DNA from: Candidatus Sulfobium sp.
GTDB lineage: Bacteria > Nitrospirota > Thermodesulfovibrionia > Thermodesulfovibrionales > UBA6898
Reading direction: 5' to 3'
NCBI GenBank assembly: GCA_037380845.1
Contig: JARRRI010000020.1
Location: forward strand, 52,046 to 90,505
DNA length: 38,460 nt
Below are positions 1 through 38,460 of this stretch, piece by piece (the first letter of the stretch is position 1; every line of letters begins with the position of its first letter). The translations under genes were made by a program, and so were the position numbers. The notes under the pieces are model-generated. The model made no database searches. It saw nothing but the letters and a program-made list of their open reading frames with translations, and had not been told where the DNA came from.

Positions 1-32
1 CGGGATTTGGAAATTCTTTTTTAAAGCTGACC

Positions 33-920
33 TTAAGTATTTACTTGCAAAACCGGGCTGACTGAAGCGTGCTCTTCCACGGTGATGTCCCACACGTCGG
101 GGACCGAGAGCAATTTTTTCAGAAACTTCACGTTGGTCGAATGTCCTGATCTGCTTGCTATTATGTGCCCGTCTATCGGGAAACCAAGGAGGGCAAAATC
201 TCCAATTAAATCAAGTACCTTGTGCCTGACAAACTCGTCCTTGAATCTCAGCCCGGATGAATTCAACACGCCGTTTTCACCCAGTATGATGGCATTTTCG
301 AGCGAGCCGCCCTTTGCCAGGCCGTTAGTGCGCAGATATTCAATGTCTTTCAAAAAACCGAAGGTCCGGGCAGGAGCGATTTCCTTGACAAAAGACTCTC
401 CGCTGATATCGAGGCAGAGCTTTTGTTCCCCAAAACCGTAGTGGTTGAAAAATATGCTGTACGTGATCCTTCTGCCCTCGTAAGGGAGAGCCGCTATCTT
501 CGAATGACCGTCGTCGAAGATTACGGGCCTCTTGATTTTCAGGTAAGGCCTTTTCTTCCCCTGTTTTGCGATTCCGGCCTTCAGTATCATGGCTATCAGC
601 TCCATCGAACTGCCGTCCAGAATAGGAATTTCGGGGCCGTTCACCTCTATGACGATGTTGTCTATATCGAGACCCGCTACCGCGGCCAGTATATGTTCGA
701 CCGTCCTTATTTTGACCCCGTTGAAGCCGATAGTGGTGGCAAAAGCGGTATCGATTACCGAACCCGCGTGTGCCTTTATCAACACCTTCTTGTCGGTGCG
801 GACAAAGGTTATACCGGTATCCCTGGAGGCAGGTTTGAGGGTCACCCTGGCATATCTTCCGGTATGCAGTCCGATGCCCTCAAAGCAGACTTCTTCTCTT
901 ATAGTCCTCTGTGAACGCAT
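33..920 (-). CDS. lpxC: UDP-3-O-acyl-N-acetylglucosamine deacetylase
   Basis: Motifs QRTI, GIGLHTG, TVEHILAA, EIPILDGSS, IAPARTFGF, RHKVLDLIGD and GH. Start moved to ATG 920 (MRSQRT). Confidence 0.97.
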   Translation of the reverse strand: MRSQRTIREEVCFEGIGLHTGRYARVTLKPASRDTGITFVRTDKKVLIKAHAGSVIDTAFATTIGFNGVKIRTVEHILAAVAGLDIDNIVIEVNGPEIPILDGSSMELIAMILKAGIAKQGKKRPYLKIKRPVIFDDGHSKIAALPYEGRRITYSIFFNHYGFGEQKLCLDISGESFVKEIAPARTFGFLKDIEYLRTNGLAKGGSLENAIILGENGVLNSSGLRFKDEFVRHKVLDLIGDFALLGFPIDGHIIASRSGHSTNVKFLKKLLSVPDVWDITVEEHASVSPVLQVNT

Positions 921-937
921 AGCCACGGCTAGCAACT

Positions 938-953
938 TGCAAGCTGCATGCCA
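938..953 (-). promoter_or_regulatory. sigma54 (-24/-12) promoter of lpxC
   Basis: Minus strand reads TGGCATG-CAGC-TTGCA, against consensus TGGCACG-N4-TTGCW, 17 nt upstream of the lpxC ATG. Confidence 0.75.
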
Positions 954-1100
954 CATTGTATTTGTTGATATATCGGCATACCTTTACCTGTCGGTGTAGA
1001 TAAATATCCTCAACTGTCTCCAGTTTAACACAGTCCGCCCGCGGGGGCCACATTGACCTGGAGGGGGCGGACGATAATCCGGGATTTAACGTGTGGCGGG

Positions 1101-2486
1101 CTACGCGTAAACGCCGCCGACGACAATCTCGGGAATCCTGATTGTCGGCATGGCGTCTGACACCGGCACGCCCTGGCCGTCTTTTCCGCAAGTGCCTATT
1201 GAAAAGCCCTGGTCATTTCCCACCATATCGATTGACTGTAATATCTGGGGGCCGTTGCCGGTGAGTGTGGCGCCCCTGACGAGTTCTTTTTTCAGACCTT
1301 TTTCAATCACATACCCTTCCTGGACATCAAAGACAAAGTCTCCCGTCACCGTATTGACCTGGCCTCCGCCCATCTTTTCGACCAGGAGGCCTTTTTCGAG
1401 GGAGCCGATTATTTTTTCAGGGGGCGTGTTACCCCGTGCTATGAATGTATTCGACATTCTGGGTACAGGCCTGTGTATGTAAGATTCCCGCCTGCCGTTT
1501 CCTGTAGATTCAGCACCGTCCTTCATGGCCGTCAGCCTGTCGTACATATAATTCTTCAGCACTCCCTTCTCCACAAGTACGGTTTCCCTGGACGGCGAAC
1601 CCTCGTCGTCAAACCTGAATGATCCTCTCTTTCCCGGGAGGGTGGAATCGTCTATCACGGTCACCAGAGGAGAGGCGACGCGGCTGCCGGCCTTTCCCGA
1701 ATATACGGAGAGGCCCTGCTGCGCAAGGTCCGCCTCCAGTCCGTGTCCGATTGCCTCGTGTATCATGGTGCCGCCCGCGCTGGAAAGAATTGCTACGGGC
1801 ATTCTCCCTCCCGGTGCCCTGGGGGCGGAAAGCATCATTACTGCTCTTCTGGCCGCCTTCAGAGTCAGTTTGTTCATGTCATCTTCTTCGAACAGTTCAA
1901 AGCCGATAAAACCGCCTGCGCTCTCGTAGCCTGTCTGGATCACATTGCCGGAGACGGCAACCACATGCACTATGGCTGACGTATAGATCCTCTCATCCTC
2001 CGAAATAAAGCCGTCCGACGTCGCGATCTGAACCTTCTGGACCAGGTCCCTGTAAACCGCAGAGACCTGTTTTATCTGCGGGCTGAAATTTCTCGCGGTA
2101 TTGTCGGCGGCCCTGATCACCGAAATCTTCCTGCTCAGCGAAACACCTTCCGGCATCAATTTTATATCGAACGCAACGGACGGCCTTCTCCTCCTCAGAT
2201 CAAGAGTCGACGGGCACTGCCCACCTGCAGCAGCCCTGCCTGCTTCGGCAGCCGCTTTCATTAATGCAGCTTCGGAGAAGTCATTGCTGTAAGCGTAGGA
2301 GGTCCTGCCTTTATAAATAAGCCGGATGCCGACGCCGGCTTCGAAGCCCCGGATGACCTTCTCCAGTTTTCCGTCGTCCATAACGAGAGATGTCTGTTTT
2401 CGCACCTCAGTGAAAATGTCGGCATATTCTCCCCCCTTGGAAAGGGTTTTCCTGATCAGATCCAGATGAAGTTCCTTGTCCAGCAT
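1101..2486 (-). CDS. tldD: TldD/PmbA family metalloprotease (TldD)
   Basis: HEAIGHGLEAD, GNGRRESY, PRMSNT and CGKDGQGVPVS motifs. Start set at ATG 2486. Confidence 0.93.
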   Translation of the reverse strand: MLDKELHLDLIRKTLSKGGEYADIFTEVRKQTSLVMDDGKLEKVIRGFEAGVGIRLIYKGRTSYAYSNDFSEAALMKAAAEAGRAAAGGQCPSTLDLRRRRPSVAFDIKLMPEGVSLSRKISVIRAADNTARNFSPQIKQVSAVYRDLVQKVQIATSDGFISEDERIYTSAIVHVVAVSGNVIQTGYESAGGFIGFELFEEDDMNKLTLKAARRAVMMLSAPRAPGGRMPVAILSSAGGTMIHEAIGHGLEADLAQQGLSVYSGKAGSRVASPLVTVIDDSTLPGKRGSFRFDDEGSPSRETVLVEKGVLKNYMYDRLTAMKDGAESTGNGRRESYIHRPVPRMSNTFIARGNTPPEKIIGSLEKGLLVEKMGGGQVNTVTGDFVFDVQEGYVIEKGLKKELVRGATLTGNGPQILQSIDMVGNDQGFSIGTCGKDGQGVPVSDAMPTIRIPEIVVGGVYA

Positions 2487-2641
2487 TCTCTTCCTTTCTT
2501 CTATCCGGACTTGACCGTTCGGCAGGCCGTTGATCAAAATCCGGCGCGACTGAGAAATTTTTAAAGCGGTTGTGTCCGCGGAAATCCCTGAATTTCTGAC
2601 AGGTCCGGTTTCAGGGCAACAAAGAAACCCTTTTATGCCCC

Positions 2642-2833
2642 TGGGCCCGGTTTAAAAAAGCTCAAATGACTGTCATTCCCCGACATGATCGGGAACCCGG
2701 TATCCTCTCCCGGACGCTCCGGTCAGGTTTATCCGCCGGACTCACAGCAGATCCGACCGCCTCCGGCGGCATCGAAGGCGACCCGGGCCGGGGTATGACG
2801 CATTTGAAAATGATCGCATATTGACCCACTACC
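2642..2833. mobile_element. ~190 bp MITE-like element, copy A
   Basis: Aligns by eye along its length with the reverse complement of 5343-5543. Ends in TGACCCACTACC and contains the palindrome GTCATTCCCCGACATGATCGGGAA. Confidence 0.7.
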
Positions 2834-3053
2834 TGTTCCTGCCATTGACCGCAATTTATCAGTCAAATATTATATCATTATTATCGGCACGGCTTGCTGC
2901 GGGACTGAAATAGTCCTGCTGCGGGTCAGGCGGCAGGTGTGTGATGAGCGCCTGGCTGAACAGGTCAGTTTAAATTGGCCGTCGCCGGATCCGTTCCGGA
3001 TGGGGCGGACGATGAAAAAATGACTTTGCGGGTAAACACAAACAGGGAATTTT

Positions 3054-3839
3054 ATGCCGGCATTCGGGATCATAGCGGGAAGCGGACTTGACAACATACC
3101 AGGGATGGACATCGGCCCGTCTGAAAGATTGTCCACTCCCTTTGGTGAGCCTTCGGACGTTTACAGGGCGGGCAAGTTGGCGGGAAAGGACGTGGTTTTG
3201 CTGTCGCGACACGGCCCCGGCCATCGCATACAGCCTCAGAGGATCAATTACCGGGCCAACTTATGGGGCTTCAGGGAACTCGGGGTGGAGAAAGTAATCT
3301 CCATAAGCGCCGCGGGGGGGATAAGAAGTGAGATTAAACCCGGCGCGATAATGGTGCCGGACCAGGTAATCGACATGACAAGCGGAAGGGCGTCTACTTT
3401 TTATGACGCCGAAGATGTCATACATGTAGACCTGACACAGCCCTATTGTCCGGACCTGAGGGGGTATGTTTTGAGGGCTGCGGAAAGTTCCGGAGTCCCG
3501 GTAATAAAGTCCGGGACTTACATTTGCGTTAACGGTCCCAGGCTGGAGACCGCTGCTGAAATCAAAACCTTTTCATTGTGGGGAGCGGATATTGTCGGCA
3601 TGACCGGTATGCCCGAGGCCGCGCTGGCCAGGGAACTGGAGATGTGCTTCGCCGGGATATCCGTGATTACCAACTTCGCCGCCGGCATAGGGTCCGGGAA
3701 ACTGACTACCGCAGAAGTGGTGGAGACCATGCAGGACTCCCTCGACGGGCTCAGGCTACTGCTGCAGGCTTTTTTTGCCCTGACCTTTTTTGCTCCCGGA
3801 TGCGGCTGTGGGCGGGCTCTGGAAGATGCCGGGATGTGA
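3054..3839 (+). CDS. mtnP: S-methyl-5'-thioadenosine/thioinosine phosphorylase (PNP/MTAP family)
   Basis: GIIAGSG, RHG, NYRAN, GPRLETAAE and VGMTGMPEA motifs. Confidence 0.9.
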   Translation: MPAFGIIAGSGLDNIPGMDIGPSERLSTPFGEPSDVYRAGKLAGKDVVLLSRHGPGHRIQPQRINYRANLWGFRELGVEKVISISAAGGIRSEIKPGAIMVPDQVIDMTSGRASTFYDAEDVIHVDLTQPYCPDLRGYVLRAAESSGVPVIKSGTYICVNGPRLETAAEIKTFSLWGADIVGMTGMPEAALARELEMCFAGISVITNFAAGIGSGKLTTAEVVETMQDSLDGLRLLLQAFFALTFFAPGCGCGRALEDAGM

Positions 3840-3905
3840 GCGCCTCCTTTCCTTTGGTTGTTGTCTATAGCCTTTATTTATCATTCATAAGGTAAAATAG
3901 ATTTC

Positions 3906-5276
3906 ATGCAGACGGTTCTATTGGTCGAAGACAAGGAGTCGATGGCCCGGATGCTGAAGGAGACCTTGGAGTCGGAGGGCTACAGGTCCATTATTGCACG
4001 CGACGGGGCTGAGGGGATAAGACTCCTGAAAGAGAATCACGTGGACCTTGTTCTGTCTGACCTTAAGCTGCCTAAAAAGGACGGGATTGAGGTTCTCAAG
4101 GCTTCAAAAGCTGAAAATCCCCTTGCTCCGGTCATCATGATGACCGCCTTCGGCACGGTCGAAACCGCCGTAAGGGCGATGAAGGAAGGCGCCTTTGATT
4201 TCATTACCAAGCCTTTTGACACCGACCATCTCCTCCTCCTGATCAAAAGGGCATTGGAAGCGCAGAGGTTAAGGGCCGAGAACACGCTTCTGAAAGAGGA
4301 ACTGGCCTCAAAATACGGTTCTCCGAGGATCATCGGTAAGAGCGCGGGGATCCTGGACGTGGCCCGGAAGATAAGGAAGGTTGCACCCGGCAAAACGACG
4401 GTCCTCCTCCTCGGCGAGAGCGGTACGGGCAAGGAACTTTTCGCCAGGGCCATCCACAATCTGAGCCCCAGAAACAGCGGGCCCTTCGTTCCGATCAATT
4501 GCGCGGCCATCCCCGGGGAACTTCTGGAAAGCGATCTCTTCGGCCACGAGAGAGGCGCATTTACGGGCGCCGATGCGAGAAAGCTGGGCAAGTTCGAGCT
4601 GGCTGAAAAGGGGACCATATTTCTGGACGAGATAGCAGAAATGGACCTGTCCCTGCAGGCAAAACTCCTCAGGGTCCTCCAGGAAGGCGAGATAGAGCGC
4701 GTCGGCGGCCTGGGGCCCATCGGGATCGATGTCCGGGTCGTGGCGGCCAGCAATAAAGACATAGAAAAGGCGGTAGAGGAGGGGCTCTTCAGGGAGGACC
4801 TCTTTTACAGGCTGAACGGGTTTCCCATCCTGATTCCTCCCCTGAGAGAACGTAAGGACGACATACCTTTACTGGCGGACTTCTTCATCTCCAAATATCG
4901 CGTCGAGCTGGGAGCCGGGGTAAGGGGCATTGCCGGGGAGGCGATGGAAATCCTGGTGGATTATCCCTGGAAGGGCAACGTCCGGGAGCTTGAAAACTGC
5001 ATAGAACGGGCCATAATACTCTGCGACGGTAACATGATCACGGCGGAGCACCTTTCGCTGAACCTTCAGCGGACCCTTGAAAGTTCCCTGAAGGACCTCC
5101 CCGTGGACGGTACCCTCGAAGATGCGGCGAAGAGGGCGGCACGCGTCGCCGAAACGCAAAGGATATTGCGCGCCCTGAAAGAGACGAGGGGCAACAAGAG
5201 CCGGGCCGCGGAATTATTGAGCGTAAGTTACAAAACCCTCCTTACCAAGATAAAAGACTACGGCATCGAATCCTGA
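3906..5276 (+). CDS. Sigma54-dependent response regulator (NtrC/AtoC family: REC-AAA+-Fis HTH)
   Basis: Receiver domain, GESGTGKE, GAFTGA, FLDEI, WKGNVRELEN and a C-terminal HTH. Confidence 0.95.
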   Translation: MQTVLLVEDKESMARMLKETLESEGYRSIIARDGAEGIRLLKENHVDLVLSDLKLPKKDGIEVLKASKAENPLAPVIMMTAFGTVETAVRAMKEGAFDFITKPFDTDHLLLLIKRALEAQRLRAENTLLKEELASKYGSPRIIGKSAGILDVARKIRKVAPGKTTVLLLGESGTGKELFARAIHNLSPRNSGPFVPINCAAIPGELLESDLFGHERGAFTGADARKLGKFELAEKGTIFLDEIAEMDLSLQAKLLRVLQEGEIERVGGLGPIGIDVRVVAASNKDIEKAVEEGLFREDLFYRLNGFPILIPPLRERKDDIPLLADFFISKYRVELGAGVRGIAGEAMEILVDYPWKGNVRELENCIERAIILCDGNMITAEHLSLNLQRTLESSLKDLPVDGTLEDAAKRAARVAETQRILRALKETRGNKSRAAELLSVSYKTLLTKIKDYGIES

Positions 5277-5342
5277 GAAGCAGGACCCGGGCACATTTTG
5301 CAAAGGGCGGAATCCGCAGTTGAGACCATCACATAGGAGTCT

Positions 5343-5543
5343 GGTAGTGGTTCGATATGCGATCACATTCAGACACCTTGATACTCCGGCCCTGGTCTCA
5401 TTCGGCGCCGCCAAAGGCGGGTAAACCCTCCGTGAGTCTGGCTGGTAAACCTGGCCGGAGTATCCGGAGGAAAATACCGGATTCCCCGATCAGGTCGGGG
5501 AATGACGATCATTTGACCCTTTTTTGTAAACTGACCCACTGCC
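5343..5543. mobile_element. ~200 bp MITE-like element, copy B (inverted relative to copy A)
   Basis: Imperfect terminal inverted repeats GGTAGTGGTTC...GACCCACTGCC, internal palindrome GGATTCCCCGATCAGGTCGGGGAATGAC, homologous to 2642-2833. Confidence 0.7.
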
Positions 5544-5751
5544 TGGAATCCCGTCTTCTTGACAGCGTCAAGTGCTTAGAATTATTATAAAAAGTCTTGG
5601 TTTGGCAGTTCGTTAAATCCCTGTATTCCCCGTTTGCCGGGTTCCGTCGGGAAAAACGGCGCATTGGACACTAAAGGGGATCGTCTGTTTCCCGGATGTT
5701 GTAGCCGAATAAACTGCGGACGGGAAGGGAAATAAAACGACGGAGGTTTTT

Positions 5752-6507
5752 GTGGCAGGTCATTCAAAGTGGGCGCAGATAAAGCACAAGAAGGCGCATA
5801 CCGATGCAAAGAGAGGGAAGGTCTTTACCAAGATCGTGAAAGAGATTTCCATAGCGGCAAGGCTGGGCGGCGGCGACGCCGGAGGGAATCCCAGGCTGCG
5901 CACGGCGATAGAAAAAGCAAAGGAAGTCAACATGCCGCATGATAACATCAAGAAGGCTGTCATGAAGGGGACGGGGGAACTTCCGGGCGTGACCTACGAG
6001 GAACTTGCTTACGAGGGCTACGGACCCAGCGGTGTTGCGGTCATGATCGAAGTCATGACCGACAACAAAAACAGGACGGTTCCGGAGATCAGGCACATTA
6101 TGGCGAAAAACGGCGGCAGTCTGGGTGAAACAGGTTGCGTTTCGTGGCTGTTCGACAAGAAAGGGTACATTCTTGTGAGCAAGTCCGCAGCGTCTGAAGA
6201 CGCCGTGATGACGGCCGCCCTTGAGGCGGGAGCGGAGGACATGAAGAACGATCCCGGGGAGGAAAACTTCGAAATCGTCACCTCGCCTGAAGATTTGGAA
6301 GCCGTGAGGAACGCGATCGAGCGGTCGAATATAACCGTGGAATCGGCGGAAGTTACCATGCTGCCGAAGAGTTACGTGGTACTGGACGAAAAGGCGGCCG
6401 AACAGATGATAAGACTGATGGAGGCACTGGAAGATCACGATGACGTGCAGAACGTATACGCGAATTTCGATATCCCGGCCGAGGTCGCTGAAAAGATAGG
6501 ACGGTAG
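5752..6507 (+). CDS. yebC: YebC/PmpR family protein
   Basis: [20 protein letters not shown] and DDVQNVY motifs. GGAGG RBS before a GTG start. Confidence 0.96.
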
Positions 6508-6616
6508 CAGGCACCTGGAGGGGTAAGGAGGGATTTGTCCCGGGACTCGCTGCACCTTATTGATTATTATTCGGCCATTGATATACTTATACGCGCCGAT
6601 TTATCATAGAAACATC

Positions 6617-7237
6617 ATGGGTATGTCTATCAGTGCTTCTTTTAAGAGACGTTTTATTGCGGGCCTGTTCGTCTCCATCCCTGCAATTATCACCCTTCTC
6701 GCTATCGAGTGGCTTTTCCGGTTCGTGGACGGGCTGCTCGGTCCTTTCTATAACAGGCTCCTGGGTCGTCCAACTCCCGGCCTGGGTTTCCTTTCGGCCA
6801 TTGCGCTTATCTTCATAGTCGGCGTGATTTCAACAAACGTCTTCGGCAGAAGGATCATAGAGTTCTCTGAACGCATCTTTCTCAAGATACCTGTTTTCAA
6901 GGGCTTCTATACAGCGGTCAAGCACCTCGTAGATGCGTTTTCGCCCGACAACAAGAATGTCTCATTCAAGAAATTCGTCATCGTGGAATATCCGAGGAAA
7001 GGCCTGTTCGCTTTCGGTTTCCTTACCAAGGAATGCACCTTCAAGTCCGTCGATGACGGCCCCGACAAGTGCCTCCGGGCAGTATATATTCCGACTAACA
7101 ATCTTTATCTGGGAGAGGTCATCCTCGTCAGTGAAGATGAAGTTTTTTATACGGACATACCGATCGACGAAGGGGTGAAGATAATCCTTTCGGGCGGGAT
7201 TGCGGCCCCGAACAGGATAGGGGAAGTGGTAAAGTGA
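6617..7237 (+). CDS. DUF502 family membrane protein
   Basis: Two N-terminal TM segments, VIVEYPRKG, YIPT and C-terminal IILSGG. Start uncertain (6617 or 6623). Confidence 0.8.
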   Translation: MGMSISASFKRRFIAGLFVSIPAIITLLAIEWLFRFVDGLLGPFYNRLLGRPTPGLGFLSAIALIFIVGVISTNVFGRRIIEFSERIFLKIPVFKGFYTAVKHLVDAFSPDNKNVSFKKFVIVEYPRKGLFAFGFLTKECTFKSVDDGPDKCLRAVYIPTNNLYLGEVILVSEDEVFYTDIPIDEGVKIILSGGIAAPNRIGEVVK

Positions 7238-8637
7238 AGACCGCATGCGTTGTGCTTGCGGCCGGTCTCGGGAAAAGGATGAACTCGGACCTGCCGAAAG
7301 TCTTGCATCGCATATGCGGCATCCCGTTGCTTCAGAGCGTCCTGAATTCGGTGGACGGTGTGAAGCCGGACAGGATTGTGGTGGTCGCAGGGGACCATAT
7401 CGGGAAAATTAAGGAAAATATAGATTCTCCCGGAGTCCTGTTCGCGGTGCAGCCGGGGGCAAAAGGCACGGGAGACGCCGTCCGGTGCGCCCTTCCGGTG
7501 ATCGGAGACTTCAGGGGCGATGTCCTGATCCTTAACGGCGACACGCCGCTGGTGAGGCCCGAAACGATAAAGAAGTTCCTGCGCCGCCACAGGAAAGACG
7601 GCAATGAACTGTCAGTGCTCTCTTTTAAGGCTGCCGATCCATCCGGCTATGGAAGGATTGTCAGAGACGCTTCGGGTGAGATCGAGGCGATAGTCGAAGA
7701 CAGGGACGCCGACCCGGTCCGCAAGAGGATCAGCGAAGTGAACAGCGGTCTTTATGCCGTACGCCGTGATGCGCTGGCGCTGGTGGGCGAGATTAAGCTC
7801 AACAGGTCCAAGGGAGAGTATTATCTTACAGATCTGGTTTCACAGGCCCTCCTGAAGAAAATGAAAACCTCCGCATATCCTGTCGGCGCGGAGGAAGAGT
7901 TCATGGGTGTCAACACCAGAGAAGAGCTCCGCAGGGCGTCCGACATATTGAGGAGACGCATCATAGCCGGCTGGACAAAAAAAGGGGTGGACTTCATGGA
8001 TGCCGGCTCGGTCTTCATCCATTACAATGTGTCCCTCGGGAGGGACACCGTAATCTATCCCAACGTATATATTGAGGGTCGCACGAGATTAGGCAGGAAC
8101 TCCACGGTTTACCCGAATGTAAGGATACTTGACAGTAATATAGGCAGGGAAGTGGTGATCAAGGATTCGACCCTGATAGAGAATGCGACGGTCGGAGACA
8201 GGGCTTCCGTCGGGCCTTTCGCGCACATCCGCCCGGGCTCTCAAATAGGCAGGGAGGCGAAGGTCGGAAACTTCGTGGAACTGAAAAAAACGGTCCTGGG
8301 AGCGAAGAGCAAGGCATCCCACCTGAGCTACCTCGGGGATGCGGAGATCGGAAACGGGGTCAATATCGGTGCCGGGACTATAACCTGCAATTATGACGGC
8401 AAAGAAAAACATGTCACGAGAATTGGAGACGGCGTTTTCGTGGGCAGCGATTCACAGCTGGTCGCCCCGGTCAGGGTCGGAAAAGGCGCCTATGTCGGAG
8501 CGGGGTCTACCATAACCCAGGACGTTCCCGCAGGCGCCCTGGCCATAAGCAGGAGCCGCCAGAAAAATATATGGGGATGGGTGCGCAAGCGGTCAAAGAC
8601 CGGGACGAAGAATACAAAAAAGAAGGGAAAGGAATAA
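7234..8637 (+). CDS. glmU: Bifunctional UDP-GlcNAc pyrophosphorylase/glucosamine-1-phosphate N-acetyltransferase
   Basis: LAAGLGKRM, GEYYLTD, hexapeptide repeats and GAGTITCNYDG. Confidence 0.97.
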   Translation: MKTACVVLAAGLGKRMNSDLPKVLHRICGIPLLQSVLNSVDGVKPDRIVVVAGDHIGKIKENIDSPGVLFAVQPGAKGTGDAVRCALPVIGDFRGDVLILNGDTPLVRPETIKKFLRRHRKDGNELSVLSFKAADPSGYGRIVRDASGEIEAIVEDRDADPVRKRISEVNSGLYAVRRDALALVGEIKLNRSKGEYYLTDLVSQALLKKMKTSAYPVGAEEEFMGVNTREELRRASDILRRRIIAGWTKKGVDFMDAGSVFIHYNVSLGRDTVIYPNVYIEGRTRLGRNSTVYPNVRILDSNIGREVVIKDSTLIENATVGDRASVGPFAHIRPGSQIGREAKVGNFVELKKTVLGAKSKASHLSYLGDAEIGNGVNIGAGTITCNYDGKEKHVTRIGDGVFVGSDSQLVAPVRVGKGAYVGAGSTITQDVPAGALAISRSRQKNIWGWVRKRSKTGTKNTKKKGKE

Positions 8638-8702
8638 AGGGACTGAGTTCTGACAAGGGAAATGGCGGGTGGCGGCATTTCCCGGTCCCGGGATGAATTG
8701 AC

Positions 8703-10529
8703 ATGTGCGGAATTATCGGCTATACAGGGAAAAGAAATGCCGTAGACGTTGTGCTCGAAGGGCTGAAACGGCTGGAATACAGGGGTTACGATTCGGCGGG
8801 GGTGGCTTTTTTTACGCGTAACGGGGTCGATGTTATCCGGTGCAAGGGGAAGATTCGGGACCTGGCGTCGATTGTCGGGACTGCTGAAGCCGCAAGCGGC
8901 ACGGCGATAGGCCATACCAGATGGGCCACGCATGGGAAGCCGTCGGAAGAGAACGCCCATCCTCACAGGTCCGGAGGCATAATCATCGTCCACAACGGAA
9001 TCATAGAGAACTACCTGGAGCTGAAAAGGAAACTCGCCGCAAAGGGGTACAGGTTTCTCTCCGAGACCGACACAGAGGTGCTGTGCCATCTCATCGAGGA
9101 TTGTGCAGCAAACCGTCCTATCGAAGAGGGTGTGAGGATGGCGCTGAGGGAAGTAAGGGGGGCCTACGCGCTTGCGGTCATCGATGCGGGTGAACCCGGC
9201 AAGATAGTAGGTGTACGCAAGGATAGTCCTCTGGTTGTCGGGCTGGGTGACGGAGAGTACTTCCTGGCGTCGGACGTGCCGGCTTTCTTGCCGTATTCCA
9301 GGGACGTCATGTTCCTGGGTGAGGAGGAAATGGCTGTCCTCAGCGCCGACGGGGTAGTCGTAACCACTCTGGAAGGCATGCCTGTGCGGAAGGAAGTGAC
9401 GTCTATCACCTGGAGTCCGTCGATGGCCGAAAAAGGCGGCTACAGGCACTTCATGCTCAAGGAAATATTCGAACAGCCCCGGGCGGTCAGCGACACCATC
9501 AGGGGCAGGTTCTCTGCAGAGAGGGGTACCGTAAACCTGGATGAATTCGGTCTGTCCGCAGATGTGCTGAAAGAGATTAACAAGATCTTTATGGTGGCCT
9601 GTGGTACTTCCTGGCATGCGGCCCTGATGGGAAAATACATGATCGAGGACCTTGCGAAAGTCCCGGTCGAGGTCGATGTCGCGTCCGAGTTCAGGTACCG
9701 GAAGCCGTTGATACGGCCCGGAGACCTGATGGTCGCCATTACCCAGTCGGGCGAAACCGCGGACACGCTTGCAGCCCAGAGGGAAGCGAAGAGGCTGGGG
9801 GCAAAGGTGCTGTCGATATGCAACGTTGTCGGAAGTACATCCGCGAGGGAAGCGGACTTTGTCTTTTACACCCATTCGGGTCCTGAAATAGGCGTCGCTT
9901 CAACGAAGGCATTCCTTACCCAGGTGACGGCCGTATATTTACTGGCTGTGGCTCTGGGAAGGATAAAAGGAGGCCTCGACGAAACAAAGTCCAGGGAAAT
10001 GCTGGACGAACTTCTGCTTCTGCCCGGCAAGGTAGAGCGCACCCTTTCATCCGGCGAGGCGCTCAAATCCATCGCCAGGAGCTACTTCAAGTCGAGGGGC
10101 TTTATCTATATCGGCAGGAGCATCAATTATCCGGTTGCCCTTGAAGGAGCGCTCAAGCTGAAGGAAATTTCATATATCCATGCCGAAGGATATCCGGCGG
10201 GCGAAATGAAGCACGGTCCCATCGCGCTGATCGACGAGGAACTTCCGGTTGTTGTGCTGGTGTCTCGGGACGGTCTGTATGAGAAGATGATCACCAGCAT
10301 TCAGGAAGTAAACAGCAGAGGTGGAAGAGTGGTTGCCATAGCCGGTGAGAGCATGAAGGATGTGTGCGAAATCTCTCAGGACTGTATCATGGTTCCCGAC
10401 GCAAACCCGTATATGTCGGCCGTGCTGCTGACGGTGCCACTCCAGCTGCTGGCCTATCATATCGGGGTGCTAAGGGGGTGTGATGTCGATCAGCCCAGGA
10501 ATCTCGCTAAGAGCGTAACGGTGGAATGA
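8703..10529 (+). CDS. glmS: Glutamine--fructose-6-phosphate transaminase (isomerizing)
   Basis: N-terminal MCGIIG, GHTRWATHG, QSGETADT and C-terminal PRNLAKSVTVE. Confidence 0.98.
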   Translation: MCGIIGYTGKRNAVDVVLEGLKRLEYRGYDSAGVAFFTRNGVDVIRCKGKIRDLASIVGTAEAASGTAIGHTRWATHGKPSEENAHPHRSGGIIIVHNGIIENYLELKRKLAAKGYRFLSETDTEVLCHLIEDCAANRPIEEGVRMALREVRGAYALAVIDAGEPGKIVGVRKDSPLVVGLGDGEYFLASDVPAFLPYSRDVMFLGEEEMAVLSADGVVVTTLEGMPVRKEVTSITWSPSMAEKGGYRHFMLKEIFEQPRAVSDTIRGRFSAERGTVNLDEFGLSADVLKEINKIFMVACGTSWHAALMGKYMIEDLAKVPVEVDVASEFRYRKPLIRPGDLMVAITQSGETADTLAAQREAKRLGAKVLSICNVVGSTSAREADFVFYTHSGPEIGVASTKAFLTQVTAVYLLAVALGRIKGGLDETKSREMLDELLLLPGKVERTLSSGEALKSIARSYFKSRGFIYIGRSINYPVALEGALKLKEISYIHAEGYPAGEMKHGPIALIDEELPVVVLVSRDGLYEKMITSIQEVNSRGGRVVAIAGESMKDVCEISQDCIMVPDANPYMSAVLLTVPLQLLAYHIGVLRGCDVDQPRNLAKSVTVE

Positions 10530-10601
10530 CGGGCTTTTCCGCGGATTGCAGTAGATTTAAGGGCCCGCTATCTGTTATTCTAAAATGCCCGGGGTAAATC
10601 G

Positions 10602-12713
10602 ATGTCGAAAGAAGGTTTGATGCAGGATCTGAATTCGCAGCAGAGAGAAGCGTTAAAACATGTGGAAGGTCCTCTGCTCGTGCTGGCCGGTGCAGGCAGC
10701 GGCAAAACCAGGGTCGTTACCCACAAATTTGCATACCTTGTAAAGAAACGCAGGATGTCGCCTGACTCTATCCTTGCCGTCACATTTACCAATAAGGCGG
10801 CCATTGAGATGCGCGAGCGCATCGAAAGCCAGGTTGCCCGGGATTTCAGCCAGTCCTGGATCGGTACGCTGCATGCCCAGTGCGGCAGGATACTCCGGAA
10901 AGAGATAAAGGTCCTGGGGTATGCCTCCGACTTTGCGATCTACGACGAAGACGATCGCTGCAATCTTATCAGACATATATTGAAGGAATTCAAGATATAT
11001 GAAGCGTTGTACAGGGGGGTTTCGTCGCGGATAAATGTCCTGAAGGCCTCCCTTGTCGGTCCCGAGGATTTCCTCGCTTCCGGCGACGGCTTCGGTTTCG
11101 ACGAAAAACTGGCAAAAGTCTATGTGAGATACCAGGACGAAATAAAGAGGAGCAATGCCCTTGATTTCGATGACCTTATTATGCTCACGGTCAAACTGTT
11201 CAGCGAGAACCCGAAAATCCTCAAGAAATATCAGTCCCGGTTTGAGTTCCTGCTTGTCGATGAGTTCCAGGACCTGAACCTCGCCCAGTACAATCTCGTC
11301 AAGCTGCTGTCGAAGCTCCATCGCAATATATCCGCTGCCGGCGATGACGACCAGAGCATATACAAGTTCCGGGGGGCCGACCTCCGGCACATATATGACT
11401 TTGAAGAAGATTTCCCGGGGGCAAAGGTTGTCAGGTTCGAAAAGAATTACCGGTCCACTCAGAATATATTGGACGTTTCCCGTTCGGTGATAGCGCTGAA
11501 CTCCGGCAGGAAGGCAAAAAAGCTCTGTACGGACAGGGGGCGCGGGGAGAAAATCCACTTCTGCTGGCTGGACAGCGGCGAGGAGGAAGGCCGTCATATC
11601 GCCAAGATCATCAAGGAATTGTTTCTAAAAGGGGCTTATTCTTACAGGGACATAGGCATATTCTACAGGGTAAATCTCCAGTCCAGAACGATAGAGGATG
11701 CGCTGAACGAAATGGGCCTGCCGTACCATATAAGGGGCGGGCTGGGCTTGTATCAGAGGAGGGAAGTTAAAGATATCATCGCTTACGCCCGGCTCCTGCT
11801 TAATCACAACGATAACGTCAGCCTCAGAAGAATCATCAACTGCCCGCCCCGCGGGATAGGAACGGCGACTCTGACCAAGATAGAAAATGAAGCGAAGAAA
11901 AAGTCGGTGTGTCTTTACGATGCCATGAAGACATGTGTGCGCGGCAACGGAATCGTGACCTCTACGAAGGAAAAGCTGAACAGTTTCGTGGGCCTCATTG
12001 ACAAGCTTCGTTCCGCTTCTCATGGTTCTGCCGCGGACGCACTGAAGACAATCATTGCAAAAACAGGCTATATGACGCTTCTGGATGAAGAAAGAAAAGA
12101 AAATATCGGGGAGTTGATCGCTCTTGCCGAGGGTAGAGACATCAGGGAGTTTATTGACTCCTTATCACTGCTGACGAACCTGGATGACGGGCCGGGGGGA
12201 AACCATATCTCGCTGATGCCCCTTCATAACGCCAAGGGCCTTGAATTCCCTGTTGTTTTTATAACAGGCATGGAAGAGGGGATACTGCCCTATTTCAAGG
12301 CGATAGGAAACGAGGAGGAAATCTCCGAGGAACGGAGACTCCTCTATGTCGGGATGACGAGGGCGAAGGACCTCCTGTTGCTGACGGGTGCCCGCAAAAG
12401 AAGGTTGTACTCCAGGGTTCAGGAGCAGGAACCGTCAAGGTTTCTGAAGGATCTGCCGAAAGATTACTGCCGGTGGATCGAAAAGGTTACCGAAGCGCCT
12501 CCCCCGAAATACCGTATTGAGAAAAAGAAAGTCGAACCCAGGAAAGTAGGCCCTGTCTTTCAGTCCGGCTGCAGAGTCAGGCACCCGGTATGGGGAATAG
12601 GCGTTATCCGCGACTGCTATGGAGACGGGGAAGATCAAAAGGTCATGGTAAATTTCCCGAATGTCGGCGTGAAAAGGCTCTCCCTGAAACTGGCCAATCT
12701 CACAAAGATATAG
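10602..12713 (+). CDS. uvrD: UvrD/PcrA ATP-dependent DNA helicase
   Basis: AGAGSGKT, TFTNKAA, DEFQD, GDDDQSIY, NYRS, EERRLLYVGMTRA and a C-terminal Tudor-like domain. Confidence 0.93.
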   Translation: MSKEGLMQDLNSQQREALKHVEGPLLVLAGAGSGKTRVVTHKFAYLVKKRRMSPDSILAVTFTNKAAIEMRERIESQVARDFSQSWIGTLHAQCGRILRKEIKVLGYASDFAIYDEDDRCNLIRHILKEFKIYEALYRGVSSRINVLKASLVGPEDFLASGDGFGFDEKLAKVYVRYQDEIKRSNALDFDDLIMLTVKLFSENPKILKKYQSRFEFLLVDEFQDLNLAQYNLVKLLSKLHRNISAAGDDDQSIYKFRGADLRHIYDFEEDFPGAKVVRFEKNYRSTQNILDVSRSVIALNSGRKAKKLCTDRGRGEKIHFCWLDSGEEEGRHIAKIIKELFLKGAYSYRDIGIFYRVNLQSRTIEDALNEMGLPYHIRGGLGLYQRREVKDIIAYARLLLNHNDNVSLRRIINCPPRGIGTATLTKIENEAKKKSVCLYDAMKTCVRGNGIVTSTKEKLNSFVGLIDKLRSASHGSAADALKTIIAKTGYMTLLDEERKENIGELIALAEGRDIREFIDSLSLLTNLDDGPGGNHISLMPLHNAKGLEFPVVFITGMEEGILPYFKAIGNEEEISEERRLLYVGMTRAKDLLLLTGARKRRLYSRVQEQEPSRFLKDLPKDYCRWIEKVTEAPPPKYRIEKKKVEPRKVGPVFQSGCRVRHPVWGIGVIRDCYGDGEDQKVMVNFPNVGVKRLSLKLANLTKI

Positions 12714-12721
12714 GGTTTCCC

Positions 12722-13000
12722 ATGGATATATCGATAGAGCATCTGTCACGGCTTGCCAGACTATCACTTTCCGACGATGAGATGAAGCTTTTCGGAGACC
12801 AGCTCAACGGCATCCTGCTTTATATGGAGAAACTTAACGAACTGGACACGACGGGCGTCGAGCCTACGTCGCACGTTATCCTTCTGCGGAACGTGGACAG
12901 GGAAGACTCGCCCCGGCCTTCCCTGAGCAGGGACGAGGCGCTCATGAACGCACCTGATCGCACCGACAGGTTTTATCGGGTCCCGAAGATCATAGAATAA
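12722..13000 (+). CDS. gatC: Asp/Glu-tRNA amidotransferase subunit C
   Basis: HLSRLARL, LNELDTTGVEPTSH and FYRVPKIIE. Start set at ATG 12722. Confidence 0.92.
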   Translation: MDISIEHLSRLARLSLSDDEMKLFGDQLNGILLYMEKLNELDTTGVEPTSHVILLRNVDREDSPRPSLSRDEALMNAPDRTDRFYRVPKIIE

Positions 13001-13006
13001 ATAAGA

Positions 13007-13137
13007 AAGTCAGAAGGCAAAATGCAGAAGTTAATAAATAACACAGCCAATAATTTCTCTTTGGCACAGTCCACAGTTTTTTTCACTTCTGACTTCCTCG
13101 ACCTTAAGTCTGCGTTCTGCATTCTGACTTCTGACTT
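13007..13137. repeat. Inverted arms built from heptamer repeats (AAGTCAG/TTCTGAC-type)
   Basis: 13007-13029 AAGTCAGAAGGCAAAATGCAGAA is the reverse complement of 13115-13137 TTCTGCATTCTGACTTCTGACTT at 21/23 positions. Confidence 0.75.
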
Positions 13138-13149
13138 CAGGCAGTTCAT

Positions 13150-13506
13150 ATGTTGAGGTGCATGCTCAGATCCAAAATACACATGGCGACGGTGACCGAA
13201 TCCAATCTCGCTTATGAGGGAAGCATTACGATTGACGCTGCCATAATGAAGAGGGCCGGTATACTTCCCTACGAGCAGGTGATGGTCAGCAACCTCAATA
13301 ACGGTGAACGGTTCGAGACATATGTTATACCCGCCATAGAAAATTCAGGTGAGATATGCCTCAACGGCCCTACGGCGCGGAAAGGCGTGGTCGGCGACGT
13401 AGTGATTGTTTTCTGCTACGGGTATCTAGACGATGAGACCGCGGGGCATCACAGGCCCAAAATCATCATGCTTGATTCGGAGAACAGGGTAAAGAAAGAG
13501 AAATAG
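13150..13506 (+). CDS. panD: Aspartate 1-decarboxylase
   Basis: SKIH, YEG|SITID autocleavage site, NGERFETYVI and CLNGPTAR. Confidence 0.95.
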   Translation: MLRCMLRSKIHMATVTESNLAYEGSITIDAAIMKRAGILPYEQVMVSNLNNGERFETYVIPAIENSGEICLNGPTARKGVVGDVVIVFCYGYLDDETAGHHRPKIIMLDSENRVKKEK

Positions 13507-13521
13507 GCGGCTTTTTCTCCC

Positions 13522-14550
13522 TTACCCTATCTTCAGTACCTTTGCCCCGCGTATCCTGCCCTTCTTGATTTCGAGCAGGACCCTGTTCGCCTCTTCCAGT
13601 CCGAATACCTGCACCTCGGGCCTGATCGGGATTTCAGCCGCGACCTCCAGGAATTCTGCGACGTCCTTCCGTGTTACGTTGGCCACGCTCTTTATCTCCT
13701 TCTCCAGCCAGAGATCCCGTGCATAGTCAAGTCCCAGCAGTGATTCTTTGTCGGTGTCTTCCTTGCGGATAGCGTTGATTACCAGTCGACCTCCCTTCTC
13801 GAGGTCTTTGAGGACCGACACTACGGGCTTCCAGGCCGGAGTCGTATCTATCGCGCAATGCAGTTTTTCCGGAGGCGAGGCGCCGATATTCCCCGTCCAT
13901 GCCGCTCCGAGTTCCCTGGCGAAATCCAGTTCGGCAGGCGTCCTCGAAAAAACAAAGACGCGGGAATTCGGGTATTTTCTCTTGACCGCGGAAATGACCA
14001 CATGGGCCGAAGCCCCGAAGCCGACGAGACCGATATTGTCGCCGTCCTTCATGCCGCAAAGACGCAAAGAGCGGTATCCCACGGCGCCTGCGCAAAGCAA
14101 AGGCGCCGCCTCTTCATCCGAAAAGACTTCCGGAATCCGGTAAGCGAAATCCTCGGAAACAGTTGTATATTCGGCGTAACCGCCGTTTGCGTCTCTTCCC
14201 GTGGCGCGGAAATCGTCGCAGAGGTTTTCTTCCCCGGCGAGGCAGTGTCTACACTTCCCGCAGGCCGAATGTATCCAGGCGATTCCCACCCTGTCGCCGG
14301 TCCTGAACCGGCCGGCCCCGCGTCCGTTTCTTTCGACAGTCCCCACAACCTGGTGCCCCGGAATAACCGGCAGCTCCGGCGGCGGGGTCCTGCCCTCTAT
14401 CTCGTCCATATCGGTGTGGCACACCCCGCAGGCAGTGACTTTGACCAGAATTTCTTTCTCAGCCGGAGCAGGGTCCGGCAGTTCGACCGCCCTGAGGGCA
14501 GGCGTATCCTCTTTCAGGCTCCCGATTTTTTCCAATACCATTGCTTTCAT
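13522..14550 (-). CDS. Zinc-dependent alcohol dehydrogenase family protein
   Basis: CGVCHTD, GHQVVG, structural Zn site CGKCRHC..ENLC, and APLLCAG. Confidence 0.9.
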   Translation of the reverse strand: MKAMVLEKIGSLKEDTPALRAVELPDPAPAEKEILVKVTACGVCHTDMDEIEGRTPPPELPVIPGHQVVGTVERNGRGAGRFRTGDRVGIAWIHSACGKCRHCLAGEENLCDDFRATGRDANGGYAEYTTVSEDFAYRIPEVFSDEEAAPLLCAGAVGYRSLRLCGMKDGDNIGLVGFGASAHVVISAVKRKYPNSRVFVFSRTPAELDFARELGAAWTGNIGASPPEKLHCAIDTTPAWKPVVSVLKDLEKGGRLVINAIRKEDTDKESLLGLDYARDLWLEKEIKSVANVTRKDVAEFLEVAAEIPIRPEVQVFGLEEANRVLLEIKKGRIRGAKVLKIG

Positions 14551-14780
14551 GACGAGTCTCCTTCAGTAACTTCGGATACCCTGCAGTCTTGCGGAGAGGG
14601 TTATTGCAGCTACCTATTAACATGATATCAGTTTTTCTTCAGCGTTCAAGCCGGCTCGATTTCGAGACATACTCGCCTCAAATTTTGCTATATTTATTAT
14701 GTAGGCGGCGATATTGAAGGGTCATTGACCCGAAGGTGATATTTGATTTACCGGAAATCGATCCGCGAAAGGAGGACAAC

Positions 14781-15338
14781 ATGGACGTACTCGAAGCGAT
14801 CAGGACAAGAAGGAGTGTGAGGCGTTTTCTGGATAAACCTGTCGAGGAGGCGAAGGTCCAGGCTATCCTCGAAGCGGTGCGAATGTCTCCTTCCTGGGCG
14901 AATCTCCAGTGCTGGAAGTTTGTGGTGGTCAGGGACAGTGAGGCAAGGGAAAAGATCAGCGAACTGTCTTACGTGGAGACCTTCTTCACTCCGCTCGGCT
15001 ACAAGATGAACCCGTCGAAGAAGGGCCTGGCAGAAGCGCCCGTCGTAATCGTTGCCTGTGCGGACCCGGAACAGTCGGGCGTCATCTGGAGCCAGCACTA
15101 TTACATGACCGACCTCGGCATCGCCGCGCAGAGTCTGATGCTCGCTGCTCACGGGCTGGGCCTCGGGACCGTATTCGTGGGGGTTTTTGACGAGGTTAAA
15201 GTCCGCGAACTTCTTCTCATCCCGGAGAATATCCGGGTTGTCGGAATCTTCCCCGTCGGCTATCCGAAGGATTCAAACAGGACCGGTCCGGAACGGAAGC
15301 CGCTGAACGAATTTGTTTTTTTCGACACGTGGCAGTGA
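14781..15338 (+). CDS. Nitroreductase family protein
   Basis: [17 protein letters not shown] and [19 protein letters not shown] before ATG 14781. Confidence 0.9.
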
Positions 15339-15353
15339 GGCGCCTGGGGGCAT

Positions 15354-16436
15354 TTACCGGTCAGAAGTTCCGGGGTGACGACGGCTCATTTCCTCGCTCT
15401 TCCGCCAGTCCCGGAAGGCCTCTTCGAAGGATCCTTCCCGGTATAAGGCGTTCCCGCGGTTATTGTATGCTTCGGCAAATAAAGGATCGAGTTCAATTGC
15501 CTTCGTATATTCCTCTATCGCCTCATCGTACCGTTTCGTCCTGGAATATATGTTGCCCAGCCTGCAATGAATGTCGGCATCACCGAGGTTCAGATCCAGG
15601 GCCATGTAATAGTCTCTGATCGCCATGTCATACTCTCCCTTTTCATAGTAGGCGGTCCCCCGTCCCTTGAATGACTCGGCGTCCCTAATGTCCACTTCCG
15701 TCGCCCGGGTGAATTCCCGGATGGCGTCGTCATACCGGCCGTCCTCAATGAATGCCTTTCCCCGCCCCCTGTAAAAGGCCGCATTCGGCCGGTTTTCAAC
15801 GGATTTTTTTGACAATACCGCGTTTGCCCCTGTTTTTTGCTCCTTCTTCGCGCCGCAGGGATGCTCCGCATCTGCCGGATCTTCCCTGCAGAAGCCGGCT
15901 TCAGCCTCCTCTCTTCCGGCGTATGCGAGTTTCCTGTTGTAATATGCGTTCTTATACCCCGGACGGATCTCAAGGGCAATGCAATAATCGCGAATCGCAT
16001 CATCGTATCTTCCCAGCCTTGCGTAGGCATTGCCCCGGTTGTTATAAGTCCCGGGGTCCCCGGGGTTAATTTCGAGGGCCCTGGTATAATCTCTCACAGC
16101 ATACTCGAACATTCCCTTGTGAAAATATGCCAGGCCGCGGTTATAATATGCCTCGGCATCTTCCGGCAGGAGTTCCAGTGTCTTCGTATAATCCCTGATT
16201 GCTTCATCATACAGACCCTTACGGTAGTAAGCATTGGCTCTGTCATAATAGGCCACAGGGTCATCCGGGCTTATCTCCACGGCCCTGGTGTAATCCTGGA
16301 TGGCATTGTCGTACCGCCCTTTTTCGTAATATTTATTGCCGCGGTCATTGTAGTAGCCGGCGTTTATACCGGCAGCCGGAATCGCCCACAATATAGCGGC
16401 TATTATGAATACAGATGTCATCTTCACGACGTTCAC
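15354..16436 (-). CDS. Secreted tetratricopeptide repeat protein
   Basis: Hydrophobic signal-like N-terminus and many 34-aa AYYNRG...AIRDY..ALE repeats. Start uncertain (GTG 16436 or ATG 16421). Confidence 0.85.
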   Translation of the reverse strand: MNVVKMTSVFIIAAILWAIPAAGINAGYYNDRGNKYYEKGRYDNAIQDYTRAVEISPDDPVAYYDRANAYYRKGLYDEAIRDYTKTLELLPEDAEAYYNRGLAYFHKGMFEYAVRDYTRALEINPGDPGTYNNRGNAYARLGRYDDAIRDYCIALEIRPGYKNAYYNRKLAYAGREEAEAGFCREDPADAEHPCGAKKEQKTGANAVLSKKSVENRPNAAFYRGRGKAFIEDGRYDDAIREFTRATEVDIRDAESFKGRGTAYYEKGEYDMAIRDYYMALDLNLGDADIHCRLGNIYSRTKRYDEAIEEYTKAIELDPLFAEAYNNRGNALYREGSFEEAFRDWRKSEEMSRRHPGTSDR

Positions 16437-16825
16437 GGATGTCTCCCGGTCTTGAATACTGGCCGATCTTCCCGCATGCCAGGGGATACGATACCACAGG
16501 CCCGGCGGGTGCGGCTCCATATACTTATCAGAAATCCGGTGTAAAAACAAGTTCGGCTTTCAGGGCGCCGTCCCGGAGGCCCAACCGGCCTTGTTCATCA
16601 ACGTGATGCGAAGAATGGCACCCTTTGTCCCTGGGGGAAAACGCGTGAATCTTCGTAATTGAACCGAATATTGTCAGCTTTTCGTTTATCTGGAAGGTTT
16701 CACTGCCGGGAATGACAGAGAGGAAAAAAAGGACTTATGCACGACACGGCATGGTGATGAAGAGCCATATTGAAAGCGATCAGCTCTTTGACGGCGGGCC
16801 GGTTCGCCGCTTAAGACGATGCGGA

Positions 16826-18187
16826 TCACAGCATCAATGTGAATGAGAAATAGAGGGTGTCGTTATCGGATGCGCTCCTGCCAGATCCGTCGTAATTTGA
16901 GGCAGAGCCGTTGAACTTGTTATAAATCGTGTACTGCAGGGTCAGTCTTACTTTATCCAGGGGAAGATAATCGCCTTCCAGTATAAAGCCGTTGCTGTCC
17001 GGACTGCCGTTCATGCTTCCGTCGACAGCAGCAGGAGGGTAGAGGAGGGAGTCTGAATTTCCTGTAGTGGAGAAATAGGCAACAGAGCCTCCTATGCGTC
17101 CAAAAGACGCATGATAGTAATAGTCCACATTGAATTTCAGTGTGTTAAGGGTGTCGGATTTGTTTTCGGCATATCCCATGGCGTAGCTCCCGTCACGGTC
17201 CTGTTTTTCATGTATCCAGGTAGCCTCCGCACTGAGGCTGTATTTCCTCATGAGATACTGGTACTCGGCGTCAAACGCGAAATCGGTGAATCTGTCCGTA
17301 GGCCCGCTGTCTCTGCCGTCAGGAATGACCGCGGCAGTTATTCCGTAGGTGCCCACTGACAAATAATGCACGCCCCACAGGTGCTGAAGTGCCATCCGCC
17401 AATACGGAGCGAAGCCGTCTATAGCCGTTTCGACATTCGTTCCCGCACCGAGGGGATGTGCAATGCTGCCCTTGGTGGTGTGATAAACCGTGATCTCGGC
17501 ATAGATGAGCTGGTTCCAGAGCGCGTAAAGTCCGATCCCGCCGACCTGCTGGTCCAGCGTGCCGTCGATAAGGGCGGCAGCGGCAGGCGACGGTGCGACT
17601 TCGGAACTCTCGAAAGGATAACCCCATGAAGGCGTGGTGTTCCACGGGTCCTGCACCGTCGGACTGTTATTGACAGTAATTCCATACACGAGATCCTTTC
17701 CGCCCAAGGAAGTGCCGCCGGCATAGCGGATATCAGTCATGTCCAGGTGAAAGGTGTTGGTATCCCCTTCGAATGTGCTCTGTACAAAGGCTCCCAGACG
17801 GCCGTAAATACGACCTCCGTAATAAAGGCTGGCTTCCTCGGGCAGTGCCAGAACGTTGTTCCCACCCGACAATATCCTGTTTGACCATTCGTCGAAGTAG
17901 TAGCCGGGGGGCACCCTGGAGTCGGTGTGAGTCAGAGAGGACAAAATCATTCCGGCCAGCGGAGGAGGAAACTGGAAGGGTCCGGGCGTCTTGCTCATTA
18001 CGTATCCCCTCAATTTGAAGTCACGTCCAAACGGCGTAAGCTCCGGGTAAACGGTATGACACTCAAAACATGACAGTCCGGTCTGTCGGGCGAAACTCGG
18101 GACGGCACGGGCGCTGTCCGGACTTGCCGCGAGAAAAGCAAGGCCGGCTAAAAACGCCGACAGAACTCTTTTCCTGAACCTGTTCAT
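16826..18187 (-). CDS. cyc2: Cyc2-like outer-membrane monoheme cytochrome c-porin fusion
   Basis: Signal peptide, then AVPSFARQTGLSCFECHTVYPELTPFGRDFKLRGY (Cyc2 N-terminal signature), then a long region rich in amphipathic beta-strands. Start set at ATG 18187 (453 aa). Confidence 0.8.
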   Translation of the reverse strand: MNRFRKRVLSAFLAGLAFLAASPDSARAVPSFARQTGLSCFECHTVYPELTPFGRDFKLRGYVMSKTPGPFQFPPPLAGMILSSLTHTDSRVPPGYYFDEWSNRILSGGNNVLALPEEASLYYGGRIYGRLGAFVQSTFEGDTNTFHLDMTDIRYAGGTSLGGKDLVYGITVNNSPTVQDPWNTTPSWGYPFESSEVAPSPAAAALIDGTLDQQVGGIGLYALWNQLIYAEITVYHTTKGSIAHPLGAGTNVETAIDGFAPYWRMALQHLWGVHYLSVGTYGITAAVIPDGRDSGPTDRFTDFAFDAEYQYLMRKYSLSAEATWIHEKQDRDGSYAMGYAENKSDTLNTLKFNVDYYYHASFGRIGGSVAYFSTTGNSDSLLYPPAAVDGSMNGSPDSNGFILEGDYLPLDKVRLTLQYTIYNKFNGSASNYDGSGRSASDNDTLYFSFTLML

Positions 18188-18464
18188 ATTTTTGCCCGGG
18201 ATCTTAAAGAAACTGCAATCGTGATTATGAATACTTCTATCACATGCGGCACCTGTTGTCAAGGACATGTTCCCTGCAAGGACAAAAAGCGAGCAGGTTT
18301 TCTCTGGAAACGCCGAGCATGAATTTGACAGCATGCCTGCCAGGTCATAACATGTATACAGTCGTGCGGAGCCTGCGATAAAGAGCGAGCGGAAAAAGTT
18401 CGCGGAAATGTGAGTCCCGTCCTTACCACGTAAATGACGTCGGATTTTACCGGAGGCGATGGGG

Positions 18465-19997
18465 ATGGCTGAAAAAAGGAGATTTCCCTGGCTGGCATAT
18501 AACTGGGTGAGCCTCTCGGGGGCAATGATAGCCCTGGTCGCGGGTTTCATAATCGCATTCCTGCTCGTCATAAATGCAATAACTCCGATACGAAATGTTT
18601 ATGTGGGGATCATTCTTTACATGGTCCTGCCGCTTGCCCTTATAGGGGGTCTGCTCATCATCCCGTTCGGCATGTACATCCACTGGCGCAGGGAGCAGGA
18701 AGGGGGGAAGATAACCTACCACAGATGGCCTTCCATCGACCTTAACAACAGGCGACAGCGCAATGCCGCCATGACATTCGTGTTCGGCACCGTTGTTTTT
18801 ATCCTTATAAGCGCAGTGGGGATGTACCAGGCGTATCATTACACTGATTCGGTCCGGTTTTGCGGCCTGACCTGCCATAAAGTAATGGCCCCCCAGTACA
18901 CTACTTACCAGGAATCTCCCCACGCCAGGGTCGCGTGCGTCGCATGCCATATAGGCCCGGGAGTGGGATGGTACGCGAAGTCGAAAGTCGCCGGCCTCTA
19001 TCAGGTATACGCCGTGCTCGCTGACGTCTATCCCCGGCCGATACCGGAGCCGATCAGCGATCTCAGGCCGGCGCGCGAGACCTGCGAACAATGTCACTGG
19101 CCCCGGCAATTTTTCGGCTCACAGCAGCGCATGTTTAATAATTACCTGTACGACAAGGCCAATACCTACTGGCCGATCAACATGCTCGTCAAGATAGGAG
19201 GGGGAAACCGGGAAAGTCCGCCCTTTTCAGCAAAGCGCGGAATTCACTGGCACATGAACCCCTGGATAACGATCGAATATATCGCCAGGGACAAGCATCG
19301 GCAGGTTATACCGTGGATAAGGGTAACCAACAGAAAAACGGGGGAGATAACGGTCTTTCAGAATGTCTCCGCGCCGCTCCCCCAAAAGGTTATCTCCGCT
19401 GCCCGGCCCAGGATCATGGACTGCATAGACTGCCACAACCATCCGAGCCACGACTTCCATTCCCCTGATTACGCGGTCGATCTCGCCATATTTTCTGGCA
19501 GCATGGACAGGGCCATACCTTACATAAAGCGGGTGACCGTCAACGCACTGAAAAAGAAGTACAAAACTACGGCAGATGCTTACTCGGGCATAGCGGATGC
19601 CGTCACGGATTTCTATCTGAAAAATTATCCGGCTCTGTATTCGCAGGAAAAGGGGAAAATCGACGAGGCGATAAAAGCGTCCCAGCATGAATTTTCCAGC
19701 AATATGTTCCCTGCCATGAATGTCAGGTGGTCGGTGTACCCGAACAATATCGGTCACTTTATCTCAAAGGGATGCATGAGATGCCACGACGGCAACCATA
19801 AGAGTGGCGACGGGTTAAAGGTCATACCCAATGACTGCCGTACATGCCATATTATTCTGTCACAGGGCGCTGAAAGACGGGGAGGAACCGAAAAGTTGGA
19901 CCTTCAGACGGGTCTGGATTTCATGCATCCCATTGACATAGGCCACGCCTGGAAGAGCGGCGCCTGTTACGAATGCCACACCGGGGTTGAACCCTGA
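18465..19997 (+). CDS. imcH: ImcH-like inner-membrane multiheme cytochrome c (NapC/NirT-related)
   Basis: Three N-terminal TM helices and seven heme motifs: CGLTCH, CVACH, CEQCH, CIDCH, CMRCH, CRTCH, CYECH. GGAGG RBS at 18452. Confidence 0.8.
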   Translation: MAEKRRFPWLAYNWVSLSGAMIALVAGFIIAFLLVINAITPIRNVYVGIILYMVLPLALIGGLLIIPFGMYIHWRREQEGGKITYHRWPSIDLNNRRQRNAAMTFVFGTVVFILISAVGMYQAYHYTDSVRFCGLTCHKVMAPQYTTYQESPHARVACVACHIGPGVGWYAKSKVAGLYQVYAVLADVYPRPIPEPISDLRPARETCEQCHWPRQFFGSQQRMFNNYLYDKANTYWPINMLVKIGGGNRESPPFSAKRGIHWHMNPWITIEYIARDKHRQVIPWIRVTNRKTGEITVFQNVSAPLPQKVISAARPRIMDCIDCHNHPSHDFHSPDYAVDLAIFSGSMDRAIPYIKRVTVNALKKKYKTTADAYSGIADAVTDFYLKNYPALYSQEKGKIDEAIKASQHEFSSNMFPAMNVRWSVYPNNIGHFISKGCMRCHDGNHKSGDGLKVIPNDCRTCHIILSQGAERRGGTEKLDLQTGLDFMHPIDIGHAWKSGACYECHTGVEP

Positions 19998-20158
19998 TTT
20001 GAATGATCAGGTGTTCCTGCCCGGCTTTTTTTGCGGCGTCGGGTTGATAAATTGGAGGAAAGATTATAAATTACATGTGCCTGAAAATGCCGGTTTCCCG
20101 GCCGGGCAGTATTGCGGGATAAAGACAAGCGAGTAAAGGTTATCAACAAAGGGTACAT

Positions 20159-21130
20159 ATGGACATCAAATTGACAAATCTCTCAAGCTGCGCCGGTTGA
20201 GCGTCTAAGTTCAGTCCTTCGGACCTGTCCCACGTGCTGGGGCAGCTGCCTGCGATTACCGATGCCAATGTGCTGGTCGGCTCCACCAATGAGGACGATG
20301 CCGGAGTTTACCGCATATCGGACGAGACCGCAGTGGTTTTAACCACTGATTTTTTCACTCCTATCGTTGACGACCCATACTGGTTCGGTGCAATCGCCGC
20401 CGCAAACTCCCTGTCGGATGTGTGGGCGATGGGAGCCAGGCCGATAGTAGCCCTGAACGTTGCTATGTTTCCTCACCAGCCCGAATTTTTTCCCGTGCTG
20501 CAAAGGATCATGAAGGGGGGGATCGACAAGATGACAGAGGCCGGGGTGTCGATAGTGGGGGGGCATACGATCAGGGACAAAGAGCCGAAGTTCGGCTACA
20601 CGGTTATGGGCGTCGTCCATCCCGGCAAGGTGCTTCATAACGCGAAGGCACGTCCCGGAGATGCGCTTGTTCTCACAACCTCTTCCATGGCTGCCCTGAA
20701 TAAGAAGGCCGGAGAGATCATGGTCGAGGTCGGGGTTGACACCGCTACGGACATAACCGGCTTCGGTCTTATAGGACACCTCCTTGAAGTGCTGCGGGCG
20801 AGCGACTGCACCGCACGGCTTTACTCAGGCCGGGTGCCCCTTTTTCAAGACGCCCTGAATCTGGCGGATAAGGGAATAATACCGGGAGGCACGAGGGAAA
20901 ACCGGAAAACCTTCGAGCAATACGTGTCGTGGGACGAAGACGTTACGGAGAGCCGGAGGATTCTGATGAACGACGCCCAGACGTCCGGCGGCCTCCTCAT
21001 CTTTGTGCCGGATGCGGACAGGGACAGGCTGGTCGATGCGTTGCATAAAGAAGGGTTGATTGCGGCGTACATCGGTGACGTCACCGGCCGCGGGGCGAAA
21101 AACGGAAAGAGGGTATTTGTCGGCCGGTAA
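20159..21130 (+). CDS. selD: Selenide, water dikinase with selenocysteine (UGA at 20198-20200); apparent internal in-frame deletion
   Basis: ATG 20159 reads MDIKLTNLSSCAG-U-ASK in frame with the 20234 ORF. Motifs DDAGVY, DFFTPIVDDP, GGHT, DITGFGL and DAQTSGGLL. Confidence 0.93.
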
Positions 21131-21159
21131 CACATTAGGGAATCGGCAAATACGGGGCT

Positions 21160-21453
21160 TCAGGAGCCGTCGTCAGTTACGAACATCAGCCCCGCCTTGC
21201 ACACATCTTCATTTAAGTTCCTCGTCCACCGCACGGCCGCAGTCCTGGATGGAACGGTCAGAACGGACATTATCTCGACCTTCTGTCCCTCTCTAAGGAC
21301 ATTGGACGTATATAGGTAGAGGCCCGACTCACTGAGATTAACGGCAACTCCCTTGAATTTCCCTCCCGGCACTTCGCCCTTCATTTCGTATTCTATGGGT
21401 GACGGGAAAACAGTACGTCGGCATCTTCTCCGTTCTACAGGAACGGATGTCAT
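21160..21453 (-). CDS. Stand-alone PilZ domain protein
   Basis: RxxxR (ERRRCRR) and N-x-S-x-x-G (NLSESG) c-di-GMP binding motifs, plus VRW and GLMF. Confidence 0.8.
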   Translation of the reverse strand: MTSVPVERRRCRRTVFPSPIEYEMKGEVPGGKFKGVAVNLSESGLYLYTSNVLREGQKVEIMSVLTVPSRTAAVRWTRNLNEDVCKAGLMFVTDDGS

Positions 21454-21546
21454 CCCCTTGGCCTTCCGTTTGCAGCATTCAGCCGCTGGAGGCGGCAAGA
21501 AGTGTTTGTTGACTCCAGTATAACAGGTTTGGAGACAATGGCAAAT

Positions 21547-23873
<2,327 letters not shown>

Positions 23874-23874
<1 letters not shown>

Positions 23875-25223
23875 CAGGTCATCTTTTCTTTGACAACCTT
23901 CGATATATCCATGCCGAGCCTTCTTATTGTTTTCAGGTCATCCCCTTCGAGCATGATGCGTATCTTCGGCTCCGTGCCTGACGGCCTTACAAGCACCCTG
24001 CCCCGGCCGTCAAGCTGCTCTTCGGCCGTCCTGATCGCCCCTTCGATTTCAGGTATCGCTGAAAGGTCATGCATCTTCTCGACCTCGACGTTAAGGAGTA
24101 CTTGCGGGAAAAGCCTGACCCTGGATGCCAGCTTCGAAAGCGGCATATCACTGCTCTTCATAACGTTCAGGACCTGCACGGCCGTTACAGGTCCGTCTCC
24201 CGTAGTGTTAAGGTCCAGGAAGACGAGATGCCCCGACTGTTCTCCCCCCAGGTTATGGTCCCCTTCGATCATCTTTTCGACCACGTACCGGTCGCCGACC
24301 TTCGTCCGTACCAGCCCGATTCCCTGCCTTTCCAGAAACTTCTCCAGCCCCAGATTGCTCATCACCGTCGCCACCACCGCATTTCCCTTGAGCGTGCCTT
24401 CTTTTTTCATGGCAGAGGCGCAAATACCCATTATCTGATCGCCGTCAACAATCTTCCCTTTCTCATCGACCAGCAGCGTCCGGTCAGCATCCCCGTCATG
24501 AGAAATACCGATATCGGCTTTGTGCTTTCTTACTGTTTTGCGGAGCCCTTCCAGGTGAAGAGATCCGCACCCCGAATTTATGTTGACCCCGTCGGGCCTG
24601 TCGTTGACGGCTATCACATCGGCGCCCAGTTCCCGCAGGAGCCAGGGAGTGGTCTTGTATGCGGCCCCGTTGGCGCAGTCTACCACAATCTTCATGCCTT
24701 CGAGTGTCGTGCCCTTCCGGAGCGTTGACTTGATGTATTCGATATACCGTCCGGTGGCATCGTCAAGCCTGTGGGCCTTGCCGACTTCCTCACCCTTGGG
24801 CCTGAACCTGTGCAGGGAGTCGTCCATCACCAGTTCTTCTATTCTCTTTTCGACGCTGTCGGGAAGTTTGAACCCGGTGTAGGAAAAGAATTTTATCCCG
24901 TTGTCCTGATAAGGATTGTGAGAGGCAGAAATCACGATGCCCGCGTCGATCCTCAGCGTCCTCGTAAGAAAGGCTATGCCCGGCGTGGGCAGGGGACCGA
25001 CAAGAGTAACGTTCATACCCATGGAACATATTCCCGACGTTAGGGCGCTTTCGATCATGTAACCGGAAAGCCGCGTGTCTTTGCCGATCAGCACCATGTT
25101 TCTCCCGTGATGCTCCTTCCTGAGCACCGTAGCCGCAGCCATTCCTATTTTGAGGACATTCTCCGGTGTCATCGGGTGCCGGTTGATCCTTCCCCGTATA
25201 CCGTCTGTACCGAAAAGCCTCAT
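23874..25223 (-). CDS. glmM: Phosphoglucosamine mutase
   Basis: FGTDGIRG, SASHNP, DGDADR, GGEQSGH and RPSGTEP. Confidence 0.97.
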
Positions 25224-25867
25224 CTCTTCCCCTCTTCAATCACTATAGTAACCTGGATGGTGCTGACCTCTATTTTGACATTCGTATTGGTGCCGTCCAG
25301 GCTTACTTCTTTAACCGTGGTCGTTGTCAGCCCCGAGATGTCGACTACGTCCGTTCTGAGTTCGCGTATCTTTTTTACTTCGGACTCCAGCCCCCGTACT
25401 TCGACGGTCCGGGGCTGGACGTCTATGGACTTTATAAAATATCCTTTTGCGGGAATTCCTATCACGGTGGGCCTCACCTTAACGGATTTCGTGACCGTTT
25501 CTTCAATGTCGAGTTTGACCGAGGAGGGTGCGACGTTCATGACCGACATGGCATAAGGCAGCCTGATATCGTCCTTGTTAATGTAATAAGTCGCCTTTCC
25601 GGTCTTGGCCCTGGTCAGGTCCACGGACACCCGGACGTCGGCGGGCTGCAGGCTTTTCATGATCCGCTCCTGTCCCCTTATCGTCACATTCACCTCTTTG
25701 GTACTGGCGGTGACAATGCCATAGCCCGCAGGGACATTCTTGAATTCCAGGGGGACCTCAAGAGATATTTCGGACTGCCCCCTCGATGTCACGAACAGCC
25801 ACAGGAATACAGCGAGCAGCAGGGCGGATATCTTGAGACTGAGGTTTCCGAAAAGCAGTTTCCTCAT
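25220..25867 (-). CDS. cdaR: YbbR-like/CdaR diadenylate cyclase regulator
   Basis: N-terminal TM (KISALLLAVFLWLFV) and beta-rich YbbR-like repeats, located between cdaA and glmM. Confidence 0.85.
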   Translation of the reverse strand: MRKLLFGNLSLKISALLLAVFLWLFVTSRGQSEISLEVPLEFKNVPAGYGIVTASTKEVNVTIRGQERIMKSLQPADVRVSVDLTRAKTGKATYYINKDDIRLPYAMSVMNVAPSSVKLDIEETVTKSVKVRPTVIGIPAKGYFIKSIDVQPRTVEVRGLESEVKKIRELRTDVVDISGLTTTTVKEVSLDGTNTNVKIEVSTIQVTIVIEEGKR

Positions 25868-26631
25868 TTCTTCCCCTTGCTTGCAGCGAACAGGTCGGTC
25901 ATCAAATCTCTCAGCGTCCCCATATCCAGTTTAGTTTCCAGTCTGCCGTCCATGCTCATCGATATGAACCCCGTTTCCTCGGAAACAATTACTGCCACGG
26001 CGTCTGTTTCTTCGGTAAGGCCGATGCCGGCCCGGTGCCTGGTGCCGATCGACTTGCTCAATTCCGAACTCAGAGTTATCGGGAGAAAGCATCCGGCAGC
26101 AGCCACCCTGTTGCCTTTTATAATAACCGCTCCGTCATGGATAGGGGAAGTGGGATGGAAAATGCTGAGCAGCAGTTCTTTGGAAACTCTGGCATCGAGG
26201 GGGGTGCCGACCTCGACGAAGTCCTTCAGACTGGTATCCCGCTCGATCACGATCAGTGCCCCGATCTTTCTGTTGGCGAGGGAAACCACCGCCCTTACAA
26301 TCTCTTCGAGAGACTTGAGCTCTTCGGCCTTTGTAAAAGTGAGAAACTGCGTTTCGCCCATATGGGCGAGGGCCCTCCTTATCTCAGGCTGGAAGAGCAC
26401 GATTATCGCGATAACAATCTGGGACCAGAAACTCTGGACAAGCCAGTCGATCGTGTATAGTTCGAGGTAGCGGGACGCTATGGACGCAAGCAGCAGAATA
26501 CCGAGTCCGATCAGCATCTGTGCGGCCTTTGTCCCCTTCACAATCAGCAGGAGGCGGTAAAGAATTACCGCCATTACCGTAATGTCGAGGATGTCGAGGA
26601 TCCATCTGTGATGGCGTAAAATTTCGATCAT
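25864..26631 (-). CDS. cdaA: Diadenylate cyclase CdaA/DacA
   Basis: Three TM helices, FQPEIRRAL, DGA (HDGAV), RHR (GTRHRA) and VSEETG. Confidence 0.95.
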   Translation of the reverse strand: MIEILRHHRWILDILDITVMAVILYRLLLIVKGTKAAQMLIGLGILLLASIASRYLELYTIDWLVQSFWSQIVIAIIVLFQPEIRRALAHMGETQFLTFTKAEELKSLEEIVRAVVSLANRKIGALIVIERDTSLKDFVEVGTPLDARVSKELLLSIFHPTSPIHDGAVIIKGNRVAAAGCFLPITLSSELSKSIGTRHRAGIGLTEETDAVAVIVSEETGFISMSMDGRLETKLDMGTLRDLMTDLFAASKGKK

Positions 26632-26762
26632 ATTGAAACGGAGAACCCCACGATTTAATATTATATAGTAAGCAGTTTCAATTTTGCATACATCATCGCG
26701 GCGGCGAGCGGCGGCCTTTCCCGTCCGGTACCTGTTATAATTAAAAGTAACCGGTATGGATA

Positions 26763-27530
26763 ATGAGTATGAATCCCCTTGACCTCTACAAGAAACTTCC
26801 CCGGGAAAACTGCGGCAAATGCGGGTTCAGGACCTGCATGCCCTTTGCGCTGTCCGTAATAACCGGGGACGCTGTTCTGGCGGACTGCCCGCTCCTGTCC
26901 GAAGAGGAAAGGGGAGCGATAGAGAGCTCCCTTTCCCTTACCGACTGGAGGCAGGATCTCATACGGAAGCTGCGGGAGGAGGTAGAGGGCATGGATTTCA
27001 GTCAAGTGGCCGAAGGGATCGGGGCCGAGGTGAGGGGCAGCAGCCTCTTTCTGACCTGCATGGGCAGGGAGTTCACTATATCGCCTGAGGGGGATATAGT
27101 GACAAGAGGTCATATGACGCCCTGGATCAAGATTCTTCTTCTGCACTACGTCAGGACAAAGGGCACGGGAGAATTAACGGGGAAGTGGACGTCTTTCGGC
27201 GAACTGAAGAGCGGCATGGTAAAGGCTTCATCATTCGAGAGGGACTGCGAGGAACCCCTCAGGCAGCTGTTTGACAGTGACTTCGGCAGGGTCGAAAAGA
27301 CGCTGTTGAGGATGGGTGCGGAGCGGCGAGCGGACTTTCCTACCGAAAGCGCATGGTATGTCCGCCTCCTGCCCAGGATACCCGTAGCGATACTTTACTG
27401 GCCGGCGGAGGAGGATTTCCCTTCCAAGGTCAAAATACTCTTTGACTCCTCGGCGGACAGATTCCTCGACGCGGAATCAATGATATTTCTGGTCGAAGGA
27501 CTTGTCAGGAACGTCGAATTGTCGCATTAG
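26763..27530 (+). CDS. Fe-S cluster domain (AcsC/RnfB N-terminal type) fused to DUF3786-like domain
   Basis: LPRENCGKCGFRTCMPFA...CP N-terminus. LLPRIP..ILYW..EEDFP..KILFD C-terminus. Confidence 0.75.
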   Translation: MSMNPLDLYKKLPRENCGKCGFRTCMPFALSVITGDAVLADCPLLSEEERGAIESSLSLTDWRQDLIRKLREEVEGMDFSQVAEGIGAEVRGSSLFLTCMGREFTISPEGDIVTRGHMTPWIKILLLHYVRTKGTGELTGKWTSFGELKSGMVKASSFERDCEEPLRQLFDSDFGRVEKTLLRMGAERRADFPTESAWYVRLLPRIPVAILYWPAEEDFPSKVKILFDSSADRFLDAESMIFLVEGLVRNVELSH

Positions 27531-27560
27531 GCTCCGGCCTAAATGGGCCTTGGAGGGCAT

Positions 27561-27590
27561 TGGACATCGGCCGCGCCGAGCGGTTATAAT
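27561..27590 (+). promoter_or_regulatory. sigma70-type promoter, probably leaderless, for the Cys/Sec microprotein
   Basis: TGGACA-N18-TATAAT, with the ATG beginning 7 nt after the -10 box and no RBS in between. Confidence 0.55.
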
Positions 27591-27596
27591 CCACGC

Positions 27597-27731
27597 ATGG
27601 AAACATGCGACACCTGCGGGCGGCCCCTGGAAGAGTGCGTCTGCTGCCTCGGCTGAGGGCATAGCTGCCCCCTGGACCTGGGGGAGCCGTTCTGTCCCGT
27701 CTGCAAACCGGTGCCCGGAGGGACGGTCTGA
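27597..27731 (+). CDS. Putative Cys-rich selenoprotein microprotein (44 aa, UGA at 27654-27656)
   Basis: METCDTCGRPLEECVCCLG-U-GHSCPLDLGEPFCPVCKPVPGGTV. Cys patterning continues across the UGA, and a hairpin follows immediately. Confidence 0.6.
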
Positions 27732-27841
27732 GGGAGCAGGGCGCGGCCCGTATGAGGGACCGGTCGTAATCTGTGGTAAGTCTTTATAAGGCTTATGCAT
27801 CATTCGATGACATCCTTATCACAACTTTACGGAGGTGGAAC

Positions 27842-28339
27842 ATGGCGGAAGAGCATTCATTCGATATTGTAAGCAAGGTAGACCTTCAGGAGGTCCTTAA
27901 CGCCGTCCAGCAGGCGATGAAGGAGATACAGCAGCGTTTCGACTTCAGGGGCAGCAAAAGCAATATAGAGTTGAACAGGGACAAGCATGAGATAACCCTT
28001 GTTTCGGATGACGAAGGCAAACTGAAAAGTGTTATAGACATACTCCAGACAAAACTCGTGAAGAGGGGCATATCACTCAAGGCACTGAACTACGGCAAGA
28101 CAGAGCAGGCATCGGGCGGTACGGTAAGGCAGATAGTGACCCTTCAGCAGGGGATACCGGTCGAGAAGGCAAAGGAGATCGTTAAGCTAATCAAGGACGC
28201 GAAGATGAAGGTCCAGGGAGAGATACAGAAGGACCAGGTGCGCGTCAGGGCAAAGAAAATAGATGACCTGCAGGCTGTCATGAAGGCGATAAAGGAGAAG
28301 GATTTCGGGATCCATATCGACTTCATCAACTACAGGTAG
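27842..28339 (+). CDS. yajQ: YajQ family nucleotide/c-di-GMP binding protein
   Basis: SFDIVSKVD, RFDFRGS, QGI and DDLQAVM..NYR. GGAGG RBS. Confidence 0.93.
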   Translation: MAEEHSFDIVSKVDLQEVLNAVQQAMKEIQQRFDFRGSKSNIELNRDKHEITLVSDDEGKLKSVIDILQTKLVKRGISLKALNYGKTEQASGGTVRQIVTLQQGIPVEKAKEIVKLIKDAKMKVQGEIQKDQVRVRAKKIDDLQAVMKAIKEKDFGIHIDFINYR

Positions 28340-28359
28340 CTCAGTGTAGTACTCTTGTT

Positions 28360-29532
28360 TCAGAATATGAACAGTGAAAGGGCCGCGCCGGCCAGGACGA
28401 CGTAGAGGATATCCACCTTTCTGACCAGGGCAATGAACGCGGTCAGCCCCAGCAGGAGCCTGACCGCATCCCAGGGTACCGCCCACGCAAATTTCACCGT
28501 CACAAAGAAAAGGAGACCCACAAAGGAGGCCAGTATTCCCTTGACTGCCCTCAGGAAGATTGCGGACGACTTGAGTCTGTCGAAAAAGGGCGTTACCCCG
28601 GCAAGCACCATGAAGGAGGGTGAAAAAATGGCAATGGTGCCCACAACGGCGCCCGGAATGCCATACACGAGATAGCCCACGAAAGTGGAAGTGATGACTA
28701 TCGGGCCGGGCGTGACCTGGCCGAGCGCTATGCCGTCCATGAATGTCTTGCTGTCCATCCAGCCCCTCACACCCACGACTTCGTGAAGGAGCAGTGGTAG
28801 TGAGGCAAAACCTCCTCCAAAAGCGAAAAGGTCGACCCTGACCATGAGGGCGGCAAGGGAAAAGAGTGTCGGATACAGCAGGTAGAGCCCGCCAAGCCCT
28901 GCAATGAAAACACAAAACAGTATCAGGACATGACGGAAGATGCGTCTGTCCATTATTTTTCGCGGTGACGGCGGTATGTCAAGGCTGAAAGTCCTGTGTA
29001 TAAGTGCCCCGGTGAGGGCCGCGCCCGCGATTACAATAAAGGGGCTCAGGCCCGCCCCAAACAGAACGGCCGCCAGTAAGGCGATCATAGCGTCTCGCCA
29101 GGTCTTCAATATGCTGATGCCGAAGGAGCGTGTAGCCCCCGCAACGATGGCGACCACTATTACCTGGAGGCCGCTGAAAAGGGAGACAATCTGCGGGAGG
29201 TTGTGTGAGCCGGCATAGAGCGAAGACAGAACCATCATCAGAACAAACGCCGGCAGACCGAAACCGGTAAATGAACACAGTGCACCCGGCACACCTCCGG
29301 CCCTCAGTCCCACGTATGCCGCCATCTGCATCGCTGTGGCGCCCGGGACGGACTGGCAGATGGCCACCCCGTCTCCGAACGTGTCTTCATCCAGCCAACC
29401 GAAGCGCGTCACGGACATCTTCCTGATGTGCTCGATCATGGCGGGGCCGCCGAATGCGGTGAGACCGAGCCTGAAGAAAGACAGGAACAAGCGCTTTGGC
29501 GAAGGTTTTCCCGGCTTATTTAATGTTTTCAT
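28360..29532 (-). CDS. chrA: Chromate efflux transporter (long-chain CHR)
   Basis: Two homologous halves: GLTAFGG..QSVPG and AFGGG..GQVTPGP. Confidence 0.9.
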   Translation of the reverse strand: MKTLNKPGKPSPKRLFLSFFRLGLTAFGGPAMIEHIRKMSVTRFGWLDEDTFGDGVAICQSVPGATAMQMAAYVGLRAGGVPGALCSFTGFGLPAFVLMMVLSSLYAGSHNLPQIVSLFSGLQVIVVAIVAGATRSFGISILKTWRDAMIALLAAVLFGAGLSPFIVIAGAALTGALIHRTFSLDIPPSPRKIMDRRIFRHVLILFCVFIAGLGGLYLLYPTLFSLAALMVRVDLFAFGGGFASLPLLLHEVVGVRGWMDSKTFMDGIALGQVTPGPIVITSTFVGYLVYGIPGAVVGTIAIFSPSFMVLAGVTPFFDRLKSSAIFLRAVKGILASFVGLLFFVTVKFAWAVPWDAVRLLLGLTAFIALVRKVDILYVVLAGAALSLFIF

Positions 29533-29617
29533 TGCGGTTTAAACATACCGGACGCCTTACCCCGGTGTCAAAAAGGGAGGCGGCGGGCTGCAGGGAAAGC
29601 CGGCATCTCTGCTCATC

Positions 29618-29637
29618 CCTGCCTGCCGGCAGGCGGG
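29618..29637. repeat. GC-rich extragenic palindrome
   Basis: CCTGCCTGCCGGCAGGCGGG is a near-perfect 20-bp palindrome in the divergent intergenic region. Confidence 0.5.
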
Positions 29638-29805
29638 CCTGCGGGTAATTATTCGGTATGCAGGGGGCTTATAACCACCGGGCTTTATCATTGAGGATAA
29701 TACCGGTTTCGTATGTTATTATTAATTCTTGATGTTTAAACATTGCAGACTCGACATAAAACACGAGGTAATTACGACCCCGGGTAAGCAAAGATCAGCG
29801 GCGGC

Positions 29806-31437
29806 ATGAAGCTTTTACAGTCCTATTATCTTCCGGTACTGGTTGCGGTCTTCCTTTTCCTGTCTTTTTACAGGCTGGCGTCGGTCACGCTTTTTGATGT
29901 GGACGAGGCGGTATTCGCCGAGGCGACGAAAGAGATGGTAAATGACGGCAACTGGATAACGCCGACCTATAATGGAGTGAACCGCTATGACAAGCCCATC
30001 CTCTTTTACTGGCTCATGGCCGCCTCCTACAAGGCATTCGGGATCAACGACTTCGGGGCCAGGTTCCCTTCGGCCCTCGCCGGTCTCCTGCTCTGCCTGG
30101 CGGTTTTCCTCTTCGGCCGTCGCGTGGGCGACGCTCGCACGGGCATTTACGCGTCGGGCGTCATGGCCCTCTCCCTGTTTTATTTCGTTTATTCTCATGC
30201 GGCTGTTACCGATATGGCTCTTACCCTTTTTATCACCCTTTCTCTGTTTTCCCTCTTCCTTTCGCGGGCGGCGAGGGCCGGGGGCAGGCCCGGAGAGGAC
30301 CTTTATCTCTACGGCTTTTATCTGTTTTCTGCACTGGCTTTTCTGACCAAGGGGCTCATAGGAATCGTCTTTCCGTTCGCCATAGCAATCGTTTACATGT
30401 ACTCCAGGGAAAGAATGAGGGGCGTGAGACGGGTCTTCAGTCTCAAAGGGTTTGTCCTTTTTTTCATCGTCTCCGCTCCCTGGTACGGGGCGGAACTGGC
30501 GGTAAACGGACGGGAGTTTATCAGGCTTTTCATCATAAAGCACCATTTCATGAGATATACCGGGGTAATATCCGGCCACAGGGGCCCTATTTTCTATTAC
30601 ATCCCGGTGCTGATAATCGGCCTGTTCCCCTGGATCGTTTTTTTGCCCGGCGGGATCAGAAACGCCCTGAAAGGTCCGCGCAATCCCCTTGCCGCCCCGA
30701 CCGGTGGTCCTGGCCCCGCAGAGGCGGCTTCAGGGAATGACCTCTACCGGTCCGCCATGCTGCTGGCCTTCCTGTGGTTTGCATTCATCTTTGTCTTTTT
30801 CTCCTTCTCTACAACGAAACTTCCCAACTATGTACTTCCCGCCGTTCCTGCAGCTTGCCTTCTTATCGCCTCCGGTTTGTCGGAGCGGTGGGGTTCGTGG
30901 AAGCGTTACGAATATGTGTTTCTGGCCTGCCTCTCCATATTGTTGGGTGTCGCGTTTGTCATCTCCCGAAGGTATCTTTCAAGGCTGGGGATCGATGAGA
31001 CGGGCTGGGTCCTTATTGTCTCCGCTGTCCTGATTGCGATGGCCGGGGCCGCTTCATACATGGCCATTGCCAAAAAGGAACCCCGGGGCGTTCTCGCGGC
31101 GCTCATGCTCGCCTTTTTACTGCTCCTCTCCGTGGACGCTCTTCCTCTCGCAAGCGGTTACATGCAGGGCGCCCTGCACAAGTTCAGCCTGTATGCGAAA
31201 GAGAGCCTTCCCCCGGGAGAGAAGGTGATAGTCTATCGTATAAACAACCCCAGTATCGTTTTTTATTCAGGACACGAGGTGCAGGAGGTCGGCGACCCCG
31301 GAGAGCTGGCGCCTCTTGTCAGGAAAGGAAGGAAGTTGCTGGTAATAGCAAAGACCAAAGACCTGGGAAGTCTGAAGAATACGGGTCTTTCAGTGAAGGA
31401 AGAAACCGGAAATTATGCGCTCCTTGTGGCGAAATAG
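29806..31437 (+). CDS. ArnT/PMT family (GT-C) glycosyltransferase
   Basis: DVDEAVFAE, DKPILFYW, LTKG and KLPNYVLP motifs, with many TM helices. Confidence 0.85.
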   Translation: MKLLQSYYLPVLVAVFLFLSFYRLASVTLFDVDEAVFAEATKEMVNDGNWITPTYNGVNRYDKPILFYWLMAASYKAFGINDFGARFPSALAGLLLCLAVFLFGRRVGDARTGIYASGVMALSLFYFVYSHAAVTDMALTLFITLSLFSLFLSRAARAGGRPGEDLYLYGFYLFSALAFLTKGLIGIVFPFAIAIVYMYSRERMRGVRRVFSLKGFVLFFIVSAPWYGAELAVNGREFIRLFIIKHHFMRYTGVISGHRGPIFYYIPVLIIGLFPWIVFLPGGIRNALKGPRNPLAAPTGGPGPAEAASGNDLYRSAMLLAFLWFAFIFVFFSFSTTKLPNYVLPAVPAACLLIASGLSERWGSWKRYEYVFLACLSILLGVAFVISRRYLSRLGIDETGWVLIVSAVLIAMAGAASYMAIAKKEPRGVLAALMLAFLLLLSVDALPLASGYMQGALHKFSLYAKESLPPGEKVIVYRINNPSIVFYSGHEVQEVGDPGELAPLVRKGRKLLVIAKTKDLGSLKNTGLSVKEETGNYALLVAK

Positions 31438-32047
31438 ACTCCTTTATGCCTCTCTCCTGATACTGCCCGCCTTTTACTTCGATCAGGCCGTTGTAATATG
31501 GGTCAGGGATTATCTCAAGCCGAACTTCGGCGCTTACACCTACTGGCTGGACCCCGGGGCCAACCACTGGGTGGCTTATGTTTCTAACGGCGCGACACTG
31601 CTCGTCCTTTCAATTCTTCTCTATCTGGCGGGCAGGGTCCGAAACAACAAGACCTTTTCCGACGCAGGGAAGTTCCTGGTCGCGGGGTTCGCGGCATCCG
31701 GGATTACAGTGCAGATAATCAAGCACCTCCTGGGGAGGGCGAGGCCGAGAATAGCCTATGAAACATTATTCACCGGACCTTCCCTCAGGGGCGGATACGA
31801 TTCTTTCCCTTCGGGCCATACGGCCGCGGCGTTCTCTCTTGCCTTCATCATTTCCCTCTATCTTCCGAAGTACAGGGTCTGCTTTTATCTTTTCGCCGTT
31901 CTGATAGCGCTGAGCAGGGTCATCGGCCTGTCCCACTTCCCTTCTGACATCCTGGCCGGTGCCGTTGTCGGCCTGGCGGTGGGAAAAGTCATGCTCCTGA
32001 AGCTGCCGGGCTTAAGGGCATCGGTCCAGGCATCCGGAGAGAAGTGA
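31415..32047 (+). CDS. PAP2 family membrane phosphatase
   Basis: K..LGRARP, SFPSGH and SR...HFPSD motifs. Confidence 0.9.
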   Translation: MRSLWRNRLLYASLLILPAFYFDQAVVIWVRDYLKPNFGAYTYWLDPGANHWVAYVSNGATLLVLSILLYLAGRVRNNKTFSDAGKFLVAGFAASGITVQIIKHLLGRARPRIAYETLFTGPSLRGGYDSFPSGHTAAAFSLAFIISLYLPKYRVCFYLFAVLIALSRVIGLSHFPSDILAGAVVGLAVGKVMLLKLPGLRASVQASGEK

Positions 32048-32058
32048 TAATCCCGGGG

Positions 32059-33123
32059 TTACCGGGCTTTGAGCTTCGAAAGGGCCTCTTTCCATTCCGC
32101 CGCTGTGTTGACGTTCTTCCAGGTGGCCGCTATGGCCGGAGGGATCAGGGGTGTAATTACTTTGGGGTGGCTGGCAAACGTCTGCAGCCTAGAGACCCCT
32201 TTTCGGGCGAGTTCCTCCGCATAGTCGAATATCATGGGTTCATAGCAGGCCGCCGTCGTCTGTGCGGCGCTCTTCGCGTCAAGGCGCGGCAATATTGCCC
32301 ACACCCCGGGCCTTCTCTGCCTCAAGAGCCAGTGCCATGCACGTTTGGTCATCAGGGGCATGTCGACTGCGGAAATGATCCATGTGCTGCCGGGGTCCCA
32401 TCTGAAGGCACTGAGCATGCCCGAAAGAGGCCCCTTTATGCCCGGCACATCGGGCAGACGCCATGACGACGCCAGCGCATCCGGGACCTCTCCCGAGCCC
32501 AACAGTATCGTCCCGGAAGAAATTCCGGAAAGGACCCTGCAGGACCGTTCAATCAATGATTGGGTCCCGATGCGAAGCAGGGCCTTCGATGTCCCCATCC
32601 TGGCACTTTTTCCACCTATGAGCAGGCCGGCCCTCAAGATGCGCCGTGAATGATAATCTGCCAGTTCCCGGTGCACATAGTCCATGAGCTTTTCCGTGTG
32701 AGCAGGATCATCCCTGTAAAGGACCAGATCAGGCTTCTGTCCGTCGGGGGGGCCGCCGATCTCAGAAGTGCCGGCCTCCAGCCAGACCTTCGGGATGCCG
32801 GAGAGTGCCCTATATCCCTCTACCAGGACAAGGTCAAGACCGACCGGCAGACGACTCAGCGCATGGCCCGCATCGCCATCTTCCAGCGGATATCTTGCGA
32901 AAGCCTGCCCGGCGTCACAGGCGAAGACGAAATCCGCGCCCCCCCTGTAAAAACGGGCGCTGTCTTTTCCCTCCGTTTCAAGAGAGAGCTTATGGTGGGC
33001 CGTGTGCTTTACCACCCCGACGGAAAGGCCATCCTTTTTGAGATGTACCAGTGCCTCCTCTATCAGGGTCGTCTTCCCCGACCCGGAATACCCGCTGATG
33101 CCGAGGATAAATGCGTGCGTCAT
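32059..33123 (-). CDS. MobB-MobA fusion (molybdopterin-guanine dinucleotide biosynthesis)
   Basis: N-terminal GYSGSGKTT..VKH..LVEGY (MobB). C-terminal GGKSARMG.K, GPLSG, DMP and NVNT (MobA). Confidence 0.85.
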   Translation of the reverse strand: MTHAFILGISGYSGSGKTTLIEEALVHLKKDGLSVGVVKHTAHHKLSLETEGKDSARFYRGGADFVFACDAGQAFARYPLEDGDAGHALSRLPVGLDLVLVEGYRALSGIPKVWLEAGTSEIGGPPDGQKPDLVLYRDDPAHTEKLMDYVHRELADYHSRRILRAGLLIGGKSARMGTSKALLRIGTQSLIERSCRVLSGISSGTILLGSGEVPDALASSWRLPDVPGIKGPLSGMLSAFRWDPGSTWIISAVDMPLMTKRAWHWLLRQRRPGVWAILPRLDAKSAAQTTAACYEPMIFDYAEELARKGVSRLQTFASHPKVITPLIPPAIAATWKNVNTAAEWKEALSKLKAR

Positions 33124-33240
33124 ATTATGTCTCTGCAACCATGTCGTAATCCCGATTCCTATTTTCCACCATATTTTAGTATAAACCGAACCGGCAGAGG
33201 CGGCAGCAAAATACTTTTTGCGGTCTCCCGCCCTTGGCAG

Positions 33241-33272
33241 TTGACAATGACATCAATTTGTGTTTATATATT
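33241..33272 (+). promoter_or_regulatory. ars operon promoter with a possible ArsR operator
   Basis: Perfect TTGACA -35 box and AT-rich -10 region, with imperfect dyad ATCAA-N6-TTTAT (33252-33267) overlapping the spacer. Confidence 0.5.
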
Positions 33273-33296
33273 GGAGATGAAAGGACTACTGCCTTA

Positions 33297-33566
33297 ATGA
33301 AAGATTCTGCGTTATGAGCGGTAAATGATCTGATGTGACGGACCCAGGGAACAGCAATGGTTTGAGTTATGGAATATACCATAATAAAGATATTTTTTCT
33401 CCTCGCGGTGATTATCTTCGCCGTCTCGGTGATACGGAGTTATTTCCCGCCTGAACGAACGAAAAAGCTTTTAACGCATAAAAAAACGTTGATAGGAAAG
33501 GTCATCGCGGCTCTGATGGCCGTGATGATAATGAGTGTAGGCTATCTCTTTAACGCGGCGTTATGA
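33297..33566 (+). pseudogene. Remnant of ArsP/DUF318-type permease
   Basis: IKIFFLLAVIIFAVSVIRSYFPPERTKK (N-terminal region) is joined directly to SVGYLFNAAL (C-terminus). Three in-frame TGAs lie between ATG 33297 and 33369. Confidence 0.7.
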
Positions 33567-33883
33567 TGAAGATCGATTGCTACCTGTCACAGAAGTGCGG
33601 GGCCGAAGCGGCCCTGAGAGAGAACATCCGGAAGGCGTTGACCCGAGAGGACATGGAGGCCGAGGTCAGTTTTCATCGGTTGTCTGACGTCGAGGCCTCC
33701 CTGAAGGGGTTGAAGGGGTCACCGGCCATATTCGTCAACGGCAGAGAGGTCCAACCGCGGGAGCTTACGGGATTTACCTGAAGGATGTTCAGCGACCGGT
33801 CGGGAAGACTGGTGAATGTCCCCCCCGTTGACGTGTTAAGGGAGATTATAAGGCAGGAAAGGAGAATCGAAAATGGAGATTAA
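33563..33883 (+). CDS. Thioredoxin-fold (DUF2703-like) putative selenoprotein (UGA at 33779-33781)
   Basis: GSPAIFVNGRE..GFT-U-RMF..G.L.NVPP.DVLREII continues 33 codons past the UGA to TAA 33883, overlapping the next start. A strong hairpin follows the UGA. Confidence 0.8.
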
Positions 33884-34110
33884 GGTATTGGGTCCGGGCT
33901 GTCCCAACTGCAAAAAAATGGAGGAGCTGGCCAAAGCCGCGATTAAGGAAATCGGCATCGATGCTACGGTCGGGAAGGTATCGGACATTGCGGAGATCAT
34001 GAAGTACACCATGTCCACTCCCGGTGCTGGTAAACGGCAAACTGAGGCATTCCGGCAAGCAGCTTCGCGGTCTCGAAAAGGTGAAAACTCTGATCGTGGA
34101 AGAGGCATGA
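33873..34110 (+). pseudogene. Small redox-active disulfide protein (MTH895-type thioredoxin), frameshifted at ~34026
   Basis: MEIKVLGPGCPNC...MSTPG, then the expected LVNGKLRHSGK..EKVKTLI continues in the +1 frame to TGA 34110, 1 nt before the arsR ATG. Confidence 0.8.
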
Positions 34111-34111
34111 C

Positions 34112-34495
34112 ATGCAGGAGCTGCTGAACATATTCAAGGCCCTGTCCGATGAAACACGTTTGAGGATATTGAAGCTTCTCGAACACAGCGAGCTTTGTGT
34201 CTGCGATATAGTGGCTGCGCTGGACACTGTCCAGCCCAAGATATCGTTCCACCTCGCTACACTTAAGGCAGCCGGTCTCCTCAAGGACAGAAGACAGGGG
34301 CGGTGGACACATTACCGGCTGGATGACTCCGACCTGTTCAGGCGGATGCTGGTCCTCTCCGTGATGGAACGGATACCGGAGAATGCGGTTGAGGCCGACA
34401 GGAGGAGACTCGGGGCCTTCATGGAAGGAAAGGACACGGCAGGAAAGGTTGTCAGCATGCCGGCCGACAGAAGATGTTGCGGAGGTAACCCCTGA
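34112..34495 (+). CDS. arsR: ArsR/SmtB family repressor
   Basis: FKALSDETRLRI, ELCVCD metal-binding box, SFHL and C-terminal CC. Confidence 0.92.
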   Translation: MQELLNIFKALSDETRLRILKLLEHSELCVCDIVAALDTVQPKISFHLATLKAAGLLKDRRQGRWTHYRLDDSDLFRRMLVLSVMERIPENAVEADRRRLGAFMEGKDTAGKVVSMPADRRCCGGNP

Positions 34496-34701
34496 TGTTG
34501 GAGAGAGCCCGGAAGAGACACCGAAAAAGTCTTGCAATGACGACATGATCATATTTATCTTCCACATAAATGATGACTTGGGGATATTTGACATCCGGAA
34601 AAAGGCCAGCAGACCATTTCCTGAGACTATAAGGTGTCGCTGCGAGACATTCTTCAGCGGCCCTTCCGTGCTTTCAGAGGTTTGCAGCCGGAGGTTAAAC
34701 T

Positions 34702-35133
34702 GTGGTTAAGGTGATGTTTCTATGCACGGGGAACTCGTGCCGTTCACAGATGGCCGAAGGTTTCGCGCGAAAATTCGGTCAGGGGGTCGTCAAGCCATAC
34801 AGTGCCGGACTTATGGCAGCGGGTGTCCACCCCAGGGCGGCCCGGGTTATGAAGGAGAAGGGGATTGATATATCGGGTCAGCGGTCTGAGGAAATAGATA
34901 GAAGGCTCCTGCGACAGATGGATATCGTGGTCACGTTATGCACTAACGCCGAGGAGTCCTGCCCCGTAACACCCCCGAATATAAAGCGCATCCACTGGCC
35001 GGTCAAAGACCCGGTGGGGACCGTCGGCACAGAAGAGGAAATCATGGGCGAATTCAGGCGGGCGAGGGACGAAATAGAAGAAAAGGTCCGTGCTCTGATT
35101 GAGGACCTGAGAGCAGGGCGGGATCCGTCATGA
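34702..35133 (+). CDS. arsC: Arsenate reductase (thioredoxin-coupled, LMW-PTP fold)
   Basis: [12 protein letters not shown], the resolving Cys pair in [10 protein letters not shown], and HW..DP. Confidence 0.93.
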
Positions 35134-36209
35134 CCCGGGGAACAACGAGGAGGCTCTCTTTTGTCGACCGGTATCTTACCCTCTGGATATTTGCGGCAAT
35201 GGGCATGGGCGTAAGTCTCGGTTATTTCATTCCGGGGACTGCGGCTTTCATCGACAGGTTCCAGGTCGGTACCACCAACATCCCGATAGCCGTCGGACTC
35301 ATCCTCATGATGTATCCTCCTCTTGCGAAGGTGAAATACGAGGAACTGAAAGACGTCTTCCGGAACAGGAAGGTGCTTGGCCTGTCTCTGGCTCAAAACT
35401 GGGTGATAGGGCCGGTACTCATGTTTTTTCTGGCGATCATCTTTCTTCGCGGCTATCCCGGATATATGGCCGGCCTGATAATGATCGGCCTTGCCCGGTG
35501 CATAGCAATGGTCATTGTATGGAACGACCTGGCCTGTGGAGACCCGGAGTATGCGGCCGGCCTGGTGGCCTTTAACTCCATATTCCAGGTGCTGTTCTTT
35601 TCTCTCTATGCCTATGTCTTCATAACCGTCCTGCCGCCCCTATTCGGCCTGAAAGGGGCGGTCGTTCATGTGACGATAGGACAGATCGCAAAGAGCGTAT
35701 TCATCTACCTCGGCATCCCCTTTTTGGGAGGGATGGTGACGCGTTTCAGTATGCTAAGGATCAAGGGACGTGATTGGTATGAGCAGGTGTTCATTCCGAA
35801 GATAAACCCTGTTACTCTTATTTTCCTCCTTTTCACCATCGTGGTCATGTTCTCGCTCAAGGGCAATTACATCGTCAGCCTGCCGCTGGACGTCGTCCGC
35901 GTGGCGATCCCGCTTCTCATATATTTTGTGGTCATGTTCCTCGTGTCTTTCTATCTGGGGAGGAAGATCGGAGCTGATTATCCGAAAACCGCCACGATCT
36001 CCTTTACTGCGGCGAGTAACAACTTCGAGCTTGCCATAGCGGTTGCGGTTGCGGTCTTCGGCATAAATTCCGGAGCCGCCTTCGCCGCCGTAATAGGACC
36101 GCTTGTGGAAGTGCCTGTCCTCATAGGGCTCGTGAACGTGGCGCTCTATTTCCAGAAGAGGTTTTTCACGATCGAATACTGCAGGATTAAAAAAACGGAG
36201 CCGTTTTGA
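35130..36209 (+). CDS. acr3: ACR3 family arsenite efflux transporter
   Basis: [35 protein letters not shown] and GPLVEVP. Confidence 0.96.
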
Positions 36210-36296
36210 AAAACGCGCAGGTTTCGTTTCCATGTGGTCCACTATTATTTTTGATCTCCTTAATAACTTAAAATAGAAAAATGGAGGTGAAACAAC

Positions 36297-37357
36297 ATGG
36301 CTGAACTTAAGTTTCTTAAAGTGGGCGCTCAGGAAAGAGAACCGGCCTGTTCCTGCAGTGTGCAGGGTGAACTCCCGACTCAGACCGATAAAGAACGACC
36401 GGCCTGGATAACAGGGACTATCAAGACCGGTGCGGGCATCATTCCCGTGATATCGACTGACCTTGCGATGTGCGATTACTGGGAGCACGTAAAGTGCAGG
36501 ACGAGCGCTTTCAGAAACGGCTACACTGTCAAACCGGGTCTGTACGCCGCGGGCTCACCCGGCAGGGACTCGGATGTGCTGGTAAGCGCCAATTATAAAC
36601 TGAGTTTCGATACTCTCCGGAAGGCGTTGAGGGGACTGAATGCCTGGGTCCTTGTGCTCGACACCAAAGGCATTAATGTGTGGTGCGCAGCAGGCAAAGG
36701 CGTATTCGGAACCGGGGAACTGCTGCGGCTTATATCGCTTACCTCTCTCGAAAGGGTGGTCGATCACAGGAAGATAATAGTTCCCCAGCTCGGGGCACCG
36801 GGGATCAGTTCCCACCAGGTGAAAAAGGCCTCAGGGTTCAAAGTATATTATGGTCCTGTGAGGGCCGGGGATATCGGAGCCTATATCGCGGCAGGATATA
36901 AGGCAACAGGCGACATGAGGACAGTGAATTTTCCCGTTGTCGACAGGCTTGTGCTGACGCCCATGGAGATCAGTCCCGCAATGAAAAAGTACTATCCTCT
37001 CTAGGCCTGGTAAGCGTATTGGCCGGTGCACTGGTAACGCCGGTTCTTCTGCCCTTCATACCCTTCAGATCCTTTGCATTGAAAGGCTGGCTGGCAGGGC
37101 TGGTGTGCGTCTTACTATTTGTTAGATTTATTCCGATGGCCGGGCAGTTGAATCCCGTACTCCTGTTATTTACTTTCCTGTTTTTCCCCCTGGCGAGTTC
37201 CTACATTGCACTTCAGTTCACAGGCTCGACCACCTTTACCGGGATGTCCGGCGTCAAAAAGGAACTTAAGATATCCGTCCCTGTCTACATGGCGGGTGTG
37301 GCGGTTTCCATTGTTATTCTGCTCGGCTACAAGTTCTTTCAATGGAGGATCATATGA
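36297..37357 (+). pseudogene. hgcA: Mercury methylation corrinoid protein HgcA, interrupted at ~37000 (deletion plus frameshift)
   Basis: PGLY, ANYKLSFD and cap-helix NVWCAAGK (36675-36698) lie in 36297-37004. The TM domain (GALVTPVLLPFIP..KG, FTGSTTFT..SGVKKE) is in another frame, 37001-37357. Confidence 0.88.
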
Positions 37358-37650
37358 AGTATCTCACAAATACGGCAAGTTTGGAATTTTTTTCCGACCG
37401 ATGCACCGGCTGTGGAATGTGTGTCGAGGTATGCCCGCACGGGGTATTCACCCTTGAAGGCAGGAAGGCCTTCATTCTGGACAGGGACCGGTGCATGGAA
37501 TGCGGAGCCTGCGCCGGTAACTGCGCCTTCGGTGCACTCACGGTGGATAAGGGTGTAGGGTGCGCCTCGGCCCTCATTAACAGCATGATAAGCGGGGGCG
37601 AGCCTTCCTGTGGCTGCAGCGGCGACAGCAACAAGAGCGACTGCTGCTGA
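37354..37650 (+). CDS. hgcB: Mercury methylation ferredoxin HgcB
   Basis: CTGCGMCVEVCP and CMECGAC..NC motifs, GVGCA and a C-terminal CC. ATGA overlap with the hgcA stop. Confidence 0.93.
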   Translation: MKYLTNTASLEFFSDRCTGCGMCVEVCPHGVFTLEGRKAFILDRDRCMECGACAGNCAFGALTVDKGVGCASALINSMISGGEPSCGCSGDSNKSDCC

Positions 37651-37716
37651 TATGGAAGCGCTTTTCAGAAAACATGCAGACGATACTGAACTCTCCATGA
37701 GGCTGGTGATAATATT

Positions 37717-38127
37717 GTGAAGATCGAGTTTGAGCCGATAGGGACCGTCAGAACCGAAGTTGAAAAGGTGCCGAGACACTGGACGGTTTCGGATGTCGAA
37801 GGGACGATAATCGTGGACAAAAAGTTTGTCGCCGGCCTGAGAGACATCCGTGCGGGTCAGCGAATAGTGGTTATATTCCATTTTCACAAAAGCCCCGCAT
37901 TTGCCTCCCACTTTCTTGTCCAGACGCCTCCTCACATCAACGAACAGAAAGGAGTTTTCAGTATATGCTCCCCTGTCAGGCCGAACGCGATTGGCATGTC
38001 GGTGCTGGAGGTCGTAGGGATGGAAGAAAACGTTATCCGTGTGAAGGGGATAGACATGCTGGACGGCACGCCCGTTCTGGATATCAAGCCGTTTGTGGAA
38101 AAGGGGAGGAAGGAGGGACTGCAGTAG
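37717..38127 (+). CDS. tsaA: TsaA/TrmO (UPF0066) SAM-binding methyltransferase-like protein
   Basis: PIG, FHFH, GVFS..SP.RPNAIGMS and DMLDGTPVLDIKPF. Confidence 0.88.
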   Translation: MKIEFEPIGTVRTEVEKVPRHWTVSDVEGTIIVDKKFVAGLRDIRAGQRIVVIFHFHKSPAFASHFLVQTPPHINEQKGVFSICSPVRPNAIGMSVLEVVGMEENVIRVKGIDMLDGTPVLDIKPFVEKGRKEGLQ

Positions 38128-38460
38128 TTTTCAGAAAAAGATTTCGGCATCGACCTGGGCAGAAGTCCTGAACAGGCCAGCCAATCGACGATAATCCGGG
38201 CGAGCTGCTGTTTCTTACAGGAACAAAGGGGAGTTTTGGTTGGCGATAACTGTTAAGTTCGCCGCGTTGCTTGGAAAGACCTGTTGCTTTCGGTGCGTGA
38301 TCATGCCCCATGAGAATCTTTGAGAGCTCACTTTCTTCAGTGCGAAATGCCGAGAGAAAGTTTCACCCGCAGACCACTCAAGATGACTGATCACGATTTT
38401 CATCGACTCGTGTTGTTAACACCGACAAGTCCGCACTTTCAAGAAGTTGCAACCGATCTC

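Follow-up and report, generated by a model that had tools for sequence, protein, structure and literature searches.

In the E. coli fdhF paradigm, the bacterial SECIS (bSECIS) element is a hairpin located directly 3' of the UGA inside the open reading frame, with GG at loop positions 2-3, and the hairpin at the locus described here has the same placement and the same loop bases. According to the legend to Fig. 2 of PMC13188914, bSECIS elements have a loop of 3-9 nt, a stem of 4-16 bp, a G in the first two loop positions, a distance of 16-37 nt from the UGA and a minimum free energy (MFE) of -7.5 kcal/mol or lower. A 2026 review lists 119 families of prokaryotic selenoproteins, none of which fits the peptide encoded at the locus. 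The NF041197 family "CxxC_Se_CxxC" (OS_HP3 / DW in Table 1 of the review) is alike in its length of about 50 residues, its Zn-ribbon-like character, its occurrence in anaerobes and in being missed by gene callers, and the source genome also contains a member of it (G000:C42:8452-8607; 51.7 bits, cut-off 40; one TGA). In that family, however, selenocysteine (Sec) is placed between two CxxC knuckles (…LLMGU…) and there are four Cys, whereas here Sec lies inside a knuckle and there are eight Cys. The FmdB-family zinc-ribbon selenoprotein (TIGR02605, UxxU) is in Table 1 of the review as well and is likewise a small Zn-ribbon protein with Sec at knuckle positions, but it differs in architecture and carries two Sec in a single knuckle. 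The NF041197 model gave no match to our peptide at E<=10, the NF041239 CC/Se motif family (40-bit cut-off) matched nothing in the genome (E<=10), and NF041197, TIGR02605 and NF041239 were all absent from the best 25 of the 30 NCBIfam families that match 43 members of the new family (E<=10).

We analysed a stretch of 38,460 nucleotides from Candidatus Sulfobium sp., hereafter the window. We estimate a probability of about 0.8 that the locus at 27597..27731 is a real gene for a Cys-rich selenoprotein of about 44 residues, whose family is conserved in anaerobic Nitrospirota and appears to be undescribed (Table 1). Translated from ATG 27597 with TGA read as U, the peptide is METCDTCGRPLEECVCCLGUGHSCPLDLGEPFCPVCKPVPGGTV, and the frame with its internal TGA, eight Cys and one UGA agrees with the preliminary description. 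Under translation table 11, the sole open reading frame listed here has 37 codons for amino acids (27543..27656), and gene callers would therefore miss the full gene. An in-frame ATG at 27543 could lengthen the reading frame; the stretch at 27543 corresponds to conserved promoter DNA. Several relatives have in-frame stops within the upstream stretch, immediately before the Met. At the other end, neither the length nor the sequence of the C-terminal tail after KPxP is conserved among 43 relatives.

Table 1. Features of the selenoprotein locus and of related genes in the window.
Feature	Position	Strand	Basis
-35-like hexamer TGGACA; relatives mostly TTGAAG	27561..27566	+	Consensus scan: 11/12 matches together with the -10 box, 18-nt spacer
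-10 box TATAAT, separated from the ATG by 6 nt (the A is base 7 past the box)	27585..27590	+	Sequence and consensus scan
Candidate selenoprotein coding sequence, 44 residues, stop included	27597..27731	+	Invariant columns and codon periodicity, both upstream and downstream of the UGA
In-frame TGA, codon 20, read as Sec	27654..27656	+	58 unique TGA and 35 unique TGC/TGT forms in one column
Possible extended SECIS: outer helix GGGCA 27657-27661 / UGUCC 27693-27697 around the upper stem-loop	27657..27697	+	RNAalifold consensus
SECIS upper stem-loop: 5' arm (C)CCCC, loop UGGACCU(G), 3' arm GGGG(G)A	27668..27685	+	Pairing, codon choice, bSECIS criteria
Terminal TGA, true stop	27729..27731	+	43 relatives: TGA/TAA/TAG at variable distance past the conserved core
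yajQ (DUF520), same strand, downstream	27842..28339	+	PF04461, 216 bits; NF003819
selD (selenophosphate synthetase), itself a selenoprotein, TGA 20198-20200	20159..21130	+	TIGR00476, 215 bits, and neighbour; one TGA

The candidate family is supported by an alternation of TGA and Cys codons in a single alignment column. In total, 93 unique homologous sequences were identified, of which 58 have TGA and 35 have TGC or TGT at the column of codon 20; among the 78 named loci the corresponding numbers are 45 and 33, although counts of this kind overstate the support because related genomes are not independent. Matches at E<=1e-8 were obtained in 46 of 61 related genomes, and the 47 places recovered in this search comprise 38 with one TGA, eight with none and one that is frameshifted. 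Nearly every member of the order has one copy per genome, and the genomes with a TGA form include two that consist of a single contig. Across the phylum, 57 of 73 matches hold a TGA, and the TGA of codon 20 has been kept in several families and in a second class-level lineage. In three database clusters, the place of Sec is taken by R, W or A. The invariant columns (C4, C7, C14, C16, U/C20, G21, H22, C24, L26, G29, E30, C33, P34 and C36) are found on both sides of the UGA. In an alignment of 112 sequences, C4, C7, C16, C24, C33 and C36 are invariant and C14, C17, C20, G21 and H22 are at least 90% conserved; at least seven members have Y, F, Q, S or G instead of C17. The amino-acid conservation is higher downstream of the UGA than upstream of it, and the downstream entropies at codon positions 1, 2 and 3 (0.21, 0.34 and 1.14) show a clear third-position periodicity. 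The same arrangement is repeated across dozens of genomes, which is far beyond chance.

The source genome encodes the machinery for Sec insertion, on which the hairpin element depends as in the fdhF paradigm: selA (620 bits), selB (332 bits), a tRNA-Sec (73 bits, anticodon tca) and selD, the latter with an in-frame TGA at 20198, in agreement with the earlier remark that selD carries Sec. ARAGORN found no tRNA in the window, the tRNA-Sec being located on another contig. The selA gene scored above the cut-off in 60 of the 61 relatives, and the sole genome without selA also lacks the peptide. The preliminary description had listed a lack of homologs, a TGA unique to this genome and a genome devoid of selA, selB and selC as observations that would count against a new selenoprotein. 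Instead, many homologs were found with conservation on both flanks, the TGA occurs far beyond the source genome and the genes are present, and together with the SECIS element described below these results support its interpretation of the locus as a candidate new selenoprotein.

The family appears to be undescribed in the databases and reviews that we searched, in agreement with the earlier impression that it has no name. None of the Pfam and NCBIfam models scored above its cut-off, and Rfam at gathering thresholds gave 0 matches over the whole window. A single-sequence word search returned no candidate, and relatives surfaced only with an alignment query. The 71 relatives present in databases are without exception Cys forms or fragments, and public databases list the 35 unique homologs with a Cys codon as full-length proteins. 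Sources that name relatives use "hypothetical protein", with the exception of one JGI record of a Cys form that is called "rubrerythrin". Full-text literature searches with selenoprotein, leaderless, Sulfobium, rubredoxin, zinc ribbon and Thermodesulfovibrio yielded no prior description, and a term search of the Haft 2022 preprint for rubredoxin, zinc ribbon and Nitrospir* gave no hit.

The hairpin 3' of the UGA pairs CCCCC (27668-27672) with GGGGG (27680-27684) around the loop TGGACCT; its helix begins 12 nt past the UGA and its loop 17 nt after it, i.e., with 16 nt between. It belongs to the MFE fold (-20.9 kcal/mol over 60 nt), and for the upper helix two pairing registers are available that differ by one base. 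With a loop of 7-8 nt (U-G-G-A...), a stem of 4-5 bp, a spacing of 16 nt and a mean MFE of -9.3 (nt 10-36) in the Sec forms, as compared to -6.3 in the Cys forms, all values for the Sec forms fall within the published bSECIS ranges. The upper-stem pairs are 16:31, 17:30, 18:29 and 19:28. Pair 17:30 (CG 26, UG 20, UA 8) is formed in 54 of 58 Sec forms versus 12 of 35 Cys forms, and each of the eight U-A double changes combines Leu CTC with Gly GGA. Codon choice follows the same division, with CTG for Leu26 in 56 of 58 Sec but 7 of 35 Cys forms, and GGG for Gly29 in 46 of 58 and 5 of 35, respectively. Relative to synonymous resampling, the mean z is -1.59 for Sec and +0.09 for Cys forms, and third-position entropy is 0.83 versus 1.44 over codons +1 to +10 and 1.46 versus 1.52 over codons +11 to +20. 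Most helix positions are invariant and double changes occur at one pair only, a result matched by 395 of 500 shuffles, and the support from covariation is modest for this reason. In the possible outer helix, only pair 6:42 varies, being formed in 46 of 58 Sec and 14 of 35 Cys forms; Gly-His and Cys-Pro codons fix the remaining four pairs in either set, which leaves this helix weakly supported. At least four Cys forms are still able to form the hairpin. Taken together, the Sec-form-specific codon choice and the one compensatory pair strengthen the earlier proposal of a SECIS-like hairpin, and they support its identification as a bacterial SECIS held by synonymous-codon choice in the TGA forms only. 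Its nucleotides would double as codons for C24-P/L-L-D-x-G-E.

The gene probably has its own promoter. A -10 box ending 4-9 nt before the in-frame start was found at 71 of 95 unique loci (63 with an exact TATAAT), and among the Sec-form loci at 55 of 60, as compared to 168 of 4159 (4%) long open reading frames in the source genome. In most loci the -10 box is also preceded, at a distance of about 18 nt, by a TTGAAG-like box, and in 44 of 71 loci the best -35 hexamer has two mismatches or fewer. There is no Shine-Dalgarno sequence before the ATG in the window. The distant copies of family f22, Sec forms included, are led by an AAGGAG Shine-Dalgarno sequence and not by TATAAT. Thus, the leaderless promoter suggested in the preliminary description is conserved within the order but does not extend to the distant family. 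For this lineage, we infer a transcription start that coincides with or adjoins the A of the start codon and a putatively leaderless mRNA, made from a strong sigma-70-type promoter. If the message is leaderless in this way, 70S ribosomes would start at its 5'-terminal AUG, and SelB and Sec-tRNA would then decode UGA-20, aided by the SECIS.

The gene neighbourhood is variable. The commonest neighbour is yajQ, which is located directly downstream in 37 of 78 loci, this adjacency being concentrated in one family. No terminator-like site was found between the peptide gene and yajQ in the window, so the two genes are possibly co-transcribed. As an obligate partner, YajQ was rejected: 43 genomes have both, three have the peptide only, ten have YajQ only and five have neither. 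The upstream FeS-DUF3786 protein, with which the peptide had been suggested to work, adjoins it in only 14 of 78 loci, all from close kin, and was dismissed as a partner. The other contexts consist of unrelated housekeeping genes, and no conserved maturase, transporter, protease or partner reductase was found beside the peptide gene.

We consider it about an even chance that the peptide is a mini-protein with two metal-binding sites and that its Sec belongs to a CxxU...CPxC knuckle pair of the rubredoxin/Zn-ribbon type. The peptide would fold around two tetrahedral metal sites provided by eight near-invariant Cys/Sec ligands. Sec-20 would be the second ligand of a CxxU-G knuckle and, with the C33-P-x-C36 knuckle 12 residues away, would form a rubredoxin/Zn-ribbon-type M(Cys)3(Sec) centre; the other site would be built from C4, C7, C14 and C16, with C24 and H22 close by. 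Because C17 is replaced in several members, its role would have to be taken there by C16 or another residue. The best sequence match in PDB to the 112-member profile is the rubredoxin-type domain 4tpu_A (E 6.7e-4, which is borderline for a Cys-rich profile), and in the alignment CxxU-G and CPxC coincide with the two knuckles that bind iron, the spacer being 12 residues long in both. The next match is the Zn ribbon of RNA polymerase, 3qqc_A (E 0.0025). Weak Pfam echoes include Zn-ribbon, RING and rubrerythrin rubredoxin-like domains, of which PF21349 matches 9 of 43 members below the cut-off (best E 0.022). AF2 models have pLDDT values of 67.4 and 72.1, which is moderate confidence; they gave no match in searches against PDB (Foldseek) and with VIA-align wide, a result that is uninformative for a metal-dependent peptide of 44 residues. 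ESM Atlas returned unnamed clusters only (0.88), which are lead-level at most. Of the earlier suggestion of a Zn/Fe-binding or redox CxxU knuckle working with the FeS-DUF3786 protein, the knuckle thus receives weak support from the rubredoxin-type alignment while the partnership is not supported. The protein may serve as a small redox, electron-transfer or metal-handling module in anaerobes, with selenium tuning the reactivity or the potential of the site.

Other roles for Sec-20 were also considered. One that we hold as possible, although clearly below even odds, is that Sec-20 is not a metal ligand but the redox partner of C17 (or C16), forming a CxxU selenenylsulfide on a Zn-ribbon scaffold of C4xxC7 and C33PxC36, which would make the peptide a mini thiol/selenol oxidoreductase or redox sensor. 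CxxU and UxxC are the commonest motifs in the 119 families of the review and most of these are thought to be redox-active, the outer CxxC...CPxC could alone make a rubredoxin-sized clamp (25 residues from C7 to C33), and a Cys-Sec selenylsulfide relay has been proposed for Sec197 of HdrA (PMC13518236). However, C17 is variable even in Sec forms (Y, F, Q or S in L007/L075, L045, L115 and L133), the profile-to-PDB alignment sets U20 on a metal knuckle at the hallmark 12-residue spacing to CPxC, and the eight near-invariant Cys/Sec residues fill two four-ligand sites with none to spare; nor is there a thioredoxin-like fold or a partner reductase nearby. It is less likely still that the peptide is a mini-ferredoxin, in which C14-x-x-C17-x-x-U20-x-x-x-C24-P, read as CxxCxxCxxxCP, binds a Sec-ligated [4Fe-4S] or [3Fe-4S] cluster while the terminal knuckles provide the second site. 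This would account for the match to PsaC and ferredoxins ("dtCIGCtqCvraCPLDv" versus "deCiCCpeUGHvCPLDlGE", E 0.005-0.01), for weak NCBIfam echoes of NuoI, HdrA, RnfC, GlpC and DsrK and for the UGH motif of the "Fe-S oxidoreductase-like" selenoprotein listed in the review. Yet C17, which would be the second ligand, is dispensable in at least seven members while the off-motif C16 is invariant, there is no second CxxCxxC to take C24-P as in 2x[4Fe-4S] ferredoxins, the E-values exceed 0.001 with no Fer4 Pfam model among the 25 commonest weak matches, and the source genome has no "UGH" Fe-S oxidoreductase. A regex search of the source genome for other C..C..U...CP proteins gave none that is credible. 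HdrA was rejected as a precedent for Sec-ligated Fe-S clusters, the 2026 cryo-EM paper (PMC13518236) placing Sec197 in a Cys-Sec bridge.

Two further explanations are both very improbable. If the UGA were a genuine stop, the locus would encode a peptide of 19 residues, a decayed gene or a selenium-responsive leader that merely regulates yajQ, which is in line with an open reading frame ending at 27656 under table 11, with the position of yajQ, which follows on the same strand in 37 of the 78 loci, and with the lack of a terminator-like site ahead of yajQ in the window; some termination product is in any case expected, since UGA recoding is never complete. The stronger conservation and the third-position periodicity downstream of the UGA speak against a stop, as do the 35 unique full-length homologs with a Cys codon in place of the TGA and the retention of the TGA in 58 unique sequences from several families and a second class-level lineage. 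Moreover, yajQ is not adjacent in about half of the loci, and three peptide-bearing genomes lack it. Being short, Cys-rich and equipped with its own promoter, the gene could instead encode a RiPP precursor (SCIFF-/ranthipeptide-like or selenobacteriocin-like), given that a Sec-containing selenobacteriocin family is on the list of the review and that radical SAM genes adjoin in 3 of 38 neighbour-scanned loci. Two of these three are on the opposite strand, however, and no conserved maturase, transporter or protease accompanies the gene; the whole peptide is conserved rather than split into leader and core, with invariant Gly, His and Pro that are typical of metal knuckles, it is present as a single copy per genome in nearly all members of the order, and it has no match to TIGR04081 or any other NCBIfam RiPP model.

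A more specific proposal is tentative and, in our judgement, somewhat unlikely as a whole: that Sec is a native Fe ligand (either in an Fe(Cys)3(Sec) centre of the rubredoxin type or in an Fe-S cluster that it ligates), that the peptide is a core, highly expressed component of electron transfer or the oxidative-stress response in Thermodesulfovibrionia and related anaerobic Nitrospirota, and that its mRNA is leaderless, with SelB and SECIS acting within about 90 nt of the 5' end. If Sec-ligated iron and a leaderless message are both confirmed, this would be the smallest and simplest natural system for selenium tuning of a metal centre. The metal knuckle by itself would offer a model of 44 residues for selenium-metal coordination that can be chemically synthesised, and a leaderless mRNA would be the first reported for a selenoprotein, with which it can be asked whether SECIS recoding works on 70S-initiated messages that have no 5'-UTR. 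The family is an apparent addition to the approximately 119 that are listed. The Sec forms systematically escape gene callers, which leaves the selenoproteomes of Thermodesulfovibrionales and of related Nitrospirota that cycle sulfate/sulfur under-counted. The occurrence of Sec and Cys forms within one order, with selA in 60 of 61 genomes, gives a direct view of the retention versus replacement of Sec.

Compared to known systems, the peptide ranks with the smallest selenoproteins, lacks a thioredoxin fold and carries Sec in a metal-knuckle-like site. It shares the CxxCG motif, the 12-residue spacer and CPxC with rubredoxin and Zn-ribbon domains (4tpu_A; PF21349, RUBY_RBDX; 3qqc_A, the archaeal RNA polymerase subunit B) and is similar in size to rubredoxin-class mini-proteins. 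It differs from rubredoxin in having five further conserved Cys and a His, which would form the second site, and Sec as the putative second ligand; the aromatic core signature of true rubredoxins is lacking, and the first ligand, C17, is not invariant. The ferredoxin motif CxxCxxCxxxCP (PsaC, clostridial) is reproduced by C14-xx-C17-xx-U20-xxx-C24-P25, but its second Cys is dispensable here. The "Fe-S oxidoreductase-like" selenoprotein has U-G-H in common with the peptide, but is a large enzyme of the GlpC type whose gene belongs to hydrogenase/Hdr operons. With respect to the fdhF paradigm, the differences are a putatively leaderless mRNA in which the UGA would be located just 57 nt from the 5' end, and a short upper stem of 4-5 bp that slips by one register.

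The cysteine-rich peptide of 44 residues is, at a probability of about 0.9, the product of a genuine selenoprotein gene. Read with TGA as selenocysteine (Sec, U), the frame encodes METCDTCGRPLEECVCCLGUGHSCPLDLGEPFCPVCKPVPGGTV, with 8 cysteines and the UGA. The start codon, the in-frame TGA and the cysteines named in the preliminary description were all present in the window sequence, as were its TATAAT box and its CCCCC/GGGGG hairpin, the latter within the minimum-energy fold. With translation table 11, the sole ORF at the locus is 37 aa long (27543..27656), so the full peptide gene would escape gene calling. A longer ORF from the ATG at 27543 was rejected because several relatives have in-frame stops immediately before the methionine.

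Features of the peptide locus and its surroundings (window positions)
Feature	Position	Strand	Basis or remark
Peptide CDS	ATG 27597, terminal TGA 27729-27731	+	frame read with TGA as U
In-frame TGA, codon 20	27654-27656	+	frame inspection
-10 box TATAAT	27585-27590	+	sequence; six bases 5' of the ATG
selD	20159-21130	+	own in-frame TGA at 20198, motif SSCAGUASKF
glmM-ybbR(cdaR-like)-cdaA	23874-26631	-	just upstream; syntenic in close relatives

We searched 60 related genomes and the window's own with the peptide, U being replaced by C. Matches at E<=1e-8 were obtained in 46 of the 61 genomes, at 47 places, of which 38 had one TGA inside, 8 had none and 1 was a frameshifted Cys form. In a six-frame reading of the loci the TGA column was constant, and loci without TGA had Cys there. 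Scanning one genome per species yielded 186 relatives, of which 80 were retained, 78 of them with a recognizable core, and codon 20 was TGA in 45 and TGC or TGT in 33 of these. Once duplicates had been removed, 58 distinct TGA forms and 35 distinct Cys forms remained; the TGA is thus not unique to this genome. The invariant columns of a 43-member alignment (C4, C7, C14, C16, U/C20, G21, H22, C24, L26, G29, E30, C33, P34, C36) lie on both sides of the UGA, so that conservation 3' of it is at least equal to that on the 5' side. Downstream of the UGA, the Sec forms vary with codon periodicity (entropy 0.21/0.34/1.14 at positions 1/2/3). The homolog comparison proposed in the preliminary description hence gave TGA and Cys alternating at codon 20 between conserved flanks, and together with the periodicity we take this to be the classical signature of a Sec/Cys pair, which excludes a stop codon, a sequencing error or a pseudogene.

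The frameshifted Cys-form copy (L020, G029:C29:95869-95967) has its N-terminal part out of frame and an in-frame TAA; it represents a pseudogene or else results from misassembly. The Sec/Cys column is occupied by R, W and A in the database clusters P0010 (CCPERGH), P0020 (CCPGWGH) and P0032 (CCPEAGH); the W could have arisen if the source pipeline translated a TGA with a different genetic code, an explanation that does not cover R and A.

RNAalifold placed the upper stem of the 58 Sec forms at columns 16-19 : 28-31 (window 27669-27672 : 27681-27684), below an apical loop starting with an invariant U-G-G-A, with an outer helix possible at columns 4-8 : 40-44; in the window sequence alone, a 5-bp stem register shifted by one base is equally possible. 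Bacterial SECIS elements have an apical loop of 3-9 nt and an upper stem of 4-16 bp (PMC13188914, Fig. 2 legend), a G at loop position 1 or 2 that usually precedes a G or U, a UGA-to-loop distance of 16-37 nt and an MFE <= -7.5 kcal/mol (PMC13188914). With a loop of 7-8 nt, an upper stem of 4-5 bp, GG at loop positions 2-3, a distance of 16 nt and a mean MFE of -9.3, the peptide hairpin agrees with this published model on every point.

The Cys forms, with near-identical amino acids and free of the SECIS requirement, served as control for RNA constraint. Counted over related and therefore not independent sequences, Leu26 was CTG, which gives loop G21, in 56/58 Sec forms versus 7/35 Cys forms, Gly29 was GGG in 46/58 versus 5/35, codon 25 was CYC in 49/58 Sec forms and CCC in 8/35 Cys forms, and base pairs formed at 17:30 in 54/58 versus 12/35, at 18:29 in 56/58 versus 23/35 and at 6:42 in 46/58 versus 14/35. 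The mean local MFE of the Cys forms was only -6.3, and the mean z against synonymous resampling was -1.59 for Sec and +0.09 for Cys forms. Third-position entropy was 0.83 versus 1.44 over codons +1 to +10, and 1.46 versus 1.52 over codons +11 to +20. Pair 17:30 was C-G in 26, U-G in 20 and U-A in 8 cases, the last combining Pro-to-Leu (CTC) with Gly GGA; double changes were confined to this pair, most stem positions being invariant. A few Cys forms (L012/L082, L009, L010, L125) retain the hairpin, for example the almost intact CCCTCTGGATCTGGGGG, and look like carriers of a "fossil" SECIS from recent Sec-to-Cys replacement.

The genome encodes the Sec machinery: selA (620 bits) adjoins selB (332 bits), a tRNA-Sec was found (73 bits; anticodon tca by ARAGORN), and selD in the window carries Sec itself, as previously stated. 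A short hairpin begins about 13 nt past the UGA of selD. Among the relatives, selA scored above the cut-off in 60/61, the exception (G010) also being without the peptide; genomes with Cys forms retain selA, and switching between Sec and Cys thus occurs within Sec-decoding lineages.

An independent consensus scan at the peptide gene identified TGGACA-18 nt-TATAAT (11/12 matches). Nearly all loci across the order have TATAAT 5-6 nt ahead of the start codon, with a TTGAAG-like -35 box about 18 nt upstream, and in nearly every one no Shine-Dalgarno sequence was found. At 71/95 unique loci (63 with exact TATAAT) a -10 box ends 4-9 nt ahead of a start codon in frame; these loci comprise 55/60 Sec forms and 16/35 Cys forms, against a background of 168/4159 long ORFs (4%) in the window's genome. 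Transcription is predicted to start at the gene itself, which would yield a leaderless mRNA. The promoter arrangement behind the proposed leaderless start is conserved in the order but lineage-specific: it does not extend to the Cys forms of Thermodesulfobacteriota, which have GGAGG boxes, or to the distant family f22, where at least 3 of 5 core-readable Sec forms show AAGGAG together with a short extension at the N-terminus. Across the window's genome, 48/4159 long ORFs have an exact TATAAT whose end lies 4-9 nt ahead of the first ATG (168 with a near-match), and leaderless genes may thus form a regular minority class there.

The closest named relative has a peptide that is 84% identical and the same order glmM-ybbR-cdaA / DUF3786 / peptide / yajQ. 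Most other relatives are Thermodesulfovibrionales or Nitrospirota MAGs, and Cys forms also occur in Thermodesulfobacteriota/"Deltaproteobacteria" MAGs. Of 301 genomes sampled evenly across the phylum, the gene was detected in 69, being near-universal in family f1, frequent across the order and also present in further families of its class (f14-f17) and in f22 (26/64); families f26, f27 and f29 gave no match (0/102 sampled genomes). TGA is contained in 57/73 of the matches. When a profile was run against 1.84 billion representatives, 31 sequences matched at E<=0.001: 29 small proteins belonging to the peptide family, a C-terminal fragment that begins just past the TGA, and a fusion with a TadA-like deaminase. 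Past the end of the KPxP core, a subset of members (L017, L033, L043, L077, L084, L100, L104, L119, L131, L140) has a conserved C-terminal extension, ...KEMLKATIESLKK..., which may add an amphipathic helix.

Gene context says little on function. A yajQ gene, whose product has the NCBIfam name cyclic-di-GMP-binding, follows on the same strand at 37/78 loci, mainly in one family; 43 genomes have both peptide and YajQ, 3 have the peptide alone, 10 have YajQ alone and 5 lack both. The suggested partnership with the upstream FeS-DUF3786 protein was not borne out, DUF3786 being upstream in just 14 of 78 loci. Other loci have unrelated neighbors (NfeD/SPFH, MgsA, YceD, UDG, HD-OB, HDOD, TadA). The upstream cdaA encodes a DAC-domain c-di-AMP synthase. 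Fusions of the peptide domain to a TadA-like cytidine/adenosine deaminase domain (P0022, 195 aa; P0047, 106 aa) are a Rosetta-stone hint at tRNA or nucleotide metabolism, and at one locus (L145:3001-3572) the peptide gene overlaps an adjoining deaminase gene by about 3 nt.

As far as we can tell, the family is undescribed, in line with the earlier remark that no named family was recognized. The peptide had no match in Pfam and NCBIfam (release 20.0), and for all 43 members at E<=10 the best E-value was 0.0019, none being near the cut-off. A 2026 review lists 119 prokaryotic selenoprotein families (PMC13188914, Table 1); the nearest-sounding entries were tested directly. The HMM NF041239 had no match at all, and TIGR02605 was absent among the matches listed for the members (first 25 of 30 families). 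All 71 relatives in a collection of 5.8 billion proteins are Cys forms, annotated as "hypothetical protein" and once as "rubrerythrin". No description was found in full-text searches of the literature or in passages from the main texts of the deep-Sep paper and Haft's preprint.

In 112 sequences C4, C7, C16, C24, C33 and C36 are invariant, with conservation of >=90% at C14, C17, C20, G21, H22, G29, P34 and P38. The eight Cys/Sec ligands are enough for two tetrahedral sites, and the best reading is a two-site mini-protein resembling rubredoxin or a Zn ribbon, with Sec as predicted metal ligand. For the ligand role itself we consider the chances about even, the main rival being a CxxU redox couple. 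A ferredoxin-type motif (C14xxC17xxU20xxxC24P) is possible and agrees with profile matches to PsaC (E 0.005-0.01), but it is weakened by the replacement of C17 in at least 7 members and by the invariance of C16, which lies off the motif. AF2 models (pLDDT 67, 72) had no match among solved folds.

The rubredoxin- or Zn-ribbon-like reading draws on a deeper profile compared with the PDB, where the best match was the rubredoxin-type domain 4tpu_A (E 6.7e-4), with C17-x-x-U20-G and C33-P-x-C36 on both metal knuckles and an identical spacer of 12 residues, the next match being the Zn ribbon of an RNA polymerase (CxxCGH...CPVCG). This genome has another small selenoprotein gene that lacks annotation, outside the window (C42:8452-8607, minus strand; L149:1400-1760); it is a member of NF041197 (CxxC_Se_CxxC; 51.7 bits) with the sequence ...MCRDCKGELKLLMGURTVTLRCMDCGKRY..., in which one in-frame TGA lies between the knuckles CRDC and CMDC. 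The NF041197 HMM selects this gene and not the peptide, and the two are separate small selenoproteins. The peptide relies on the standard bacterial recoding mechanism; what is unusual is its size, the likely position of Sec in a metal knuckle and the conserved, putatively leaderless promoter.
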